NCBI GenBank assembly: GCA_963719515.1
Contig: CAVRCJ010000006.1
Location: 384,001 to 448,000, forward strand
Direction of reading: 5' to 3'
DNA length: 64,000 bases
DNA from: an uncultured cyanobacterium
GTDB taxonomy: Bacteria; Cyanobacteriota; Cyanobacteriia; CAKZMO01
The translations under genes were made by a program, and so were the position numbers. The number at the start of each line of letters is the position of its first letter. Position 1 is the first letter of the stretch. Positions 1 to 64,000 of this stretch are shown one piece after another. The notes beneath the pieces are model-generated. The model ran no database searches. It was given only the letters and a program-made list of their open reading frames with translations, and was not told the DNA's origin.

Positions 1-195
1 GGTTGAGCGTATGGCTCTGAGCAAAGCGACTGTAGGACCCCACGGGGGGATGCCCGGCATAGACCTGCTTTGTGGCTATCTACTCATCTGAAATGCTGTT
101 CACTATTACCAAGATACAAACGCTACTATTGACTTTCTTGAAGGAATCAGAAAGCATTCCACAATAGGCCTAAAGCTTCCGTAAAGATAAAGGTG

Positions 196-426
196 CTAAA
201 CGGCTTCTGGATAAGTAGCGTAGGTTTGAGAGCGAATGACCCGCAGCGATGGCGATGCGATCGCCCCCTGCACTGAGTTTCTAGCGACATGCTCTCGGTA
301 TAGTGCAGCTGCCTCGGCCATGGAGGAGACGGCATACTGGATCTTAGCGCCGCCCCCGAGAGGAATGGTCAAGCAGAGCTTCGATGGGTCTGTCCCTCTC
401 AAACTTTTTTGAGTGACTAACATCAC
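196..426 (-). CDS. hypothetical small protein (76 aa)
   Basis: ORF with an AGGAAG purine run just upstream; no recognisable motif. Confidence 0.35.
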   Translation of the reverse strand: MMLVTQKSLRGTDPSKLCLTIPLGGGAKIQYAVSSMAEAAALYREHVARNSVQGAIASPSLRVIRSQTYATYPEAV

Positions 427-640
427 AACTTCCTGAGAAACAATGGTGAGCCTGGTTTGGCTGAGTCGCGATTGGCTAATGGACCAATGAGCTGAACCGT
501 CTCAAGCCAGGTATTTGGTAGACTCTATATCTATTAAAGATCCTAATCATTGAGAAGATGTTCCAAGAGCAGTTCGGATCTTGAAGTGGCATAGCGAGGT
601 CTCTCGTAAAATTGGGTCATTGAGGTAAGCAGCATTACGT

Positions 641-1351
641 ATGACATTAGCTACGGTATCGTCTAAAGAAGGACTTTTCGGGGCTGCCCTGCGTTTACGT
701 CTAGTGGTGGGGGTGATGGGCTGCTTTTTAGGAGTTGCGCTTTTGGGGGGCTGTGCAACTCGGGTTTCTACGCCCGCTCAAGATGAAGCAGCTCAGGCTA
801 AAGACCCGTCAGCAGAAGGCTCCGACTCATTTCAGGAGGCCGTACGCAAGGCCACTGAGGCGGCAGCGCTAGGTCAAACGGCAGAGACGGAAAGCGAGTG
901 GGAAGCGATCGCTAAGCTGTGGCAAACTGCTGCGGACCTGATGCGGGCCGTGCCAGCCGATCACCCTCAGTATGAGATCGCACAGCAGCGAGCGAAGGAA
1001 GACTACACCAAGAACTTTCAGGTTGCTCAGCAACAGGCTGGGACAGCTAGCAATGTGGATCAGACGACGGATGACGATAGATTGACCAAAGTGGACTTTG
1101 GGGATGGATGGCCCTTCGTCATCGACGGAGAACTTCGCTGCGAGCCGGTCAGCGTTGGAGACCGTCAGCTCAAACTCGTGACGCTTCACAGCATTGGTCA
1201 GGTTTACGCGGTCAATGGGCCCGCCCAAGCGCGGGCCAGCGAGCGGGGCTGGCGCAACGTCGATGAAGTCTGGCGCAGCAGCCCAATTGGCTCGGGAAAG
1301 GCCCCAATAAATTGGGTGTTGATGCGGGCGCAGTCGGCCTGCGGGGCCTAG
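641..1351 (+). CDS. putative lipoprotein with C-terminal YebY/DUF2511-like domain
   Basis: Hydrophobic stretch ending in lipobox LLGGC; helical W..AA.LM repeat; C-terminal FGDGWPF...LRC...YAVNGPA resembles DUF2511. Confidence 0.65.
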   Translation: MTLATVSSKEGLFGAALRLRLVVGVMGCFLGVALLGGCATRVSTPAQDEAAQAKDPSAEGSDSFQEAVRKATEAAALGQTAETESEWEAIAKLWQTAADLMRAVPADHPQYEIAQQRAKEDYTKNFQVAQQQAGTASNVDQTTDDDRLTKVDFGDGWPFVIDGELRCEPVSVGDRQLKLVTLHSIGQVYAVNGPAQARASERGWRNVDEVWRSSPIGSGKAPINWVLMRAQSACGA

Positions 1352-1422
1352 GGCTTTGGCCTGCAATTACGGGGCACATGTGGAGCACATATGGGACGCA
1401 ATGGCCTGTCGTGGCTACGGTT

Positions 1423-2301
1423 CTACTGACGGTATGCCAGCACAAAGCGCTCAATGCCTGCTAGGTCGGCAAAGACCTGCACGTCACGGTAGGGTCCCTG
1501 ATGCAGTAGCTCACAGACCGCGGCCGGCTGTCCCAGCATGGTCTCTACCAGCCATACCCCCCCGGAAATCAAATAGTCTGGCGCAGCAGCGACCAGCTGA
1601 CGCACTGCCATTAGCCCATCTTCTCCGCCATCTAGAGCCAAGAGAGGATCGTGCTGGACCTCCGGGGCAAGGTCGGCCAGCGCCTCGGTAGGAATGTATG
1701 GAGGGTTAGAGATGACGCCACCGACCTGGTTTCGTAGCCCTTGGAGGGGCTCAAACCAGCTCCCTTGATGAAACTGGATTGAGAGCGCGTACCGCTGGGC
1801 ATTGTGCCGGGCGACCGCTAGCGCGTCAGGGCTACAGTCCACGGCGTGAACTGCCGCCTCGGGGAGGGCCGTTGCCAGCCCCAAGGCGATCGCCCCGCTG
1901 CCTGTCCCTAGGTCGGCCCAAGGGGATCTTCTAAGAGCCTGCTGGCGTTGCGTGGCTAGCAGCGCCAGATCGATCAGCCGTTCGGTTTCGGGCCTAGGAA
2001 TTAGAACAGCCGGTGATACCACCAGGTCGAACTCTCGCCAAGGCGCTTTGCCTATGACGTACTGTACGGGCGATCGCGCTTGAATGCGAGTCTGCCAGCG
2101 CCGATTGAGCTCCTCTAAGGGTAGCTCTAGAGCGACTGCGGACCGCAGCGTCACGGTTTCTAGCCGCAGCGCTAGCCGGTCCAAATCACTGACGTTCAGC
2201 AGCACCCAGTCCACCTCGTCGGGAGACACCTGATGGGCGATCGCTTGACGGCGGGCCAGCTGCCGCCACTGCCAGAGGTCATCTCCCGACGCAGTATACA
2301 T
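1423..2301 (-). CDS. prmC: release factor glutamine N5-methyltransferase PrmC/HemK
   Basis: LIPRPETE, DLGTGSGAIA and SNPPY motifs. Confidence 0.95.
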   Translation of the reverse strand: MYTASGDDLWQWRQLARRQAIAHQVSPDEVDWVLLNVSDLDRLALRLETVTLRSAVALELPLEELNRRWQTRIQARSPVQYVIGKAPWREFDLVVSPAVLIPRPETERLIDLALLATQRQQALRRSPWADLGTGSGAIALGLATALPEAAVHAVDCSPDALAVARHNAQRYALSIQFHQGSWFEPLQGLRNQVGGVISNPPYIPTEALADLAPEVQHDPLLALDGGEDGLMAVRQLVAAAPDYLISGGVWLVETMLGQPAAVCELLHQGPYRDVQVFADLAGIERFVLAYRQ

Positions 2302-2324
2302 GACGGTTGTAGCCTAGCTAGCGA

Positions 2325-3143
2325 CTATGGCTGGGCTGCTTCTGACTCGTCATTCTCTTGAGACGATTCCCCTTCTGACTGAGCCTCTTGAGCCGCTTCT
2401 AGCGCTTCAAGGGAGGGAACAAGCCGCAGCTGCAGCAGCTCTTCGTCCTCAGTTGTTTCTAGGGTTTGAATCAGCTCCTCTAGGCGAATAATGAACGGAT
2501 CGAGTCCTTCAGCAAATTCGGGCTGACGCTCGCCAATGGCGGCTATCAAGGCTTGCAGCTGATCATAAGAGAAGAATAGTGGGACAATCTGATTGTCCTC
2601 ACCATCTGGGACGGTCAGGAGTCCCTCTTCATCTGAACCCGTAGCGCTGCGGGCTGTAAATAGCGGCACGCCCAAAAATTCGCTGACGGTTGAGGGGTCT
2701 TCGCCATTCTCCTCTAGCTCACTCTGCAGGATCTCCACGGCAGAAGCGGCTTCATCTCGGGAAGGCACAAACACAAACTCAAGGCGGTTCTCGGGGTCTT
2801 GACCCTCAACCGCCGCCGCATAGATTCGACCCAGCGATACCGGGGTGACGCGAACCTCCGATGCCAGGTCTGGGTTACTCTCCTGAAGCGAGCCTAGAAA
2901 TGCTGCGGCATCTGCTTGGGTAATAAATACTCTGACGAGCGGTGCCCCCGGCTCTCCCTCTTGAGGCTCGGCGACCAGCGGCGCTCTATCTTCATCGGTG
3001 ATGGTGAATACCGGCACGGCCCGAAGCTGTTGAACAACTTCCTCTTGGGTAAGAGCCCAAGCGCTGTTGGCGACGCCCAGCACTGCTCCGGCGACGATGC
3101 CGCCAAGGGCAAATGCGGCGCTCTGGCGAGTAAATAGATTCAT
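2325..3143 (-). CDS. Tic22 family periplasmic chaperone
   Basis: Signal peptide, then L..VPVFTITD...PL, VTPVSLG, GVPLF, VPLFF. ATG 3143 preferred over the track start 3197. Confidence 0.85.
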   Translation of the reverse strand: MNLFTRQSAAFALGGIVAGAVLGVANSAWALTQEEVVQQLRAVPVFTITDEDRAPLVAEPQEGEPGAPLVRVFITQADAAAFLGSLQESNPDLASEVRVTPVSLGRIYAAAVEGQDPENRLEFVFVPSRDEAASAVEILQSELEENGEDPSTVSEFLGVPLFTARSATGSDEEGLLTVPDGEDNQIVPLFFSYDQLQALIAAIGERQPEFAEGLDPFIIRLEELIQTLETTEDEELLQLRLVPSLEALEAAQEAQSEGESSQENDESEAAQP

Positions 3144-3388
3144 GGGGGCTCCTGGTCTAAACTGTAGTTTGCTGAAAAGGGTCTTCCAAAGGGTCAATTC
3201 ACTCGGCTCACGCAGCCGTAGCAGGGCGCTAACGGGCTCGTCAGCTCAGCAATGGAGGAGATTGTCTTATGTCCTGAATCGTTTGTCAATTGACGGCGAA
3301 TTGGGTTACTAAGTCTTCTTAGACCCAATAAAAACGAGGTTTTCAACTTTTCAAGCGGTAGCGATCGCCGTCCGGATAAGCTTCGACA

Positions 3389-4363
3389 CTAAGCGCCGTC
3401 ACGCTGGGTCACGCAGTCCTGCAGCGTCTCTTGCACCGAGCGAGGCCTCCATCCCAGCTGACGCTTTGCCTTAGATCCATCGACGCGCACACAGCGATCA
3501 TAGATGTAGTGAACCCGCTCTCGGCTCAGGGGCGGTTGCCAGTTCGTCAACCGTCCAATGGGGTCTAGCAGGTTACCCGCCAGCCGGACAACGGCAGGGG
3601 GCACCTCCGCCGGGGCCGGTACCCCGGTTATCTGGCTCAGCTGGTCAAACATTTCCCGCGTCGTCAGCTCGTCCGCCGACAAAATGAAATGCTCACCCGG
3701 CTGCCCCTGCTCAATTGCCAGCAGCATACCGTCGACTAAATCATCCACATGCACGATCCCCGTCACGCGATCGCCCCCAGCCCACACCTTTAGCTTGCCG
3801 CGCCGGAACGTCTCTAGGACGGGGCCAAAGTGGGGGTCGTCGGGGCCAAAGATGCCCGAGGGCATGACGCTAACCGCATGAAGCCCCGCTGCAGCGGCCT
3901 CATCGACTAGCTTTTGGGCTTCGTATTTGGTGCGATCGTAAGCAGAGGAAAAGCCTGTCTGCTGACGCTCAAAGGTCTCATCGATTACCTTGCCCTGGGT
4001 ATCCCCGTAGATTCCAATCGTGCTGCAGTACAGCAGCCGGGAGCTTGCCTCTCTCGCGGCTGCGAGCACGGTGCGGGTGCCCTCAATATTGACGTGGGCC
4101 ATCCGCTCTGCATCCACAACCCCTAGCTCTACGTACGCCGCCGTATGGAACACCCAGTCTACCTCTGACATCGCCTGAGTCAGAGCGGCTCGGTCGGTGA
4201 CATCACCGTAGGCCAGCGCTAGATCGCCTTCAATCTGCGGTTCTAGGCGAGATAGATTACTCGTAGGGCGCACAAAACCAACTACCTGATGGCCACGATG
4301 CAGCAGCGCTTTAGCTAGATGCGACCCCGTGAACCCGCTGGCCCCCGTGACTAGCGCCTTCAT
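3389..4363 (-). CDS. NAD-dependent epimerase/dehydratase (extended SDR, HpnA/DFR-like)
   Basis: VTGASGFTG Rossmann motif, YDRTK (YxxxK); ATGA overlap with the upstream gene. Confidence 0.9.
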   Translation of the reverse strand: MKALVTGASGFTGSHLAKALLHRGHQVVGFVRPTSNLSRLEPQIEGDLALAYGDVTDRAALTQAMSEVDWVFHTAAYVELGVVDAERMAHVNIEGTRTVLAAAREASSRLLYCSTIGIYGDTQGKVIDETFERQQTGFSSAYDRTKYEAQKLVDEAAAAGLHAVSVMPSGIFGPDDPHFGPVLETFRRGKLKVWAGGDRVTGIVHVDDLVDGMLLAIEQGQPGEHFILSADELTTREMFDQLSQITGVPAPAEVPPAVVRLAGNLLDPIGRLTNWQPPLSRERVHYIYDRCVRVDGSKAKRQLGWRPRSVQETLQDCVTQRDGA

Positions 4364-5514
4364 AGTGCTTTCTCGTAGGTGCGATAGGTTTTGTAGATGG
4401 TGGCCCCCGTCGCCTCTACAATGCTGCGGGAGGCGCTGTTGTTCTCGTAGACGTACCCTAGCTCGGCAAAGCGATAGGGCTTACTCGTTTGTCTACCATA
4501 ATTGAACCCTAAATAGATGAGACCCAAGGGGACCATGCGGCGGCGGTGCTCTGGCAGGGCGCAGATGACCAGCACTCGCAGCTGATCAATAAACCGGCGA
4601 TACCAGAGAAACTTCAGTTTACCCAGTAAGTCAAGCCGTCCGTTGAGTCGCTTGAGCACAATATTGTAGTCCGGCAGCGTCATAAAAAAGCCGATCATCT
4701 TGCCCTCGTATTCCGCAATCCAAAAAATGTCTGGGTCCACCAAGGATTGTAGATCTTTTGCCTCTTCCCGGAACTCTTCTAGAGTTCGTGCTGTCGCACC
4801 CCAGTTGTCGGCGAACATCTTTGTAAACAGGTGGTACATCTGCGTCACGTCTTGCCAAAAGGCCTCTCCTTTTGTGTGCAGCGGACGAAACTCAACCCCC
4901 GATCTAACGGCGATGTTATAGCCCCGCTCATACTGAGGCGGCAGATCTTCCGAGCCGTCTAGCCCATAGGAATAGGCGTCTATGGCCTTCTCCCATCCCA
5001 GCTGCTCCATAAACTTAGGATAGTGGGGTGGGTTGTAGGGCATCATGATCATCGGCGGGGAGTCGAACCGATCCAACAGGAAGAGGCAGCGGTTGTGAGT
5101 AGACAGGTTTATGGGTCCCTGCACAGCCGTCATTCCCTGTTGCACAAGCCAGGCCGCGGCCTCATCGAACAGGGCCTCAGCAACCTCAACGTCGTCAATA
5201 CACTCGAAGTAGCCAAAAATCCCAACGGGGCGCTGCTCTTTCTCAATGAGTCGCTGGTTGACCGCAGCAACGATGCGGCCAACAGTGGCACCCTGTTTAC
5301 TGGCGACGAATGCCCGAAAGGTGCCATATTTCAAAAACTCGTTGTCTACGGCGAACAGCTGAGCCTCGCTGCTTCTCAGTGGAGGAACCCAGCAATCATT
5401 GCCCTCATAGACCCGGTAAGGGAGGTCTATAAATGCGGTTTGAGTCTGGGGCGACGTCACGGCCTCAACTGTGATGCCTGAAGAATTGACAACGCTAGTC
5501 ATTAGTCCTGCCAC
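4360..5514 (-). CDS. YghO/bCerS-like GNAT-fold protein
   Basis: FIDLPYRVY...WVPPL, VGRIVA, FGYFECIDD, GPINLS, MMPYNPPHY, KTYRTYEK: typical of the YghO-like family. Confidence 0.75.
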   Translation of the reverse strand: MAGLMTSVVNSSGITVEAVTSPQTQTAFIDLPYRVYEGNDCWVPPLRSSEAQLFAVDNEFLKYGTFRAFVASKQGATVGRIVAAVNQRLIEKEQRPVGIFGYFECIDDVEVAEALFDEAAAWLVQQGMTAVQGPINLSTHNRCLFLLDRFDSPPMIMMPYNPPHYPKFMEQLGWEKAIDAYSYGLDGSEDLPPQYERGYNIAVRSGVEFRPLHTKGEAFWQDVTQMYHLFTKMFADNWGATARTLEEFREEAKDLQSLVDPDIFWIAEYEGKMIGFFMTLPDYNIVLKRLNGRLDLLGKLKFLWYRRFIDQLRVLVICALPEHRRRMVPLGLIYLGFNYGRQTSKPYRFAELGYVYENNSASRSIVEATGATIYKTYRTYEKAL

Positions 5515-5609
5515 CGTAAACTGCTCTTAGCTTACATGGGGCGGGTTTAGGCGTCTAGAGAAGCACTCACCCATAAAGGACTGCTGCGATCGCACCATTA
5601 TCGCTTCGA

Positions 5610-6569
5610 TCACAGCGCCGCCATGTACTCCCGCAAATCTTGACGCTTGCCTCGCAGCCGCCGCAGGGCGTCCTGCTGAATCTGGCGAACCCGCTCTCGG
5701 CTAACGTCTAGCTCATCGCCAATTTTTGCCAGAGTGAGCACGCGTCCGTCCCGGAGTCCAAACCTGAGGGTGAGGACCTCCTGCTGCTGGGGGGTAAGAT
5801 CGCTCATTAGATCGGCTAGATCTTGTTTTAGATGCCGGTTTACGACAATATCCTCGGGCGAGGCACCATCATCAGGTAGCAGATCCCCCAGGTGATTGTT
5901 ATCGTTGTCGCCAATGGTCAGATCTAGAGACAGGGGTTGGCGAGCCCGATCGAGGTAGTAGCGGACCTTGTCAGGAGAGATGTCCGTTTCTTGCGATAGC
6001 TCAGCCACCGTAGCCGATCGCCCTAATCGCTGCGAGACTTGACGTTGAGCCTTCTTGATTTTATTCAGCTGCTCGACCACATGTATCGGAAGGCGAATAG
6101 TACGACTTTGCTCTGCGATCGCTCGGGTGATGGCCTGTCGAATCCACCAGTAGGCGTAGGTGGAGAATCGATAGCCCTTGGAGGGGTCAAACTTCTCTAC
6201 ACCTCGGTAGAGCCCCAGAGTGCCCTCCTGAATCAAATCAAGAAACTCTAAGTTGGATTTGATGTATTTCTTGGCAATGGAAACCACTAGCCGGAGGTTG
6301 GCCCGCACCATCTTCACTTTGGCGCGCTTACCTTCACGCAGCGATCGCCGCAGCTGGTTGACTGAAAGGTCAGCAGCCTCGGCCCAGTCGCAGAGCTCTA
6401 GTTCGCTCGCTTCTGTTGACTCCAAAAGGCGATCGCGCACCGCTTCCAAGTCCACTAAACACCGCACCTGCTTACCCAAAATAATTTCTTGCTCATGGGT
6501 CAGCAAAGGAACGCGTCCAATCTCTTCCAAATAGGCGCGGACTGGGTCAATACGGCGAGTAACAGTCAT
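5610..6569 (-). CDS. group 2 sigma-70 factor (SigB/SigD-like)
   Basis: [52 protein letters not shown]; no region 1.1. Start placed at MTVTRR. Confidence 0.92.
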
Positions 6570-7066
6570 AGTAATAATGAAACACCTCAGCAATCAAAAA
6601 GTATCAAATTCAGAGATAGCGTATATTCCATAAGTCGCATGCATCCACCGTCAGCTTTTGAAGCAGCTTAACTTATGGGGCAGCAAGACCAACCACAAGA
6701 GACAAAGCCGCTATAGAGCTCAATCTCGACCTACGAGCAGTGGACTGCTTGCTAATTAACCCTCATGAAACCTAAATCATCACGCCGTGCAGTGCCAGAG
6801 ACGCTGCACGGCCACACCGGCAGAAAAAACAATCCGTACAAAACGTAGTCCGCACGAATCAGTATAGAACTGCTGCCTGCATACGCTCATGTGCAACGGC
6901 ATTGCACGCAATAAACATCCCCTCTCGTCTCTCCATCATAGCATGAAATGCCAATTTTGAACAGCATTTTATGACGGTTGAACGCAGGAAGCCCCGAACT
7001 ACGGACGAGAAGTTTAGGTGAGGTAGCAGAATCTAAACCCTCGGAGATAGCTCTTTCCTCGCACTT

Positions 7067-7115
7067 TAAAAGCCTATTAGACCGTATCCGTAAAAGCCTA
7101 TTAGACCGTATCCGT
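7067..7115. repeat. perfect 24-bp tandem duplication
   Basis: TAAAAGCCTATTAGACCGTATCCG at 7067-7090 and 7091-7114. Confidence 0.95.
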
Positions 7116-7356
7116 CAGGTCCCCTTTTACGGCACAGGTGAAAACGACAGGGTCAGTCTGCGCCGCCGCACTGTCGACTCAGGTCAAGAGTATTGCACTT
7201 ACAGAGTCTACCTCTAGAACGATGACAGCATGATGTTGAAATTAAGCTGGTGATTTCTCGACTTATTTTTCAGAATGTTTGCTACTTTTTTAGAGGGAAC
7301 CCGCTTGAATCATTTTCAGAATTCGAGCCTACTTTTATTCCCTTAACGCTGTTTCG

Positions 7357-7785
7357 TTGCAAAGGAATTCATTGATGACGCTTCAAAGCTATTGCTCGAA
7401 TTTAAAAAAGAAGGCGATCGCTGCACTCAGCTTAGCTAGTCTGGTGTTGTGCTTAGCCGCCCTACCCGCAGGCCAAGCGCAAGCTGCCCCTCAGCAAGCT
7501 GGACAAAATACCTACTTCTCCGACATCTATACCGGTCAGGTCCAGTCGCTAGATCAGTTTGACTCCTCACAGCTCGACGCCATTGCGGCTTGCCTGCCCG
7601 AGGAAATTAGCGCCAACAACGAAGACATCGGCGATCGCGTCGCCCGTGCTTTCGGCGAGATGGGGAACGATTTTCTCGAGCGTGCGTTTAATCTCAAGGA
7701 CAACCCAGAACTTAGCGATGCGGAGCTAGCGTTTCGCGACTGCTTGCAGGGTAAAGGGGTCAAGTTTACTTCTCCTGTCCGGTAG
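7357..7785 (+). CDS. secreted hypothetical protein
   Basis: KKK + hydrophobic + AQA signal peptide; two Cys in the mature part. True start may be ATG 7375. Confidence 0.7.
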   Translation: MQRNSLMTLQSYCSNLKKKAIAALSLASLVLCLAALPAGQAQAAPQQAGQNTYFSDIYTGQVQSLDQFDSSQLDAIAACLPEEISANNEDIGDRVARAFGEMGNDFLERAFNLKDNPELSDAELAFRDCLQGKGVKFTSPVR

Positions 7786-7846
7786 TCTATAGTCCACCAA
7801 CGGATATCGCTGAACTTCACGACACGGCTGGACAGCGTAGATTAAG

Positions 7847-7883
7847 AGCAGCCCAGAGGTCTCAAAGGAGCGTCTGGGCTGCT
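7847..7883. terminator. stem-loop downstream of the 7357-7785 gene
   Basis: AGCAGCCCAGA / TCTGGGCTGCT 11-bp inverted repeat; no strong U-tract. Confidence 0.5.
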
Positions 7884-7977
7884 GCTGTGAAGGCTCTTGC
7901 TACACCATAAAATTCCGAGGGGTGACTGCTGAACTTCGGTACAATCTGGGCAGATTGACCCTACCGGTTTTTGTACT

Positions 7978-8703
7978 TTGACTCCTCTAGACTCATTCCA
8001 ACCGTCAGCAGATCAGGTCCAAGACCTATTTGACCGGATTGCCCCCCAATACGACGCCCTCAACACCTGGTTGAGCTTTGGACAGCACTGGGTCTGGAAA
8101 CAAATGGCCGTAAATTGGGCAAAGCCCTTCTCTGGGGCGACTTGCCTAGACGTCTGCTGCGGTAGCGGCGACCTCACCTACCTGTTAGCGCGGCAGGTGG
8201 GACCTCAAGGGCGGGTTGTTGGGCTTGACTTTGCACCCCAGCAGCTGGCGATCGCTCGTCAGCGCTCAGAACTACAGTGGAACCTGTCCCTAGCCCCTAT
8301 CACCTGGACGGTCGGTGATGCCCTCCATCTGCCCTACGACGATGAGACGTACGACGCCGTCACCATGGGGTATGGACTGCGAAATGTGCTAGATATTCCT
8401 CGAAGCCTGCGGGAGCTGCACCGCGTGCTCAAACCCGGAGCGATCGCCGCTGTTCTAGACTTCCACCGACCCGGAGATCTCTGGACAAGCCGGTTTCAGC
8501 AGACCTATCTGGACTATTGGGTCGTGCCGGTGGCTCGGCAGTTCGGCCTGGAGACAGAGTATGCTTACATTAGCGACAGCTTACGTCGCTTCCCGACTGG
8601 AGACCGTCAGGTTGAGCTAGCCTACGAAGCTGGGTTTGCAGCAGCGGTCCACTACAAGATGGTGGGTGGCATGATGGGAGCCTTAGTCGTCACAAAAGCT
8701 TAA
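7978..8703 (+). CDS. menG: demethylmenaquinone/phylloquinone methyltransferase UbiE/MenG
   Basis: [33 protein letters not shown]. Confidence 0.9.
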
Positions 8704-8728
8704 TTTCACCCAACCCCCTCCAATATTC

Positions 8729-9955
8729 GTGGCACTTTCCAACCTCTGGCTACTCATTGCCCCTCCGGTTATCGGAGGAATCATCGGCTACTTCACCAAT
8801 GATTTAGCGCTCAAAATGCTGTTCCGCCCCTACCGCCCGGTTTATGTGGGCCGAAAGCAGCTGCCCTTTACGCCGGGACTTATCCCCAGTAACCAAGAGC
8901 GGTTGGCCAAACGAATTGCCGATACGATTATGCAGTCGCTGCTCACACCGGCAGAGCTACAAAAGCTAGCGCGGCGGCTACTGGCGTTAGAGCGCATGCA
9001 GTCAGCGATCAGCTGGCTCCTACAAATGGCGGTAGAGCAGGTCGGCCCCAACGAGGAAAAAGCTACGCGCATTGTGGCTGGCATTTTGGAAGATTTGGCC
9101 GAGGAGTCTTTGCCCAAGCTGCTCAAGGCGGTAACCCGCAACGAGGACTTTTTAGAGCCGCAGTTTAACCAGGTTTTTGATCGGGTACTGCTGGAGCTTC
9201 AGCTTACGGAGGCCCAGGCAGAGCAAGTGTCCACCTGGCTTTTAAGCACCGTACTCTCTCCCGATACCCTTCGTCAGACCCTCGTCGATTTTTTGACTGA
9301 CCGCAATATTCGCACTATCGACGAAGCCATCCGCGAGCAGACCACCGGTACCTATTGGGTGGTGGCCAATATCATCGGACTGCGTAATACTCTTTTGCGA
9401 CTGCGCACCTACTGCCTAGAGGAGCAGGATGCTAGCAACGCCAAAATTGCCCGCCTAATTCAACAGCTTGACCTAAAGGGGCGGCTGCAGGAGTGGATAC
9501 AGAACTTTTCTCTACAAAATTTGCCGGTGTACACCGTACGGCAGATTCGACAGACGGCCCACCAAACCCTGCGAGAGTACATCTACCTGCAGGGGGGGAA
9601 GGTGCTGAAAGATCTCGGAGAGTCGATCAACTGGCGGGCGATCGCCTCCCTTTTGGTAGAGCGGTTGCGCAGCTCAGACACCATTGCCAAAGCGCTGGTG
9701 CCGGTGAGCTATGAGCTAGCGCTGGTCTTAGAGCGCTACCTAGAGCGTGATTTGGAAACCATTGTCGCTCAGGTCATCCCTATCTTGAACATCGACCAGG
9801 TGATCATTGAGCGCATCAATGCCACCACGCCTCAGGAGCTAGAGGTGACGATTCAGGGCATCGTCCGCAGCGAACTTCAGGCCATTGTCAATTTAGGCGG
9901 CATTCTTGGATTCACAATTGGACTTTTGCAAGCTGCTTTTTTCGCTCTACAGTAG
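8729..9955 (+). CDS. DUF445 family membrane protein
   Basis: [24 protein letters not shown]-terminal [13 protein letters not shown]. Confidence 0.9.
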
Positions 9956-10111
9956 CCGTCGCTAGAGGCTTCAATCTTGAAAAAATTGTTCCAGGACTTA
10001 ATAATCTTGTGGGTTGGCGCCGCTTGAGATAATGCGGCTGGCTACACCACGCAATTTGAACGGCGTCCAGAAATATAGCAAAGCAACAAGACGCATATCG
10101 CTTTGGCCGCA

Positions 10112-10174
10112 TTGCCTACACAACGTTAGGCTTTCAGCCGATTCTGGTACCTAAGCAACTGCACCAATGTAATA
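10112..10174. repeat. dispersed ~63-bp intergenic repeat, copy 1 (copy 2 at 34110-34173)
   Basis: 37 identical bp TTGCCTACACAACGTTAGGCTTTCAGCCGATTCTGGT, then a similar AAGCAACT..ACCAATG.AATA tail. Confidence 0.9.
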
Positions 10175-10200
10175 GGGCATCTGTGGAACTTATTTCTCTA

Positions 10201-10229
10201 TCCTGACGCGATCGCTGAGGTTCGTATCA
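10201..10229 (+). promoter_or_regulatory. DIF1-like promoter upstream of the patX-like gene
   Basis: TCCTGA (1 mismatch to DIF1 TCCGGA) at 10201-10206, 17-nt spacer, GTATCA at 10224-10229, about 30 nt before the ATG. Confidence 0.45.
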
Positions 10230-10260
10230 AGAAATAGAACCCTATACGGCAGCTTTTTCC

Positions 10261-10473
10261 ATGGCGATCCATACCCTTGTATCCCTGAGTGTTTTCTCAT
10301 GTATCGCCGTGCTATCTGACGCGGCGGTCGCCGTAGGGCCAATCCAAACGTCCACCGCGGCCAGCATTCAGCCTGACGGGCGATCTCAGATAGAGGCTGT
10401 CATCCATCAAGCCCATCGTGGAAGCGGACGCTGCAGCACCGAGCTGTGCGGCGCAGAGCGCAGTGAGTCATAG
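10261..10473 (+). CDS. patX: PatX-like RGSGR signalling peptide
   Basis: 70 aa, hydrophobic N-terminal signal-like segment, HRGSGR near the C-terminus. Confidence 0.7.
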   Translation: MAIHTLVSLSVFSCIAVLSDAAVAVGPIQTSTAASIQPDGRSQIEAVIHQAHRGSGRCSTELCGAERSES

Positions 10474-10502
10474 CGGGCGGGCGCAGCAGCCCTGGGGCCC
10501 TG

Positions 10503-11549
10503 CTAAGCACTCTGTGCCAGCTTGATGCGGGGATCGATTACCTTGAGCAGCAGGTCGGCTAGCAAATTGCCAACAATCAGCATTACCGCTCCCATCATTA
10601 GGCTAGCCAGCACCAGGTAAAGATCTTGAGCCTGCACAGCCTGGAGCACTAAGAGGCCTAATCCCGGCCAATCAAAAAAAGTTTCGGTGATGAATGCCCC
10701 ACTGAGCAATGCCGAAAATTCGAAGCCCAGCAGCGTAATCAGAGGATTGACGGCGTTTCGCAGCGCATGGACATAGATCACCTTATTCTCCGGCAGCCCC
10801 TTTGCCCGTGCCGTACGAATGTAGTCCTGTCGCAGCACGTCGAGCAGCTCGCCCCGCATGATGCGCTGCAGTCCGGCATAGCTCGTTAAGCTAAGGGCTA
10901 GCGTTGGTAAAATCAGGTGCCAGCCAATGTCGACGACTTTACCCAATAGCGTCAGGTCGGCATGGTCGATGCTGGTCATGCCGCCCACCGGAAACAGCGG
11001 GGCCGTCATTTGAGCAAAGAACAGCAGCAGTAACCCGGTGATCAGCGTTGGCATTCCCTGGCCCAGGTAGCTAATCACCCGCAGCACCCGATCTACTAGC
11101 TTATTTTGGTGGACCGCGCCGATAATTCCTAAAGGAAGAGCGATCGCCCAGGTGACCAAAATCGACGAGAGCGACAGCAGCAGCGTCGCCGGAATCCGCT
11201 CAATTAAAATAGAGGTTACCGATCGCTGATAGGCGAAGCTGGTGCCAAAATCCCCCCTTGTGAGGATTTGCCACAGCCAGCGACGATACTGTTCCCAAAT
11301 AGGTCGATCCAGGCCAAAGCGGGCTTCGAGATCCTGGACGGTTTCCGGAGAAATTTGCGGGTTTTGCCGCAGGATATCTAGAAAATTGCCGGGGGCAAGC
11401 TGAATGATCAAAAAGCTCAGGAGGGAGGCGAGCAGCAGGGTCAGCAGCGCCTGCAGCAGCCGTTTGACTAGGAATGCAGCAGTCTCACTCGTAAAGAACC
11501 GCATCAAGGCAGTCAAGGCGGGTTTTAGCGGCGGGGAAGATGAGGTCAT
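10503..11549 (-). CDS. peptide/nickel ABC transporter permease (DppB/OppB family)
   Basis: GLDRP..EQY, GDFGTS, DYIRTARAKGL (EAA loop), HALRNA. Start placed at MTSSSP. Confidence 0.9.
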   Translation of the reverse strand: MTSSSPPLKPALTALMRFFTSETAAFLVKRLLQALLTLLLASLLSFLIIQLAPGNFLDILRQNPQISPETVQDLEARFGLDRPIWEQYRRWLWQILTRGDFGTSFAYQRSVTSILIERIPATLLLSLSSILVTWAIALPLGIIGAVHQNKLVDRVLRVISYLGQGMPTLITGLLLLFFAQMTAPLFPVGGMTSIDHADLTLLGKVVDIGWHLILPTLALSLTSYAGLQRIMRGELLDVLRQDYIRTARAKGLPENKVIYVHALRNAVNPLITLLGFEFSALLSGAFITETFFDWPGLGLLVLQAVQAQDLYLVLASLMMGAVMLIVGNLLADLLLKVIDPRIKLAQSA

Positions 11550-11559
11550 AAATAGCGCG

Positions 11560-12075
11560 CTAGTACTGAACCAAGGAGACAATGGGGACGCCTGAGGGCA
11601 GCTGCCTGCGTCCCTCAAGCTCGCTCAGCTCAATGATGAAGCCAAACCCCGCTACGTGGCAGCCTGCTTTTTCAATTAGGTTGGCGGTGGCGCGGGCGGT
11701 GCCGCCCGTCGCAATCAGATCGTCTACTACCAGGACGCGGCTCCCGGCGACGAAAGCGTCCTGATGGATTTCGAGCCGATCGGTGCCGTACTCCAGATCG
11801 TACTGGGCACTGTACACCGCTGCCGGCAGCTTCCCTGGCTTGCGGACGAGCACGAAGCCTCGACCCAGGTGGCAGGCCAAGGGGGCTCCAAAGATGAAGC
11901 CCCGGGACTCCATGCCGACGACATAATCAATGGGCTCATCGGCGAACGCAGCCGCCAGGCCTTCGACGGTATAGCGGAGACCGTTCGGATCCCGGAGCAG
12001 GGTTGTGATGTCCCGAAACATGATGCCAGGCTTGGGAAAATCAGGAATAGTCCGAATTAGCGCTTTGAGATCCAT
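11560..12075 (-). CDS. apt: adenine phosphoribosyltransferase
   Basis: [41 protein letters not shown]. Confidence 0.97.
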
Positions 12076-12232
12076 TACATTTTGGTTGCAAAAGCCTGCT
12101 GCGCGAACCTAACGGCAGCCTAATCACCGCAATCGTAGCATCTTCACTGCCGCGCCTTGTGATTGACTGCTGACCTAATTACTGACCTAATTGAGCTGTT
12201 GGCCTAGTGGGCCGCTGGCGGCAACCTGCTGA

Positions 12233-13846
12233 TTATGAATTTGTGATCGTAAATGGGGTGGTGAAATTCTGAGCGGTGCCGTCCTCTAGATTGACCTCCG
12301 TCTCCACCGTATGGCGGCCATTTTCCGCCGTCCGCGTGTCGAACGGCATTGCGGTATTTACCCCTCCTCCTGCAAAGTCGTAGGGAGCCCGAGACTCCAA
12401 CCGGCTGGGCTCTCCAAAGCGGCTGTCCAAACCAAAGCGCACGCTGTCGACTGCTATGTCTTGGTCAGCCGATAGGAAAATATAGACTTCACCGCCTACC
12501 TCAGCGCTAGCCAGAGGGCGCGCCTCGCTGCGATCGCTGCTGCGAGAGACCAGCAAGCGATAGGGCAGAGGCTGGTTTGCTACGGTAAAGGGGACAATCA
12601 GCTGCTGGACTGTACCGCTTTTGAAGCGTATCTCCGCGTAAATGCTGTGGGGACCGTTGTCGAGGGTCCGCGTGTCGAACGGCGATGCGGTTGGGGTGCC
12701 TCCTCCAGCAAAATCATAGGGCGCAAACCGCTCTAGGCTTCCAGGTTCGCCCCCAGGACTGTCTAGCCCAAACTGCACCTCGTCGATCTCGTCCCCCTCA
12801 CCCTGGCCTAGTTGACGCAGGTCCAAATAAGCGTAGATATCGTCGCTGACCGTTTGGCCCGCTAGGGACCGAGGATCCCGGCGATCGGCAAAAGTCGACA
12901 CCAGCAGCTGATAGGTCAGACGGCTGCGGGACTCGCACTCGATTACGTCGTTGGGGCTAAGGGGGAGCTCTACTCCTCTTCCGTCTGGGACCGCCGGGAT
13001 AGCGGCGATCGCCTCCCCATTACGGGTGCAGGTGATGACCCCTGCCGTAACGCCGGGCTGAGGGACCTCCCTCACCGTCGCCTGGACGGGACGAACCAGC
13101 TGCCAGCCAAAGCTGGCTCGTCCATCCACTTCAGTGGTTGTTTGGAGCGGTAAGGTGGCGATCGCCTTTTGGGCTGCTGGTCCGCTGAGGGTCACTTCAA
13201 ACGTCCAGCCTGCTGCAGGAGCGTCGATGCCGTCGGGCTGCTCTACCCGCTTTCGAATGGTAATCGACCCTCCACAGGCCCGCAGGGCAATTTCTCGCAG
13301 GCGATCGTCTAGGGTATCAAAGTTGGTGATGTAGAAGTCGTCGTTGCGGTTCTCTCCTGAGACGCGCCGTAGGTTATCGGGAAGCACCCGGGTCCCGATA
13401 CCAATAGCGATAATCCGCGTTCCGGCATGACGAACGCGATCGGCTGTTTCAAAGGCGGCCTGCTCTGCACCGGCTTGATTGCCGGGCAAAAAAGGGGCTC
13501 CATCGGTACAAAGAATAATTAGGTCGGGGGTCAAGCTTCGGGCGCTGTTAAAGGCGTCCGCCCAATTGGTGTATTCGCCGCGGTATTCGTAAGCGTTGAG
13601 GCCGTCAACTACCGCGCTGACCCCTGCCGGTTCCGAAACGTCGGTGAGGGGAAATAGGACCTTAGTTGTCGTGCTAAAAATCACGAACCCTACCTGAGAT
13701 GGCGTGCCGCCAAGTGCCTCAGTAAAGTCAGCTGCCGCTTGACGGGCAAGATTGAAGTTCTCTAGCCCCATAGAGTTAGAGCTATCGAGGGCAATGACCA
13801 CGTCAAGACCGCAGCGGCCCGGAAAGGGAGGGTTTGGAACTACCAT
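12233..13846 (-). CDS. VWA-domain protein with Ig/pilin-like middle domain and two C-terminal repeats
   Basis: MIDAS DSSNS, TNW, CTDG, IIAIGIG; two ~110-aa repeats Y.LLVS...APYDFAGGG...PFDTRT..NG.H. Start uncertain (13846-13900). Confidence 0.75.
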   Translation of the reverse strand: MVVPNPPFPGRCGLDVVIALDSSNSMGLENFNLARQAAADFTEALGGTPSQVGFVIFSTTTKVLFPLTDVSEPAGVSAVVDGLNAYEYRGEYTNWADAFNSARSLTPDLIILCTDGAPFLPGNQAGAEQAAFETADRVRHAGTRIIAIGIGTRVLPDNLRRVSGENRNDDFYITNFDTLDDRLREIALRACGGSITIRKRVEQPDGIDAPAAGWTFEVTLSGPAAQKAIATLPLQTTTEVDGRASFGWQLVRPVQATVREVPQPGVTAGVITCTRNGEAIAAIPAVPDGRGVELPLSPNDVIECESRSRLTYQLLVSTFADRRDPRSLAGQTVSDDIYAYLDLRQLGQGEGDEIDEVQFGLDSPGGEPGSLERFAPYDFAGGGTPTASPFDTRTLDNGPHSIYAEIRFKSGTVQQLIVPFTVANQPLPYRLLVSRSSDRSEARPLASAEVGGEVYIFLSADQDIAVDSVRFGLDSRFGEPSRLESRAPYDFAGGGVNTAMPFDTRTAENGRHTVETEVNLEDGTAQNFTTPFTITNS

Positions 13847-13942
13847 AGTATTTGAGTTGTGGGGGCACGCCATGAGTATAGCGGGTGTTTTGACCCCCAA
13901 CCTAGTCCCCTAGCGCCATGTCTCAAAATTTGCGCTAAGGGA

Positions 13943-16168
13943 TTAGCAGGCGAGGTGTTCTAGAGCCTGCTGAAGCGATGTAATGGTGGGGATATTTGAC
14001 GGGCTATTCAATGCTCGGCTTTGGGGATGCTCCCACTGCTTTAGAACCTGGAGGCAGCGTCGAGCCGCGCTGGGATTGTCTTGATGGATAAAATTCCAGG
14101 CGGCCGTGTTGAGATCGTTTTGAGCCTGAGGGAGCTGCTGCAGATGCTGATGCACAAGGGCGCGCCGATATAGCACAATGGCTGAGTCTGGGGCTAGGGC
14201 ATGGGCGGCGTTATAGTCCTTGAGGGCTAGGGTGAATTGGTTTAGAGACTCCCAAGCTCGCCCTCGGTAAAACAGAGGAATCACGGAGACCGGCATCAGC
14301 TGAACAGCCTGCTCAAAGTCGGCGATCGCCCCCTCAATATCTCTCTGCTTGTGGCGCAAAAAGCCGCGATTGCAGTAAGGGCTGCCCAAGTCGGGGTCAA
14401 CTTGAATTGCCTGGGACAGATCCCCCAGCGCTGCGTCGTAGTCGCGCTGTCCGTAACGCAGAATTCCGCGCATGTTGTAGGCCACCGCATCGTCCGGTGC
14501 GGCAGCAAGGAGGCGGTCTAGCTCAGCAGCGGCAGCAACGCCCTCCCCCAGGTCGTACTGCACCATGGCCTGCCGCCAGCCTAGCTCTGCCCGACTCGAA
14601 ATTTGCTCACTGTGGGTGTAGCGCTCGATGAGGGCATTGATGGTGCTGGCGCTTGTTGTTCTAATTTTTAGGCCGAGAGTCTGGGTCTTGGCGGCGGGAA
14701 TTAAGGGGTGATCAATGCCTACAACGGCTTGCGCTCGGTCGACAATCAAAAAGTTTTCCCCCGCTTCGAGAAGCTTAAAGTGCAGCGATTTGGGGTAGCG
14801 GCGCTTGAGCTGCAAGAAGTACTGCAGCGTCGCGTGGCGGACGGCGGGTGAGCTCGCGTCAAGGGACCAGGTTTGACGAATGGGGGGTAAAAAGTGGGCC
14901 CCCTGGTGGCTCCGCTGACTGCACCAGCCCACGAAGAGCGACTTACCAGACTCTAGAAAGGTGGTGAGCTGCTGCGCTAGAGACGCCTCTAATTGGTAAG
15001 ACGCGGCCCAGGGCCAGGTCAAAACGACCCGATCTTCGGCCTGTTGAAGGGCCTCTTCTAGCGCCAGACGGCTACAGGTGGCCGGACGGGGCGATGCTGC
15101 AGGGGTATTGGCCACCGCGTTTCCCCCGCTCGCCTCGACGGGTAGATCAATCAAAAGCTGATGGGGGGTAGCCTGGGCTGGAAAAGCCTGCAGTCGTCGG
15201 TGCAGCATCTCTTCTAAAACAGACTCCAAATCGGCTGAGTTGGGCAGCGCCTGAATTTTGTCTTGAACTGCTTCGAGAATTGCCTGCCATCGCCGATGCA
15301 GGGGCTCAAGAGAATCGTCTTTTGATTTGCTTAGCTGCTGCTGCAGCGCGCCGAGCTTTTGGTCTAGCTGCTGGTCTCGCTCGGATTGAGACTGATACCG
15401 GCGCTGCAGCGATTGCACCTGTGCGCTGATGGTGTTCCAATCGCGGCGAGGCACTAGGTCAGCCATCAAATTGATGATCTCGTTGAGGCGCTCTTCGCCA
15501 AAGTCTGCCGTTTTATTGGCGGGGACGGGCGGCTGGGCAAGTTGTTCAAACTGCGTCTGCAGATGACTCAAGGCAGGCGTCATCTTGTCATCGAGATGCT
15601 GAAACTGGTGGTCAACCTGCTTCACTTTTTGCTGTAGTTGAGCGATCGCCCGCTCTACTCCTTCAACTTGCTCACGGGTAGTCATCTCTTGTAGGCTTGC
15701 CTGCATATTATCGAGCAGAGTGTGGATGCTGCCGTGGGCAGCCCGCAGGCGAGAAATGTCTTGAGCGATTGCGTCGTAATCTTGCTCTTCTAGCTTAACG
15801 AGTCGTGACCCCATCATGGAGTATGCGGACTTGACGTAGCCCGTCATCTCCTCCATGACCTGCTGCTGCTGGCGCTGCTGGCGCTCCATCCCCGTGATAA
15901 TTTCGGGAGGCGGCATCGTCGTTGCCTGTTGCCTGAGCTGCGTTACCTCCTGGCGCAGTTGGTCAAAGTTGCCGAGCCGTTGGCTATTATCCTCCTGCTG
16001 CGCCTGCAGACGGCGGCGGTTGAGAAGTCCGATGGCAACGGCGAAGGATAGAGGCGTTGTCGCGTACAGAAACTGCTGGGCGATCGCTGAGGTGACTGAA
16101 CCCATGCCCAGACCCGCTAGGGAAACGTACTCAGCAACATCGAGCCAATGCGTCCGACGATTTTTCAC
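13943..16168 (-). CDS. membrane-anchored coiled-coil / PLD-like / TPR protein
   Basis: Two N-terminal hydrophobic segments, long Q/E-rich coiled coil, ENFLIVDR...VVG segment, C-terminal TPRs (AYNMRG, YCNRG, YRGRA). Confidence 0.8.
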   Translation of the reverse strand: MKNRRTHWLDVAEYVSLAGLGMGSVTSAIAQQFLYATTPLSFAVAIGLLNRRRLQAQQEDNSQRLGNFDQLRQEVTQLRQQATTMPPPEIITGMERQQRQQQQVMEEMTGYVKSAYSMMGSRLVKLEEQDYDAIAQDISRLRAAHGSIHTLLDNMQASLQEMTTREQVEGVERAIAQLQQKVKQVDHQFQHLDDKMTPALSHLQTQFEQLAQPPVPANKTADFGEERLNEIINLMADLVPRRDWNTISAQVQSLQRRYQSQSERDQQLDQKLGALQQQLSKSKDDSLEPLHRRWQAILEAVQDKIQALPNSADLESVLEEMLHRRLQAFPAQATPHQLLIDLPVEASGGNAVANTPAASPRPATCSRLALEEALQQAEDRVVLTWPWAASYQLEASLAQQLTTFLESGKSLFVGWCSQRSHQGAHFLPPIRQTWSLDASSPAVRHATLQYFLQLKRRYPKSLHFKLLEAGENFLIVDRAQAVVGIDHPLIPAAKTQTLGLKIRTTSASTINALIERYTHSEQISSRAELGWRQAMVQYDLGEGVAAAAELDRLLAAAPDDAVAYNMRGILRYGQRDYDAALGDLSQAIQVDPDLGSPYCNRGFLRHKQRDIEGAIADFEQAVQLMPVSVIPLFYRGRAWESLNQFTLALKDYNAAHALAPDSAIVLYRRALVHQHLQQLPQAQNDLNTAAWNFIHQDNPSAARRCLQVLKQWEHPQSRALNSPSNIPTITSLQQALEHLAC

Positions 16169-16291
16169 GGTTAAAAGAGCAAAAATGGGAACCAGAACGG
16201 CACAATCACGTCTTGATTACGCTTGTTCTGCTTTTCGCCCGCCGCGCCGAGCTATCCGGACAACTGGTCTAAGAGTCAATTTTCTCTCCAG

Positions 16292-16648
16292 CTAAGAGGG
16301 CTGGATACTGTAGGATGACGTTGGCTCAGCGCCAAAAATAGGTGACGGATCGAGACCGGTGATACTGCTGAATTGAGCCGACGTCAGGGTGCTCACAATG
16401 GGCTGAATTTCCCAGTGCTGCAGCCGCGCATGAACCTGAGCTAAGAAGCCGATCCCTCGGTTGAAGGGAACGCTTAACCAGTTTTCCACGATAATCTCTG
16501 CTAAAGAAAGCTCAATGAGCGGTAGTGGATAGGCCTGCATCAGGTTATCTAGGTAGGCGAAAAAGCCAGCTTTTTCCTCTCCTTCGAGGCGGTAACTCTG
16601 CACAATGTATTTGATTCGCTGCTGGCTAACCCTTTCGTATAAGTTCAT
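16292..16648 (-). CDS. conserved hypothetical protein
   Basis: Clean ORF co-oriented with neighbours; SSITGLDPSPIF C-terminal motif. Confidence 0.65.
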   Translation of the reverse strand: MNLYERVSQQRIKYIVQSYRLEGEEKAGFFAYLDNLMQAYPLPLIELSLAEIIVENWLSVPFNRGIGFLAQVHARLQHWEIQPIVSTLTSAQFSSITGLDPSPIFGAEPTSSYSIQPS

Positions 16649-16736
16649 GTCGGCTGAGCTTTAGGGGCATAAGGTATTGACGGCGTCATCACTAAAGCGA
16701 TGCACTATTTAGCTTATGCTCCGCAGTTGAGTTAGT

Positions 16737-16799
16737 GCAACTCAATCAATGCGATCCAATCAACGCAACCCAATCAATACGACCCAATCAATACGACCC
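16737..16799. repeat. 14-bp tandem repeat, about 4.5 copies (STRR-like)
   Basis: GCAACTCAATCAAT / GCGATCCAATCAAC / GCAACCCAATCAAT / ACGACCCAATCAAT / ACGACCC. Confidence 0.85.
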
Positions 16800-16824
16800 G
16801 CTCAGTGCCGCTGCAGTAACGCGC

Positions 16825-17967
16825 TTAAAGCAATTCAAGCATCACGCTCCGAACGTGGTCAGCCCAAGCGTGCCAGTTCAATCGCTCCTCATAGGTGCTG
16901 CGGGACGACAGGACGAGCTGCTCGTAAGCATCTTTCTCGGAGAAAACGGCCGCCATTTTATCGGCATACTGGTCTGCCCCCGCATCAGGAGAGAAGGTAT
17001 AGCCGTTGACCCCTTCTTGAACAATAGTTGGAATTCCGCCGACGTTGCTCGACATTACCGGTAAGCCAAAGGCCGCCGACTCACACAGCACAATTGGCGA
17101 GCAGTCGGCGCGGGTAGGAAACAGGAAGAAATGCGCGTCGAGAAAAATTTGGTAGAGGCGATCGCGCTCTCGCTTCACGTTTTTATTGAGGAAAGGAATG
17201 ACGGTGAGGCGATCGCTATCTACCTGGGCGACGGCATCTTCCGGTGGGATACAGCCAATCATGGTTAACTCAGCGTCGATTCCCGCATCGAGTAGCTTGA
17301 CTAAAGACTCAAACGCCAAGTTTCCGCCCTTGCGCTGCCAATCTTTACCAATAAACAATAGCCGGCAGCGGGATGAGGACAGCCGCGCGCGAACTCGATC
17401 TAGCTCAGGAACAAAGTCTAAATTGGCGCCAAATGGAGTAACGCTGACCTGCCCCGGCGCTGCACCGTAGTCCTGAACGGCTGACTCGGCTGACCAGCGG
17501 GATGGATAAACCAGCTTTTGCGCCTTAGCCACAACTCGCTTTTCCGTCGCGCTAGCCGCCGCAAAGCTCGCCTCGTCCGGGTAAATCTTGTAGTAGTCGT
17601 TGTAAATTAGCCGAGGCGTCGCGTCGGAGGAGAAGACGATAGGAACCGACGTCTCAATTAGGTCTACCTCTCCAGAAGCAACGGGAGCAAAGATAACGTC
17701 ACACTTTTTCTTTTCTAGTGACTGTTCTACCTGCCGCTTAAATTCGTTCAGCTCTGAGGCGCTTTTGCCAGATCCCAGCTGAACCTTGCTCAGCGCCCGG
17801 CTAATTCCTTTGCCAATACGGCCTTGGGCCTGAGGCTTTTTGAGATCGACCATCTCAACCCCTTTAGAGGCCAGCGCCTGGTACATATAGTACAGCGTTC
17901 CGGAGAACGTATTTTTATCTAAATAGTTTTGCCTGGATAGAAAACCAGCTTTGATAGGTTTCTTCAT
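16825..17967 (-). CDS. glycosyltransferase family 4
   Basis: LLFIGKDWQRKGG, ESAAFGLPV, VGGIPTIV. Start placed at MKKPIK. Confidence 0.9.
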   Translation of the reverse strand: MKKPIKAGFLSRQNYLDKNTFSGTLYYMYQALASKGVEMVDLKKPQAQGRIGKGISRALSKVQLGSGKSASELNEFKRQVEQSLEKKKCDVIFAPVASGEVDLIETSVPIVFSSDATPRLIYNDYYKIYPDEASFAAASATEKRVVAKAQKLVYPSRWSAESAVQDYGAAPGQVSVTPFGANLDFVPELDRVRARLSSSRCRLLFIGKDWQRKGGNLAFESLVKLLDAGIDAELTMIGCIPPEDAVAQVDSDRLTVIPFLNKNVKRERDRLYQIFLDAHFFLFPTRADCSPIVLCESAAFGLPVMSSNVGGIPTIVQEGVNGYTFSPDAGADQYADKMAAVFSEKDAYEQLVLSSRSTYEERLNWHAWADHVRSVMLELL

Positions 17968-17989
17968 AGTGACGATGCGTAGGTTGAGC

Positions 17990-18955
17990 TTACTTGTTAC
18001 TGCTGAGCTTAAACGCAAAGCTGTTCTTTAAAAAATCGGAAAAGAACTGAGGCGGATCAACTTGGGGTTTCTTTTGAACGACCTGACGCAGTCTCCACAG
18101 GCTATATCCCGCCATCCAGGCATAGTCAGCGGCCTCCGCGTAGAGTCTGCCGTAGTTCTTCGTGAAGTAGCGTCGCCTCGAATCAAACCAATACTGCGGT
18201 CTACGCTTTGGCGGCTGCTTGAGGTTAGTGACCCCTGAGCTTTGACCAACCAAGTGGACCACGCGGCTCTCTGGAACGTACCAGCAGGGCCAGCCAGCCC
18301 GGTTGGCGACTAGACAAAAGTCCATCTCCTCGTAGTACATGAAGTAGTCGTCGTCCATCAGGCCAACATCGTCGAACACCTCTCGGCGGACGAGCATGCT
18401 GGCTCCGGCAACCCAGTCCGTTTGGACCGTGTCGTCGACCACTGGGGGAGCCACCACCCAGTGGGACAGGAGTTTGGTAACGACCCCTAGCCTCAACCCT
18501 AAATCTAGCTCGCTAAAAACGGTGTGAAAGCGGAAAGCAGAGCGTTGAGGGGTTCCGTCAGGGTCTTCAAGCCGACTGCCCGCAATCCCCACGTCTTTGT
18601 GGGATTCCATGAAGGTATAGAGGTGCTCTAGCCCATGGGGACGAACCACGGTATCGGGGTTAAGCAGCCAAACGTAGTCTGGAGGGTTTTGTGCAAGTCC
18701 CTCTCGAATAATGGCATTGTTCCCGTAGGCAAACCCACCATTTTTGTCGAGCGGCATCAGCGTCACCCAGCTGTGCCATCCTTCGCGCTCGATGGCAGCC
18801 GAGATTACCTCAATGGAATCATCGCCAGAAGCGTTGTCGGACACTACAACTTGAACATTGGGAAGGCGTTGAACTTCGTCTACAAGGGAATGAAGGCAAT
18901 CGATCGTGAGCTTAGGCGTCCGGTAATTTACAATTGCAACGAGTATCATCGTCAA
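17990..18955 (-). CDS. glycosyltransferase family 2
   Basis: IVNY, DNASGD, NGGFAYGNN, LLNPDT, YYEEMDFC. Confidence 0.92.
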   Translation of the reverse strand: MTMILVAIVNYRTPKLTIDCLHSLVDEVQRLPNVQVVVSDNASGDDSIEVISAAIEREGWHSWVTLMPLDKNGGFAYGNNAIIREGLAQNPPDYVWLLNPDTVVRPHGLEHLYTFMESHKDVGIAGSRLEDPDGTPQRSAFRFHTVFSELDLGLRLGVVTKLLSHWVVAPPVVDDTVQTDWVAGASMLVRREVFDDVGLMDDDYFMYYEEMDFCLVANRAGWPCWYVPESRVVHLVGQSSGVTNLKQPPKRRPQYWFDSRRRYFTKNYGRLYAEAADYAWMAGYSLWRLRQVVQKKPQVDPPQFFSDFLKNSFAFKLSSNK

Positions 18956-19037
18956 TAGGGGTGGGGTGAGATAAAGAATATCGAACGTCTGCGATGAGCC
19001 GCGCCTAGGCTCTATGACATAGCCTTCCTGGCGATCG

Positions 19038-20423
19038 CTAGCTCAACTGCGAGTAGGCGCTAGAGGGCAGCGCAGGTGCTGTCCTCGCCGGGCGTTTTCG
19101 AGACCTAGAGGTAAGAGGTCGCAGCGCAATTCCCGATAGGCTTCCGCAGGCCAAAACATAGATGGGGTTGATCATGGCGTTGAGCAAGCAGTCGATGGTG
19201 TACATCACCACAGCCATAGATAACGCCGCTAAAGGCGCGTATTCTGGCTTCATCCACAGCTTTGGTGGACAGCGCTGCATGAGCACGGTTACGGGGGGGA
19301 GGAGCAGCAGCGCCATCATGCTGACCAGGCCGACAGCTCCCTTCTCTCCGTACTCAATAATCCACAAGCTATCAGGAATAGTGAGCATTTTGCCGTTTTC
19401 GTCAAGCAGAAGGGACCTGCCCCAGCCCCCCCAGCCCAAGAGGGGCCGTTCCCGGGCGATATCCGCCAGAATCTCTTCATTGTTAAATCTAAAGGCGAGG
19501 GACTGCACGCGCTCTGCGGGTAAGACGTTTGATAATCCTTCTACAATTTGATCGGTTACATAGGCATCGGTTTGAGAACTGATGAATAGGTAAGCGACTA
19601 TGGTCAGAGCTAGAAGAAGCACCGGCAGGGCCGTCCGTATTTGCCAGCAGAGGTACAGCAGGACAAATCCAAAGGCGAGCAAGAAGTAAGCGCCTGTGGA
19701 TTTGCACAGCAGAAACGTCACAACCAGTGCGATCGCCAGCCAGCTTATAGGGATATTGCTGACCTTTTTTAAAGCCCCGCTTTTCCACAGCCACAGCCCA
19801 ATCAGGCTAGCTGCCATCATAAAGGCTGCAACCGCAAGACCGTGCTTCATAAACACGGTTGGTCTAAAGCCTCCCCAGCGAACGTTTTGGCCGAATGAGG
19901 AGTGGGCTCTGAAGCCATAAAGCATGAGGTGGAGCTGGGGGCTCATTCGAACCTCATAGAGGCAGAACGGGATGTACGCCAGTCCGCCCAAAAAGATACC
20001 CGTAGCGAGCTGCTGAGCGCCCTCTAAGTTGGCGAGATAGATTCGGCCCAAAAAGTAGGGAATTCCCCAAGTCACCACCTGGATCAAAACCGCTGATACC
20101 CCGTCGTATAGCCCTAGCCCATTGCTTAAAGATGTGGCAATAGGACAAATACAAAAGATAAGCGCTGGAACATCAATCCAGCTAAAGCGGAATGCGCTGA
20201 ACCGTTTGACGTCAAAAACGAAAGTTGCCAGCAAAATTCCATAGGAGGTTGCTGACATTTTCGTCAGGTCAGGAATGCCAGGCAAGACAATTTGCGCCTC
20301 GGGCAAGAATAGCCAAGCAATGATAAAGCTCATGACGACGGCTTTTTGTGCTGGAACCCGCTTGAATAGGTAAAGCACGAAGGGAATCCACCCATATAGG
20401 GCAATGTAGGCGATTGGTGACAT
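19038..20423 (-). CDS. O-antigen ligase/Wzy-like polysaccharide polymerase
   Basis: About 11-12 TM segments, CKSTGA, PLLGWGGWG; located among glycosyltransferases. Confidence 0.8.
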   Translation of the reverse strand: MSPIAYIALYGWIPFVLYLFKRVPAQKAVVMSFIIAWLFLPEAQIVLPGIPDLTKMSATSYGILLATFVFDVKRFSAFRFSWIDVPALIFCICPIATSLSNGLGLYDGVSAVLIQVVTWGIPYFLGRIYLANLEGAQQLATGIFLGGLAYIPFCLYEVRMSPQLHLMLYGFRAHSSFGQNVRWGGFRPTVFMKHGLAVAAFMMAASLIGLWLWKSGALKKVSNIPISWLAIALVVTFLLCKSTGAYFLLAFGFVLLYLCWQIRTALPVLLLALTIVAYLFISSQTDAYVTDQIVEGLSNVLPAERVQSLAFRFNNEEILADIARERPLLGWGGWGRSLLLDENGKMLTIPDSLWIIEYGEKGAVGLVSMMALLLLPPVTVLMQRCPPKLWMKPEYAPLAALSMAVVMYTIDCLLNAMINPIYVLACGSLSGIALRPLTSRSRKRPARTAPALPSSAYSQLS

Positions 20424-20445
20424 GGCATTCTACTCAAACTAGGGA

Positions 20446-21309
20446 TTAGCTAGACCAGCTAGACAGATCTCGATTAATGAAGTCAGCAAGAACTTTGTTG
20501 GGTTCAGAAAAATGTTCGAGCAGCTTTTGACGTGTCTCAGGCTTCATGGGCGGAGCGGTATAGGTCTGTCGCACCTGCTTACCGTATGACGACTTTTGAA
20601 GCAGTTGGTAGACGCCGTCGCGCCAAGACTGTGGCACAGCCGCTGCGGCCGTTGCCAGCAGAGGAACTTTTCTGAGCGGAGCAGTAATCCGCCCTCGAAG
20701 CGTGTCCTCGAACACCTGTTTACCCTGATTTGCGATGACCGGTCCCTCGTCAGCAAAGTCGAAGCCGTCATCAACGCCAATAAACTGGCAGACTGATTTC
20801 AGCGTCTTGTACGGGGCGTCGATCATATCTTCGGAAAGCAAAAATAGAAATCTTTCTTTGGGAAAAAGGGCTGTGTAGCGCTCGATTTGCATCATGTAGT
20901 TACTGCCGTCAATAGCTTCACTGGTGCGCTCAAGATATTCCTCAAATGTCTCGTCTACGCCAGAACGGTGGCGATGCACGTAGTACGAATAGGCGCGGTT
21001 AACGGGATGACGCATGAGGTAGATCAGCTTCACCTCAGGGAGATGCTCCGCCATTCGCTCGGCGGCGTGGGGATATCTAGGCCATTTGGCGTAGTCTGTA
21101 GAAGCTTCGCCGCAGGCCTGGTCTTCCGTCGCTAGCTCAAATAAAGATGCGTAGTACTCTAGTCCCTTTTCGTATTTTTCGTCTATCCCAAAAAAGTTGG
21201 GTTCTTTGTCGTCAGGAATAAAACAGCCTGGATGCTTGCGAAGATAGGTTGCTAGAGTCGTTGTCCCCGACTTGGCCGCCCCAATGATTAGAAATTTAGG
21301 TAGATTCAT
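20446..21309 (-). CDS. PAPS-dependent sulfotransferase
   Basis: IIGAAKSGTT (5'-PSB loop), KEPNFF, GEASTDY, MRHPVNRAYS (3'-PB). Start placed at MNLPKF. Confidence 0.9.
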   Translation of the reverse strand: MNLPKFLIIGAAKSGTTTLATYLRKHPGCFIPDDKEPNFFGIDEKYEKGLEYYASLFELATEDQACGEASTDYAKWPRYPHAAERMAEHLPEVKLIYLMRHPVNRAYSYYVHRHRSGVDETFEEYLERTSEAIDGSNYMMQIERYTALFPKERFLFLLSEDMIDAPYKTLKSVCQFIGVDDGFDFADEGPVIANQGKQVFEDTLRGRITAPLRKVPLLATAAAAVPQSWRDGVYQLLQKSSYGKQVRQTYTAPPMKPETRQKLLEHFSEPNKVLADFINRDLSSWSS

Positions 21310-21387
21310 CTGCCCTTTATTACTCATAACTTTATAACTCATACAAACCAAGCTCAGCTTAGCGGAATAGCTTATCGATAGCTGACA

Positions 21388-22731
21388 CTATAGAAACACT
21401 TCTCTAATAGATAGCTCAAATCCTAGAAGATAACGACATAGGGCAGCAAGAGCAACCGCCGAAAGCATCAGAAATGTGGCTAAAAGATCCTGTTTCACAA
21501 ACGAGACCTTTTCTCGGCAAAGGCCATAAGCTGCAACGCTGTAGGGCAATATATCGTTCAGCGCGATCGCAATAATTGCACCCGGCAGTCCAAAAGCTTT
21601 ATAAGATAGAGGCACGGCAACTATCATGTAAATGAGCTTGAAATTGTATCCAACCGCGCCATAAACGGACTGGCCCACCGCCAGCAGAACCGCATTGGAA
21701 AGCTGAAACAAAATCATGGGCCAAATTCCAACGGCCAAAAGGGGCAACATCCAGGCCGCATTTCTGTAGTTCTCGTCATACAGAACGAGGATGATATAGT
21801 CTCCTACGTTAAAGAGCAGCGCCACGCCTAACGCCATGCCAATCAAGAGTAACCAGCGCTTCTTCTCTAGCTTTTCTCGCAATACGGCTCTAGGCTGGCT
21901 AGCCTGTTTTGAGACGACTGGAAAGACAACCTGGGTCGTCAATCGGCTGACGACCTGAGCCGGCAGATCGGCGAGGGTAAATGCGACGGTGTATACCCCC
22001 AGCATCTCGAATGAGAATAGCTTACCCAAGATAAGTCGGTCCGACTGCGACGCCAAAAAGGTCATTGCGGTGGAGACAAAAATCCACTTTCCAAATGAGA
22101 AAATTTCTTTTGCGGCTTCCGCATCCCAGGTAAACCGATGCTTTAGGTCTGGAATGAGCCGGTGACTCCAGATCATTTTGATGGTTGTGGAAACAATATT
22201 GCCCCCCACCAACGCCCAAACAGTCGGGCTGATCAAAGCCCAAGCCACCATAACGCTCAGAGATATGGCCTGAGCCACAAACTCAAAGACCGTTATCTTG
22301 CCAAAATCTAGTCTCTTTTTTAGAACATGCAGCGATGCGGAATAAAATCCCTGAATAATGGTTGTCAGACTAACGACCGGAATTAACCAAAGTAAGCGAT
22401 CATCTTCATAGAATGAAGCCACTGGCCAAGCGATAATCAGACTACAGGCCCAAAGTCCAAAGCCTCGAATGGCTTGAATTGTCCAAGCTGTGTTGACAAA
22501 TACAATGTCATCACCACGCTTGTTCTGGATGATGCTGGGCCCAATACCGATGTCAGAGAATAGAACAAGACCTATCACGAAGGTGTTGATCAAGCTCATC
22601 AATCCGAAATACTCCGGGACAAGCAGGCGCGTCAAAATGATGTTGCCGGCGAATCTCAGCCCTTGACTCGCACCGTAGCCGATGAAAGTCCAAGCAGCTC
22701 CATGTATAGCTTTCTTTTCGAGGGACACCAT
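21388..22731 (-). CDS. Wzx-type oligosaccharide flippase
   Basis: ILTRLL.PEYFGL, SDIGIG.SIIQ, DRLILGK, LGVY; polytopic membrane protein. Confidence 0.9.
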   Translation of the reverse strand: MVSLEKKAIHGAAWTFIGYGASQGLRFAGNIILTRLLVPEYFGLMSLINTFVIGLVLFSDIGIGPSIIQNKRGDDIVFVNTAWTIQAIRGFGLWACSLIIAWPVASFYEDDRLLWLIPVVSLTTIIQGFYSASLHVLKKRLDFGKITVFEFVAQAISLSVMVAWALISPTVWALVGGNIVSTTIKMIWSHRLIPDLKHRFTWDAEAAKEIFSFGKWIFVSTAMTFLASQSDRLILGKLFSFEMLGVYTVAFTLADLPAQVVSRLTTQVVFPVVSKQASQPRAVLREKLEKKRWLLLIGMALGVALLFNVGDYIILVLYDENYRNAAWMLPLLAVGIWPMILFQLSNAVLLAVGQSVYGAVGYNFKLIYMIVAVPLSYKAFGLPGAIIAIALNDILPYSVAAYGLCREKVSFVKQDLLATFLMLSAVALAALCRYLLGFELSIREVFL

Positions 22732-22804
22732 AAACGTGAATCAGTGATTGGGTCTTGAGATTGGCAAGGGTGCGTTTAAAGGCTAGAAAAACCGGGAGAG
22801 ACGG

Positions 22805-24070
22805 CTAAACAGAAGCTTGACTTGAATCTCTTAGACCAAACGAGCCGGTGACAGCAGACTGCGGCATTTGTTTTTCTGAAAACAGCTCCTTTAAGACGAG
22901 TGCTTCAGCAGTGGCGTCGTGATAGCTCCGAATCCGTGCCTTCCCTTGCTCCCCCATCGTTTCGAGGGTCTCTCTAGATGACTCTAGCGCAGCTCTAACC
23001 GCCTCTGCGAGTTTTTCAATAGCGCCGGGAGGAACGAGCCATCCACAGCAGCCAGGCTCGACTAGTTCCGGAATACCGGCGACGTAGGTGCTGACAACCG
23101 GTCGCCCGAGAGCCAGCGACTCCATAATGACAACGGGTAAACCTTCTGCAAAACTGGGTAAAACTGAAATCTTTGAGCTAACTATATAGTCCTTAACTTC
23201 TGAGCTACTCGCCCAGCCGGTGATTGTAACTTGATCCGTTAGGTTGAGGTCTCGGATGCGGTCTTCGATGGGCGATCGCAGAGGACCATCGCCAACAAGC
23301 ACTAGGCTGAACGGAACCTGCTCCTTCGCGAGCAGTCCAGCGGCCTCAATCAGCATCAAGTGCCCCTTCTGCTCAGAAAGTCTCCCGACACAAACTAGCT
23401 GGGGCGTATCGGGTAGATCGTGCGTAGGGGCAGAGAGGTACTCTTGATCGACGCCGCAGCGAACAATTTTTATCTTGGACCAGTGCTCGAAGCTGCACCA
23501 GCGATAGAGCTGACTACGCCCAAATGAGCTGATGGCCACCACAAACTTAGCTCGCTCTATCTTTTGGGTCAGGCCAATCCCCCCTACCCGATCAAACTCC
23601 TCTGGGCCATGGACCGTAAAGCTGTAGGGGATGCCGCTCAGCTCGCTGGCCAGCATCGCCACAGTTGCCGAGTTAGTGCCAAAATGGGCGTGCAGGTGGG
23701 TCACACCGTCAGCTATCAGCCAGTTTGCCAGGGTGCAGGCCTCAACAAGATAGATGAGGTGGTACAGGATGCCGCGATCGCCCTGCTGTCCCTGCTTAAG
23801 CGCTAGCGTCAGCGCTGCGACAAAAGCGACGGGATGAGTGAGTAGCGCTTTAACAAAGCTCCAAAGTAAAATATACGGTGGCTGGCTCAAGACAACCTTT
23901 GTCTTTTGGAGTTCTTGCTTGTCAGCCTCGTCGACAAGTTCTCCACTGCAAGAGCGGATTGAAAACCGCATCACTGCTACGCCGTGGCTCTCTAGGCTCA
24001 GAATTTCTCTGCGAATAAAGCTGTGGCTGACTTTGGGATATTGATTGACTAGATACGCAACGCTAGACAT
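22805..24070 (-). CDS. glycosyltransferase family 4 (WcaL-like)
   Basis: YP..SHSFIRREI, HLHAHF, VGRLSEQKG, EGLPVVIMES. Start placed at MSSVAY. Confidence 0.9.
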   Translation of the reverse strand: MSSVAYLVNQYPKVSHSFIRREILSLESHGVAVMRFSIRSCSGELVDEADKQELQKTKVVLSQPPYILLWSFVKALLTHPVAFVAALTLALKQGQQGDRGILYHLIYLVEACTLANWLIADGVTHLHAHFGTNSATVAMLASELSGIPYSFTVHGPEEFDRVGGIGLTQKIERAKFVVAISSFGRSQLYRWCSFEHWSKIKIVRCGVDQEYLSAPTHDLPDTPQLVCVGRLSEQKGHLMLIEAAGLLAKEQVPFSLVLVGDGPLRSPIEDRIRDLNLTDQVTITGWASSSEVKDYIVSSKISVLPSFAEGLPVVIMESLALGRPVVSTYVAGIPELVEPGCCGWLVPPGAIEKLAEAVRAALESSRETLETMGEQGKARIRSYHDATAEALVLKELFSEKQMPQSAVTGSFGLRDSSQASV

Positions 24071-24775
24071 ATATAATTTAGATAGAGAAAATAAGGTAAA
24101 CGAGTAGTAAGATTCAATATTGAAATCGGCGATATCGCGGTAAGCCGCGTCAGCGAGTCGCAACCATGACCAACCCTTATCTGAGACCCGAGCTGTGGGT
24201 CTAGTCTAGTTAACCCCGGCTAAAGGTTGTCAAAACATTGGTTCTGAGAGCATCGATTTTACTCAGCTATCCACAAGCACTCTATAGGCTAGAGGGCCTG
24301 CCACCTCTAAAGGTAGGTTAGGACGTGTAAAGCTCGACTATTTCCCGCCAGACAATCATCGACTCTTCATTATTCCTAAAATAGCTTCAAATTTTAATAA
24401 AATTCAGCAGGCTGGCATAATCCTGCCAAGTGCTTAGCCAGAGAAGGTTTGAGGCAACACCATCTGCTTCCACGAGCCTCTATTCGCCTGCAAAGGACAT
24501 CTCCTTTGGAGATTAATTTGCAAATCCTTTATGTTTCACTGAGTTTCCCTGGCTGAAGCTTTACAACTTGGACGAAGTTAGGCGCAAATTGTTTCGGGGT
24601 CCACAGGCATACTTTAGGTATATTTAACGAAGAGCGTCACGCGACTTTCAGCCTTAAATAGAGATTAGGGCAAAAAAAGGCAGCGGCCTAGAGAAAAGAT
24701 ACTTCATGCCTCAACAATTTGCTGCACTGCTCTCACAAGCTGCCGCGCTTAATTGAGACCTGCATATTTGATTTT

Positions 24776-25366
24776 ATGATGAACAACCCCTCACGCTCTC
24801 CGATTTCAGCAACTGAACCCGATTGGAGCCGAGAAGAGCCTTCAGCGCTTTGGGAGCCTTCGAAGCAGCTTATGAAAGCCATTCGTCGCTACCAGGCTTG
24901 GCAAGACAGAACAGGACCAATAGCCTGGGGAACCTGTAAGCTGGCGGTGCTGCAGCACCGTTTTTGGAGCGTTGTCACGGGAGCCGACGTTCCCATTAAT
25001 TGCCAGATTGGTGGAGGGCTGGTTTTGCCCCACCCCAATGGCGTCGTGATTCACCCCGAGGCTCGTATTGGACCGAACTGCGTCTTTTTTCAGCAGGTGA
25101 CCGTGGTGGCTGGGGTCACGGTGGGAGGACAAGTCAATATCACCGCAGGGGCGAAGATCATCCGCCCCGTGACGATTGGAAACCACGCCAAAATCGGGGC
25201 AAACGCGGTGGTCCGATGCGATGTTCCTGCTGGTGCAACAGCTGTAGGCGTTCCGGCCCGGGTGATTCTGCCGCGTCGCGCCGAGGCCGATGACGGCCAA
25301 GCTGAGAGACAGTCTGCTCCGTCTCAGCCTGTAAGCCTGAGCCATCAAGAGAGCGGCACGGCTTAA
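24776..25366 (+). CDS. CysE/WcaB-like hexapeptide acetyltransferase
   Basis: IGGGLVLPHPNGVVIH, IGANAVV..DVP...TAVGVPAR left-handed beta-helix. Start placed at MMNNPS. Confidence 0.85.
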   Translation: MMNNPSRSPISATEPDWSREEPSALWEPSKQLMKAIRRYQAWQDRTGPIAWGTCKLAVLQHRFWSVVTGADVPINCQIGGGLVLPHPNGVVIHPEARIGPNCVFFQQVTVVAGVTVGGQVNITAGAKIIRPVTIGNHAKIGANAVVRCDVPAGATAVGVPARVILPRRAEADDGQAERQSAPSQPVSLSHQESGTA

Positions 25367-25376
25367 ACCGCGGCCC

Positions 25377-25967
25377 TCATGTTACAGGCTTATTTAAACC
25401 TGGGGCGACGCGTAGCGAGTACTCGGTGTGGATGTCCCATTGAGTCCTGTAGACCAGTAGAGTCAGGCGATCGCAGACAAACTCAAAGTGAACCGGACGC
25501 GATTGTAGGTCGTCCCAGGCTCGGCGAAACAGCGCTGGAGACAGGTTGCGTGAGGCCACGGTGACGTGAGGAGAAAAGGAGCGCGACTTGGCCTTAGGAT
25601 CGCTAATGCTGCAGTGGGCGCTGAGGTGGCGGGCAATCTGAGCCTGTAGCGTTAGCAGGGCCTCAGTCTTTTCGACATTTATGTAGAGGACGCGGGGCTC
25701 AAATGCGCTGAACCCATTGAGGCAGATTGGTACCGGAGCCTGTCGGGCGGCGATCGCCTCAATCTGTTGAGCGAGCTTGCTGATGGAGTTAGTATTGGTG
25801 GCCCAAAGGAAAGGGGGCTGCAGCGTGATGTGGGGGGCAGCTTTGGCGGTACTGGTGCGGTAGCGCTTTCGCAGCTCGGCAATCACGCCGCTGGCATAAG
25901 CTTCAACCTCTGGGGCTAGCATTAGGGCGATGAAGAAGCGCGCTGGGTCTGAATTAGACAGGGTCAT
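25377..25967 (-). CDS. 2H phosphoesterase (2'-5' RNA ligase family)
   Basis: Two HxT motifs: PHITL and PHVTV. Confidence 0.9.
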   Translation of the reverse strand: MTLSNSDPARFFIALMLAPEVEAYASGVIAELRKRYRTSTAKAAPHITLQPPFLWATNTNSISKLAQQIEAIAARQAPVPICLNGFSAFEPRVLYINVEKTEALLTLQAQIARHLSAHCSISDPKAKSRSFSPHVTVASRNLSPALFRRAWDDLQSRPVHFEFVCDRLTLLVYRTQWDIHTEYSLRVAPGLNKPVT

Positions 25968-26055
25968 GGGAGCTAGATAATGTCGCTAGACAGACTTTGC
26001 ATTAGTGGTCAATGGTGTCACAGTAGTAGGTAGCGATCGTCTCAAGGGAGAACCT

Positions 26056-26697
26056 ATGGTAACTATTGCTGTCATTGATTACGATATGGGCAATCTGCAC
26101 TCTGCCTGCAAGGGCATCGAGCAGGCCGGCGGCCATCCTAATATTACCGACCGCGCCAGCGATATTCTCAGCGCTGATGCCGTCATTCTCCCAGGGGTAG
26201 GCGCTTTTGACCCCGCCGTGCGCCATATCCGCGCCCGCGACTTGGCCGGACCCATCCGCGATGCGATCGACAGCGGCAAGCCATTCCTAGGCATTTGTCT
26301 GGGGCTACAGATTTTGCTAGAGGGCTCTGAGGAAGGGCGAGAGCCGGGGTTAGGGCTTATTCCCGGCATGATTCGCAAGTTTCAGCCAGAGCCCAGCATT
26401 ACCATCCCGCAGATGGGGTGGAACCAGCTCGATCTGACCCAGCCCAGTCTGCCGCTCTGGAATCAGATGCCCCCTAACCCCTGGGTCTATTTCGTTCACT
26501 CTTACTACGCCGACCCCACAGACCCCGACGTGGTTGCCGCCACCGTCACCCACGGCTCTCAAGTTGTGACCGCTGCGATCGCCAAGGGCAACCTCAGCGC
26601 TGTGCAGTTCCACCCGGAGAAATCTTCAACGGCGGGGCTACAGCTGCTCGCCAACTTCGTCCAAACCGTCCAGCAGGCTTCGGCTGTGGCAGTCTAG
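26056..26697 (+). CDS. hisH: imidazole glycerol phosphate synthase subunit HisH
   Basis: IDYDMGNLHS, LPGVGAF, GICLGLQ, FVHSY, QFHPEKS. Start placed at MVTIAV after GGGAG. Confidence 0.97.
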   Translation: MVTIAVIDYDMGNLHSACKGIEQAGGHPNITDRASDILSADAVILPGVGAFDPAVRHIRARDLAGPIRDAIDSGKPFLGICLGLQILLEGSEEGREPGLGLIPGMIRKFQPEPSITIPQMGWNQLDLTQPSLPLWNQMPPNPWVYFVHSYYADPTDPDVVAATVTHGSQVVTAAIAKGNLSAVQFHPEKSSTAGLQLLANFVQTVQQASAVAV

Positions 26698-26732
26698 CCA
26701 GCGGCTTCGCTGAGCTGTTCGCGCAGGTCGCT

Positions 26733-27317
26733 ATGGCGCTTCGTATCTACGGAAATCGTCCCCTTAAAACGCTGCCGGGGCAGAAAACGAGACCGACGTC
26801 AGCGCGGGTACGAGAGGCCGTATTCAATATCCTCCAGGGCGACGTTTCGGGCTGCCGCTGGCTAGACCTTTGCGCCGGCAGTGGAGCCATGGGGGCAGAG
26901 GCACTTTGCCGGGGAGCCTGCTACGCCCTGGGCATTGAGCGCTCTGGGCCGGCCTGCGCTGTGGTCTCCCACAACTGGCGGCAGGTCGCTGGCCCCGGCC
27001 AAACGTTTGATGTGGTCCGAGGAGACTTAGTGAAGCAGCTCCCCAGGCTCAAGCGACCTCCCTTCGACTACATTTACTTCGATCCGCCCTACGCCAGCGA
27101 TCTCTATGAGCCCGCACTGCAGGCGATCGCCACCTACGCGCTTCTACAGCAGGGGGGAGCCCTCATTGTCGAACATGCCGACGACAAAATGCTCCCCCCT
27201 GAAGTTTTAAGCCAAGACAATTCCAAGGACTCGCCTCAGCTAAGGCGCTACCGACAAAAGACCTATGGACACACCCAGCTCTCGTTTTATGCCGTTGATT
27301 GTGCTGCTGCGCTTTAG
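26733..27317 (+). CDS. rsmD: 16S rRNA m2G966 methyltransferase
   Basis: TRPT..RVREAVFNIL, LDLCAGSG, DPPY. Confidence 0.93.
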   Translation: MALRIYGNRPLKTLPGQKTRPTSARVREAVFNILQGDVSGCRWLDLCAGSGAMGAEALCRGACYALGIERSGPACAVVSHNWRQVAGPGQTFDVVRGDLVKQLPRLKRPPFDYIYFDPPYASDLYEPALQAIATYALLQQGGALIVEHADDKMLPPEVLSQDNSKDSPQLRRYRQKTYGHTQLSFYAVDCAAAL

Positions 27318-27349
27318 CGCAGCAGATTAATCGCCTGTGATTGGTTGTC

Positions 27350-27463
27350 CTATAGATCGAGCTGGTTGCCGCGTCGATACTGCAAATAGGCAGCAACAAA
27401 CAGACCTGCCAGCGTGATAGGAATTAGACCCAGTACAATCCCAGATAGTAAAGGCTCAACCAT
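27350..27463 (-). CDS. petG: cytochrome b6f subunit PetG (37 aa, below the ORF-track cutoff)
   Basis: Hand translation: [37 protein letters not shown]. Confidence 0.97.
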
Positions 27464-27898
27464 AGCTCAAATCTCCTTGTCGTACTTGTTGTTATCAAAA
27501 TCGACCTATCGCCAGCTCGATCTAGAGTCAATTCTAGCGACTGCGGTAGGGCTACTACGATCTATATCGCCGTGATCCGTATCATTGAGATCGTATCACT
27601 GAGACAGCAGTCGTGCAGGTATTGCATCGAGCACCACGCGCCCAGTACGCTCATACGTCTTCATCGTCGCACGCTGTGGCAGTCTCATGCCGTTCACATT
27701 CCGTAACAGAGCTAAAAATAACGACACTCAACTGACCACTTTGCCCGTATCCCTCTCTCCGAAAAGATCTCCGCTGCTGAGGAGCAGGCGATTGACAGGG
27801 AAAAGCTTTGGAAAACTTCAAAGACCGCTTGAGCTGGCGTTAAGAAGGATAAAGTATTAAAGTGTTTTATTAGATAGCGACACTCTATATCCCTAGCG

Positions 27899-28291
27899 TT
27901 GACTAAAGAACTTTTGAACGAGCGTACAACACTCAATCTCGATGTGATTATCCAAGGGTTATCCTTAGCGATAATCGCGGTGCTGTTCGCGGTGCTCCTG
28001 TTTTTGCTGGGAATGTATCAGACGCGCTACGCCGATCCCTACATCCGCAGCGTCTTAGCGACGTCAGGTGATGCTGAGCGAGGCAGCGCAATATTTCAGA
28101 TGAACTGCGGCACCTGTCACGGACTCTACGGTGATGGGCTTGTCGGACCTAGCTTGCACGACGTCTCTGAGCGTAAGTCGCGGGTGGCTATCATCCGGCA
28201 GGTCATCAGCGGCAACACGCCACCCATGCCCCAGTTTCAGCCTAACTACAAGGACATGGCAGACCTGCTGGAGTACCTTGAAGTAATCTAG
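27899..28291 (+). CDS. cytM: cytochrome cM
   Basis: N-terminal TM, DPYI..VL...GD, CGTCH heme motif, GPSL, TPPMPQF; divergent from petG. Confidence 0.88.
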   Translation: MTKELLNERTTLNLDVIIQGLSLAIIAVLFAVLLFLLGMYQTRYADPYIRSVLATSGDAERGSAIFQMNCGTCHGLYGDGLVGPSLHDVSERKSRVAIIRQVISGNTPPMPQFQPNYKDMADLLEYLEVI

Positions 28292-28293
28292 CT

Positions 28294-28686
28294 TCAGGCA
28301 TCAGCTTCGTAAGCCTCTAAAGGTAAGTCGTCTGGATCAAAGAAGAAGGTGAACTTGCGGTTGGTTAGCTTATCTACGCGAACGGGTTCGACGTCAACCC
28401 CTTGCTCGATCAGATATTCCGCAAATTCGTCAACGTTGTCAACGGCAAATGAGAGGTGACGCAGCCCACGAGCCTCGGGGTGAGAAGGACGCGCGGGCGG
28501 ATTGGGGAAGGAGAACAGCTCAATGCGCTCGCGATCGCCCACTTTAAGGTCTAGCTTGTAGGAGTCGCGCTCGTCTCTGTAGGTCTCCTCGATAATGGGG
28601 AAGCCTAGAATCTCTGTGTAAAACAGCTTAGACCACTTGTAGTCTGAGCAGATGATGGCGACATGGTGGATCGACTTAATATGCAT
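28294..28686 (-). CDS. VOC/glyoxalase family protein (YaeR-like)
   Basis: IHHVAIICSDY, IELFSFP, GLRHLSF, DPDDLPLE. Start placed at MHIKS. Confidence 0.9.
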   Translation of the reverse strand: MHIKSIHHVAIICSDYKWSKLFYTEILGFPIIEETYRDERDSYKLDLKVGDRERIELFSFPNPPARPSHPEARGLRHLSFAVDNVDEFAEYLIEQGVDVEPVRVDKLTNRKFTFFFDPDDLPLEAYEADA

Positions 28687-28809
28687 TAATCGCAAAGGTA
28701 TCGGGACGAACGATGTGCTGACTCGCAGCACATCTCAAAGTTTAGCAACTCCTTGGAAATTCTCACCGAATCTCAGCGGCAAGAGTGACCCGCCGCACAG
28801 CTGGGCTCT

Positions 28810-29169
28810 CTAGCTGCGCGAGCCCGCAATCCGGTTGGGCAGTATCGTCGGCTCTTCCACGGCCCTCCGGAACTCTTCAACCTCTTCGTTAAAGTCAATG
28901 GGCATGACGGCAACCACGTTCTCGTGGGGTCGAGGAATAATGACCCAGGTCTCTAGAACGCCACCCGGTGTATTCTCAGCGGCCTCAACACCCGCTGCCA
29001 TCGCGGCTTTGACCTCAGAGACATCGCCCCGAATGTTGACGACGAATCGGGCGCTTCCCCCACGGATATAGCCAATCAGCGTCACGCGGCCCGCCTTAAC
29101 CATGGCGTCAGCGGCGGCTAGCACGGGCGGAAATCCTTTCGTTTCGAGCGATCCAACTGCCTGGGGCAT
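28810..29169 (-). CDS. ccmK4: carboxysome shell protein CcmK4
   Basis: AVGSLETKGFP.VLAAADAMVKAGRVT, NIRGDVSEV, WVIIPRPHENV. Start placed at MPQAVG. Confidence 0.9.
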   Translation of the reverse strand: MPQAVGSLETKGFPPVLAAADAMVKAGRVTLIGYIRGGSARFVVNIRGDVSEVKAAMAAGVEAAENTPGGVLETWVIIPRPHENVVAVMPIDFNEEVEEFRRAVEEPTILPNRIAGSRS

Positions 29170-29367
29170 ACCAACTCTCCTTACATCAATCTTGCCTGTG
29201 GATTTATCAGCGTGAAAAGCCCGTAGAAGCGCATCAGCGACCAATATCTCTACATCATTCTACGGGGGTTTGCTCCCATTTTTTGGCCCAAGCTGCTTCA
29301 TCTCCGCATTTGGGCGATTCTTAAAATCTGCTTAGCGGACAGCAATGCTTCGACATAAAGAGAAACA

Positions 29368-29682
29368 TTACGAAACGCGGAAGGGTTCGGACTCTTCGGT
29401 GAAGTCAATGGGCATCACTGAGACCGTATTGGGGGTTGGATTGGGGATGTAGCAGTGACAGGTAACCTCGCCGTTGTAGGGTAGGTCGCTCGTGGCCAGC
29501 TTGCCCGCTTCCATAGCTCGCTTAACTTCTGCCACGGGGCCTCGAATGACGACGAAGTGACGGCCACTGTCGGCCTGCTCCCGCCGCACAAAGGTGACGC
29601 GCCCCGCCTTGATCATGGCATCTGCCGCGAGCATAGAGGCAGGAAGACCGTGGGTTTCGATGACGCCAACAGCAATAGGCAT
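29368..29682 (-). CDS. ccmK3: carboxysome shell protein CcmK3
   Basis: MPIAVGVIET.G, AADAMIKAGRV, IRGPVAEV, YIPNP; directly upstream of ccmK4. Confidence 0.85.
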   Translation of the reverse strand: MPIAVGVIETHGLPASMLAADAMIKAGRVTFVRREQADSGRHFVVIRGPVAEVKRAMEAGKLATSDLPYNGEVTCHCYIPNPTPNTVSVMPIDFTEESEPFRVS

Positions 29683-29722
29683 TTGAGAGTTCTCCAGTTT
29701 CAATAGCGATGGTTTGCAGGTC

Positions 29723-30301
29723 CTAGACCTTGAGCAGGCTAGGCTCACCAGCGGAGGCAATCACCTGCTCGCAGCGAGACTGGGGGTAAGCCCACCCGTA
29801 GTGACATTCATTGGGGTCGCCCCAGCATAAGCCCAAATATAGCTCAGCGCGGCCCGCCTCAATCTCTACCCACTCCGCCGCCTGAATGCGCTCGTCAGCT
29901 TGCTTTGCAAAGATTGTTCGAGTCGGGTTCAGCTGCCATAGAGGCATCTGACCAGCCTGCTCTCGCCAAAAGGCCAAAATTCTGGGCTTACTCGCAATCA
30001 GGTCGTCTTTATCGCTGCCAATGGCCACCAGCTGATTGTGAATTTCGGAAAACTGGATGACCTGTCCGTTAAACTGACAGCTGCGCTGAATGAGTCCCGA
30101 TACGCTGTGGTCAATCTGATATTGGTGAATCTGACTGCGAAAATCTCGATAGGCGTACACCTTGCTGAGCTTTTCGGTGCCCAGCGCCTTTTCCATGACC
30201 GGATCGAGCCGACTCGACGACAGAAGAAGGCGATCGCCTTTCCAAGCGGCCTGAAGCTCTTCGTCCAAAATCCGAATCAGCTGCTCGGTACTGTAGGGCA
30301 T
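29723..30301 (-). CDS. conserved hypothetical protein
   Basis: 192-aa ORF upstream of ccmK3, co-oriented; MPYST.QLI.ILD.EL start. Confidence 0.7.
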   Translation of the reverse strand: MPYSTEQLIRILDEELQAAWKGDRLLLSSSRLDPVMEKALGTEKLSKVYAYRDFRSQIHQYQIDHSVSGLIQRSCQFNGQVIQFSEIHNQLVAIGSDKDDLIASKPRILAFWREQAGQMPLWQLNPTRTIFAKQADERIQAAEWVEIEAGRAELYLGLCWGDPNECHYGWAYPQSRCEQVIASAGEPSLLKV

Positions 30302-30313
30302 TGTGTGGGGCAG

Positions 30314-30490
30314 CTAGTCGAGATAGCCGAGCATGTCGTCCATATTCTCAGTGGTGTTATCGCCGACGGGGCGATTGCGGGGCAGCGGACGAACGGGGGG
30401 GCGACGAATATCAATCTGCGGCGATCGCTGAATGTTGAGTCTGTCAGCGCGGGGGGTGGGCTGAATCTTGTAGCGGGGATCTGAGGTCAT
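30314..30490 (-). CDS. small Pro/Arg-rich protein (58 aa, not in the track)
   Basis: Hand translation MTSDPRYKIQPTPRADRLNIQRSPQIDIRRPPVRPLPRNRPVGDNTTENMDDMLGYLD*; ends 12 bp before the next ATG. Confidence 0.6.
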   Translation of the reverse strand: MTSDPRYKIQPTPRADRLNIQRSPQIDIRRPPVRPLPRNRPVGDNTTENMDDMLGYLD

Positions 30491-30637
30491 GATTTAATAG
30501 CGATAATACTGTTGCCCAAGGCCAATGCGTTGGAATGTGCTGGCCAATGCCCTGAGGCTATGGACTTCTCCTATCTTACTCGCCAATCTCCCCCCAATCG
30601 CGATCGCCCTTTACTCATTCCCTAAGACAGATACACC

Positions 30638-31399
30638 ATGGTAGATTCCCCCTGGCTCGTTGCCATTGCCCTCAATACCGTTCTAGCGGCGATCGCCTGG
30701 ATTGCGCCTAAGAAGCTGCTGACTCCTATGGGGCTGCTGCACGCCTGGGCTCTAGGGGTGCTGGTGTGGGGCACCTTGGGCTGGGCCGCATACGGCGTGA
30801 TTATGGCCTATTTTTTGGTGGGGTCTGGGGTGACGCGGGTGGGAATGGTGCAGAAGGAGGCTGCGGGCATCGCGGAGAAGCGCTCTGGGGCCAGGGGACC
30901 GGAGAACGTCTGGGGTTCGGCGTTTACGGCGACGCTGTGCGCCTTGGGGGTATGGGCGATTGCGCTAGCTCAGCCTGCTGGAGCCAACGCCTGGACGGCG
31001 GCGCTGCTGCTGGGCTATGTGGCTAGCCTGAGCACCAAGCTGTCGGACACCTGCGCCAGCGAGATTGGCAAAGCCTACGGCAAGCGCACGTTTTTGATCA
31101 CTACGCTGCAGCCGGTTTCTGCCGGGACGGAGGGGGCGGTGAGCTTGGAGGGGACGCTGGCGGGCATTGTCGCATCGCTGGTTTTGGCGCTGTTGGGATG
31201 GGCGCTGGGGTTGATTGGCGCTGTGGGAGTAGGGCTCTGTGCGATCGCTGCCTTTGTGGCTACCAATTTGGAGAGCCTAATTGGGGCAACGCTCCAAGAG
31301 CAGGTGGGCTGGTTGACCAATGAGGTGGTGAATGTGATCAATACGCTAATCGGGGCGGCGGTGGCGATGGGACTGTATGGTGTGTGGCTGTGGGTGTGA
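30638..31399 (+). CDS. TIGR00297/DUF92 membrane protein (VTE6-like)
   Basis: RGPENVWGSA, SDTCASEIGK, GTEGAVSLEGT, ESLIGA. Confidence 0.9.
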   Translation: MVDSPWLVAIALNTVLAAIAWIAPKKLLTPMGLLHAWALGVLVWGTLGWAAYGVIMAYFLVGSGVTRVGMVQKEAAGIAEKRSGARGPENVWGSAFTATLCALGVWAIALAQPAGANAWTAALLLGYVASLSTKLSDTCASEIGKAYGKRTFLITTLQPVSAGTEGAVSLEGTLAGIVASLVLALLGWALGLIGAVGVGLCAIAAFVATNLESLIGATLQEQVGWLTNEVVNVINTLIGAAVAMGLYGVWLWV

Positions 31400-31483
31400 T
31401 ATCAGCTGGCTTAGGCAGGCCGCGGCATCGCAAGGCGTAGGGGTGTGGTGTACTGACCGGGTAGGGGGCTGTCCGCATAGCGC

Positions 31484-32371
31484 CTATACGCTGACATAGC
31501 GACGCACATAGCTCTCCAGCGACTCCATCTTCAGATCAAATACCTTCTCCAAGTGAGCCACCTCATCCGCGGAGCAGAAAAACTCATTGCCCAGCAGCGT
31601 CCGCAGCGTTCCTAGAGTTTCCTTCGCCTCAGGATTCACGAAGCCCAGCGCCGTGCGCACTCCGTCTACCACCGACAGCGGCAGGTTGACAACAATGGGC
31701 TCTCGGTTAAATATCTGACCAAAGATGCGGGAAATATCCTGTCGCTGCAGCACATCGGGACCGCCCACCGCGAAAATCTCGTTACGGGCGGCCTCTGTGT
31801 TGGCCGCCGTCGCCGCAATGTGGGCTAGGTCATCAGTGCTGACAATGGAGGTGCGGGCCGTGGGCTCGCCAATGAGCAGATATAGCCCAGTTTGCTTGAA
31901 CCGCTCCGCCGGGGAGACTAAGTTGGAGGCAAACCCGGAAGGCCGCAGAATCGTGTAGGACAGGCCGCTGCGCTGCAGGTACTTCTCCACCTCGCGCTTG
32001 GCCTTGAACACGGGGGAGTCCTCGTAGCCCCGGTCTGCCCCCAGCACTGAGATGAAGGTCATGTGCTGCACTCCTGCCGCCTTTGCACCATCAATGAGGT
32101 CGATATTGGCCCGGTAGTCGATGGCTTGGGGGGTGGCCTGGCTCGCTTCGTTGGTGCCGTGGGCACTGATCACATGCTGGATGCCCTGGAGCGATCGCTC
32201 AATGTCTCGGGGTTCGAGCAGATCGCCAATGAATACATCTGCCCCCCGGCCCTCTAAATCGCCGTAGCGCGAGGAGAGCCGCGTGAATGCCCGCACGGGC
32301 TTCTCTTGCCCGCACAGCCGCTTAACAATGCGGCGACCTAAGTCGCCTGTCGCTCCGGTTACCAAAAACAT
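31484..32371 (-). CDS. atypical SDR / NAD(P)H-binding protein (NmrA/Ycf39-like)
   Basis: LVTGATGDLG, YTILRPSGF. Confidence 0.85.
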   Translation of the reverse strand: MFLVTGATGDLGRRIVKRLCGQEKPVRAFTRLSSRYGDLEGRGADVFIGDLLEPRDIERSLQGIQHVISAHGTNEASQATPQAIDYRANIDLIDGAKAAGVQHMTFISVLGADRGYEDSPVFKAKREVEKYLQRSGLSYTILRPSGFASNLVSPAERFKQTGLYLLIGEPTARTSIVSTDDLAHIAATAANTEAARNEIFAVGGPDVLQRQDISRIFGQIFNREPIVVNLPLSVVDGVRTALGFVNPEAKETLGTLRTLLGNEFFCSADEVAHLEKVFDLKMESLESYVRRYVSV

Positions 32372-32426
32372 AAGCCCTATTCCCTTGTATGTATTGACCC
32401 GCTGTAAGACTCGATTCGCTGTCAGC

Positions 32427-33056
32427 CTAGATCGATTTTATCGCTCGCCCAATAATCTGGGGGCTGACGATGGCGGGGATCGGAGCCCGAAAGCGATCGT
32501 AGGTCACCTGCTCAAACCCAGCGGCCTCAATGACGGGGCCGGTCTCCCGATCTAGGCAGCAGCCATCGGCAATGACGTGCCAGGCTGGCTGCAGCCAGCC
32601 CTGCACCCGCCGCAGTTGGGTTTGGGGCGGGGCGGCAACATGCTCTAGAAAATAAAAGGTGCCCCCCGGCCTCAGAACCCTCAAAATCTCCCGCAAGACG
32701 CCCTCTAGGTTCTCCACTGAGCAGAGCACCAGCGTGCTGACCACCGCGTCAACGCTGCCGTCCTCGACGTCGAGTCGCTCGGCCTGTCCCTGCAGAACTT
32801 GAATCTGCAGGTTGGCCTCTTCCGCCCGTTTCTTTAGGTAAGGCTGCATAAAGGGATTGGGCTCGATGCCCATCCAGCGCACAGATGAAGGATAGTAGCC
32901 AAAGTTTGCGCCTGCGCCGGGGCCAATCTCTAGGATGGTGCCCTGCAGGTCGGCAAACAGGGCTCGCTTGCGATCGCTCACCGAGGCTTCGTAGCCCGCC
33001 GTGCCGTGGGCCATCAGCCAGGCAATCAGGCGCTGATACCAGTTGGGAGGAGACAT
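32427..33056 (-). CDS. class I SAM-dependent methyltransferase
   Basis: LEIGPGAG, DAVVSTLVLCSV, RVLRPGG. Confidence 0.9.
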   Translation of the reverse strand: MSPPNWYQRLIAWLMAHGTAGYEASVSDRKRALFADLQGTILEIGPGAGANFGYYPSSVRWMGIEPNPFMQPYLKKRAEEANLQIQVLQGQAERLDVEDGSVDAVVSTLVLCSVENLEGVLREILRVLRPGGTFYFLEHVAAPPQTQLRRVQGWLQPAWHVIADGCCLDRETGPVIEAAGFEQVTYDRFRAPIPAIVSPQIIGRAIKSI

Positions 33057-33156
33057 AGTTGTGGGTAGGGTGCTGTTACCGAGGTTAACGCACCAAATTC
33101 TATTGCGGTACTTTGGCTATCTAAGTTGGAGCTGTTGATGCGGTGGGTTGCTCAAC

Positions 33157-33954
33157 TTACGGGGAAGAAGATTCGATCTCCACAATTACGGGGGTGTGGT
33201 CGCTGGGCTTTTGCAGCTTGCGCGGCTCGACGTCGATTTTACAGGCCGTGGCCCGCCCGTATAGCGGTGGCGAGAGGTAGTGGTGGTCGATGCGCCAGCC
33301 CCGATTGTTGGGGAAGGCAGCGGTGCGATAGTCCCACCAGCTAAAGTGACCGCCCTCGTCGGTGAACTTACGAAAAGCGTCCGCTAGCCCGAGATCTAGC
33401 AAAGTTCGCAGCGCCTCCCGTTCTGTAGGAGAGGCCATGATGTGGTTGGGCTTCTTGGGAGCATAGATATCTCGGTCCTCTAGGGCAATATTGAAGTCAC
33501 CGCACACCAGCAGCTCGGGCCTATCTGCCAGCAGCGCCTTGAGGTAGTCCTGCAGCAGGGCGAGCCAGCGCAGCTTATAGTCATACTTGTCGCTGCCTAC
33601 TGCTGAGCCGTTGGGCACGTAGAGGTTGACGACCCGGACGCCGTCTAGCACCCCGGTAATCACTCGCTTTTGCACGTCGAGATCGCCAACGTCTGTATCG
33701 GTCAAGACGCCAGCAAACCCGGCGCTCACCTCGCTCAGCGGCTCGCGGCTGACCAGCGCTACGCCGTTGTAGGACTTTTGGCCGCTGATGTAGAGGTGAT
33801 AGCCCAGCGCTTCGAAGGGCGATCGCGGAAAGTCCTCGTCCACTACTTTGGTTTCCTGTAGGCACAAGACGTCTACAGGGTTGTTCTCTAGCCAATCGGT
33901 GACTTGCCCTAAGCGCGAGCGGACGGAGTTGACGTTCCAGGTGGCGATTTGCAT
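33157..33954 (-). CDS. xth: exodeoxyribonuclease III
   Basis: IATWNVNS, LQETK, YNGVA, YVPNG, GDFNIA, WRIDH, SDHTP. Confidence 0.96.
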   Translation of the reverse strand: MQIATWNVNSVRSRLGQVTDWLENNPVDVLCLQETKVVDEDFPRSPFEALGYHLYISGQKSYNGVALVSREPLSEVSAGFAGVLTDTDVGDLDVQKRVITGVLDGVRVVNLYVPNGSAVGSDKYDYKLRWLALLQDYLKALLADRPELLVCGDFNIALEDRDIYAPKKPNHIMASPTEREALRTLLDLGLADAFRKFTDEGGHFSWWDYRTAAFPNNRGWRIDHHYLSPPLYGRATACKIDVEPRKLQKPSDHTPVIVEIESSSP

Positions 33955-34071
33955 GGACAGGACTCTACGGATTTTGGCCTATGGGTTGTGGAGTATAGCA
34001 CGACGGCCCAGCCCGACGCGATCGCCAGCCCCTGTACCGGCAGCTCAAACGAGTCGCTTTTGGTCCATATA

Positions 34072-34101
34072 GCAAATGTCCTGATGCATTAGGACATTTG
34101 C
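34072..34101. other. near-perfect 30-bp palindrome
   Basis: GCAAATGTCCTGATG|CATTAGGACATTTGC, one mismatch. Confidence 0.8.
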
Positions 34102-34109
34102 GCGGTCAG

Positions 34110-34173
34110 TTGCCTACACAACGTTAGGCTTTCAGCCGATTCTGGTGTCCCAAGCAACTAAACCAATGCAATA
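34110..34173. repeat. dispersed ~63-bp repeat, copy 2
   Basis: First 37 bp identical to 10112-10148. Confidence 0.9.
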
Positions 34174-34243
34174 AAGTTCTCGCTTCACGGGCGCTGCCGC
34201 ACTACAGGCTCGCAGCATCTATATCGCTTGAATTTGGAGCCAG

Positions 34244-34726
34244 TTACACCGTTGTTGGGGGTGGATAAGGCTTCGCAAAGGTAAAGCAGTCTGGCGAGCC
34301 GCCATTACGCTCAAGCGCCTCCAGCTTCGCTTTCCCTTGCTCAATCGTGGGCAGACACCCCACAGGAAACCACCACATCCCAAAGTGCTCGCCCTGATAA
34401 GGTTCAAACCACTGACGGCGACGGACAAAGAACTCACCATGTAGGCTCCGATAGACGTAAACCTTGAGCTGTTCTACAGTACGCCAGACTGACAGATTAA
34501 CCAGCATTCTCGGATCTGAGTAGGCCCGAATATCCGTTGCATCGCCAGATGATGTTTGCAGCCGCCAAACAAAACCAGGACTTTGCTCTGCTACAGCATT
34601 GACCTCGGCTAAAGCAGCAGCAAATTCAGCCATTATGGGATCCTCTAAAGGCGCTCTCATCAAGGCAACGTTGATTTGAGCCAGGTAATAGTCTTGATCC
34701 TGGGAAATCAATTTTTCCGCAACCAT
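34244..34726 (-). CDS. DUF3291 family protein
   Basis: LAQINVA, PGFVWRL, NLSVW, RRRQWF. Confidence 0.85.
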   Translation of the reverse strand: MVAEKLISQDQDYYLAQINVALMRAPLEDPIMAEFAAALAEVNAVAEQSPGFVWRLQTSSGDATDIRAYSDPRMLVNLSVWRTVEQLKVYVYRSLHGEFFVRRRQWFEPYQGEHFGMWWFPVGCLPTIEQGKAKLEALERNGGSPDCFTFAKPYPPPTTV

Positions 34727-34846
34727 GCTCGTTACCCTGTCCTACAAAATTATCTGAAGTATCTAGAACTCCGGGCTATGTTGTCTTGGACGATGTTGAC
34801 CAAAACGCTGTGCTTTGACGGCTCCAGTTACTCATAACCTACACTT

Positions 34847-35566
34847 TCAGCTTCGAGCTCTACGCTCAAGCGCGGAAAGACTCGGCGGCATTGAAAGGGA
34901 TACCGTCTTGTCTGCAGGCTCACCGTCTGGGGGTGTGGCTCGCGCAGCAGCTAGACTGCGAATCAGCAGCGGCACCGTCGCCCCCCCAATCAATAACGCC
35001 ACCCCCAGGCCAATCAGCCCGTCCACCCAATACCAACCCGTCTGCCAGACGATCAGCGCCGCCAGCAGCACCCCCAGGGAACTCGTTACATCCGCCAGCA
35101 TGTGCAAAAAGGCTCCTCTGACGTTGAGGTCATCGTGGCTATGCTGGTGCAGCATCGTCGCACTGATACCGTTGACCACAACGCCCCCCAGAGCCGCCGC
35201 CAGCATCGGGCCGCTGAGAATCTCCTCAGGAGTGCCGGTCAAATGCTCAACCGACTCCCAGGCCAGCCAGCCCGCAAGACCCAGCAGCAGAGCGCTGTTG
35301 AGAGCCGCTGCTAGGGGCTCCGCCCGATGCGACTTCAGCCAGACCGTTGTCCAAGCTGCGCTTAAGGCGATGCCGATCGCGATCGCATCTGAGAGCATGT
35401 GACCCGCCTCCACGCGCAGGGCGATACTGTGGCTGTAGAGCCCTACCCCAAACTCAGCGAGGGCGAAGGTCAGCAGCAGCAGCAGCGCCGCAATCAGGGC
35501 GCGGCGTTTGGGAGCACAGTTGCACAGAGAGGAAATGCTGCGGGAGAGGTCAAGGGCTAGAGCCAT
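34847..35566 (-). CDS. cation diffusion facilitator (CzcD/ZitB-like), short form without the usual C-terminal domain
   Basis: HMLSD and HMLAD metal-site motifs, HQHSHD His loop, LNVRGA, about 6 TMs. Confidence 0.85.
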   Translation of the reverse strand: MALALDLSRSISSLCNCAPKRRALIAALLLLLTFALAEFGVGLYSHSIALRVEAGHMLSDAIAIGIALSAAWTTVWLKSHRAEPLAAALNSALLLGLAGWLAWESVEHLTGTPEEILSGPMLAAALGGVVVNGISATMLHQHSHDDLNVRGAFLHMLADVTSSLGVLLAALIVWQTGWYWVDGLIGLGVALLIGGATVPLLIRSLAAARATPPDGEPADKTVSLSMPPSLSALERRARS

Positions 35567-35752
35567 CTGCAGGTCAGAGCGTGGGGTGTAAAGATAACGA
35601 AATCCTAAATTCCGTAACGAAGCTTATCATAGCGCTGCCATGGCCCGGTAGCTTGTGGAACAGTGGGGTCAGGAATTGCTTCATTGCAATGAGTGCCTGT
35701 CCGGTTGCCGACCGGACTTTTTTATGGGCGATTTTTCTTGCGCAGACAGACG

Positions 35753-37057
35753 TTAAGGTCCAGTGTTCAAAGCCTGAATCTGCTCATTAAAATAGTCGGT
35801 CTGATAGCTGAGCTGCTGCGCCAACTCCAGCCCTTTGCGAAACGACGCGATCGCCTGCTCATTTTGCCCTTGACGGCGGTGGATTTGCCCCATTTGGTCA
35901 AAGGCCTCCATCATGCCGTAGGTATTGTAGGCCTGCCGCTCGATGTCTACCAGCAGTCGGTAGACCGTCAGGGCATCTTGAGGCCGCTCGACAGAGACGT
36001 AGAGATCCGCTAGACCGCGAGCAGCCTCCGCCGCGTAGCCCAAATAGCCCACCCGCTGCGCCGCCGCGATCGCCTCCTGGTAGCTGCGTACCGCCCCATT
36101 GAGACGCCCTAGCCGTTGATAGTCTGACGCGATCGCAATTTTTAAGGGCGGCACCTGGGCAAGCTCTCCTAGCTGACGGTAGCGCTGCACCAGCCGCTGT
36201 CGGGTGGCCACAGCATCACCAAATCTGTCTGTCTCGTCATAGACGATGGCTAGCTTCTCTAGCGCCTGCTGCTCGCCAGCGGCGTCCTGCTGAGTCTGAC
36301 GCACCGCCAGCAAATTCTCGTAGACCGGGACAGCCTGCTCATAGTTAAACCAGACCAAATGCACCTCCCCTAACGCCTCTAGGGCTGCCGCCTCGGTGGC
36401 CACATCCTCTCGCTGCCGCGCCTGCTGAATAATCGTCATGTAGGCAGCGATCGCCTGGTCGCGAGACCTGAGCGCTTTATAGGCATCAGCCACCTGCAAG
36501 AGTAGACCATAGTCCGGAGAAGGCTGGGCGCGGATTTCCTCCTCAATCTCCTCTAGGCGATCGCTGATGGCGCGAATCTCCAGGGTCTGGTTTTCCTCCC
36601 AGGCCACCCCACCCACGCGGCTCAGGGCGGCAACCTCGTCTTTAGGGCCCAACACCCGCCGCAGCCGCAGCTCTCGCAGCCAAATCTCAAATGCTTTTGG
36701 GGTATCGCCCGCATCGTACTGCCGCTGTCCCTGACGCCGCAGCTGCTCTAGCGAAACCCGTAGCGCCTGCTGCTCCTGCAAACTCAAAGGGCGCTCGACA
36801 ATTAAGTTGGGCAGCAGGGGGTCAGAGAGATCCGGCGCTAGGGGATTGTCGAGCGCGGATGGGGTTGAGGTGGGTGGTGACGAGTCGGAGGATTGCGCTT
36901 GGGCAGCCTCCCCCCACCCCACAACAAGGCCGACGGGTAGGCTACTCGTTAGCCCCCAAGCGGCTAGGGCTAGGGCGGCGCGACTCGCACCAGCGTGGCC
37001 GATCCGCTGATGCCAAGCGCGTCGTGTCGAAACGGGGCGAATACTGGTGTTAGACAT
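35753..37057 (-). CDS. exported TPR protein
   Basis: Signal-like segment ending AAQA, several TPR-like helices. Start placed at MSNTSI (37057) because the track start overlaps purD. Confidence 0.8.
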   Translation of the reverse strand: MSNTSIRPVSTRRAWHQRIGHAGASRAALALAAWGLTSSLPVGLVVGWGEAAQAQSSDSSPPTSTPSALDNPLAPDLSDPLLPNLIVERPLSLQEQQALRVSLEQLRRQGQRQYDAGDTPKAFEIWLRELRLRRVLGPKDEVAALSRVGGVAWEENQTLEIRAISDRLEEIEEEIRAQPSPDYGLLLQVADAYKALRSRDQAIAAYMTIIQQARQREDVATEAAALEALGEVHLVWFNYEQAVPVYENLLAVRQTQQDAAGEQQALEKLAIVYDETDRFGDAVATRQRLVQRYRQLGELAQVPPLKIAIASDYQRLGRLNGAVRSYQEAIAAAQRVGYLGYAAEAARGLADLYVSVERPQDALTVYRLLVDIERQAYNTYGMMEAFDQMGQIHRRQGQNEQAIASFRKGLELAQQLSYQTDYFNEQIQALNTGP

Positions 37058-37161
37058 GAGTTGCGGCGGGAGAGTTGGATCGGCAGGATGAATAGGGTGA
37101 GGCGGACAGTCTATACCCGCCATAATAGCTGCCGGGGTCGGGGTGGGCATGAGGGCTCTGT

Positions 37162-37252
37162 GCCAGAGATTGAGGCCAGAGATTGGGGCCAGAGATTGGG
37201 GCCGAACGTTAGGGCTAGAGGTTGGGGCCAAACATTGCGCACAGACATTGGG
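37162..37252. repeat. 13-bp tandem repeat x7
   Basis: GCCAGAGATTGAG, GCCAGAGATTGGG x2, GCCGAACGTTAGG, GCTAGAGGTTGGG, GCCAAACATTGCG, CACAGACATTGGG. Confidence 0.85.
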
Positions 37253-37353
37253 CGACGCGCGGCTGAGGCGCAAACTATGGCACTCTGTTTGAAGCATGGG
37301 TCTTGAAGCATCGAATATTTGAAGCATCAACCGCGTTAGAGGAGCTGAATCAG

Positions 37354-38628
37354 GTGAATATCTTAGTCGTAGGCAATGGAGGCCGAGAGCATGCGATCGC
37401 CTGGACATTAGCTCAATCGAACGCCGTTAAGACAATTTATTGCCTGCCCGGAAACGGCGGCACCGGCAGTATGCCCAAGTGCCAAAACCTTCCGTTTGAG
37501 GCAACCAACTTTGCCGCCATCACTCAAGTTGTTCAAGCTAGCGCGGTTGATCTAGTTGTGATTGGCCCAGAAGCCCCCCTCGCTGCAGGCCTCACCGACC
37601 ATCTGCAGGCTGGGGGAACTACTGTCTTCGGTCCCACCCGCTCCGGCGCGCAAATCGAGTCTAGCAAGGCCTGGGCTAAGGCCCTGATGACAGAGGCCCA
37701 AATTCCCACCGCCGCCTCGCAAACGTTTATAGACTCAGAGGCGGCGATCGCCTACATTCGCGCCCAGGGTGCCCCCATCGTCATCAAGGCAGACGGGCTA
37801 GCGGCAGGTAAAGGGGTAACGGTAGCCCAGACCCTAGAGGAAGCGGTAGAGGCCGTGCGAGACTCCTTCGGCGGGCGGTTTGGGGAGGCGGGCCAGCAGG
37901 TAGTCGTAGAGGAATACCTCCAGGGACAGGAGGCCTCAATTTTAGCGGTCACCGACGGCAAAACCATCCGTCCCCTCGTGCCTTCCCAAGACCACAAGCC
38001 GGTGGGCGAGGGCGATACCGGACCCAACACTGGCGGTATGGGAGCCTACGCACCGACGCCCGTGGTGTCTGAGGCGCAGCTGCAGCAGATTCAGCGCCAA
38101 ATTCTAGACCCGGCGATCGCTACCCTGCAGCAGCGCGGCATCGACTACCGGGGGGTGCTCTACGCCGGGCTCATGATGATGCCCGATGGAGAGCCCAAGG
38201 TGATCGAATTCAACTGCCGCTTCGGTGACCCAGAAACTCAAGTCGTCTTGCCCTTGCTCGATATGCCCCTAGAAGAAATTTTGCTGGCCTGCGCCCTGCA
38301 GCGGCTAGGCCAGCTTCCCCCCTTCGCCTGGAAGCCCCTCGCCTCGGCCTGCATCGTGTTGGCCTCCGGCGGGTATCCGGGCCATTACGAGACGGGCTAT
38401 CCCATTCAGGGACTAGAGCAGGCCGCTGAAGCCGGGGGACTAGTCTTTCATGCCGGCACACAGCAGCAAGATGACCAAATCGTCACGGCGGGGGGGAGGG
38501 TGTTAGGGGTGACGGCCTTGGGCAAAACCTTTGACGAGGCGATCGCCCAGGCCTACCGCGCTGTCGATGAGATTCACTTCACGGGGCAATACTGCCGCCG
38601 CGACATCGGGTACCGGGTGCGTCAATAG
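37354..38628 (+). CDS. purD: phosphoribosylamine-glycine ligase
   Basis: GNGGREHA, IGPEAPL, KADGLAAGKGV, GPNTGGMGA, EFNCRFGDPE. GTG start after GAGGAG. Confidence 0.97.
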   Translation: MNILVVGNGGREHAIAWTLAQSNAVKTIYCLPGNGGTGSMPKCQNLPFEATNFAAITQVVQASAVDLVVIGPEAPLAAGLTDHLQAGGTTVFGPTRSGAQIESSKAWAKALMTEAQIPTAASQTFIDSEAAIAYIRAQGAPIVIKADGLAAGKGVTVAQTLEEAVEAVRDSFGGRFGEAGQQVVVEEYLQGQEASILAVTDGKTIRPLVPSQDHKPVGEGDTGPNTGGMGAYAPTPVVSEAQLQQIQRQILDPAIATLQQRGIDYRGVLYAGLMMMPDGEPKVIEFNCRFGDPETQVVLPLLDMPLEEILLACALQRLGQLPPFAWKPLASACIVLASGGYPGHYETGYPIQGLEQAAEAGGLVFHAGTQQQDDQIVTAGGRVLGVTALGKTFDEAIAQAYRAVDEIHFTGQYCRRDIGYRVRQ

Positions 38629-38646
38629 CTCTGTCCTTCGACGCCA

Positions 38647-40872
38647 TTGATGACGCCATCACCTGTCAGCCGTACTGCGAAAACATCTAGCGTCAGCAAT
38701 TCGTGTCAAACTAATAGGCAGGACGCTACGTCTCAGTCTATTCACTCAGACGCTTCAGCTGTTGTTTCAGCCCCCAGGAAGATCTTGATATCGCTGCTTA
38801 ACAAACTTCGAGATGGCCTGGCCCACTGGTGGTCTGAGTTTACGCTGCAGACTCGCCTGATGGCGGCAGCGACGCTGGTGGTATCGCTGCTGATGAGCAG
38901 CCTAACGTTCTGGGCCGTCAACACCATTCAAGAAGATGCTCGCCTCCACGACACGCGATTTGGGCGAGACTTAGGGCTGCTGATGGCGGCGGATGTCTCC
39001 CCTATGGTGGCCGGCCAAAACCGCTCTGAGCTAGCACGATTTTCCTATCAGTTTTACCAAAGCTCCTCCAGCATTCGCTACGTCATCTATGCCGACGGCG
39101 GCGGCGATATCTTCTTCGGAATTCCCTTCTCAGAGCTGGAGGTGCAGAACTCCCTCACGATTCAGCGGCGCATCCAGCTGCCCGAAGGATTTGAGTCAGC
39201 TCAAGAGCCCTTGGTCCGGCAGCACCAAACTCCCGACGGCGAGGTGACCGACGTCTTCGTCCCGCTGATTTCCGGCGGACGGTACTTGGGCGTTATGGCC
39301 CTTGGCATCAACCCTAATCCTACGGTGGTGGCTTCATCGCACCTGACCCGTGACGTGACGGTCGCCGTCTTTGTCTCAATTTGGGTAATGGTTATTTTGG
39401 GGGCCGTGTTTAATGCCCTAACCATCACCCGGCCTATAAAAGAGCTGCTGGTGGGGGTGAAAAATATCGCTGCCAAAAACTTCAAGCAGCGCATCAACCT
39501 GCCGCTGGGGGGAGAGCTGGGGGAGCTGATCGTCAACTTCAACGAGATGGCCGAGCGTCTAGAGCGCTACGAAGAGCAGAACATTGAAGAGCTAACGGCA
39601 GAAAAAGCCAAGCTTGAGACGCTGGTGTCGACCATTGCCGACGGGGCCATCTTGCTAGATGCCAACCTGAACGTGATCCTGGCTAACCCAACCGCGAAGC
39701 GAATTTTGGGGTGGGAAGGACTCAACGTTGCAGGGTCCCACATCCTGCATAATCTGCCGGAAACCATCAAAGCAGAGCTAATCCGCCCTCTACATCGCAT
39801 TACCACAGCGCTTCCCCCGGAGGACCACGGCCAGGGATACGGCGGGGAGCACAGCGAAGGTCGCAGCGAGGCGATGGAATTCCGCCTGACTCTCTTTGAT
39901 ACCGCTGGTCGCACGGTGCGCATCTTGCTGACGCGGGTGCTGGATCAGGCGAGAGAACACCTGCGGGGCATCGCCATCACGGTGCAGGATATCACCCGCG
40001 AGGTGGAGCTCAACGAGGCCAAAAGCCAGTTCATCAGCAACGTTTCCCACGAGCTGAGAACGCCGCTGTTCAACATCAAGTCGTTTATCGAAACGCTGCA
40101 CGACTACGGTGAGGACTTAAGCGAAGCCGAGCGGCTGGAGTTTTTGGATACGGCCAACCGCGAAACCGATCGCCTCACACGCTTGGTCAACGACGTTTTA
40201 GATCTCTCGCGCCTAGAGTCTAACCGCCTCTATCGCTTTGAAGCTGTCGAACTGCTCCAGCCCATCGAGCAGACGCTGCGCACGTATCAGCTCACGGCTA
40301 AAGACAAGCAAATTCAGCTGCTTCAAGACGTTGACCCCCACCTACCCGCCGTATTGGGCAACTATGATTTGCTTCTGCAGGTGCTGACCAACTTGGTGGG
40401 CAACGCCCTCAAGTTCACCAATGCCGGCGGAAGTATCGCTATTCGTGCCCATGCCCTAGCGCCTGACCGCGTTTCCTCAACCTATCCCTGCGTCCGAGTT
40501 GAAGTGGCCGATACCGGCATTGGCATTGACCCTGAGGACCAAGCCGCTATTTTCGATCGCTTTTTCCGAGTTGAAAACCGCGTCCATACCTTGGAAGGAA
40601 CGGGACTGGGGCTCTCTATTGTCCGCAACATTGTGGGGAAGCACCACGGAACCGTAAACCTCATTAGTGAGCCTAGCGTAGGCACCACATTCTGGTTCGA
40701 TCTGGCCGTTTTCCAGGCCGAGGCTCCCTCTTTTGAGGCGCTCATTAACGCTGGTCCGTTTACGGCCCGGTCCAACGCCTTGCCCGCAGCCTCGCCCACA
40801 GACGCCTCGCCCACAGACTCTCTCTCTGAGGCTACAGAACTGACCCCCAGCGCCACCGCCGTCGAAGCGTAG
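38647..40872 (+). CDS. nblS: sensor histidine kinase NblS/Hik33/DspA
   Basis: WWSEFTLQTRLMAAATLVVSL, two TMs, HAMP, PAS, SHELRTP, FDRFFRVENRVHTLEGTGLGL. Confidence 0.95.
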   Translation: MMTPSPVSRTAKTSSVSNSCQTNRQDATSQSIHSDASAVVSAPRKILISLLNKLRDGLAHWWSEFTLQTRLMAAATLVVSLLMSSLTFWAVNTIQEDARLHDTRFGRDLGLLMAADVSPMVAGQNRSELARFSYQFYQSSSSIRYVIYADGGGDIFFGIPFSELEVQNSLTIQRRIQLPEGFESAQEPLVRQHQTPDGEVTDVFVPLISGGRYLGVMALGINPNPTVVASSHLTRDVTVAVFVSIWVMVILGAVFNALTITRPIKELLVGVKNIAAKNFKQRINLPLGGELGELIVNFNEMAERLERYEEQNIEELTAEKAKLETLVSTIADGAILLDANLNVILANPTAKRILGWEGLNVAGSHILHNLPETIKAELIRPLHRITTALPPEDHGQGYGGEHSEGRSEAMEFRLTLFDTAGRTVRILLTRVLDQAREHLRGIAITVQDITREVELNEAKSQFISNVSHELRTPLFNIKSFIETLHDYGEDLSEAERLEFLDTANRETDRLTRLVNDVLDLSRLESNRLYRFEAVELLQPIEQTLRTYQLTAKDKQIQLLQDVDPHLPAVLGNYDLLLQVLTNLVGNALKFTNAGGSIAIRAHALAPDRVSSTYPCVRVEVADTGIGIDPEDQAAIFDRFFRVENRVHTLEGTGLGLSIVRNIVGKHHGTVNLISEPSVGTTFWFDLAVFQAEAPSFEALINAGPFTARSNALPAASPTDASPTDSLSEATELTPSATAVEA

Positions 40873-40900
40873 TGACGGCCCGCGCCGCCGGCTTCCAGGA

Positions 40901-41281
40901 CTAGCGCAGCACAACCAGAATAGAAACCACGGCCAGCCCAATCCACAGCAGCGCTCGGCTGTGCTCCTGTATCCAGGACTGAACGCGATCGCCCTGAAAC
41001 AGTCCTTTAGCGCCACTAGCGGGGCTGGGGCGATCGCTCCTCAACGCATCAGCAGCCGGGGCGAGCGGTTGATAGAGGGTACATTGGCGGGCGTAGGGTC
41101 GTTTGGGAAAGTTGCAGGTGTCGTCTTGGTGGTAAAGGCAGCTCTCGCAGAGGGCAGCGCCATCAGTGGCCTGGTGTAAGGAAATGCCGGGATGGCCATA
41201 GGCTTTAAGCAGCGTTCCACAGGCCGGGCAGGCGATCGCCTGGGAATCGACGCTTTGCTGGCAGCGGGGGCATTCTGGCAT
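40901..41281 (-). CDS. zinc-ribbon membrane protein
   Basis: CPRC...CPAC, further CxxC, C-terminal TM. Start placed at MPECPRC. Confidence 0.75.
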   Translation of the reverse strand: MPECPRCQQSVDSQAIACPACGTLLKAYGHPGISLHQATDGAALCESCLYHQDDTCNFPKRPYARQCTLYQPLAPAADALRSDRPSPASGAKGLFQGDRVQSWIQEHSRALLWIGLAVVSILVVLR

Positions 41282-41404
41282 GACTCTGCTCCAAACGCGA
41301 ACTTCTCGCGAATTTTGATTGACCAAATTTAAAATACAGACTGGTAAAACGCAAACCGGCAAAGCGCAGCCTGGAATAGGCTAAAGCAGCCCTCAGCAAC
41401 CATT

Positions 41405-41716
41405 CTAGCGCCGGGTTGATTTGCGCACATAATACTTCTTGGTTTCCTGCAGCTCGTAGGTTCCGGCCCCCATGGCAGCGCAGAAGCGACGCTCTATCTG
41501 GTCAAGTTCGTCTTGAGGGATTGAAAACCAGGAGTCTTCCGTCTCCCACTGCACCACCGTGATCACGTCTGTAAGGGAGTCATGACTAATCCAGATGTCT
41601 TTTCCTAAAAAGCCGGGATATCGAGACAGAGCTTGGGTCCAGATTTCGTCATCTCTTTGAATAAATCGCTCGCGACTGGCCTCTTCGACCCAAAACCTCA
41701 ACCATTCGATAACCAT
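41405..41716 (-). CDS. TIGR03792 family (ABM-like) cyanobacterial protein
   Basis: MVIEWLRF, DEIWT.AL..YPGFLGK. Confidence 0.8.
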   Translation of the reverse strand: MVIEWLRFWVEEASRERFIQRDDEIWTQALSRYPGFLGKDIWISHDSLTDVITVVQWETEDSWFSIPQDELDQIERRFCAAMGAGTYELQETKKYYVRKSTRR

Positions 41717-41893
41717 GGCCTTGAACTCTCTAACCTACTCCGCTAAGCATATCTTAGGTGGTGATTTGGCCCTTGTTGAGGGCAGGTTATCCGAACATCG
41801 CATCTAGCTGCAGCACGCTTATAATGACAAGTGCTGGGCCATTGGCGCTAGCGGGCTTGAACCCCATCTGTCCGGACGACGAGGACTGTCTCA

Positions 41894-42214
41894 ATGGAAA
41901 ACAATGTACTTAAGCAATTGCTCATGGTTGGGATTGGCACCACCTCCCTAGCTGCGGACAAGCTGCGGGAAGTGAGTGAACAATGGGTAAGGGACGGCAA
42001 ACTTGACCCCGAGCAGGCCAAGACGTTTGTCGATGATCTGATGGGTCAAATGCGCTCTGAGCAGACCAATTTTGAGGCTCAGATGCAGCGGCAGCTCAAG
42101 CAGGTTTTACAGGATTTAGGGGTTCCCCGCCAAAACGAGATGGATGAGCTGCGGGGCCGCCTTGACCGCCTAGAGCGCCAGATGCGAGACTTGGAAAATC
42201 GGCTCTGGCGATAA
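41894..42214 (+). CDS. phasin-family (PhaF/PhaI-like) protein
   Basis: QLLMVGIG, EMDELRGRLDRLE. Confidence 0.75.
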   Translation: MENNVLKQLLMVGIGTTSLAADKLREVSEQWVRDGKLDPEQAKTFVDDLMGQMRSEQTNFEAQMQRQLKQVLQDLGVPRQNEMDELRGRLDRLERQMRDLENRLWR

Positions 42215-42307
42215 GATCGCGTCGGCCTGGGAAACGGTAAGCTAGGAACGCTGGCGTGAGTGATCCCGCTGCCGCCCCGTCTTGCCTAACTGCCCTGACT
42301 GCTCAAC

Positions 42308-42922
42308 TTGATTGCCCAAATTTGGAGACCTGCTGTGCGAGAGATTTTAATTAGCGTCGCTGTGATGATTGGCTGTGCCGCCGTGCTGGTTGTTGCTCAA
42401 CTGACGGGCTCATCGGCGATCGCGGCCCCGAGTGAAGTCCCTCGTCCGGCGTCAGCGGCATCCCCCCTAGAGCAGCGGATGGGCCCCTCTAGCGCATCCC
42501 AAACCGAACCCGAAATCATTGCCCAAGCCCCGACCCTATTTGAATCTAACCCCATGGCCTCAGAGGACTCAGCGCTTGACACAGTCACTACGGCTTCGGG
42601 CCTACAGTATATTGACGAAGTAGAAGGGACTGGCGCGCAGCCCCAGGCTGGCCAGACCGTAAGCGTTCACTATACCGGCACCCTAGAAGACGGCACCAAA
42701 TTCGACAGCTCTCGCGATCGCAATCGGCCTTTTTCGTTCCGCTTGGGCGCTGGACGGGTGATTCGCGGCTGGGATGAGGGCATTGCCACAATGCGCGTTG
42801 GCGGACAGCGCAAGCTAATCATCCCCCCCGATTTAGGCTACGGCGCGAGAGGGGCAGGTGGGGTCATTCCCCCCAACGCGACGCTCATCTTTGACGTTGA
42901 GCTGCTGCGCATTGGCGCCTAG
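42308..42922 (+). CDS. FKBP-type peptidyl-prolyl isomerase
   Basis: [40 protein letters not shown]. Start may be GTG 42335. Confidence 0.95.
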
Positions 42923-42950
42923 GATTTAGCGAGGCCAAAGGGCTTTGAGG

Positions 42951-42995
42951 GGTAGATGAGTTCTACAGGGGTCACCCCGCAGAAACTTGTCTACC
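42951..42995. terminator. stem-loop between the convergent FKBP gene and the (pre-insertion) end of kaiC
   Basis: GGTAGATGAGTTCT..GGGG / CCCC..AGAAACTTGTCTACC imperfect inverted repeat; no clear U-tract. Confidence 0.5.
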
Positions 42996-43074
42996 AAAGG
43001 CCGCCGCAGTGCTCCGCCTATACCGCGTAGCGGCTAGGGGGTGGTGAAGCGGCGCGTGAGCCGTAGGTGAGCAA

Positions 43075-43486
43075 TCAATCGATTTCGGCTTGCTGCTGAA
43101 TGTACTGCTTCAAAGCTGATATGGGAGCGCTGCCGCAGGAAATAAGGCAATACGACCTGCTCCAAAAAACCGGCTTACCCCGATAGACACGGTTGAGGTG
43201 TCCCGTCAAACTCTTTCCTGATTAAGCGGCTCGACACGGTTTTGAGATTGTTCACCAGCTTGGACGGCTGAACCTTGGGATTGACCGATATCAGCAAATG
43301 GATATGGTCCGGCTCACCATTGCACTCAATCAGCTCACATTCCCATTTGCCGAGGGTGGCGCGGAATATCTCGGCCAGCCGGTCTTGCATCGCAGCAGTA
43401 ATACATTTTCTGCGGTCCTCTGTGCAGACGACCAAATGAAACTGGATATTGTAAGCGCAGTGCCTAAGCTTGTTTAGGGTCTGCAT
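43075..43486 (-). pseudogene. tnpA: IS200-type Y1 transposase TnpA, frameshifted
   Basis: YNIQFHLV, DHIH (HUH), LKTVSSR. Frameshift near 43200-43208 puts FWSRSY...LKQYIQQQ (catalytic Tyr helix) in another frame ending at 43075. Confidence 0.88.
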
Positions 43487-44066
43487 CGGTGTGACGACTA
43501 AGCTACAATACATCAATGCTAACACTGACCCGTGAGTACAAGCTGAAGCCGACCAAACGACAGGCGATTGAGATGGAACACATCTTGTCGGTCTGCCGTA
43601 GCGTCTGGAATTATGCATTGCGAGAGCGCAAGGACTGGATTGCCTCGCGCAAAAGCTCAGTCAATACCTGCTCTTTGTGGGGCGAGTACATCGTGGCTGC
43701 TGATGCTCCGTTTCCTGGCTTTGCTGAGCAATGCAAATCGCTGACGCAAGCCAAGACGTCGAACGCAGCGCTCAAGTCGGTCAATGCCCAGGTACTTCAG
43801 CAGGTGCTCAAGACGCTAGACAAGGCGTTTCGAGACATGAAGGAGCGCGGCTTTGGGTTCCCCCGGTTCAAAAAGCGAATGCACTCCTTCGTGTTTCCGT
43901 AGCTTGGCAAGCACCTTCTGGGCAATGGGTCTGTGAAGCCCCTGCATTGGCGACGCGAGGATTCGCCAGTCCCGGCCCTATCCCGATGGCTTCAGGGTTA
44001 AGCAGGCGCGGGTTGTGAAACGTCCATCAGGGTTCTATCTGATGCTGACGTTTCAGGCTGATTTAG

Positions 44067-44458
44067 CTACTAGACAGGAAGCCCCGCGCTCTACCCGTCA
44101 GGGTGAGCGTCGGGATGAGAGTCGCGCTAGCCGAAGTGCGCCCGCAAAATGATGCACAGCGGATAGTGCGCTCAGCGCTGAGGCTAGCAGTTGGTATGAT
44201 AGAGATAGCAAGGTGATACACCCCGCAAAGAGTGTGACGGGCCCGTAGGCGAAAGCTGCAAGTCACCCGTTCCTCAGTTTGCAAATGTATCTGCGACACA
44301 TAGTGCGTATCCTCCCTCGCGGAGATGAAAATTCAAAACTCTGCCGTGGGGCATCAGGCGGAGTATAAACCTATCTCAGGATATGTCTCGGCAATAGCTG
44401 GGAGTCACTGAGGAAGCCCGCGCTGTACAGCTTGCTGTCAGCGTCGGGAGGATGTCAC
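44067..44458 (+). mobile_element. 392-bp non-autonomous IS200/IS605-type mini-element (PATE-like) nested in tnpB
   Basis: Both ends carry CCCGCGCT...AGCGTCGGG hairpins (44083-44114, 44417-44448). Guides AAGC and GAAG fit target TTAG and end TCAC. Removing it restores tnpB ...FQADLDIPQP... Confidence 0.88.
44338..44458 (+). ncRNA. putative omegaRNA-like scaffold in the mini-element
   Basis: Stems ACTCTGCC/GGCGGAGT and TCTCAG/CTGGGA plus the right-end hairpin, where TnpB omegaRNAs normally lie. Boundaries approximate. Confidence 0.45.
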
Positions 44459-45154
44459 ACATTCCTCAACCCCCTGTAGCAGGTCATATTGTTGGTGTTG
44501 ATGTTGGCCTGGAGTATTTTCTTTCCACCTCTGACGGCCTTCAGATTAAGCGCCCTCGATTCTTTGTGGATATGCAGCGCAAGCTGAAATTGCTGCAACG
44601 CAGATTGAAGCGAAAGAAGCGAGGGTCAGCAAACTGGATTAAGGCTCAGCAAAAGGTGGCGCGGCTGCACGAGTGCATCAGGAATACCCGCAAGGACTTC
44701 CACTTCAAAGTCGCACATCAGCTTTGCCATGGAGCCGATGTGATTGCAGTAGAAGACCTCAACCTAGTTGGACTGTCGCGGGGTATCCTCGGTAAGCACA
44801 TGCGCGATGCAGGCCACGGGCAGTTTCTCAATCAGATATTGCCGTGGATTGCTTGGAAGCGAGGCAAGGCGTATCTGAAGGTTGATGCTCGCGGCACTTC
44901 TCAGGAGTGCCCTGATTGTGGGGACAAAATAGTGAAGCAGCTATCTGACCGCTGGCATAGCTGCTCTTGTGGGGCGTCAATGCCTAGAGACGTTGCCAGC
45001 GGCCAGGTGATTCGACATAGGGCCGTCGGGCGGACGGTTCTTGAAAATGCCTGTGGAGACGGTCTAACGGGGGCAGTAGCTTAATGCTGTTGTCTAGCCA
45101 AGAGTAAAAGAAACAGGAATCTCCGACTGTACCCACAGGGTCAGGGGGAGTGCG

Positions 45155-46732
45155 TCAATCTTCCTGTTCACCTTTTTCCTGAAAGCCCTGCACGATACGG
45201 GAAAGCTCATTACGCTCATTGACCGCTATCCGGTTAGGCGAGCCGCTGATAATCCGCTCGTATTCTCGGAAAGACTTCTTAATCTGAGGTCCGTTCTCGT
45301 CAATCATGTACTCTCGGATGCCCTTGTCATGCCAAGAGCCGCGCATTTTGAAAACGTTGATGGCCCGGGACATTTCCCCTCGAATCTCGACGTACTGAAG
45401 CATCAATATGGTGTCAGTGATGGTCGAGATATGTGAGTCGGTGATTGAGTGAGACCCCATGAATTGGTCGGTGGTGTTCGTGAAGAACCCTGTAATCTCC
45501 TCTTGTTTAGCGAACCCTGTTACTCCAATCACAAACTGACGGAAGGTATTGTTGCTGACGCCGCGGGCTAGGGCGGAGAGCGAGTCGATAGCAATGCGGG
45601 ACGGCTTAAAGTTGGCAATTTCAGACTTGATAATCTGTAGGTGGTCTTCAAGCCCAGCAGACTCGGGATAAGCGCATAGAATGCGCAGCAGACCCCGCTG
45701 CTCCAACTCCTCAAAATCGATTCCCCAGGAATAGGCGTTACGGGAGAGCTGCGCCCGCGACTCTTCGTAAGCAAAAAGGATGGCACGGCTGTTGTTTTCG
45801 CAGGCGTTCTGCAGAAACTTGCTCACTAGCATCGTCTTGCCGGTGCCGGTAGCTCCGGTAGCCAGGATGATTGAATCTTTAAAGAAACCACCGCCGCACA
45901 TCTCGTCTAGCGTCTCAACGCCTGAGGACACGCGTACGTTTGACGAGCGCTGGGTGAGGCGCATCGCTCCGAGCGGAAAGATATTGATCCCCTGATTGGT
46001 AATCGTAAAGGGATACTCTCCCTTCATGTGGGTGGTGCCTCGCAGCTTGAGGATTTCGATTGTTCGTCTACGGCGTTCTCCCTCAAGGGCGTTGCGAACG
46101 ATAACAACGTTGTCAGAGACGAATTCTTCAACGCCGTATCGTGCTACGCTGCCATATTCTTCGGTTCGCTCTGCTGTCATCACGGTGGTAACGCCCACTC
46201 GCTTTAATCGCGATGCCAGTCGGAATAGCTCGCGTCGCACAATTGAGGTGGCGTCGTACTGCTGAAAAAGGGCGGTGACAGAGTCAACCGAGACGCGAGA
46301 CGCGCTGTACTTTCGAATGGCGTATTGAGTGCGCTCGATGATTCCTGACAGGTCAAAGTTACCGACGACTTCTTGACCTTCTGGATCGGGCGAGGCGTCT
46401 AAGATGAACAGCTTTCCGTCGTCAATGAGCTGTTGAAGATCCCAGCCGAAGCTATGGGCGTTCTCAATGATGTCGGAGGGGGACTCTTCAAAAGTAATAA
46501 AGAGTCCCGGCTCGTCGAAATGAATAATGCCGTTATATAAAAAATGAATAGCAAACAGCGTTTTTCCGGTACCCGAGGTGCCGCTGACCAGCGTCGTTCT
46601 GCCCGCCGGGATACCCCCATGACTGATATCGTCGAAGCCCTCAATCATGGTCCGGAGTTTTTGAACGCCCTCTTCCCCCCTCGACGTGTCAAAGGGGTCA
46701 GTTTCGCGAGCGTTGTAGGAGTTTGGCTGCAT
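45155..46732 (-). CDS. kaiC: circadian clock kinase/ATPase KaiC
   Basis: Two P-loops (GTSGTGKT, GATGTGKT) and the DSHISTIT phosphorylation site. Confidence 0.99.
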   Translation of the reverse strand: MQPNSYNARETDPFDTSRGEEGVQKLRTMIEGFDDISHGGIPAGRTTLVSGTSGTGKTLFAIHFLYNGIIHFDEPGLFITFEESPSDIIENAHSFGWDLQQLIDDGKLFILDASPDPEGQEVVGNFDLSGIIERTQYAIRKYSASRVSVDSVTALFQQYDATSIVRRELFRLASRLKRVGVTTVMTAERTEEYGSVARYGVEEFVSDNVVIVRNALEGERRRRTIEILKLRGTTHMKGEYPFTITNQGINIFPLGAMRLTQRSSNVRVSSGVETLDEMCGGGFFKDSIILATGATGTGKTMLVSKFLQNACENNSRAILFAYEESRAQLSRNAYSWGIDFEELEQRGLLRILCAYPESAGLEDHLQIIKSEIANFKPSRIAIDSLSALARGVSNNTFRQFVIGVTGFAKQEEITGFFTNTTDQFMGSHSITDSHISTITDTILMLQYVEIRGEMSRAINVFKMRGSWHDKGIREYMIDENGPQIKKSFREYERIISGSPNRIAVNERNELSRIVQGFQEKGEQED

Positions 46733-46832
46733 GGGCTATGCAATCTAAGTTAATACAGGGTCGTAACACTCTCAATCCTAGCCGGTTATGCGTCACTAGG
46801 GACAAGGCTACAGTACCGAAGAGCCGACGCTA

Positions 46833-47153
46833 CTAACTGTCGTCGCTCAGCTCACCATTGGACAGGGTATCGTAGAGCAAGTCTAGTCCAATCAGCACCT
46901 TCTCTCGATCAGACAAGTCCCCAATGATTTTACGAACGGGCGGCGGCAGAATTTTGGAGAGCGTCGGCGTTGCTAGGATCTTGTCCTCTTCAGCGAGCTG
47001 GGGATTCTTCATCACATCAATTACCTTAAGCGCGTAGACGCCATGAAACTCTTGCTCAAGGATGCTGTTGAGCGTTCTCAGGGCCCTCAGGGAGTTTGGA
47101 GTGTTGCCTGCAACGTATAGTTTCAAGACGTAGGTTTTTTGGGGAGGAGTCAT
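46833..47153 (-). CDS. kaiB: circadian clock protein KaiB
   Basis: [14 protein letters not shown]...KILATPTL. Confidence 0.99.
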
Positions 47154-47272
47154 AGGAGAGAGTCCGTACCTCTAGAGTGGACTGCTCAAAGCAGCATGCT
47201 AGAGACCGTAAATAAGGCCAAATAGGGCAAGGAAGTGGGCTTGTGACCAGGAAGGGAGCGATTTCCCGACGG

Positions 47273-48160
47273 CTAGGCCTGCCGAGGAATCGATCGCCTA
47301 TACATTTCGCATAGGTTAGAGAGAGTATCGATCAAGGTCAATCGGTAGTCTAGAAGAATTTCCTCGCTGCGGCCCTCGATTTTCAGCTGCTTGGAAAATG
47401 CATCCATAAGGTCCATGTGGATCTCAACGACTTGAACAATGGGCACGTCAGCAAAAAAGGCTGAGTTGACATAATTATCAATCTTTTGGTTGAGCAACGG
47501 ATCGTCTGTAAAGTAATTGAGAATAATTTCCTGGTAGCTTCGCTTCAGCTGAGCGAGCTGCCGCTGTTTTTCCTCTGAAGGTAGATAGCGCAGAAATCGC
47601 TCTGGATCTCGCTTATAGTAAACGCTCAAATACCCTAGCCTCTCTTTCAGCTTTTCGGCCAGTCGGTCTTGCTGACAGGCGAGCAGCGCATGCTCTTGCT
47701 TGTCGATATCATTGTGTGAAGGCTGCTCAGTTTCGCCTGATAAGGGGATTTTGAGAAACTGGTTGATCACGCGATCGATGTGGGACGGCAGCTGGTTGAG
47801 CTGCTGGAACTCCAGCCAATAGATCGCGGTGTAATATCCAAATTTATCTGGGCTGTCGGCCTGCTCGGCGATCGCCTCATCTTCGAGACGTCTGTCCCTA
47901 ATTAAAATTGTAGGCAACAAAATCGAGCGCGATCGCAGTTCGCCAAGCGCTGACGGAAGCTTGCCCTGAGCATCTAGAATTAGACAGTCAATACCATTGC
48001 GGCAGGCTTCAATCGCCTCAATGAAATCGCTGTGGGTCAGAAATATTTCGAGCTGATACGCGTCGCCGTCTAAACTTGACTTTAGTGAAGGCGCTACCGC
48101 ATCAGTCGCTAAGTAGGCATAGACAACTATCTTTGGCTTTGATTCCTGTTTGGAGGCCAT
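47273..48160 (-). CDS. kaiA: circadian clock protein KaiA
   Basis: Pseudo-receiver N-terminus; KLKERLGYLSVYYKR...LCEMYRRSIPR. Confidence 0.98.
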   Translation of the reverse strand: MASKQESKPKIVVYAYLATDAVAPSLKSSLDGDAYQLEIFLTHSDFIEAIEACRNGIDCLILDAQGKLPSALGELRSRSILLPTILIRDRRLEDEAIAEQADSPDKFGYYTAIYWLEFQQLNQLPSHIDRVINQFLKIPLSGETEQPSHNDIDKQEHALLACQQDRLAEKLKERLGYLSVYYKRDPERFLRYLPSEEKQRQLAQLKRSYQEIILNYFTDDPLLNQKIDNYVNSAFFADVPIVQVVEIHMDLMDAFSKQLKIEGRSEEILLDYRLTLIDTLSNLCEMYRRSIPRQA

Positions 48161-48257
48161 AAAAGCGCTCTACAATCACGATACATTGGTGCGGGGGCAC
48201 TACGGTCTATTGTAGAAGCTGAGCGACCATCTACTCTTGTGCCTTAGCGGTACTTCT

Positions 48258-50375
48258 ATGGATAGCGAATCGATTCAGGCTCTGATCATAGCGGTACCGA
48301 CCTGTAATGCCCAGGATCGACTGATATCGATTTTTGAACAGCTTACGACTGCCGAAGGAGAGTGGCTTTTGATCTGGGACGAGGATCCTGTCGGAGCTTT
48401 GCCCCTAGCCTCACTGTCGCAGCTGATGTCAGCGATAATTTGTGGACTGACCCAGCCTATTGACTCGCTGCCCTCCCACGACAGCGCATCAGCCCCTGTT
48501 TCTAGCCGCGATGATGCGGCCCCCATGCCGCTGCTGCAATCGACCCTGAAGCAAGTGCTTGAGCGGCCCGAGCTGCGCCTGCAGCTGAAACCGCTGCAGC
48601 TTGTTCCTGCCACTTGGTCTGTGCAAGAGTTCAAAGCTTATCTGCGGCACTATTCCGACGATGCTGCCCAATTTGAGTGGGTCGCCGTTGACGCCGAGCA
48701 GCGCCCCCTAGGGTTGCTCAACCCAACTCGGCTGGCACCGACTTGGAACAATCCACTGCCCTCCCAAGAGCTTATGGCTCAAAACGCAGAACTGGTGCAA
48801 ACTAGCCAGCTTAAAAGTAGCTATCTTGCCTATATCAGCCACGAAGTTAAGAACCCAATAACGGCAATGCTGGGGCTTTCAGAATTGCTAGCCGATTCCG
48901 CCCTCAAGAGCTTGAGCGATCGCCAGCAGCGCTATATCCAGCTCATTCGGCACAACAGCCAGCGCCTCGCTGCCATAGCCAACGACATGCTCGACCTATC
49001 GCGCGTCGAGCTAGGTCAGCTACAGCTTTCCTATCAAAGCCTATCGATTCGACAGCTGTGCGATCTCGCTTGGCAATTTCAGCCCCGCGCCGCTGCGCAG
49101 CCTCCTGCCGCTACAGTTCCGCCTTCGATCAGCATTCAGCTAGGGCTGAGCGAAATTGTGGCAGACAAGCAGCGTCTGGTCCAGATGCTGGCTCAGCTGC
49201 TCGCGAATGCCCGCCGTTCTACGGCCACATTTGGCGAGGTGGGCATTGCTGTTGAGCAGTGGGGACAGTGGTATGCCTTTACAATTTGGGATACCGGGAT
49301 AGGCATTCCTCCAGAGAGACAGACGCTACTGCTGCAAACCCTACAGCCTTTGGAAAATCCCTCTACCCATGCTGCAGAATCCGGACTGGGACTGGTTTTA
49401 ACCCAGCGACTGGTCCAGCTGCACGGCGGCGATCTAACCTTTGTCTCGAATCCTGGAAGAAGTGAGTTCACGCTGCTTTTGCCGCCTGCGCCGTCCCACA
49501 TTTCTGCGCCACCCTCTCCTCAAAGTAGTGCCGCAGCGGTTCAGATGACTCACCCTCTCGCTGTTGTCGCGGAAGCAGCGGCCTCCCACCTGACCCAGCT
49601 CGTTTCACAGCTCAGCGACATCGGTTATCGTGTCGCTGTCGCCCGCTCGGGAACGGAGGCGCTGCAAAAGGTGAGGCGGCTGCATCCCAAAATCCTCTTT
49701 CTAGATCCAGTTTTGCCTCTGCTCTCGGGCTGGGACGTCCTAGCGCTGGTCAAGGGTGACTTGGCGACTCGGCATATTCCGACTATTCTCAGCACGGCGT
49801 CCACCGCACATCCTTTAGAACGAGGGCAGGCGGACGCCGTGCTATCACTGCCGTCAACGCCATCTGCCCTGCTGCAAACGCTGGCCGATACGGTGCCGCA
49901 GGGACTGCACTCCTCAGCGTCAGCCCCCCGGACGGTGACGCCCCGAGCTCCCTCGTCAACAACGCTGACGGTGCTCTATTTCAATCCATCTGAGGAAACG
50001 GAAGCGCCGTCTACGATAGACTTCAGTGGATTACTTCATCCCTATGGCTGCCGCGTACTAGAGGTGGACGATCTCGATCAAGCTGGCCTCGTTGCGCAAG
50101 TTTGGAAGCCCAATGTGGCTCTGCTGGGCCTTTCTGTTCCGGCGAATCCTGCCTACCTCCGGCAGCTGGGGCAGCTGCGCAGTCTGGCGCTGCTGCCGAT
50201 GGTGGTCCTTGAGCCCACGATCGCCGAAGCAGGCCACCAGGCCGGACTGCTCGTCTACCCCTGCCTAATGTCGCCACATGGCCTCAAAGGAGGAGCATCG
50301 GTTGATTTGACCCTGCTGGTGCAGGTCATTCGCGTTGCCGCGCAGGGCGCAACGCTTCCGCCGGAGCCACAGTGA
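48258..50375 (+). CDS. hybrid histidine kinase with degenerate receiver domains, divergent from kaiA
   Basis: ISHEVKNP H-box, QLLANA N-box, WDTGIGI, SGLGL; receiver-like LFLDPVLPLLSGWDVL. Start 48237 or 48258. Confidence 0.85.
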   Translation: MDSESIQALIIAVPTCNAQDRLISIFEQLTTAEGEWLLIWDEDPVGALPLASLSQLMSAIICGLTQPIDSLPSHDSASAPVSSRDDAAPMPLLQSTLKQVLERPELRLQLKPLQLVPATWSVQEFKAYLRHYSDDAAQFEWVAVDAEQRPLGLLNPTRLAPTWNNPLPSQELMAQNAELVQTSQLKSSYLAYISHEVKNPITAMLGLSELLADSALKSLSDRQQRYIQLIRHNSQRLAAIANDMLDLSRVELGQLQLSYQSLSIRQLCDLAWQFQPRAAAQPPAATVPPSISIQLGLSEIVADKQRLVQMLAQLLANARRSTATFGEVGIAVEQWGQWYAFTIWDTGIGIPPERQTLLLQTLQPLENPSTHAAESGLGLVLTQRLVQLHGGDLTFVSNPGRSEFTLLLPPAPSHISAPPSPQSSAAAVQMTHPLAVVAEAAASHLTQLVSQLSDIGYRVAVARSGTEALQKVRRLHPKILFLDPVLPLLSGWDVLALVKGDLATRHIPTILSTASTAHPLERGQADAVLSLPSTPSALLQTLADTVPQGLHSSASAPRTVTPRAPSSTTLTVLYFNPSEETEAPSTIDFSGLLHPYGCRVLEVDDLDQAGLVAQVWKPNVALLGLSVPANPAYLRQLGQLRSLALLPMVVLEPTIAEAGHQAGLLVYPCLMSPHGLKGGASVDLTLLVQVIRVAAQGATLPPEPQ

Positions 50376-50400
50376 CTGATGGCCATCCTCTAGCTCCGCT

Positions 50401-50440
50401 TTTCCCCCGCTAGCTGCCAGGAGCGGTTAGCAGGGGAGAA
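50401..50440. terminator. probable bidirectional terminator between convergent genes
   Basis: TTCCCCCGCTAGCTGC / GCGGTTAGCAGGGGAGAA inverted repeat. Confidence 0.55.
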
Positions 50441-50444
50441 CGCC

Positions 50445-50840
50445 TTACAAAGACGCTCGGGGGCGCGATCGCACAAGATAGCGCAGCACTTGCCCTTCGG
50501 CTTGGGTGATGGTAAGGCCCCGCTCACCGATGGCGATGTGGGGCGTCCACAGACGGTGCTCGACGTAGCGCAACAGGTGCAGCCGCTCCACAGCGGCGTC
50601 TACGCCTTGGGGCGAGCCAATGAGGAAGTGGTGCAGATATTCGTAGGCGGCGTCGGTGGGAGTGGCGAGCCTGAGGCTGGGAGGCGCACCGGCATCGTCG
50701 GGCCTTAAAGCACCGCCGGGGTGAGTTTCGCCTGCAGGGCTACAGCCGTTAGCTGAATCTGCGGGCAAACCCTGCCTTTGGGGCATAGCGCTCTGTGCCG
50801 TCTCTTGGGGAGACGACGGCTGGTTGTATTGAGATAACAT
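50445..50840 (-). CDS. hypothetical protein
   Basis: AAGGAG RBS before ATG 50840; C-terminal HHFLIGSP.GV...LH.LRYV...W segment. Confidence 0.7.
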   Translation of the reverse strand: MLSQYNQPSSPQETAQSAMPQRQGLPADSANGCSPAGETHPGGALRPDDAGAPPSLRLATPTDAAYEYLHHFLIGSPQGVDAAVERLHLLRYVEHRLWTPHIAIGERGLTITQAEGQVLRYLVRSRPRASL

Positions 50841-50842
50841 GA

Positions 50843-51003
50843 GGGACTCCTTACGGTTTCGGTTGGAGTCCCCCAAGACCGATCATCCGCGACGTTTTGG
50901 GTTGGGGATGACGTGGGTAATAATTACCTCAGGCCTTCCCGACAGCCACATCCTGCCGTGGGGGCTTAGGGGCTACGTGTTGCTCGTAACAACACGCAGC
51001 TCC
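50843..51003 (-). promoter_or_regulatory. structured 5' leader with RBS-sequestering hairpin
   Basis: GGGACTCC/GGAGTCCC (50843-50872) covers the RBS; further stems at 50883-50911, 50916-50928 and 50969-51003. Confidence 0.55.
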
Positions 51004-51473
51004 GCCCAGACCGAATTCTTGGGAGACTGAGCCATGGGGTCCACAGCTCTAGCCACACAGAACAGGTCATCTGCGCTGCTATGGCAAGAGGGCGGCTGGT
51101 ATTTTGGGAGCATGGGTAGGGCGAACAGTTGTCCAGCCTACCTGGCCGAGCGAGGGCGACGAAGCACCGGAAACTTTGAGCCCGCAGCCGCTCTCTCTGT
51201 GGACAGCGATCGCCAGACGTAGGACCAGGCGGGTGAGTCTGACGGTTTGGCTGAGCTGGGTAAAAGCATTGACCTTAAGACGTTATTGCTCTTCCGCTTG
51301 GAGATGGCGGCGCGACGGTGTTGGGCTCTCTGCCTCTGCTGGTGCCGGGTTCTTACGCCTAGCCTCTGGCGCAGTTAAGGACTAATCTCAGCCCAATTGA
51401 CCAATCGTTCGGACTATGTGGTCTCCTGGCTCAGACGTATAAACTGCTAAATATCTTACGCGAGGCGATTCTA

Positions 51474-52142
51474 ATGCGGGTTTCTATACTGTGGCTGGGC
51501 TTGACGGCGCTGATGGTGGCAGGGGCGATCGCCCCTCGTGCGGTGGCGCAGTCTGAAGAGGATGAGATGCTGCTTCAAGTCGAGGGCGTGTTAGAAGAAG
51601 GGGACCGGGTTTCTCCCGATGACGGAAGTTTTTATGACACCCACTCCTTTGAAGGGCAGGCAGGGCAGACCGTGTTGATCATGATGGAGAGTGACGAGTT
51701 TGACACTTATTTACTCTTGGCAGATGCGCAGCAGAGACTGGTCGCTCGCAACGACGACCTAAACAGGACAACAACCAATTCGGGCATTGTAGCGACGCTG
51801 CCGCAAGATGGCAGCTATATCGTCGTTGCCAATGGCTTGAATGCAGAGAACCAAGGGCGATATCAGCTCACGGTGCAGGCGGTAGAAGCGCCACCAGCTG
51901 AAACAAGCGTGCCGGAAGCGCCACCAGCTGAGACAGAGGCACCAGAAGCACCATCGGCTGAAATAGGCGTGCCAGGCGTGCCGGAAGTGCCACCGGCTGA
52001 AACAGAGGAACCAGAGGGACCAGAGGGACCAGAGGAACCAGAGGAACCAGAAGCACCATCAGCTGAAATAGGCGTGCCGGAAACGCTACCGGCTGAAACC
52101 GATGCACCGGAAATGCTGCCGGCTGAGACAGAACAGCGCTAG
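51474..52142 (+). CDS. secreted PPC-domain protein with Pro/Glu-rich repeat tail
   Basis: Signal peptide; F.GQAGQ.V.I...S.EFDTYL.L...NDD...LPQDGSY; repeated E(A/V)PPAET units from about 51885. Confidence 0.85.
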   Translation: MRVSILWLGLTALMVAGAIAPRAVAQSEEDEMLLQVEGVLEEGDRVSPDDGSFYDTHSFEGQAGQTVLIMMESDEFDTYLLLADAQQRLVARNDDLNRTTTNSGIVATLPQDGSYIVVANGLNAENQGRYQLTVQAVEAPPAETSVPEAPPAETEAPEAPSAEIGVPGVPEVPPAETEEPEGPEGPEEPEEPEAPSAEIGVPETLPAETDAPEMLPAETEQR

Positions 52143-52438
52143 GAGCTTCAGGAGGTTAGATTCGGGCGATCGCGCTCTTAGCTCAATTCATAGCATCGGC
52201 CCCTTCACTGAGGCCATTCCTGGCGTTAAACCAAAAACCCCAAGTGAAGGGGTGCGGCGATCGCCCGTCGATGAGTAAGCTCCAATCTGGGCCGGGTCCC
52301 AATCACCCATTGGTCTAGCCTTCAAACCTACGTTTCACAGGTTGGTGGATAGAAAAAGGTATCTTATCAGATACCCTGATGGGGAAAGCTTGATGCACAA
52401 CCTCCTCGCCGACAAAGTCCAATCCGACGAGATGGACC

Positions 52439-53185
52439 ATGACTGACCCCATCCCCACCGACATTCTTCAGGAATGCGATCGCCTCAAAACCCAGCTCGA
52501 CGCCCTCCGCCCCCTAGACCCCGCCCTCCTCAAAAACCTCCGAGAACTCTACACCGTCCGCCTCACGCACAACTCCACCGCCATCGAAGGCAACACCCTT
52601 ACTGAAACCGAAACTCAAATCGTCCTCGAAAAAGGCATCACCATCGGCGGCAAACCCCTTCAAGACCACCTAGAAGTGGTCAACCACGCCGAAGCCATCG
52701 ACTACATGCGCGACCTCGCCCAGACCAGCACCCCCATCACCCAATGGGAAGTTCGCCAAATGCATAGCTTGGTGTGCAAAGGAGATAAGCAGGCGGGAGC
52801 CTACCGCACCGTCAATGTCATGGCCGCAGGCACCAACTACCGGTATCCTAACGCCATCCAGGTGCCCGATCTGATGGCCGACTTCGGCACCTGGCTCGCT
52901 CACCCCCACCCCCTACATCCAATTGAAATTGCCACCGAACTCCATGCCCGTTTGGTCACCATTCACCCCTTCACCGACGGCAACGGCAGAGTCGCTCGCC
53001 TCCTAATGAACCTACACCTGCTGCGAACCGGCTACCCAATTGCCGTTGTCCAAGCCACTGACAGAGCCGCTTATATTGATGCTGTCGTCGCCTGGCAAGC
53101 CGGTCACACCAAACTCTTACTCGGTTTAGTGGCCGACTGCGTAAAAGCCTCAGCGATCGAAATCCTCGGTCTAGTGAATGGCTAA
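52439..53185 (+). CDS. Fic-domain AMP-transferase, class II (autoinhibited)
   Basis: Canonical HPFTDGNGRVAR; N-terminal inhibitory motif STAIEGN. Confidence 0.92.
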   Translation: MTDPIPTDILQECDRLKTQLDALRPLDPALLKNLRELYTVRLTHNSTAIEGNTLTETETQIVLEKGITIGGKPLQDHLEVVNHAEAIDYMRDLAQTSTPITQWEVRQMHSLVCKGDKQAGAYRTVNVMAAGTNYRYPNAIQVPDLMADFGTWLAHPHPLHPIEIATELHARLVTIHPFTDGNGRVARLLMNLHLLRTGYPIAVVQATDRAAYIDAVVAWQAGHTKLLLGLVADCVKASAIEILGLVNG

Positions 53186-53310
53186 CGAATAGCGCTTAAA
53201 CGAGGCTTAATCGTCTGAAAATGCCCCGACGATATCCCAACAGTGACTGGCGGGACAGCCTTCTCAGCGGGCACACTGGTCAAGTACAGTGTCACCCAAG
53301 GTTCCTGAAC

Positions 53311-53652
53311 ATGAGATTTCTAGTCCAGCTGATTGGGTTCGCCCTCATGCTCCTCGGCGTCTACTTTCTCGGGCGCAACATCGTCTTCACCACTAACGTC
53401 TATCCGTACTTTTGGCGTGGCCTCTCCGCCGATCTGTCGGTACTTTGCCTCGTTCTAGGCGTCGTCTGGCTGCTGATCATGCCCATCGGCGCGAGACACT
53501 TCGGCTGGGTCTTCCTGATCGCCGGTATCGTCTTTGTCTTCGGCAGCAGTCGCGCCATTCTCAACCCCACCAGCCTGTGGCAGTTCTTTGTTGCCTTTGC
53601 CGCCATGGCGTCAGGCTACAAAATGCTAGCGACCGGGCGATCGCCATTCTAG
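53311..53652 (+). CDS. small 4-TM membrane protein
   Basis: Four hydrophobic segments. Start placed at MRFLVQ. Confidence 0.7.
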   Translation: MRFLVQLIGFALMLLGVYFLGRNIVFTTNVYPYFWRGLSADLSVLCLVLGVVWLLIMPIGARHFGWVFLIAGIVFVFGSSRAILNPTSLWQFFVAFAAMASGYKMLATGRSPF

Positions 53653-53805
53653 AAACAGTTAGATTCGTGGTCCAAAAAGCGATCGCTCAATCGGGAAACT
53701 GAGCCAGCAGATCCTTACCGGAGATAATTGTCGAAGTGAACATAAAGTCGCGATTTGACCGGTAGCGCGGGTCGGTTTTGATCATCGCCGTGTGGCTAGT
53801 GCAGC

Positions 53806-56800
53806 CTAGGCGATCGCCGATTCTCGGTCGCCTGTGGAATGCTCGTCTAAGGCCAGTTCGTCCTGCGCCACAGCCTGGTGCTCCCGCCAATAATCAAACT
53901 TCGTAGTATCGATATGCTCCACAATGCCGCCTAGCTGCCGCACCTGCTGCACCATGTCGTCTGTGCCGCCGGGGCCGTCGCCCCCCTGCCCGTCCCACAG
54001 CACAAGCAGCCGCATGCAGTCAATCCGGTGAGTGAGGGCGTTGTACAGCGTCCAGCGGTTGTTGCGGCTGTAGATATCCTCCCCATCTGGAACCTTGCCC
54101 AGCCGCTCGGGCTGTAGGTGAATCGTCGCGTCCGGGTGGTTGGCGATCGCGTAGAAGCGCTCCACCCAGCGATCGCCCGCAAAATTCACAGAGTCTTGAA
54201 TAAAGCCTGGAGGGTCAAAGGGGAGATAGATATCGGCCACCATGCCGCGAGCCAGGCAGGACTCTAAAAAGAGAATGTCGCCGCCGCAGGCGATGCCGCC
54301 GCAGATGGCCCTGCAGCCCGACTGAGCGCCCAAACGCTCTAGCACCGCCTCAATGCGCCGCTTGGCTTCCGGCTCCATGGTGGCCGGAAAGCGAGGCTTA
54401 GGCCGACTGGGGCTATCGATCATGTGGCCGGAGAACATAAATACGGGGGCGGCGGTGTCTCCGTCGCCCTCCTCAATCGTGGTGCTGTTGAACCGACGCA
54501 GCTCTTCGTCTAGTACGGTGCGGCCCGCCTCCACATACTCGGGGCGAAATTCCAGCAGGTGCAGCAGATACAGCTGATCCAAAATCGATTGGAGGGCAAA
54601 CTTTTGGTTCCACAGCGCCGTTAGGGCCTTTTTGTAGGCGATCGCCACCTGTATGGGCTCAGACGCGACGCACACCGCGAGGTCTCCCAGGGACGAGGCC
54701 GCCCAAAAGTCCTTGGGGTGGTTTTGCATCTGGCTGCGCAGGCAGAACTCCACCGCCCCCTTGAGGTCCATCATCTGCTGTCGGTAGGCCGCTTCGTCGG
54801 GGTCACCCGTCGGCCCTACCCGCTCCGCTAAGCTGTCCAGCACCGCCGTCAGCATAAAGGCGTTGATGCCAGGGTAATAAGAGTTTTGGTTGAGCCGGAA
54901 GGCGCGCAGGTAGTTTTCAATCGCCTTTTGCAAAAAGTGGGAGGCGTCGTAGGCGGCTTTGATGCGCAGCTCGGCCTCTTCTAAATGGAACCACTTGTCT
55001 TTCCATAGGTCTTTATAGATCCGAGCCAGATAGGCCATGGCCTGGGTGTGATTGGGCTCGTCCTCCAGCAGCGCCTCCAGCTTCACGATGGCCTCGTTGG
55101 GCTGATGCAGGCGGCTGAGGTGGTAGGCCTCCTCGCAGCGAAACTCGACGTTTTCTGGGTTAATGTCTAGCCCTTGTCGGTACTGCTTCAGGGCCAAAGC
55201 AGAGTTCCCCGTATCCCGCAGCACTTTTCCGGCGTAGGCCAGCACGTCTTCTTTCACCAATGGATTTTTCACTTCTTCGGTGAGCAGCAGCACATCGCCG
55301 ATGCGCTTTTGCCGTTGGGCGACCTGCAGCCGCTGCTGCAGACTGGTGTACTCTTCCCAGTAGCCGGTGGCTAGAGGGGTGCGCAGGGTCTTGCGGTCAG
55401 GCTCTATCAAGCCATCCAGCAGGTTGAAGATGGGGCTGTGAATGGCGTTGCGGTCCGACTCCCAGGTGGCAAGCAGGGTGCTGATAATGGCCTGCTTATC
55501 TTTTTTGAGGTGGGCGGGATCAGGACAGCCGCTGTCATCGCAGTGGTAGGGGATGGTGCGCACGTTGAAGATGTCGAAGGGCATGTAGGCCCGTCCGGAT
55601 TGGATGTGGACGATGCCCCGCTTGCGCATGGCGTGGCGGATGCCCAGCTCGTAGTAAACGTTGGCATTGTCGATGCTTAGGTCCGCAATCACCAGGTCCG
55701 CCAGCAGCAGCTCTTGGAACATATCGGTGAGGATGTCGCCGCTGGCGGATTCTTCGTCGGCGCGAAAGGGTTCGAATCGCGCCTCTAGCAGAGCGGGTTT
55801 GATCAAATCGCTGTAGATGCGGTCGAAGTCAATCCAGCTGCCATCGGCTGCCTGCTTACGGCCAAAGGGCATCACGACAAAAGCGTGGGGAGCTCCCCGA
55901 GGCACGGTGGGCAGCTCTGTAGGCACGGGGGCGGGGACAGGGGCGGGCAGAGGCGCAGGCTCTTCTACGACCACCGCTGCAGGCACGTTGGGCGGCACCG
56001 CATCGACGCTCTTGTCGTCGTCGGCCTGAGGTGGCGCGTCCTCGGTATCGGTGAAGCCGACGTCCACCGTGATCGGCGTGATCTCAGGTTCTGTCCCTTG
56101 AGGGACCTGGTCAAGTTCAACGGGGGTGGCGGTGGCGGCCTGCAGCAGCGTCTGGTCCGTATCGTCTAGCTCGGGAATGCCTGAGGGCTGGCCCGTCAGC
56201 AGCGCCTCAGTCGCCACAACCAGCTGAAAAAATTGGGAGCCCGTGCGCTCGTCTGGCATCAGCCCCAGCCAGCGATTGCGAATTAGCATTAGCTCTAGCC
56301 GCCGCTGCGTCGCCGCCTCCAGGGTCGCGGTTAGGCCAGAGATGTCAATCCACAGCCCCACCGCCAGGCTCGCTGCCAGAGGCAAGGCGGCCCACAGCCT
56401 GAAGGGACTGGCCAGCACCAGCAGTAAAATGCTGCAGCCCCCCAAGAGCACCACTACCACCCACAGCACCTGCTGCTGGCGCTGCAGCCCAGCCACCTGC
56501 CGCGCCAGCTGAGAAATTTGCGGGTCAAGGCGTTCTGTCAAGTAGCCTTCTGCCAGCAGGTCGGGGTAGCTCTCGCGGGACGCCGCCTTTGTCATTAGCA
56601 GAACTCCGGTGGGAGCCACCTGCTGCTGCACTTGCTCTACCTGGCAAGTTAGCCAATGATGTCGCTGCGGGATCTTTTGCAGCACGGTACGGTAGAGATA
56701 AATAGCCCGCCCTAGGGTCTCGGTAGCGCTCTGCAGGGCTGCCCAGGACCGCCGCTCTCGCATTTGGCTGGCGCTGACAAACAGCATTACGGCGGCGATC

Positions 56801-57048
56801 GCCAGCCCAATCGCGCCCACGCTGAGACCCAACGCCGAAGATGCCTTAGGGGAAGACAGCAGCGCCAAGAAAATTGCCCCTAACAGCAGCGTCATCCAAG
56901 CCGCTTGGACGAGCAGATATTTTCGAAAGGAGTCGCGACCGCTCTTTTGAAGCTGGATATAGAGCTGCCAAGCATCGGCCAACAGTGAGGAATCGGAGGG
57001 GCGATGGCGTTGCGTCATAGGTGTTGAAGGTGAGAAGGGTAGCTGCAT
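53806..57048 (-). CDS. tandem SLATT (4 TM) + DRHyd/NDT-like + DUF4071/TPR-S + SLOG-like protein
   Basis: Two 2-TM modules (W..LQSATE.L..AIYLY; YLTERLDPQI); AFVVMPFG...DLVIADLSIDNANVYYELGIRHA; TPRs with YYPGINA and DFWAASSLGD; FSGHMID...ACGGDILF...LWDG.GGDGPGGT.DMV. Confidence 0.85.
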   Translation of the reverse strand: MQLPFSPSTPMTQRHRPSDSSLLADAWQLYIQLQKSGRDSFRKYLLVQAAWMTLLLGAIFLALLSSPKASSALGLSVGAIGLAIAAVMLFVSASQMRERRSWAALQSATETLGRAIYLYRTVLQKIPQRHHWLTCQVEQVQQQVAPTGVLLMTKAASRESYPDLLAEGYLTERLDPQISQLARQVAGLQRQQQVLWVVVVLLGGCSILLLVLASPFRLWAALPLAASLAVGLWIDISGLTATLEAATQRRLELMLIRNRWLGLMPDERTGSQFFQLVVATEALLTGQPSGIPELDDTDQTLLQAATATPVELDQVPQGTEPEITPITVDVGFTDTEDAPPQADDDKSVDAVPPNVPAAVVVEEPAPLPAPVPAPVPTELPTVPRGAPHAFVVMPFGRKQAADGSWIDFDRIYSDLIKPALLEARFEPFRADEESASGDILTDMFQELLLADLVIADLSIDNANVYYELGIRHAMRKRGIVHIQSGRAYMPFDIFNVRTIPYHCDDSGCPDPAHLKKDKQAIISTLLATWESDRNAIHSPIFNLLDGLIEPDRKTLRTPLATGYWEEYTSLQQRLQVAQRQKRIGDVLLLTEEVKNPLVKEDVLAYAGKVLRDTGNSALALKQYRQGLDINPENVEFRCEEAYHLSRLHQPNEAIVKLEALLEDEPNHTQAMAYLARIYKDLWKDKWFHLEEAELRIKAAYDASHFLQKAIENYLRAFRLNQNSYYPGINAFMLTAVLDSLAERVGPTGDPDEAAYRQQMMDLKGAVEFCLRSQMQNHPKDFWAASSLGDLAVCVASEPIQVAIAYKKALTALWNQKFALQSILDQLYLLHLLEFRPEYVEAGRTVLDEELRRFNSTTIEEGDGDTAAPVFMFSGHMIDSPSRPKPRFPATMEPEAKRRIEAVLERLGAQSGCRAICGGIACGGDILFLESCLARGMVADIYLPFDPPGFIQDSVNFAGDRWVERFYAIANHPDATIHLQPERLGKVPDGEDIYSRNNRWTLYNALTHRIDCMRLLVLWDGQGGDGPGGTDDMVQQVRQLGGIVEHIDTTKFDYWREHQAVAQDELALDEHSTGDRESAIA

Positions 57049-57224
57049 AGGGCTGTGGGAGAGCGGTAGCTCCTATTTAGAGTGCTACTGTTTAGCCCGA
57101 CCACAGTGACGTTACTGAACTTCTAAGGCGGAGCCTCCCGCAGTTGGGATTCGCCGATAAATTACCTGCACCCTTTTCGCTTGTTTGTTAGGACACTGAC
57201 TTTAGCAGCATCCCCTTAGACCGC

Positions 57225-57407
57225 TTAATGCCCCGCCATCTTTTGAATGACCGACGTTTGCTGCTCAATCACTGAGGTCTGCTGTTGAGATAGCGCAATC
57301 AGAGACGCAATTGATTCCTGCTGCACCAGCTGCAGCGATCGCAGCTCGCTGATCTCTTGCCTTAGGGACTGAATTTGAGCCTGTACGTCGTCTTGAGAAA
57401 ATTCCAT
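57225..57407 (-). CDS. small coiled-coil protein (60 aa)
   Basis: Heptad Q/L/I pattern; lies between the two SLATT genes on the same strand. Confidence 0.6.
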   Translation of the reverse strand: MEFSQDDVQAQIQSLRQEISELRSLQLVQQESIASLIALSQQQTSVIEQQTSVIQKMAGH

Positions 57408-57458
57408 AGTTGTCCCAAACCTGTTGGTTATTTTACATAAAGCCAGCGGCGACGCGTG

Positions 57459-58880
57459 CTAAGCCACGATGCGCGCCTTGGCCCGGTCGATGTACTTAGA
57501 GAATACATCCCAGCCATGGTAGCCGCCATTGACTAGCTTACGTACGCGCCGCCAGTCTCCGGCCCGGGCCGCTGTCGCGACGCCCCGGTCTTTGAAGTAG
57601 CAGGCCAGCACTTTAGCCGAAACTTCAGGATCCATCGCCAGATCGGGGTTGTTTTCTAAGTCAACGCCGAGCTTTTTACCGTAGGTGCGGTAGTTTGCCC
57701 GGCCCGTCAGCTGAATATAGCCCCGCCCGTGGTAGCGAACCCCATCGCCGGGGTGAATATTCCCCAGATCTTTGCGGCCTTCGTAGCGTTTCCAGTATTT
57801 CTCCCCCCCCCATTCATGAACGGGTTTCATTCCCGAGGTTTCGACGCGGATAGTGGCTAGCATGCCGATGAGCACGTGTTTGTCGAGGATGTCGTAGTCC
57901 TGCAGCGCCGCGAGAATGCCGGGAAGATACTTGCGGCAGTCTTCTAGCGGGCATTCCAGCACTTGCGACACCTCTTCCGCTGTTGCCAGCTGGGGCACTG
58001 AAGCTACGGCCCCATTTCCGCTACGGATTCTCTGGCCGGCTCCATTGCCATTGGCTACTGGCTTTGTCTGGTTCACAAGCGCCCGAAGCGCGTCGAGATC
58101 AACCTCCTCTTCCCAGGGCATCGCCGCAGCCCCCAGTGGCGGCAGCCCCTTCAACGGGTCTAGGCCATTGGGGGCTGCGGTCCCGTTTGCTACCGGCTCG
58201 CTGGCGTCGCCATCAGAAGAATGGGCCAGTCTTTGGCGTTCCTCTAACTGTCGGCGCTCTTCTAGCTGCTGCGCTCGCTCGAGCTGGACGTTAACGTTTC
58301 GCAGGGCGGCCTCGGCATTGAGCTGGGCCTCTTTAGCTGCGAGTTTATCTTCGTCCTGCTTTTCGTCTAAGCGAGCGAGGAATCCTTGGACATCCTGCTG
58401 GATGTATTGCTCGACGCGATTGGCAAAAGCGGTGTAGGCCTCGCTGTGGCTTTCAAACTGGTGATAGGGACCGGAGAGCTGGAAAAACTGCCACCCTTCA
58501 ATCTTCATCCCCTCCGCCGTGTTGCGGTAGTCACGGTATTTGTCGCCGTGGCCGAAGAACTCCTCCACCGCCGCCGAAACGGCAACGATCTGACTGAGCC
58601 CCAAAGCCGTCCATCCGACAGCGTTTTGAAAGCGCTGGTTTTCTTCGCCGGGACTGCGGAAGCTGATTAGCGCCGGCACTAAAACGCCGCCGACAATGGT
58701 GATCATTCGTAGGGTATGGTGGCGGTTGCGCTCTTTAGTGGCCCGGCCCTCTAGCCACATCAGCTGATCCAGCCAGCGATTTTTGAGAAACTCTTTGCGC
58801 AACTCGGAGATATCTAGACGATCGACGATACCGCCCAGGGTGTTCTTGAGATAGTTTCGGTAGTCATTCTTCTTGCCCAT
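57459..58880 (-). CDS. DUF4231/SLATT 2-TM domain fused to a GH19 lysozyme-like domain
   Basis: RWLDQLMWLE, two TMs, YRDYRNTAE.MK.E; coiled coil; ATIRVETS, YEGRKDLGN..PGDG.RYHGRGYIQLTGRANY, VNGG. Confidence 0.88.
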   Translation of the reverse strand: MGKKNDYRNYLKNTLGGIVDRLDISELRKEFLKNRWLDQLMWLEGRATKERNRHHTLRMITIVGGVLVPALISFRSPGEENQRFQNAVGWTALGLSQIVAVSAAVEEFFGHGDKYRDYRNTAEGMKIEGWQFFQLSGPYHQFESHSEAYTAFANRVEQYIQQDVQGFLARLDEKQDEDKLAAKEAQLNAEAALRNVNVQLERAQQLEERRQLEERQRLAHSSDGDASEPVANGTAAPNGLDPLKGLPPLGAAAMPWEEEVDLDALRALVNQTKPVANGNGAGQRIRSGNGAVASVPQLATAEEVSQVLECPLEDCRKYLPGILAALQDYDILDKHVLIGMLATIRVETSGMKPVHEWGGEKYWKRYEGRKDLGNIHPGDGVRYHGRGYIQLTGRANYRTYGKKLGVDLENNPDLAMDPEVSAKVLACYFKDRGVATAARAGDWRRVRKLVNGGYHGWDVFSKYIDRAKARIVA

Positions 58881-59319
58881 ATGCCTTTAATCCCAAGTGC
58901 TTATCGTTAAACTAGCGCAATTGTGAAGGGCGATCGCGCTCCAGCGCGTTTGCGTAGAACATCCGAGCTGTAGATGGTCCGACGGTTTTCGCCGAACTTC
59001 GCAAATACTGCAGGAAAGTCACAAAAATTCACGTCTTCAAAATCTTAAAAAGTGAAACCTGCTTTAGAGAATCAATACCTAAAAATACGCTGCTCCACTA
59101 AAAATCTCAAGCGGCTGCAGATATTTCCATGAACTTACGTTTCGATGCTTTAGGGGTATTTACCAAAACTTTATTTCGCTCAGGCTATAGTGCAAATATC
59201 TTGCTTTGCCTTGAGGCCGCCTTCCTCGAGGCTAGAGCCAGGATTATTGCCCAGAACGGTGTAATAAGCCGTGCTAATGCGGGCGATTGTGCAACTACCG
59301 CTTAGGCTCCCCAATCGTC

Positions 59320-60513
59320 ATGAATCTTCACCTTAACGTCCTCCAGCCTCAGTACGAGCGAGCGTTTCTCAACTGCGCTATTCGGTCCGACAGTCAGTCG
59401 CAGGTCGAGGCGATCGCCAATCAGATGGTTGGGCTGCGATCGCATTACGAAGCCGTAGAAGCAGAGACGGGAGTGCCCTGGTGGTTTGCCGGGATTTTGC
59501 ACTACCGGGAGTGGAATTTTCGGGAGCCTGAGCTGTTTGAGCGTAAAGCAGCAGAGGTTTTGATTGCCAAAAACTATCATCAGGCCCGTACGCGCACCTT
59601 AGGAGCCTACCTGTGGGGCTTTGACCTTTGGAACGGGTTTCGAGACGGCTCGGGTGAAGACTCCTCCTGGGTGTGGGCGGGCACCAACATTCTTGAAGAG
59701 GACACCCAAAAAATTGGGGTTGCCGCCATCCTGGTGTATCTGCAGAAGAGGAATATCATCGACATGCCTAAGCCCCAAAAGGGGGCGCGGCTGATAGTGC
59801 TTGCAGATACCACCTTTAAGGTCCGGCCCGAGCAGTCCTACCGCCTGAAGTCAGACGAGAAGATGGTCGTCAAGGCGGGGACTCAGCTCGAGGTGCTAGA
59901 AGACGATCCAGCGGAGGGCAACCACACCAAAATTGTGCTCCCCGATGGGGTACTGATGGGGCAGGATAGCCGCAGTGACTGGTATGTGTTCAGAGGGCAT
60001 GTGTCCATGGAGGGCACTGATCCAAAAAATCAGCCCAAGGACGAGCCCGAGGAGCCTGTCGCCTCGGTGGCTTCTGAAGACAAAGGAAACCCCATTACGG
60101 TGCCTAAGCTGGGCACCGTGTATCTCGGCAACCCCATCTTAGAAGGGGGGCATTTTAGCTGGGCTGAGGCCACTAAAAACGGGGCCCGCATTCCCGTAGA
60201 CGGGGGGGTTGTGGACGGCATCCTTAAAATTGCTGAGGTGATGGAAGAGGTGCGGGAGCATCTGGGCGATCGCTCCATTCGGGTTAACTCCTGGTACCGC
60301 GACCCGGTAACCAACCGCCGCGTGGGGGGAGCCAGCAAATCGCGCCACCTGAGCGGCGATGCGGTGGACTTTGTGGTGTCAGGCATCTCTCCGCCTCAGG
60401 TGAATCGTCAGCTCGAGTCCTGGTGGAACAGCCAGGGCGGTCTGGCCAGCGCCAGCAGCTTTACCCACCTCGACGCTCGCGGCTATCGCGCCCGCTGGTC
60501 ATACGGATTTTAG
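59320..60513 (+). CDS. peptidoglycan hydrolase: lysozyme-like N-terminus, SH3-like middle, peptidase M15A C-terminus
   Basis: YEAVEAETGVPWWFAGILHYRE; DTTFK...EK..VKAG...WYVFRGHV; NSWYR...N.RVGGA..SRHLSGDAVD...FTHLD (Zn ligands H, D, H). Start placed at MNLHLN. Confidence 0.85.
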   Translation: MNLHLNVLQPQYERAFLNCAIRSDSQSQVEAIANQMVGLRSHYEAVEAETGVPWWFAGILHYREWNFREPELFERKAAEVLIAKNYHQARTRTLGAYLWGFDLWNGFRDGSGEDSSWVWAGTNILEEDTQKIGVAAILVYLQKRNIIDMPKPQKGARLIVLADTTFKVRPEQSYRLKSDEKMVVKAGTQLEVLEDDPAEGNHTKIVLPDGVLMGQDSRSDWYVFRGHVSMEGTDPKNQPKDEPEEPVASVASEDKGNPITVPKLGTVYLGNPILEGGHFSWAEATKNGARIPVDGGVVDGILKIAEVMEEVREHLGDRSIRVNSWYRDPVTNRRVGGASKSRHLSGDAVDFVVSGISPPQVNRQLESWWNSQGGLASASSFTHLDARGYRARWSYGF

Positions 60514-60528
60514 TTAGAAAAAGTAGCC

Positions 60529-63500
60529 ATGAATAGCTTCCAAGATGCGTTTATCTCCTACGGACGCAAGGACAGCAAGGCGTTTGTCGCTCGCCTAAAT
60601 CAGCGGCTGTTGGCGGCGGGGTTAGAGATTTGGTTTGATTTTGACGACATTCCCCTGGGTGTGGACTTTCAAAATCAAATCGATGACGGCATTGAAAAAT
60701 CCCACAACTTTTTGTTTGTCATCTCTCCTCACGCCGTCAACTCTCCCTACTGCCGCAAGGAAATTGAGCTAGCGCTTCGCCACCGTAAGCGGGTTATCCC
60801 GCTACTGCACGTGGAAGAAGTAGACCGGGCAACCTGGGCAGCGCGATCGCCAGACGGTACCAATGAAGATTGGGACACCTATTGCGCTCAGGGACTGCAG
60901 TCTAGCTTTGTCAACATGCACTCCGACATCGCTAAGATCAACTGGGTCTATTTTCGCGAGGGGCAAGACGACTTTGAGGCTGCGTTTGCAGGGCTGTTGG
61001 ATATCATCGGCCGCCAGCAGGATTACGTGCATCAGCATACCTATCTGCTCAAGGATGCTCTCACCTGGGAGCGGCAGCAGCGGCAGCCTACCTACCTGCT
61101 GGGCAAAGACGCCGGGCGTGCCCACCAGTGGCTGACGAAGACGTTTGACGAGCAGCCCCCCTGCTTCGCTACTGATCTGCAGGCGGAGTTCATTACCGAA
61201 AGCCTAAAGCGGGTCAACGGGGGGATGACCCAGGTGTTTTTGTCCTACAGCGAGGAGAACCGGCTGCAGCGGGAAGTAATTCACCGTATTCTCCAGCGTC
61301 AGGGCTTCACGGTTTGGGTCAACACCACCGATATTCAGAGCGGTACGGATTTTGAGCAGGCGATTCGAGAAGGCGTAGAGCGGGCTGACACCGTCGTTTA
61401 TTTGCTCTCCCCCAATGCTTTGGCCTCCCAATACTGTCAGCAGGAGCTTGGCTTTGCCCAAACCTACAACAAGCGGATTATCCCACTGCTGATTCACCCT
61501 GTGGATGGGGTGGAGGTGCCCGATGAGCTGCGGGTCATTCAGTTTATCGACTTTCAAATGATTTCTGGGACTGATGAGGCAGAAGGCAGGGTCGAGGACG
61601 AGGCGGCGCAGGGGGCCATCGCCAAGCTGATTCAGGTGCTGCGGCAAGACGAAGACTATTATGACTGCCACAAGCGCACCCTAGTCAAGGCGTTGCACTG
61701 GGAGCGCAACCGACGCCGCAAGAAGCACCTGCTGCGGGGGAGCGCGTTTGCCGAGGCGGAAACCTGGCTGACGGCCAGTCGGCACCAGACGCTCCCGCCC
61801 ACTCGTCTGCAGGAAGCGTTTATCCAGGCTAGCCAGGACATCAACCGCTACTTTGACGCCTTTATCTCCTATGGACGCGCCGATAGTCTTCAGTTTGCGG
61901 TTCAAGTGCAAGAGCAGCTGAGCCAGCAGGGGCTAAGCGTCTGGCTCGATAAAAGCGACATTCCGGTGGGGGTCGACTATCAGGCTCAGATCAACGACGG
62001 CATCAGCAAGTCCCACAATTTCATTTTCATCATCTCCCCCCATGCGGTCCACTCCCCCTACTGCCTCAAGGAAATTGAGTTTGCCCTGAAGTTCAACAAG
62101 CGCATCGTGCCCCTGATGCACGTTGAAACCATTAGCTACGAGACCTGGCGGCAGCGCAACCCTGAGGGCACTTCGGCCCAGTGGAAAGATTACCAAGCGG
62201 CGGGGCGGCATACCGCACAGGGAAGCGTCCACTCCGAAATCAGCAAAATCAACTGGCTCTTTTTCCGTGAGGGGGTAGACGAGCCCGAAGCCGCGATCGC
62301 CAGCCTCATCGAGCTGCTGCGGCAGCATGAGCCGGTGGTTCATCTGCACACTGAGCTATTGCTCAAGGCGTTAGCCTGGGATACTCACCAGCGGCAGGCT
62401 CAGTATCTGCTCACCGGAGACGATCGGCGGGAGGCGGAAGCCTGGCTGACGGCAGACTTTGCGGAGGAGCAGCCTCCCTACCGACCCACCGACCTGCAGG
62501 CGGCGTTCATCACTGAAAGCATTAAAAGCGTTGACGGGACGACGCAGGTGTTTTTGTGCGCGGCGGACGAGTATGGGAATGAGGAGCCTTCAGCCTCAGA
62601 GGCACCGGCGGCGGACACTCCTATACTCCAGTCAGCTCAGATTCGGCGAGCCCTGCAGCGCTCGGGCATTCCCGTCTGGAATCCCCAAACAGATGTGCAG
62701 GCCGGGGAGAATTTACAGCGGGCGATCGCTCGCGGGGTTGAGGAGACCGACAGCGTTGTGTTTGTGATATCGCCTCAAGCGCTGGTAGAAACGGTGTGTC
62801 TTGAGATTTTAAACCAGGCATTTCAGCTCAACAAGCGCATCATTCCGGTGCAGCTGCAGGCCTTGGATAATCTGAAGCTGCCCTCGGTGCTCAAGTCGCT
62901 GCGGCCCATCGGGCTAGAGCGCGATGGCGGCGGGCTGACGGAACTGAGCGTCCAGCAGCTCGTGGGAGCTCTGCGTCAAGATGCGGTGTACTACCGCACC
63001 CACAAGCTGCTGCTGCGCAAAGCCCTCAAGTGGGAGCGGCAAAAATATAACCCCAGTATCTTACTGCGGGGCAAAGCGCTGCGGCGCTATGTCACCTGGC
63101 TCGACGTGGCGCAGCGCCGTGAGCATTCTCCCATTCCCATTCAGCAGCGCTTTGTCCGCGAAAGCCTGGACCAGCCCCCTAACCAGACCGTGGACGTGTT
63201 TATTGCCTCAGCTCCAGAGGACATCGAGTTTGCCCGCAGACTGAACCAAACCCTCCAGGTTCAAAGTAAGACCACTTGGTTTGAGCAAGAGCACCAGGCC
63301 ACCGAGGTCGACGCCCAAGGCGATGTTCGGCAGGCGATAGAAAACGCCGAAAACGTGGTGGTAGTGGTGTCTCCTAACTCGGTGGGCTCTGCCGCTGGCC
63401 TCAAAGAGCTAGAGCATGCAGAAGCCCTCAACAAGCGCGTTATTCCAGTGCTCTATCAAGAGGTGCTGATTTCGAAGCTGCCCCCCGTCTTAGAGAAGCG

Positions 63501-64000
63501 CTCGGCCATCGACTTCCGCGCCAACAGCGGCGACTTTTTGACCAACTTTGGCGAGCTCTACCGGGCCATTGAGAGCGAGCCCCAGCATATGTATCAGCAC
63601 ACGCGGCTGCTAGTGAAGGCGAAGGAGTGGCACGACGCAGGGCGAGACGACAGCTACCTGCTGCTGGGACGCGATCGCGATGAGGCGGTGGACTGGCTGG
63701 CGGCGGCTGACGCTAAGACCCCCTCGCCTACAGATCTGCACCGAGGCTACGTTAAGGCGAGTCAGCAGCTGCCGTTTCGCCGTATCAGGCGGCGCTTTGC
63801 GGTGCTCACCAGTCTGGCGGCGACCGTCTTGGTGGGCGGGCTGAGGTTGGTGGGCGGCCTGCAGGCGGCGGAGCTGCAGGCGTTCGATCACCTGCTGACG
63901 CTGCGGCCCAGTGAGCCCCAGGACGATCGCTTTTTGACGGTGACGGTGGATCAGTCGAGTGGCTCCTGGCTGCGGGAGCGCTTGATTGACGGCGACTACG
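60529..64000 (+). CDS. five-TIR / TM / CHASE2 protein, 3'-truncated by the window (>1157 aa, absent from the track)
   Basis: Hand translation open from ATG 60529 to the window end. TIR starts: DAFISY 60544, QVFLSY 61231, DAFISY 61855, QVFLCA 62545, DVFIAS 63193. TM about 63796-63855, then LQAAELQAFDHLLTLRP.EPQDDRFLTVTVD (CHASE2 start). Confidence 0.9.
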   Translation, partial: MNSFQDAFISYGRKDSKAFVARLNQRLLAAGLEIWFDFDDIPLGVDFQNQIDDGIEKSHNFLFVISPHAVNSPYCRKEIELALRHRKRVIPLLHVEEVDRATWAARSPDGTNEDWDTYCAQGLQSSFVNMHSDIAKINWVYFREGQDDFEAAFAGLLDIIGRQQDYVHQHTYLLKDALTWERQQRQPTYLLGKDAGRAHQWLTKTFDEQPPCFATDLQAEFITESLKRVNGGMTQVFLSYSEENRLQREVIHRILQRQGFTVWVNTTDIQSGTDFEQAIREGVERADTVVYLLSPNALASQYCQQELGFAQTYNKRIIPLLIHPVDGVEVPDELRVIQFIDFQMISGTDEAEGRVEDEAAQGAIAKLIQVLRQDEDYYDCHKRTLVKALHWERNRRRKKHLLRGSAFAEAETWLTASRHQTLPPTRLQEAFIQASQDINRYFDAFISYGRADSLQFAVQVQEQLSQQGLSVWLDKSDIPVGVDYQAQINDGISKSHNFIFIISPHAVHSPYCLKEIEFALKFNKRIVPLMHVETISYETWRQRNPEGTSAQWKDYQAAGRHTAQGSVHSEISKINWLFFREGVDEPEAAIASLIELLRQHEPVVHLHTELLLKALAWDTHQRQAQYLLTGDDRREAEAWLTADFAEEQPPYRPTDLQAAFITESIKSVDGTTQVFLCAADEYGNEEPSASEAPAADTPILQSAQIRRALQRSGIPVWNPQTDVQAGENLQRAIARGVEETDSVVFVISPQALVETVCLEILNQAFQLNKRIIPVQLQALDNLKLPSVLKSLRPIGLERDGGGLTELSVQQLVGALRQDAVYYRTHKLLLRKALKWERQKYNPSILLRGKALRRYVTWLDVAQRREHSPIPIQQRFVRESLDQPPNQTVDVFIASAPEDIEFARRLNQTLQVQSKTTWFEQEHQATEVDAQGDVRQAIENAENVVVVVSPNSVGSAAGLKELEHAEALNKRVIPVLYQEVLISKLPPVLEKRSAIDFRANSGDFLTNFGELYRAIESEPQHMYQHTRLLVKAKEWHDAGRDDSYLLLGRDRDEAVDWLAAADAKTPSPTDLHRGYVKASQQLPFRRIRRRFAVLTSLAATVLVGGLRLVGGLQAAELQAFDHLLTLRPSEPQDDRFLTVTVDQSSGSWLRERLIDGDY

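Follow-up and report, generated by a model that had tools for sequence, protein, structure and literature searches.

The analyzed window comprised 64,000 nucleotides of the source genome (G000:C6:384001-448000), and all positions given for this locus refer to it. An IS605 element occupied positions 42995–45158 of the plus strand; its ends were read from the sequence, and related contigs began at 42989–42993 and ended at 45159–45160 relative to it. The element carried divergent tnpA and tnpB genes and was dead. The tnpA gene (43075–43486, minus strand), matching the Pfam family Y1_Tnp, was frameshifted near 43205, where related contigs were one base shorter. The tnpB gene, on the plus strand, was split into a 5′ part (43516–44066), with a stop at 43900–43902 and a frameshift near 43939, and a 3′ part (44459–45084) matching Pfam OrfB_IS605 and TNB as well as NCBIfam guided_TnpB. 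Only one blastn match above 70% over the length of this host element was found in the source genome; thus, it is single-copy. A gene that we take to be FKBP-like (42308–42922) lay upstream of the element, and genes at 45155–48160, immediately after it, were presumed to be kaiC-, kaiB-, and kaiA-like; by these neighbors, the source is taken to be a cyanobacterium.

The space between the two parts of tnpB was occupied by a gene-less IS605 mini-element of 392 bp (44067–44458, plus strand), referred to below as family A. Sequence reading placed it directly after TTAG, with TCAC as its last bases and without target duplication; the target site TTTAG (44062–44066, plus strand) is the TnpA target and the putative TAM for a helper TnpB. 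Contigs in three public runs (X1–X3) contained a host element with about 92% similarity to the present one; they joined position 44066 to 44459 and omitted exactly the 392 bases of the mini-element, so both of its ends are independently fixed. Neither of the two host frameshifts was present in these uninterrupted contigs. Exact removal of the mini-element, proposed in the initial annotation to restore the tnpB frame, does so locally (QADL-D-IPQ), but the joined host gene stays broken by the stop and the frameshift. The mini copy is probably younger than the host element: it has 13 identical counterparts, whereas three lesions have accumulated in the host.

Subterminal hairpins with DNA guides were found at both ends of the mini-element. 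On the left (44067–44114, plus strand), the guide AAGC (44079–44082) was followed by a predicted hairpin at 44083–44114; on the right (44413–44458, plus strand), the guide GAAG (44413–44416) was followed by a hairpin at 44417–44448 and by TCAC (44455–44458). We take AAGC/TTAG and GAAG/TCAC to be guide/cleavage-site pairs, following the pairing rule from IS608 work. A second folded hairpin (44126–44188, plus strand), the counterparts of which in other mini-elements were variable, lay between the left end and the promoter. The sole ORF of at least 50 aa almost wholly inside the element encoded 78 aa on the minus strand and had no Pfam match; coding traces were limited to vestiges of helper frames at either end. 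The initial annotation had described an element with twin terminal hairpins and no credible ORF, inserted after TTAG without duplication and derived from another IS605 family than its host. Each of these points held: the insertion mode was repeated in all 53 genomic copies and matched the empty site in X1–X3, and the end codes read as claimed, with AGTG/CTAC and GAAT/TCAA in the host instead of AAGC/TTAG and GAAG/TCAC.

The source genome contained 53 full-length copies of the mini-element, 96–100% alike by blastn, and 14 of them, including the nested one, were identical. All were preceded by TTAG, 47 of the 53 by TTTAG (the form of 8363 of the 24466 TTAG sites in the genome), and all terminated in TCAC; their right flanks were random. 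The initial annotation had called for an autonomous element with the same ends, and helper elements sharing these ends were indeed present. There were 19 such long elements, not counting several more that were truncated at contig ends: 16 encoded TnpB only (mostly 1483 bp), and three, of about 1.8 kb, carried both tnpB and open frames of tnpA length. Of the 19 helpers, 17 had a tnpB whose frame was open and included all three RuvC motifs, and the one helper tnpA/tnpB pair scored was above the cut-off for NCBIfam guided_TnpB and transpos_IS200. One helper TnpB was encoded at C10:312217-313413 of the source genome. The first 68 nt of the mini-element were about 95% identical to the left ends of helper elements, and its last 85 nt were 85–88% alike. 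In a 1483-bp helper (L209:39-330, minus strand), the place expected for tnpA was taken by a divergent ORF of only some 60 aa.

Relatives of the mini-element were found in two of the four genomes of the same genus: G011 (93%) and G010 (86%, a copy cut by a contig end). No close helper TnpB was found in the draft assemblies of G011 and G010 (best identities of 32% and 40%, respectively), although drafts often lose repeats. When the type-A interior was compared at the DNA level across the phylum, 6 of 401 genomes gave matches, the source genome included; the other five were matches of 22–48 bases and were rejected as homologs, one of them (L032) proving on inspection to contain no mini-element. 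The plasmid collection searched gave no match. A motif scan of genome contigs returned 94 stretches; of the 80 inspected, most were due to chance and three were cyanobacterial mini-elements or parts of them.

The 3′ third of the mini-element (44338–44458, plus strand) resembled the omegaRNA scaffold of TnpB, with stem 1 at 44338–44364, stem 2 at 44375–44412, and the right-end hairpin. The three hairpins were the same as at the 3′ end of the helpers (fold z of −3.75 for the mini-element and −3.33 for the helper), and a trace of the C-terminal frame of tnpB was retained. In an alignment of four ends, both sides had changed in 9 of 35 pairs, five of these in stem 1; judging from this alignment, stem 1 is preserved through compensatory changes. 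Retention of a guide scaffold in a non-autonomous element, as the initial annotation had supposed, is thus upheld by the fold and the compensatory changes, its function as an omegaRNA being predicted. The idea that the remnant of tnpB encodes a small peptide was rejected, the frame being shifted in G010. By eye, stem 1 of type A might pair with the terminal bases as a pseudoknot, an arrangement that did not suggest itself in type B.

An extended −10 box, TG-n-TATGAT, was identified at 44192–44200 (plus strand), with a predicted start near 44207; the hexamer read TATGAT in the source genome, TATACT in G011, and TATAAT in G010. Within 36 nt, such a box was found in 15 of 17 mini-elements, compared with a frequency of 10.8% in random windows; for this comparison, the windows were placed after the sequences had been viewed, and the 17 mini-elements are not independent. 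A strict −35/−10 scan gave no plus-strand promoter in the mini-element. On the minus strand, a weak promoter-like site facing the leader was observed within the scaffold (44362–44389), one being found against 0.3 expected.

A conserved leader RNA of about 130 nt (44207–44337, plus strand), with a rod-like stem at 44215–44291, was predicted between the −10 box and the scaffold; it had no counterpart in the helper elements. Folded alone, the family-A leader was no better than shuffled sequences (z −0.29). Across three genomes it formed a rod of 23 pairs, with 67 of 67 cells paired, and G011 had in addition a double insertion that was paired; the one two-sided change among these three sequences was reached as well in 173 of 500 shuffles. 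Rfam gave no matches at E values up to 5 within 42900–45300, and sub-threshold hairpin matches only in nine other mini-element loci. A known RNA (HEARO, ribozymes, introns, and others) was rejected accordingly, since no curated model matched.

The order of promoter, leader, and scaffold was repeated in unrelated mini-element families. Grouped by their end motifs, other gene-less mini-elements of the same layout in the source genome fell into families of 16, 6, and 2, and the models of two further leader types, D and B, gave 21 and 6 matches in that genome, respectively. Among 151 genomes, the source included, matches to types D and B were found in five and two, and the matches in genomes outside model building (G030, G445, G470, and G453) were gene-less mini-elements. 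Within the class, 14 of 401 genomes matched a type-B query, and 18 of its 22 loci outside the source genome were without tnpA or tnpB. In the type-D leader, two-sided changes were counted in 13 of 18 pairs around conserved internal loops (10 sequences, in an alignment fitted to the model) and in 7 of 18 pairs of an unfitted alignment of six sequences; type B had 6 of 26, and all of these counts are inflated by related sequences. The type-B model matched the leader of the nested element (E 0.0025 in 10 kb), and the type-D model did not. Judged by sequence, the leader types are common to gene-less IS605 mini-elements across cyanobacterial families.

Some similarity between leaders and tnpA coding DNA was also seen. 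A weak leader-model match lay inside the host tnpA (E 0.035), and a 14-base exact and a looser 33-base match of the type-D leader were observed at 43249–43276 of that gene (minus strand), in the stretch coding for PKVQPSKLVN. These matches tentatively hint at an origin of leaders from tnpA DNA. Against shuffles in crude two-base blocks, 3 of 24 pairwise comparisons, all in sense orientation, and 2 of 28 profile tests reached p ≤ 0.02. For the type-A leader against 34 tnpA genes, p was 0.02–0.07 pairwise and 0.21–0.36 by profile with the same crude shuffling, and nhmmer found nothing between the leaders and these 34 genes.

Additional gene-less mini-elements were noted in passing. Three further IS605 families in the source genome (C10:526000-526520, L205; C10:332100-332590, L206; and C1:7080-7580, L207), of about 450, 420, and 445 bp, had different leaders and a scaffold resembling that of the second tnpB family. 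Of these three, the 420-bp family (L206) was preceded by TTAA, matching its DNA guide AAGT. The end code of the family B mini-elements was likewise AAGT/TTAA. Mini-elements with other interiors were seen in G417 (L219, with a right end TCAA of the host type), G008 (L008), and G500 (L217). Mini-elements of different families adjoined at some sites of the source genome (C3:734219-735159 and C11:33952-35160).

According to general TnpB biology, the predicted guide of the nested copy is the 16 nt beyond its right end (44459–44474, plus strand), that is, host tnpB sequence; the guide differs among the 53 copies. A TnpB acting in trans would plausibly be aimed by this guide at the empty junction, because the guide scaffold was kept and helpers with the same ends exist. 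To this extent the claim of the initial annotation that the guide targets the host tnpB stands; but it is a mere consequence of the landing site, because any IS605 guide targets its own insertion site. In the source genome, 491 of the 24466 TTAG sites were inside tnpA/tnpB loci, and 1 of the 53 mini-elements was located there, which matches the 1.06 expected by chance, so nesting is not special. Mini-elements avoided ORFs: 9 of the 53 were in ORFs, compared with 238 of 400 random TTTAG sites. This avoidance fits the survival of mini-elements at harmless sites, a dead tnpB being one. The nested position reflects an ordinary insertion of a PATE-like element that carries only a guide.

We failed to find in the source genome any site of TTAG plus the nested copy's guide with three or fewer mismatches, and none of 72 guides tested genome-wide had a site with fewer than three. 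At the homologous site of 17 genomic paralogs and of two relatives (L133 and L134), TTAG was absent in all cases, and each had at least 6 mismatches to the 16-nt guide. An exact search of metagenome contigs for the empty junction gave 53 matches, none in a tnpA or tnpB, and these were rejected as chance.

With hairpin ends, a fixed target, no gene, and a tnpA-bearing relative, the mini-element is a non-autonomous (PATE-like) IS200/IS605 element. In the accessible text of Meers et al. 2023 (10.1101/2023.03.14.532601), which describes cut-and-copy retention, PATEs are likewise gene-less, with the IS605 hairpin ends of tnpA/tnpB elements, and often encode omegaRNAs that are used with TnpB in trans and take their guide from the flank, the omegaRNA features being predicted here. 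In contrast to PATEs as described in that text (10.1101/2023.03.14.532601), the interior of the mini-element is not a simple helper deletion: it includes a −10 box of its own, a conserved leader of about 130 nt, and a compensatorily diverged scaffold. We found no such leader in the text of that paper, the extended figures of which may show PATE interiors. The standalone omegaRNAs of Altae-Tran et al. 2023 (PMC10691335), stated in its accessible part to act in trans with a compatible effector and to have an unknown role, are also mobilized RNA-only loci, trans action being predicted for ours; unlike them, the present elements occur as 53 nearly identical copies alongside clear helpers in a single genome, and several distinct leader types exist. 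Restorative homing is covered in the accessible part of a 2026 review (PMC13565253). In the literature covered, mostly freely accessible main texts, we found no description of a promoter-plus-leader class of mini-elements or of nested guides attacking rival families. What is new relative to known PATE-like elements is the conserved leader.

Taken together, our data make it highly probable that the mini-element is a protein-less, non-autonomous IS605 element living off both proteins of its helper family. TnpA of the few tnpA-plus-tnpB copies would excise the mini-element, the ends of which are observed, and reinsert it after (T)TTAG; mobility in trans is implied by the 14 identical copies at different sites. 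The element's own −10 box would drive an RNA of about 250 nt, composed of leader and scaffold, into the right flank. Helper TnpB is presumed to be compatible with the scaffold of the mini-element, although only the last 85 nt are alike (85–88%). As in published IS605 work, TnpB would load this RNA, probably trimming its 5′ end, and cut the vacated site of the copy on the sister chromosome, whereupon recombination would restore the copy. As in known IS605 TnpB guide systems, the guide would point to the empty site of the element itself, with the TnpA target serving as TAM, but here both the nuclease and the transposase would be borrowed. Most likely, therefore, the guide marks the vacated site of the mini-element itself, as with any IS605 element. 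The nested copy would owe its place in tnpB simply to the tolerance of insertions in a dead gene, and its guide would therefore specify, of all sequences in the cell, that broken gene alone. The case is slightly weakened by the lack of a close helper TnpB in the drafts of G010 and G011. No mini-element transcript was seen in the contigs of X1–X3, the strict promoter scan was negative on the plus strand, and this explanation leaves the conservation of the leader unaccounted for.

The leader could also be a separate module, acting in protein binding, in processing, or as a decoy, with mini-elements competing with helpers for TnpB; we consider this a tentative possibility. It can be reconciled with dependence on helpers, and any conflict would then be between mini-element and helper, not between mini-element and host. 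The conservation of leader types across families, with their two-sided changes (13 of 18 pairs, or 7 of 18 unfitted, in type D and 6 of 26 in type B), the match of the type-B model to the nested leader at E 0.0025 in 10 kb, the finding of gene-less mini-elements in G030, G445, G470, and G453, and the number of type-A mini-elements (53, against 17 intact helper tnpB genes) argue for it. Against it, no partner or activity has been identified for the leader, and the covariation counts are inflated by relatedness. Moreover, the leader may simply belong to a long scaffold or serve as a stabilizing 5′ end: in the accessible text of Nety et al. (PMC10278001), TnpB processes the 5′ end of omegaRNA, and processed lengths are 79–466 nt. 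The broader proposal, a cyanobacterial RNA-only IS605 class in which tnpB was replaced by a promoter and a structured RNA domain with its own job, fused to the scaffold, is for now doubtful. If true, the leader domain could win TnpB from helpers or recruit another protein, and the real conflict would be that of mini-element and helper.

Improbable, in our view, is an inert, MITE-like passenger spread by TnpA only, which makes no working guide and keeps its scaffold and −10 box as leftovers. The lack of mini-element RNA in X1–X3 is in line with it, although these RNA runs, being contigs from other strains in which 44196–44357 was uncovered and coming from libraries that can hold DNA, say nothing on expression; so are the helper-poor G010 and G011 drafts and the shuffle-like fold of the leader alone (z −0.29). 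However, leftovers do not explain why stem 1 was maintained by compensatory changes, why the −10 box varies solely at free positions across three genomes, or why the order of promoter, leader, and scaffold recurs in unrelated families. The pairing of all 67 leader cells in three genomes also speaks against inertness, though with one two-sided change (equaled in 173 of 500 shuffles).

The suggestion of the initial annotation, that TnpB in trans is directed by the mini-element at host tnpB copies lacking the insertion, so that a rival IS605 family is suppressed or serves as a homing target, is very improbable: a helper TnpB and a guide scaffold are indeed present, and an incoming copy like the uninterrupted, frameshift-free ones of X1–X3 (about 92% alike) could be hit if TAM and seed were kept, but the host is single-copy and dead, no genomic target has three or fewer mismatches, TTAG is at the site in 0 of 17 paralogs and 0 of 2 relatives (all with at least 6 of 16 mismatches), mini-elements are not enriched in transposon genes, where nesting is at chance level, and the empty junction, with 53 matches in metagenome contigs, had 0 inside a tnpB. 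Within the source genome this suppression is refuted, the absence of further host tnpB copies being the very outcome that the initial annotation had named as contrary to it.

The nested position of the mini-element is thus ordinary and says nothing on conflict between transposon families. Family A, with its 53 copies and known helpers, is a natural test of TnpB borrowing by RNA-only elements. Its scaffold, freed from the tnpB reading frame, shows which parts of the omegaRNA matter. If the leader has a function of its own, it would be a new RNA module in OMEGA systems and could inform guide design.

Follow-up and report, generated by a model that had tools for sequence, protein, structure and literature searches.

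Known effectors of TIR signals act by depleting NAD+, cleaving proteins or disrupting membranes. Pairs of TIR and SLATT proteins are, in the accessible text of two preprints, tested cell-killing anti-phage systems: Thoeris type VII consists of the TIR protein ThsB and the SLATT protein ThsH, has cADPR as its signal and is reported in Cyanobacteriota (bioRxiv 10.64898/2025.12.03.692087), and Shaseng combines two TIR proteins with a SLATT (bioRxiv 10.1101/2024.12.27.630466). SLATT is described as a nucleotide-regulated membrane effector (PMC9503650, PMC7159879), and hydrolase fusions are not mentioned in the available sections of these two papers. CHASE2 is found, according to the parts of the sources at hand, in the receptor cyclases CyaD1, CyaD2 and CyaK of Sinorhizobium, for which, together with NsrA, a protein signal is reported (PMC13001267), and in CHASE2-DUF928 clusters of cyanobacteria (PMC5587647). 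PMC9415839 describes, at the level of physiology, how cyanobacteria undergo regulated death, as in necridia, the release of hormogonia and the collapse of blooms.

The window analysed here (the whole stretch of DNA, 64,000 nucleotides) ends in a divergent locus of five genes, A to E. We lean towards reading this locus as one version of a modular autolysis cassette that lies on the chromosomes of cyanobacteria, mostly filamentous ones, resembles a holin-endolysin set and stands under second-messenger control.

Layout and proteins of the locus

All five open reading frames were found where an initial annotation, made from the sequence alone, had placed them, and gene E starts 15 bp past the stop of gene D, as stated there. 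The features are:

53687..53790, minus strand: endolysin remnant, ~33 codons, C-terminus of the Nostocales endolysin domain
53806-57048, minus strand: gene A, tandem SLATT/DRHyd/TPR-S/SLOG protein, 1080 aa
57225-57407, minus strand: gene B, small Gln-rich protein, 60 aa
57459-58880, minus strand: gene C, SLATT-GH19 fusion, 473 aa
58881..59319, no strand: divergent spacer, 439 bp, presumed site of both promoters
59320-60513, plus strand: gene D, lysozyme-like/SH3b/M15 protein, 397 aa; start ATG, with a TTG upstream at 59287
60529..64000, plus strand: gene E, TIR-CHASE2 receptor; first 1157 of 1503 aa inside the window, ends 1040 bp beyond it

The spacer had been described as about 440 bp long and AT-rich: the length holds, and the AT-richness is only mild (45.8% GC versus 57.0% for the genome), since 3.5% of 5000 random 439-bp windows have an equally low GC content. 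A promoter scan of the spacer found a single sigma-70-like sequence, which is on the minus strand and not above chance, and terminator scans at the locus stayed at chance level. Beyond the window, the right arm continues with a gene for a secreted DUF928-related/TPR protein and with a TPS-CHAT gene that carries a frameshift in this assembly. The endolysin remnant is the only tblastn match in the genome to the endolysin domain of the Nostocales locus L169 (E 1.4e-9).

Gene C is a fusion of SLATT and GH19, as initially annotated (Pfam DUF4231 E 1.6e-30; NCBIfam SLATT_1 above cut-off): a SLATT (DUF4231) membrane domain is followed by a helical stalk, a low-complexity linker and a phage-type GH19 muramidase with the catalytic motifs E-T-x7-E and GRGYIQLT. 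The protein matches the PHROG 181 endolysin with E 1e-44; its membrane domain matches the unnamed PHROG 7395, with no holin family among the PHROG matches listed. Charge bias, a rule-of-thumb for topology, places both ends of the SLATT in the cytoplasm, and the second trans-membrane segment is below the hydropathy cut-off used. Among the matches listed, 120 homologues of gene C carry GH19 (69), GH24 (27) or neither (24). The GH19 motifs were found by a crude pattern in 20 of 24 fused proteins, with two of these matched in the wrong place and truncated genes among the misses; the GH24 catalytic motif is kept in 16 of 17. The product of gene B is a probable coiled coil and has no Pfam or PHROG match. 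Eleven homologues align with an invariant core, and all 14 homologues found are encoded directly downstream of SLATT-GH19; a 111-aa gene of Nostocales gave no convincing alignment with gene B.

The M15 peptidase that had been assigned to gene D is recognised by Pfam (Peptidase_M15_3), and is preceded by two domains absent from the initial annotation, a lysozyme-like N-domain (D_N) and SH3b. Gene D matches the PHROG 894 endolysin, and its model resembles lytic transglycosylases, SH3b and 1LBU, each with Z below 8. None of 34 D-type proteins has an N-terminal hydrophobic stretch, in agreement with the earlier call of hydrolases without signal peptide. Of 401 genomes, 13 encode full-length D_N; the window-clade SLATT occurs in exactly these 13, and in 11 of them both are on the same contig. 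In the Nostocales versions, the same D_N-SH3 is joined to a different endolysin domain instead of M15; this domain (L169) matches PHROG 33083 'endolysin' and PHROG 3000, and a search of solved structures with it found nothing. We take its H...SAGC motif to resemble the active sites of the L,D-transpeptidase family. ESM Atlas matches of both D_N and the Nostocales hydrolase domain are unnamed clusters, mostly viral.

Gene A encodes two SLATT units (four trans-membrane segments), an acidic linker, a DRHyd/TIR-like domain, ASK1-like TPR-S repeats and a C-terminal SLOG. Of the domains initially proposed, SLATT_1 and TPR-S are found by Pfam; for DRHyd and SLOG, which it does not match significantly, the support comes from fold. 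The first SLATT is weak in Pfam (DUF4231 E 0.0046) and stronger in homologues; the protein has four hydrophobic segments, and a comparison of its N-terminus with holin families gave an insignificant match only (E 0.17). In the AlphaFold model (pLDDT 93.7), residues 386-527 resemble the TIR domain of TIR-1 (Z 11.5, rmsd 2.7, 122 aligned); the model also matches ASK1 5ULM (Z 15.8), DprA (Z 11.9, rmsd 3.3, 149 aligned) and ShosA (Z 11.0, rmsd 3.9, 148 aligned), the latter two matches extending into the C-terminal domain. The Z-scores for DRHyd and SLOG are values of a model that holds three domains together. Foldseek with the same model returned TPR proteins only. The motif N-N-V-x-Y-E-L-G is present in all 16 gene A homologues of the fetched loci. 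The usual replacement for gene A in relatives is a standalone LSDAT, and one orthologue (genome G029) stands alone.

Pfam, run on the full-length 1503 aa, identifies gene E as five TIR_2 domains plus CHASE2, as first proposed. The five TIR domains, with helical spacers, are followed by a trans-membrane segment, CHASE2 and three further trans-membrane segments; the catalytic Glu is retained in TIR1, 2, 3 and 5 and lost in TIR4. Gene E encodes a membrane receptor that probably makes an NAD-derived signal.

Linkage and exchange of parts across cyanobacteria

In a class-wide sample of 85 loci of the window SLATT family, with a distance limit of 2.5 kb for neighbours, a TIR gene is found at 26 loci where at most ~1.2 are expected, an enrichment that is not a p-value because related loci and genomes are not independent. 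These TIR-linked loci come from 19 genera in 8 families, and at 10 of them the TIR gene lies on the opposite strand. A SLOG gene is present at 46 of the 85 loci, a fusion of SLATT with a wall hydrolase at 17 and TIR-CHASE2 at four. A second hydrolase gene adjoins 12 of the 17 fused loci, compared with 2 of the 68 unfused ones; a TIR gene lies within 2.5 kb of only 8 of the 17.

Parts interchange like-for-like while their roles persist. GH24 takes the place of GH19 on the same SLATT, and the 17 GH24-fused loci, often co-directional, have a D-type gene (17), LSDAT (15), TIR-CHASE2 (10) and CHAT (11). In Nostocales, the set can be joined by CHAT and DUF928 in a single run of genes that all point the same way. 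The receptor slot is filled by TIR-CHASE2 or TIR-WD40, and WD40 forms the end of many linked TIR proteins. Fusions to C39, GH19 or M15 also occur in a separate SLATT clade, and a single clade for all SLATT-hydrolase fusions was rejected (p-AU 0.024). Cultured carriers of the cassette are Leptolyngbya sp. PCC 6406, Trichormus variabilis SAG 1403-4b and Calothrix brevissima NIES-22.

The initial annotation had seen one receptor-TIR/SLOG/SLATT/hydrolase system and named linkage of the two arms in other genomes as its own test: the arms are linked there too, and comparative genomics argues for the system, not for the five-gene order as its unit. This exact order was seen only in the genus of the window; what recurs is a modular family. 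A juxtaposition of three unrelated modules in one genus was dropped after the class-wide and Nostocales loci had been mapped. Genes A to E very likely form one functional module, with TIR-CHASE2 as a facultative partner of the cassette: no SLATT gene lies in the stretches fetched around 12 other TIR-CHASE2 orthologues, DUF928 is the most constant neighbour, and five genomes (G006, G010, G014, G016, G022) have a TIR-CHASE2 gene and no match to the window SLATT. The 12 loci without SLATT, the steadier DUF928 neighbour and the unrelated genes that come after gene D in genus g2 would also be expected if a SLOG-SLATT-hydrolase cassette shared its neighbourhood with a separate CHASE2/DUF928/TPS/CHAT signalling cluster and C received no signal from E. 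We consider this very unlikely, as TIR-CHASE2 and SLATT are combined in at least four different gene orders (L033, L103, L105, L121, L169-L185), the TIR output is the linked one among several CHASE2 outputs, and TIR-WD40 occupies the same position at L102, L107, L110 and L183.

Genomic context and proposed function

The PADLOC check suggested with the initial annotation lent little to a defence function: 10 of 133 neighbours (160 eligible) match any model at 1e-20, mostly by single or partial shared domains, in a comparison made without a background set. A defence island is unsupported by these few matches. The annotated neighbours are cellular or housekeeping genes, for example recG, leuA and serS. 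No phage genes were seen around the cassette, and a prophage remnant was rejected, as no phage record covers 80% of gene C; plasmid cargo was rejected as well, with no match in the plasmid collection.

The housekeeping neighbours, the scarcity of PADLOC matches, the absence of a plasmid match and a CHASE2 that faces the periplasm all argue against a phage-triggered, Thoeris-VII-like abortive infection, in which the hydrolases would burst the infected cell and detach it ahead of virion maturation and the WD40 versions would sense cytoplasmic phage proteins. This reading is unlikely, even though the TIR-SLATT pairs named above defend against phage, many linked TIR proteins have a WD40 end, presence is patchy (78 of 401 genomes, with a decayed copy in genome G004) and DUF4231 is said, in the accessible text of the source, to be enriched in defence islands.

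We rather favour an output in which the producing cell lyses itself through a TIR-SLOG-SLATT-hydrolase route. CHASE2 would read a periplasmic cue, probably together with the secreted DUF928-type neighbour and TPS/CHAT proteins, and the cue would cluster the cytoplasmic TIR domains of gene E. These domains, with the catalytic residues observed, would convert NAD+ to an ADP-ribose-type signal, to be bound by the SLOG sensor (gene A here, LSDAT in most relatives) and/or SLATT, and the SLATT proteins would open or breach the inner membrane. The cytoplasm-side muramidase on C and the signal-peptide-less peptidase D could then gain the peptidoglycan and cut glycan and cross-links, so that the cell would lyse and the filament break. 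The sequences thus read suggest that the cassette may let one cell of a filament dissolve its own wall on command. More tentative, and rather doubtful, is a full programmed-cell-death pathway, in which an extracellular protein cue processed by TPS, CHAT and DUF928 proteins would act through a Toll-like CHASE2-TIR receptor and an NAD-derived messenger on a SLATT pore with a domesticated phage endolysin, ending in a necridium-like break.

Secretion that depends on holins and hydrolases is a precedent for a non-lethal role in wall remodelling or export, with SLATT as a holin-like hydrolase exporter that opens local gaps in the thick wall, for example for a TPS exoprotein/ShlB channel. TPS is present in 7 and CHAT in 11 of the 17 GH24 loci, with ShlB adjoining TPS/CHAT, and TPS-CHAT comes after gene E and gene F here. 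TPR-S-SLOG domains feed cyclases too: genome G024 has a TPR-S-SLOG-cyclase near a TIR-CHASE2, so the signal may have non-lethal readers. However, the muramidase is covalently joined to the membrane domain, the SLATT is unfused at 68 of the 85 loci, no TPS gene is seen at many of the fused ones, and characterised TIR-SLATT pairs kill, as far as the available text of the preprints describes them; we regard export as distinctly unlikely. The linkage to a two-partner secretion cluster, and lysozyme folds like those of secretion effectors, would also fit an outward weapon that delivers the hydrolases into neighbouring bacteria, which is extremely unlikely given D-type proteins without signal peptides, a membrane-anchored C and no candidate periplasmic immunity gene seen.

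If autolysis is the output, phage-type endolysins directed at the wall of the cell that makes them would add a new kind of effect to TIR signals. The full programmed-cell-death pathway, if real, would moreover explain at the molecular level how filaments break in a regulated way, and TIR signalling would there drive wall lysis outside phage defence. To our knowledge, the genes that execute regulated death in cyanobacteria are poorly defined; the cassette offers a concrete set, present in cultured strains, and orphan CHASE2/DUF928/TPS/CHAT clusters would gain a possible output.

Comparison with described systems

The initial annotation knew no described system with this combination; TIR plus SLATT is already known, and for the coupling to hydrolases no paper was found in the literature searched. 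As in Thoeris VII and Shaseng, a TIR with catalytic Glu adjoins a SLATT membrane protein. The cassette departs from these systems in several ways: its TIR protein is a receptor in the membrane, with several TIR domains and either CHASE2 or WD40; it usually includes a SLOG sensor; its SLATT is fused to a muramidase and accompanied by a linked second hydrolase gene; and its loci do not lie in the company of defence genes. Thoeris VII is a compact TIR-effector operon with a cytoplasmic TIR and without additional effector domains; here, the locus is divergent and multi-gene, with a membrane receptor of 1503 aa and GH19 on the SLATT. Lysozyme, peptidoglycan, endolysin and WD40 are absent from the main text of the Thoeris preprint, whose 29 putative types may include a related class.

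The cassette shares its domain set and sensor-pore logic with the SLOG(LSDAT)-SLATT-TIR and DRHyd/TPR-S systems predicted by Burroughs, Aravind and colleagues, and Pfam LSDAT_prok, SLATT_1/3 and TPR-S match its proteins. A literature search, with Burroughs 2015/2020 outside the comparison, found no paper on a SLATT-hydrolase fusion or locus; Burroughs, Aravind and colleagues (2015, 2020) reportedly do not discuss such fusions.

Phage holin-endolysin cassettes combine a small membrane protein with a signal-peptide-less muramidase and peptidase. The GH19, M15, GH24 and Nostocales partner domains match phage endolysin families, and here too the wall hydrolase has no signal peptide and is predicted from its motifs to be catalytically intact. 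In contrast to the phage sets, a single polypeptide here holds both the muramidase and the membrane part, the latter is a SLATT with no holin family among its PHROG matches listed, no phage genes were seen nearby, and control appears to be by a nucleotide signal. With CyaD1, CyaD2, CyaK and the CHASE2-DUF928 clusters the locus shares a CHASE2 receptor linked to exported or outer-membrane proteins; it differs from the CHASE2 cyclases in that the output is five TIR domains and the linked effectors would attack membrane and wall.

Architecture of the divergent locus

The locus comprises five open reading frames, laid out as the initial annotation had described: on the reverse strand A (two SLATT domains, DRHyd, TPR-S, SLOG), B (60 aa) and C (SLATT-GH19) and, across a 439-bp spacer, on the forward strand D (hydrolase) and, 15 bp further, E (TIR-CHASE2).

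A has four transmembrane segments and matches SLATT_1 and TPR-S of Pfam. Its previously proposed DRHyd/TPR/SLOG-like part gained backing from a structure model of residues 386-1061 (pLDDT 93.7): the best match is the central regulatory region of ASK1 (Z 15.8, rmsd 3.7, 263 aligned), the first 142 modelled residues resemble the TIR domain of TIR-1 (Z 11.5) and matches to DprA (Z 11.9) and ShosA (Z 11.0) extend into the C-terminal domain, which supports a predicted order of DRHyd/TIR-like, TPR-S and SLOG. The Glu-bearing motif is present in all 16 homologues within the fetched loci.

Both domains of the C fusion were confirmed, in the order SLATT, helical stalk, linker and GH19 of the phage endolysin type. 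Lysine and arginine residues lie on both sides of the hairpin (5 and 4 on the flanks versus 1 in the loop), so that by this rule of thumb GH19 is probably cytoplasmic; the second helix of this SLATT is below the hydropathy cut-off used. P0001, a 99%-identical copy of C (401 aa), carries a frameshift within GH19 that is a sequencing error or else marks an inactivated allele.

D indeed contains an M15 peptidase, and also a lysozyme-like N-domain (D_N) and SH3b; all three structure-model matches are moderate (Z 5.8-6.9). The His/Asp/His of M15 is visible in the alignment. The putative Glu of D_N is present in 12 of 14 M15-type sequences and in none of the seven Nostocales-type sequences, so D_N may be inactive. 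Consistent with the earlier view that the wall hydrolases lack signal peptides, an N-terminal hydrophobic stretch was found in 0/34 D-type hydrolases; exported neighbours have one (DUF928 13/16, TPS 11/12). That the hydrolases are an outward weapon seems highly improbable.

E extends beyond the window end to 1503 aa and has the five TIR_2 domains and the CHASE2 domain ascribed to it. Glu is retained in TIR1, 2, 3 and 5, and in all three TIRs of ten Nostocales-type TIR-CHASE2 proteins. Downstream are a gene for a secreted TPR protein, weakly matching (48 residues) the DUF928 neighbour of another TIR-CHASE2 gene, and a TPS-CHAT gene in four frames in this assembly (G000:C6:450109-457026; L001:14109 to L002:5026). 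The first frame break is not present in L192, the closest named relative; the broken gene is either an assembly error or a pseudogene. Homologue searches returned cyanobacterial homologues. To the left of the locus lie the following genes, the first two without a match in the G002 stretch:

52439-53185, Fic-domain gene
51474-52142, exported PPC-domain protein with Pro/Glu repeats
47273-50375, putative KaiA-like gene, divergent from a hybrid histidine kinase

Linkage in close relatives and across the class

The complete gene order is unbroken in one relative (G002) and spread over two contigs in another (G001). In a related genus, D divergent from C-B is retained, A is replaced by LSDAT (a standalone SLOG-type sensor) in three of four genomes, and D is not followed by E wherever readable. 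Judged on close kin alone, the locus looked like mere juxtaposition. In G004, of the same genus, D has decayed beside C with several stops (L038), so the locus is being lost there.

Of 401 genomes, 78 contained matches to the SLATT domain of C, at 91 places in all, every one fetched; without the own locus and with five double matches merged, 85 loci remained. Neighbours were labelled by BLASTP against domain queries (E 1e-3), a subset being checked by Pfam; 13 of 86 stretches had less than 2.5 kb on one side, which lowers the counts. Within 2.5 kb, a TIR gene was found at 26 loci (8 families, 19 genera; 10 on the opposite strand), where chance would give about 1.2 if every domain match is counted as a gene, a single query is used and kinship is ignored. 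SLOG was equally close at 46 (LSDAT 44, A-type 3). SLATT was fused to a hydrolase at 17 loci (5 families, 11 genera), with a second hydrolase gene at 12 of these versus 2/68 unfused loci; TIR, SLOG and hydrolase occurred all at once at six. Full-length D_N was found in 13/401 genomes, the same 13 that have window-clade SLATT, on one contig in 11 and with both at contig ends in the other two.

The proposal of one linked system is supported by the recurrence of TIR, SLOG and hydrolase at SLATT loci; against it, TIR-CHASE2 is found at only 4/85 loci. TIR is close by at just 8/17 fused loci, the fetched stretches of 12 other TIR-CHASE2 loci have no SLATT, five genomes with a TIR-CHASE2 gene have no match to the SLATT of C, and in G029 the orthologue of A stands alone. 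That no signal passes from E to C, which the TIR-CHASE2 loci without SLATT would suit, we hold improbable.

PADLOC models matched 10/133 neighbours (of 160; a raw count of this set alone), which argues against a defence-island setting; abortive infection triggered by phage is rather unlikely. In G024 a TPR-S-SLOG-cyclase lies near TIR-CHASE2, so non-lethal readers of the TIR signal are possible. The own genome has RyR-TPR-S and SLOG-cyclase as adjacent ORFs (L069:6915-9245, contig C10; a single protein in G009, L068), possibly a second reader, and its only LSDAT gene, solitary and distant from the locus (G000:C11:160780-161493), could act in trans.

Exchange of parts and origin of the fusions

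Homologues of the SLATT of C with 260-828 aa numbered 169; among the best 120, 62 and 7 have GH19 of two kinds, 27 GH24 and 24 neither. A second scan, this time starting from the GH24 form, retained 80/94 loci. The 17 GH24-fused loci, from Anabaena, Nostoc, Calothrix, Scytonema, Crinalium and others, all have a D_N-SH3 gene, with LSDAT at 15, CHAT at 11, TIR-CHASE2 at 10 and TPS at 7; a common one-strand order is CHAT > TIR3-CHASE2 > DUF928 > LSDAT > SLATT-GH24 > 111 aa > D_N-SH3-X. Exported neighbours of this kind would fit a non-lethal wall opening that serves secretion, which we consider unlikely. X, similar to a phage endolysin family, stands in for M15; its last ~33 codons remain directly behind A in the window, the sole trace of X in this genome, and in L217 X lies between LSDAT and SLATT. 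Further orders are:

L103: LSDAT < SLATT-GH19, divergent from D > TIR5-CHASE2
L102: TIR-WD40 behind C-B
L199: A > LSDAT > SLATT-GH19
L202-L214 (Xenococcus/Pleurocapsa-type records): TIR-WD40 > standalone SLOG or DRHyd-TPR-S-SLOG > SLATT
L107: LSDAT > SLATT > SLATT-C39-GH19 > TIR-WD40

L113:3027-7263 and L210-L212 (LSDAT > SLATT > Cache-domain protein > C39-PG-binding-GH19 > C39 > TIR) represent a variant whose sensor differs and whose hydrolases stand free. The same SLATT family is fused to an nSTAND1 NTPase in L112:1392-3536, and paired with DRHyd-TPR-S(-SLOG) genes in Nitrospira, Planctomycetota and Ignavibacteriales records (L218, L226, L227, L235-L246), with no hydrolases within view.

In two SLATT trees the window groups with GH19 and GH24 fusions in one clade (support 1.0 and 100, the latter from a quick tree, 50 of 155 rows); C39/M15-type fusions form a separate clade (support 96). 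A single clade for all fusions was rejected (p-AU 0.024; 43 rows, with seven on long branches removed and the groups defined once a tree had been seen), so two origins of the fusions are likely. The named fusion carriers belong to genera known as filamentous; SLATT is unfused in the named unicellular carriers Microcystis, Xenococcus and Pleurocapsa, and one fused record bears the label Cyanothece. A death pathway that a receptor sets off and that ends in the breaking of filaments is conceivable, if doubtful.

A candidate lytic route and known systems

The system is recurring, modular and real, and the roles of receptor-TIR, SLOG, SLATT, muramidase and peptidase persist through the swaps. The simplest reading, which we favour by a little, is a gated route: a signal would be produced, a pore would open on it, the hydrolases would gain the wall and the cell would lyse.

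Our literature search, Burroughs 2015 and 2020 and the Thoeris VII supplements excepted, found no description of SLATT-hydrolase fusions. Published work describes a TIR-DRHyd-SLOG clade and SLATT as nucleotide-regulated effector (PMC9503650, PMC7159879) and wall-attacking effectors in a separate, EAD1-linked system (PMC7159879); PMC8195603, PMC5587647, PMC13001267, PMC9415839, PMC10799925 and PMC13276650 were also consulted. Tested TIR + SLATT systems are Shaseng (10.1101/2024.12.27.630466) and Thoeris VII (preprint 10.64898/2025.12.03.692087). On architecture and context the locus falls outside Thoeris VII; by analogy, it would act as a Thoeris VII system that has a holin-endolysin pair for its output.

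Follow-up and report, generated by a model that had tools for sequence, protein, structure and literature searches.

A SLATT-domain protein with a tethered endolysin-type GH19 domain: a candidate self-lysis effector from a TIR/SLOG gene cluster of cyanobacteria

Why would an enzyme related to phage endolysins be joined to a two-helix membrane domain in a cyanobacterium? This question is raised by protein P0001, encoded in a 64,000-nucleotide stretch of DNA from an uncultured cyanobacterium (hereafter, the window; Table 1), for which the original prediction, made from the sequence alone, suggested a possible one-chain holin–endolysin. The open reading frame has an ATG start, in register with the MAKKNDY... 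starts of the aligned homologues, and the 473-aa protein comprises four parts, namely, a SLATT domain, a long helix overlapping its end, a disordered segment, and a GH19 domain. According to the AlphaFold2 model (71 sequences, mean pLDDT 85), helices are formed by residues 26–73, 79–109, 111–133, and 145–221, residues 301–472 make up a compact domain with pLDDT >90, and the segment between them is disordered, in agreement with the flexible linker expected there.

Table 1. Features of the fusion gene and its neighborhood (positions in the window; residue numbers refer to the respective proteins)
Feature	Positions	Strand	Basis and remarks
SLATT(DUF4231)–linker–GH19 fusion gene, P0001	57459..58880	-	ORF and translation; Pfam, NCBIfam, and PHROG matches; AlphaFold2
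SLATT/DUF4231 domain, residues 1–170	58371..58880	-	Pfam, NCBIfam, conservation
First hydrophobic (transmembrane) helix, residues 56–74	58659..58715	-	Kyte–Doolittle 1.84; in model helix 26–73
Second hydrophobic helix, residues 87–109	58554..58622	-	Kyte–Doolittle 1.6; in model helix 79–109
Stalk helix, residues 145–221	58218..58448	-	One continuous predicted helix, 77 residues; possible coiled coil
Disordered tether, residues 223–290	58011..58214	-	pLDDT <50
GH19 endolysin-type muramidase domain (predicted), residues 296–473	57462..57995	-	PHROG, fold, conserved residues
60-aa ORF, Q-rich, helical	57225..57407	-	Directly downstream of the fusion gene
P0002, 1080 aa	53806..57048	-	SLATT_1 169–287, TIR-like ~390–507, TPR-S 618–733
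M15 endolysin-like protein gene	59287..60513	+	Divergent from the fusion gene; Pfam M15_3; probable start 59320
5xTIR–CHASE2 membrane protein gene	60529..64000	+	Pfam TIR_2 x5 and CHASE2; 1503 aa, extends beyond the window to 65040

The N-terminal domain matches Pfam DUF4231 (PF14015; residues 38–146, E = 1.6e-30, 106 bits at the cut-off of 24.7) and NCBIfam SLATT_1 (NF033634; residues 31–170, E = 2.6e-28, 98.6 bits at the cut-off of 41), and the scores of PF18184 SLATT_3 (21.8 vs. 26.3) and PF18181 SLATT_1 (14.7 vs. 26.3) are below the respective cut-offs. The DUF4231-like domain with two predicted transmembrane segments is thereby confirmed, as P0001 has exactly two hydrophobic segments (Kyte–Doolittle mean >1.2 in a 19-residue window) and the maximum window value past residue 130 is 0.96. 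Both segments are predicted to lie within confident model helices, as in a SLATT hairpin, and the same scan gives no signal-like N-terminal segment, consistent with the noted lack of a signal peptide. The domain has a mean identity of 67% to 70 homologues, with R35, W36, D38, Q39, W42, E106, R119, E123, K126, and W130 among its invariant residues; the second helix terminates in a conserved AVEEFF motif, where E106 is retained in 71/71 and E107 in 70/71 sequences. Structure comparison of the domain model using VIA and Foldseek yielded only generic helical-bundle matches (BAR domains, IpaB; Z ~8), and a predicted four-copy complex of residues 1–222 scored 0.32 (mark, 0.42), which argues neither way on self-assembly. 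The view of SLATT as a predicted membrane-disrupting effector matches the published descriptions, in which SLATT proteins are presented as predicted membrane-breaching effectors, the breaching itself being mostly inferred (including bioRxiv 10.64898/2025.12.03.692087).

In the model, the coiled coil proposed between the two domains takes the form of a single long helix, any oligomeric coiling of which is putative. Sequence conservation over residues 171–222 is only 41%, and the entire interdomain spacer, 118–207 residues in the 71 homologues (median 166), has 27% identity. Despite this sequence drift, the spacer is long in every one of the 71 homologues.

The C-terminal domain had been assigned to a GH19 subtype of phage endolysins with an intact motif set, and both parts of this assignment hold. 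Pfam gives a partial GH19 match (residues 379–424, 32.1 bits at the cut-off of 25.5), the PHROG 181 “endolysin” profile matches residues 299–471 (E = 8.9e-44), and the fold is close to that of 9eoi (Z 23.1, rmsd 1.8 Å over 174 residues) and 9ms7 (Z 22.9; Foldseek E = 7.3e-10, TM 0.88). The RVET motif contains E347, and GRGYIQLTG contains Q390 and T392; the six active-site residues (the E347-x8-E356 pair, Y366, Q390, T392, and N451) are the same in all 71 family members and correspond to E51/E60, Y103, Q127, T129, and N188 of PaGH19Lys (9EOI), respectively, the glutamate pair being mapped by structural match and the 9ms7 alignment, and the other four residues by alignment. The same active-site residues are found in PaGH19Lys, PWe2 (9MS7), SPN1S (4OK7), and KTN6 gp46 (8P8E), to which the P0001 domain is structurally similar (Z 21–23, rmsd 1.8–2.5 Å, ~175 residues); however, these endolysins are free, soluble proteins of 180–223 aa, whereas the P0001 GH19 is joined to a membrane domain and opens with a conserved CxxxxC motif (C310 in 65/71 and C315 in 58/71 sequences). 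According to the paper that names these residues, PaGH19Lys is a muramidase inactive on chitin (PMC12329726); by analogy with this nearest characterized relative, the P0001 domain is probably also a muramidase and likely lacks chitin activity. In P0001, E347 is preceded by Val, where PaGH19Lys has His50.

The fusion recurs: a domain-architecture search, by which the original prediction was to be checked, revealed one SLATT subfamily carrying four wall-hydrolase modules. Among 121 family proteins (P0001 and 120 among the matches listed), the C-terminal part is this type of GH19 in 78 proteins, a second GH19 type in six, and GH24 in 27, and is missing in ten; more distant members have Peptidase_C39_2 combined with GH19 (P0128, P0131) or C39_2 alone (P0224). 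GH24-type loci occur, e.g., in Nostoc punctiforme and Trichormus variabilis. Judging by sequence, the modules swapped onto the conserved N-domain (GH19, GH24, C39-like, C39 + GH19) are all endolysin modules. Such swapping, together with the second signal-less endolysin-like protein encoded nearby (see below), is to be expected from a lysis logic of the “holin plus endolysin” type. A direct SLOG–DUF4231 fusion with SLOG on the N-terminal side was also found (P0263).

The fusion gene sits in a conserved but shuffled cluster, as seen from the comparison of 79 related loci. The most frequent partners are two signaling genes and an M15 protein gene: an LSDAT-type (LSDAT_prok) SLOG gene is next to the fusion gene in 51/79 loci, the M15 gene is present in 53–54/79, and the 5xTIR–CHASE2 gene, in 45/79; thus, with P0263, the SLATT domain is associated with SLOG and multi-TIR signaling. 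In the window, no stand-alone SLOG gene is adjacent, the sole LSDAT_prok gene of this genome being beside lpxB on another contig, and the divergent operon holds the TIR_2 x5 gene, whose start is 1.6 kb away from the fusion gene. The SLATT–TIR–TPR-S protein P0002, suggested as the partner, is a true recurring neighbor, but a minority one, with homologues in 16–18/79 loci, fewer than for SLOG, M15, or 5xTIR–CHASE2. Its C-terminal SLOG-like domain is a lead only. Fic, the 143-aa membrane protein, and other genes beyond P0002 are found in 0/79 loci and were ruled out as partners.

The M15 protein consists of a helical N-domain, an SH3b-like domain, and Peptidase_M15_3 (Pfam M15_3, residues 307–396, E = 2.3e-19), and has neither a signal peptide nor a hydrophobic segment. 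In the VIA comparison with known structures, its model matched 1lbu (Z 9.7), MltF (Z 6.9), and SH3b (Z 6.7); Foldseek returned no match at E ≤ 0.001. The N-domain weakly resembles lytic transglycosylases. In the M15N family, the C-terminal domain of Nostocales type gave no match in a PDB profile search and only unnamed phage-rich clusters in Atlas.

P0001 is a variant of the SLATT effectors, themselves already known, with a tethered wall hydrolase. In the literature, SLATT proteins are effectors of CBASS, type VII Thoeris, and DRT10, and how they kill is treated there as an open question. With the effectors of these systems (ThsH in type VII Thoeris) P0001 shares the SLATT/DUF4231 models, the two-helix hairpin, and the association with SLOG and TIR, to which it adds a predicted wall-degrading enzyme on a long tether. 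Type VII Thoeris is reported to combine a TIR protein with a SLATT effector and to use a cADPR signal (bioRxiv 10.64898/2025.12.03.692087); a TIR gene beside a SLATT gene is seen here as well and in the related loci with the co-occurrence given above. However, the TIR protein of Thoeris is small and has a single TIR, whereas that of the P0001 locus is a five-TIR membrane protein encoded in a divergent operon, and the compact two-gene operon of Thoeris contrasts with the extra genes here, a distinction drawn from architecture. No PADLOC model (2023, predating type VII Thoeris) matches P0001, and no SLATT–lysozyme fusion was found in the searchable literature, although the founding study (Burroughs et al., 2015) may mention such proteins.

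Phage lysis cassettes similarly feature a membrane part (in P0001, with a predicted lesion), a signal-less endolysin-type muramidase that needs to cross the membrane, and an adjoining second hydrolase with a peptide-cutting domain. P0001 differs in being a single chain, chromosomal, and TIR/SLOG-linked, and in having no holin family: its membrane part matches none in Pfam, NCBIfam, or PHROGs. Hence, of the proposed one-chain holin–endolysin, the arrangement is supported by the swapped hydrolases and the second signal-less hydrolase, but the membrane part is not of a holin family and the fusion is not phage-borne. SAR endolysins are also membrane-tethered wall hydrolases that rely on a membrane change for their action, and their single N-terminal helix directly precedes a catalytic domain that is already periplasmic; P0001, in turn, has two helices, a spacer of ~190 residues, and an enzyme predicted to be cytoplasmic.

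Taking these data into account, we regard it as somewhat better than an even bet that P0001 is a suicide effector gated by a nucleotide signal, in which the breach made by SLATT gives both its own muramidase and the soluble M15 enzyme access to the wall; its role would then be to kill the cell within a chromosomal conflict or cell-death system of cyanobacteria based on TIR and SLOG nucleotide signaling. At rest, we infer, the SLATT hairpin would span the cytoplasmic membrane, its two ends facing the cell interior, and the GH19 muramidase would be held in the cytoplasm, without substrate there, on the 77-residue helix and the ~70-residue tether. A trigger, presumably a nucleotide signal made or read by 5xTIR–CHASE2, SLATT–TIR–TPR-S, and, in most relatives, the LSDAT-type SLOG protein, may cause the SLATT domains to come together and form a lesion in the membrane. 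Peptidoglycan would then become accessible to the GH19 muramidase on its tether and to the soluble M15/SH3b protein, which would cut its glycan and peptide bonds, leading to lysis; the passage of the enzyme would require a lesion admitting a folded domain of ~20 kDa. The net effect would be that of a holin and an endolysin in a single chain, controlled by an immune-type signal.

The proposed topology relies on the charges around the hairpin: four Lys/Arg (and two His) directly before TM1 and four Lys/Arg directly after TM2, compared to two Lys/Arg in the 14-residue loop between them, which favors cytoplasmic location of both termini. It is also supported by P0002, whose TIR-like and TPR domains occupy the post-hairpin position that the GH19 side has in P0001, since these domains work in the cytoplasm. 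Nevertheless, the bias in these charges is modest, and the hydrophobicity of TM2 is only moderate; both count against our preferred reading, and the modest bias also favors an inverted hairpin or a signal anchor formed by TM2, with GH19 always in the periplasm as part of an ordinary membrane-anchored autolysin; an anchored wall enzyme would also suit the long tether. We consider such an autolysin improbable, as the 56-residue N-tail with 13 Lys/Arg is a poor candidate for translocation, the related SLATT proteins have cytoplasmic domains (those of P0002 and the N-terminal SLOG of P0263), an endolysin-type muramidase acting unregulated in the periplasm would endanger the cell, and the paired M15 protein lacks any export signal. 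Thus, the suggestion that the hairpin keeps the enzyme cytoplasmic until the membrane is breached is favored in its first part by the charges and the absence of a signal peptide, while the breach is putative. The affinity of the GH19 domain to phage endolysins, together with the partial match of the N-domain to phrog_7395 (function unknown, E = 6.8e-14), could also hint at a functionless sequence (a decaying prophage lysis remnant or an assembly chimera), an explanation we give almost no credence. Full-length homologues are present in many independent cyanobacterial assemblies, some on multi-megabase contigs, so that the assembly artefact considered by the original prediction does not apply; all 71 sequences share the catalytic residues and the invariant residues of the N-domain, and the cluster synteny is kept across orders. 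None of 1287 phage records matching P0001 covers at least 80% of the protein. In IMG/VR, the 80 best loci align with the GH19 side alone (residues ~250–470). The fusion is chromosomal and cyanobacterial rather than phage-borne, and the housekeeping genes that flank the cluster in other genomes show that it is not a prophage.

The same housekeeping setting, with no recognizable defense island, is also compatible with a developmental or housekeeping role and hence counts against a suicide effector, as do the lack of an adjacent SLOG gene in the window, the absence of a matching PADLOC model, the 67% identity of the N-domain, unusually high for a defense gene, and the many phylum-wide N-domain matches that are short forms without the enzyme, suggesting that the enzyme is dispensable for the N-domain’s own role. 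The setting among housekeeping genes would fit non-lethal wall opening, where the SLATT–muramidase and M15 proteins would make local controlled openings for the export of large proteins (FHA-like, CHAT, DUF928) or for wall remodeling, with a parallel in holin/peptidoglycan-hydrolase-dependent secretion. Indeed, genes for FHA-like, CHAT, and DUF928 proteins recur near the cluster (13/79, 10/79, and 9/79 loci, respectively), and downstream of TIR–CHASE2 in the source genome are genes for a TPR protein and a giant FHA-like protein. Still, we find this unlikely, as these candidates are missing from most of the 79 loci, no cargo lacking a signal peptide was identified, and the tightest partners are the conflict-type domains SLOG, TIR, and TPR-S. 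Comparably low is the probability that P0001, with an unchanged mechanism but another trigger, serves filamentous cyanobacteria in developmental self-lysis, acting in sacrificial cells, filament breakage, or the release of motile filaments rather than against phages. It would explain the conserved N-domain, the extracellular CHASE2 sensor of the TIR protein, the chromosomal context, and the named hosts, which are nearly all from filamentous or pleurocapsalean genera (79 loci; habit from names in sequence records), Synechococcus, Prochlorococcus, Synechocystis, and Microcystis being absent from the hosts of these loci. On the other hand, the N-domain (E ≤ 1e-30) occurs in 30/401 sampled genomes of the phylum and 21/156 genera, a patchy distribution expected for an accessory system, and is patchy inside families too (e.g., 11/45 and 3/20 genomes), which would be odd for a core developmental gene; moreover, immunity is the setting in which TIR and SLOG components are most familiar.

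A more specific form of the suicide-effector reading is only tentatively put forward, being possible but doubtful in all its detail: a host-encoded single-chain “holin-endolysin” of filamentous cyanobacteria, gated by TIR/SLOG signaling and the extracellular CHASE2 sensor and helped by the other signal-less endolysin and by a regulator that is small and helical, which would remove individual infected or damaged cells from the filament by lysis. If so, SLATT lesions would be wide enough for a folded enzyme, and immune parts would have been put together along the lines of phage lysis to give a multicellular bacterium an organ of programmed cell death. In any case, P0001 could serve as a natural reporter, with its wall-cutting enzyme tethered on the predicted cytoplasmic side of the SLATT domain: for the enzyme to reach the wall, the SLATT lesion must pass protein, and lysis dependent on E347/E356 would cleanly report on SLATT activation and on its trigger signal. 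The cluster connects TIR and SLOG signaling with cell-wall destruction in multicellular cyanobacteria, and thus may bear on the disposal of infected cells by filaments and, possibly, sacrificial death in development.

Rfam gave zero matches at E ≤ 0.1 over positions 56900–59400, there is no listed RNA holder for the fusion gene, and a scan for promoters and terminators produced no more sites than shuffled sequence. The 60-aa ORF matches no Pfam family and is possibly a regulator; with the M15/SH3b protein, it is a further candidate part of the P0001 device, and it is found right after the fusion gene in 19/79 loci (tblastn, E from 3e-10 to 2e-26).

The domain searches place P0001, the fusion protein, both in the SLATT/DUF4231 family and in the GH19 endolysin branch, and its start matches the MAKKNDY... 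starts of the aligned homologues. Exactly two hydrophobic segments, 56–74 and 87–109, and no signal-like segment at the N-terminus were found in the hydropathy scan. In the AlphaFold2 model (71 homologues as input, mean pLDDT 85), helices 26–73, 79–109, and 111–133 are followed by a single 77-residue helix, 145–221, by residues 223–290 with pLDDT <50, and by a compact, confidently modelled domain, 301–472. All elements of the original prediction, namely, a two-TM SLATT domain, a coiled coil, a linker, and an endolysin-type GH19 domain without a signal peptide, were thus recovered by Pfam/NCBIfam/PHROG searches, hydropathy, AlphaFold2, and fold superposition; the coiled coil stands as a long predicted helix, the model revealing nothing beyond such a helix.

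Features of the fusion gene and its neighbours (nucleotide positions refer to the window, residues to the respective protein)
Feature	Position	Strand	Description
P0001 fusion gene	57459..58880	-	open ORF, ATG start, 473 residues
DUF4231 in P0001	residues 38-146		Pfam, E 1.6e-30
SLATT_1 in P0001	residues 31-170		NCBIfam, E 2.6e-28
GH19 in P0001	residues 379-424		Pfam, partial match
PHROG 181 in P0001	residues 299-471		annotation endolysin, E 8.9e-44
60-aa ORF	57225..57407	-	Q-rich, helical, directly after fusion gene
P0002	53806..57048	-	SLATT_1 at residues 169-287
TIR-like region of P0002	residues ~390-507		phrog_3634, E 3e-26; weak PADLOC TIR match
TPR-S of P0002	residues 618-733		
Divergent gene	59287 or 59320..60513	+	Peptidase_M15_3 at residues 307-396
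TIR protein, 1503 aa	60529-64000, on to L082:5041	+	TIR_2 x5, CHASE2, C-terminal hydrophobic stretches

The C-terminal domain of P0001 superposes on PaGH19Lys (9eoi; Z 23.1, rmsd 1.8 Å, 174 residues), PWe2 (9ms7; Z 22.9, also found by Foldseek), and KTN6 gp46 (Z 21.4). PaGH19Lys is reported to cleave the MurNAc–GlcNAc bond of peptidoglycan, to attack neither chitin nor chitosan, and to have an active site formed by H50, E51, E60, Y103, Q127, T129, I187, N188, and R197 (PMC12329726). In the sequence alignment, Y366, Q390, T392, and N451 of P0001 correspond to Y103, Q127, T129, and N188, respectively, and the E-x8-E spacing is kept by E347 and E356, which pair with the corresponding glutamates of PWe2 and lie inside the superposition on 9eoi. 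All these P0001 residues are invariant (71/71 family members), and, judging by sequence, the domain looks active and of the wall-cutting kind. A CxxxxC pair (residues 310–315, window 57935–57953, minus strand) opens the domain; in the main GH19 type, C310 is present in 65/71 and C315 in 58/71 proteins, and a putative role as a cytoplasm/periplasm redox switch is conceivable.

P0001 has 605 relatives in the clustered protein collection; among the 120 listed, bearing such names as "DUF4231 domain-containing protein," "phage-related lysozyme," and "predicted chitinase," many are full-length and 57–75% identical, and their sources are independent assemblies, multi-megabase contigs among them. C-terminal modules of these 120 and the query were typed by BLASTP against three C-terminal references: 78 out of 121 proteins carry the GH19 type of P0001, six a second GH19 type, 27 a GH24 phage lysozyme (Nostocales), and ten, of 260–309 aa, no enzyme. 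Among distant representatives from an exhaustive search, Pfam identifies DUF4231 with Peptidase_C39_2 and GH19 (P0128 and P0131), with C39_2 and nothing else (P0224), with GH24 (P0145), and with LSDAT_prok SLOG on its N-terminal side (P0263). The SLATT/DUF4231 part (N-domain) is the better-conserved one across these swaps, with a mean identity of 67% to 70 homologues and invariant R35, W36, D38, Q39, W42, E106, R119, E123, K126, and W130; the interdomain spacer is long in every case (118–207 residues, median 166), while its sequence drifts (27–41% identity). On a quick maximum-likelihood tree of the N-domains, of limited support and comprising all but one of the 121 proteins (the alignment of the remaining one was too short), the C-terminal label changes seven times vs. 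a mean of 39.6 after shuffling, and GH24 carriers are nested among GH19 carriers. The fusion is real and recurrent, and its enzyme part is interchangeable.

P0001 is not a phage gene. Matches to it were found by tblastn in 1287 out of 50,697 phage records, all of them within the GH19 part, and none of the 1287 covers 80% of the protein; in the best 80 IMG/VR loci, the match is confined to residues ~250 to 470. Relatives are encoded in 158 stretches of the species-representative genome collection; by record title, the 79 loci kept comprise 76 cyanobacteria, two "Candidatus Sericytochromatia" bins, and one "uncultured bacterium"; the window itself is cyanobacterial. Nearly all named genera among these loci are filamentous or pleurocapsalean, the filamentous hosts being Leptolyngbya relatives, Coleofasciculus, Nostoc, Anabaena, Calothrix, Scytonema, Moorena, Phormidium, and Microseira, and the nearest relative of the fusion (77% identity) belongs to an Elainellaceae bin. 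The N-domain at E ≤ 1e-30 is present in 30 out of 401 genomes from a phylum-wide sample (21 out of 156 genera), mostly as short forms without the enzyme; the genome studied has one copy of the fusion.

The most informative result for P0001 is its neighbourhood, analyzed by tblastn searches of the 79 loci with the neighbouring genes in the window as queries, by independent clustering of all ORFs ≥100 aa there, and by Pfam annotation. An LSDAT_prok SLOG protein of ~250 aa (Pfam E 1e-50 to 1e-70), whose gene usually adjoins the fusion gene directly on the same strand, is encoded in 51/79 loci, the family of the divergent 408-aa protein in 53–54, the 5xTIR-CHASE2 protein in 45, the P0002 family in 16–18, a TPR protein in 16, an FHA-like protein in 13, a CHAT protein in ten, and a DUF928 protein in nine, all these fractions being lower bounds, since contig ends cut many loci. 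The gene set persists while its order and orientation differ between orders, and the flanks outside the cluster are ordinary, lineage-dependent genes (PdxA, CarB, GMP synthase, CbiD, CrcB, RRM protein). The window has no stand-alone SLOG gene; the sole LSDAT_prok gene of the genome lies on another contig (G000 contig C11:160846-161487; L164 7781-8494, minus strand) beside lpxB, where it closes a BamA-LpxC-FabZ-LpxA-LpxB row, well away from the SLATT cluster. Just past P0002, the plus strand at 52439–53652 encodes a hydrophobic protein of 143 aa and a protein with a Fic domain (E 3.3e-20); these and the other genes beyond P0002 were rejected as cluster members (0/79 loci).

The C-terminal region of P0002, the neighbour named as partner in the original prediction, has Gly-rich motifs and is placed by the Atlas near YpsA-type SLOG clusters (0.84), which gives only a lead to a SLOG-like domain; if it holds, one chain would combine a sensor, a possible signal maker, and a membrane effector. 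In the modelled product of the divergent gene, VIA relates the M15 part to the zinc D-Ala-D-Ala peptidase 1lbu (Z 9.7), a further domain to SH3b-like wall-binding domains (Z 6.7; many endolysin binding domains, Z 5–6), and the helical N-domain to MltF (Z 6.9), MltE (6.6), and SltB1 (6.1), the likeness to lytic transglycosylases and lysozyme-like enzymes being only a lead because of the middling scores. With no hydrophobic segment at all in the hydropathy scan, this protein is thus built like a modular endolysin and has no export signal. Nostocales orthologues (e.g., L023:9985-11328) have in place of M15 another conserved domain, for which a PDB profile search gave no match; the Atlas look-alikes are unnamed phage-rich clusters (0.96). 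The 60-aa ORF, having no Pfam family, is kept right after the fusion gene in 19/79 loci (E 3e-10 to 2e-26) and could be a putative regulator or inhibitor pairing with the long stalk helix of P0001.

A nucleotide signal, generated or relayed by the TIR and SLOG parts, would set off SLATT assembly, and once the membrane is opened, the tethered GH19 domain and the free M15 protein would gain access to the wall and attack it, leading to cell lysis. We consider this chain of events moderately probable. By simple geometry, the modelled 77-residue helix and 68-residue flexible tether would be long enough to span the membrane and reach the wall uncleaved. Related SLATT proteins have TIR-like, TPR, or SLOG domains, which work in the cytoplasm, at the corresponding positions, and hence the P0001 muramidase would be harmless until the membrane opens. 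P0001 has four K/R and two His before TM1, two K/R in the 14-residue loop, and four K/R after TM2, a distribution favouring a cytoplasmic location of both termini; an anchored, constitutively periplasmic autolysin seems quite improbable.

Repeated acquisition of different endolysin modules by one membrane domain argues for wall degradation as the selected output. Controlled wall opening for secretion is a reading we find unlikely; we are as doubtful about a trigger that is developmental and not antiviral. With full-length relatives in independent assemblies and invariant GH19 residues, a remnant or an artefact is hardly credible.

SLATT domains have been described as predicted membrane-breaching effectors. 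For type VII Thoeris, it has been proposed that cADPR made by a TIR protein drives oligomerisation of the SLATT effector ThsH (bioRxiv 10.64898/2025.12.03.692087); the P0001 cluster resembles it in pairing TIR with SLATT but differs in architecture. For DRT10, sensing and action of the SLATT effector have been called an open question. The accessible portion of Kaur et al. (2020) describes SLATT as a pore-forming effector and predicts that in other conflict systems of multicellular bacteria the effectors include lysozyme and wall peptidases of the papain-like type, with no SLATT–wall-hydrolase fusion described there. In the literature searched, which does not include the founding SLATT paper (Burroughs et al., 2015), where such architectures may be mentioned, no wall hydrolase joined to SLATT or DUF4231 was found to be described; none of the DUF4231 literature found concerns cyanobacteria. 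In its working, P0001 may be likened to a holin–endolysin pair, but it falls outside this class, since its gene is not a phage one and the membrane part belongs to no holin family. P0001 offers a natural assay for SLATT effector action and suggests that filamentous cyanobacteria have a conserved death module that destroys the wall.

Downstream of the TIR protein, the genome encodes a TPR protein and an FHA-like repeat protein of 1432 aa, both within L082 5132-10829. By eye, KaiC-like and KaiA-like ORFs are seen at window positions 45155–48160, and IS200/IS605-type transposase-like ORF pieces at 43175–45084, where a TnpB-like frame appears split (43516–43902 and 44452–45084).
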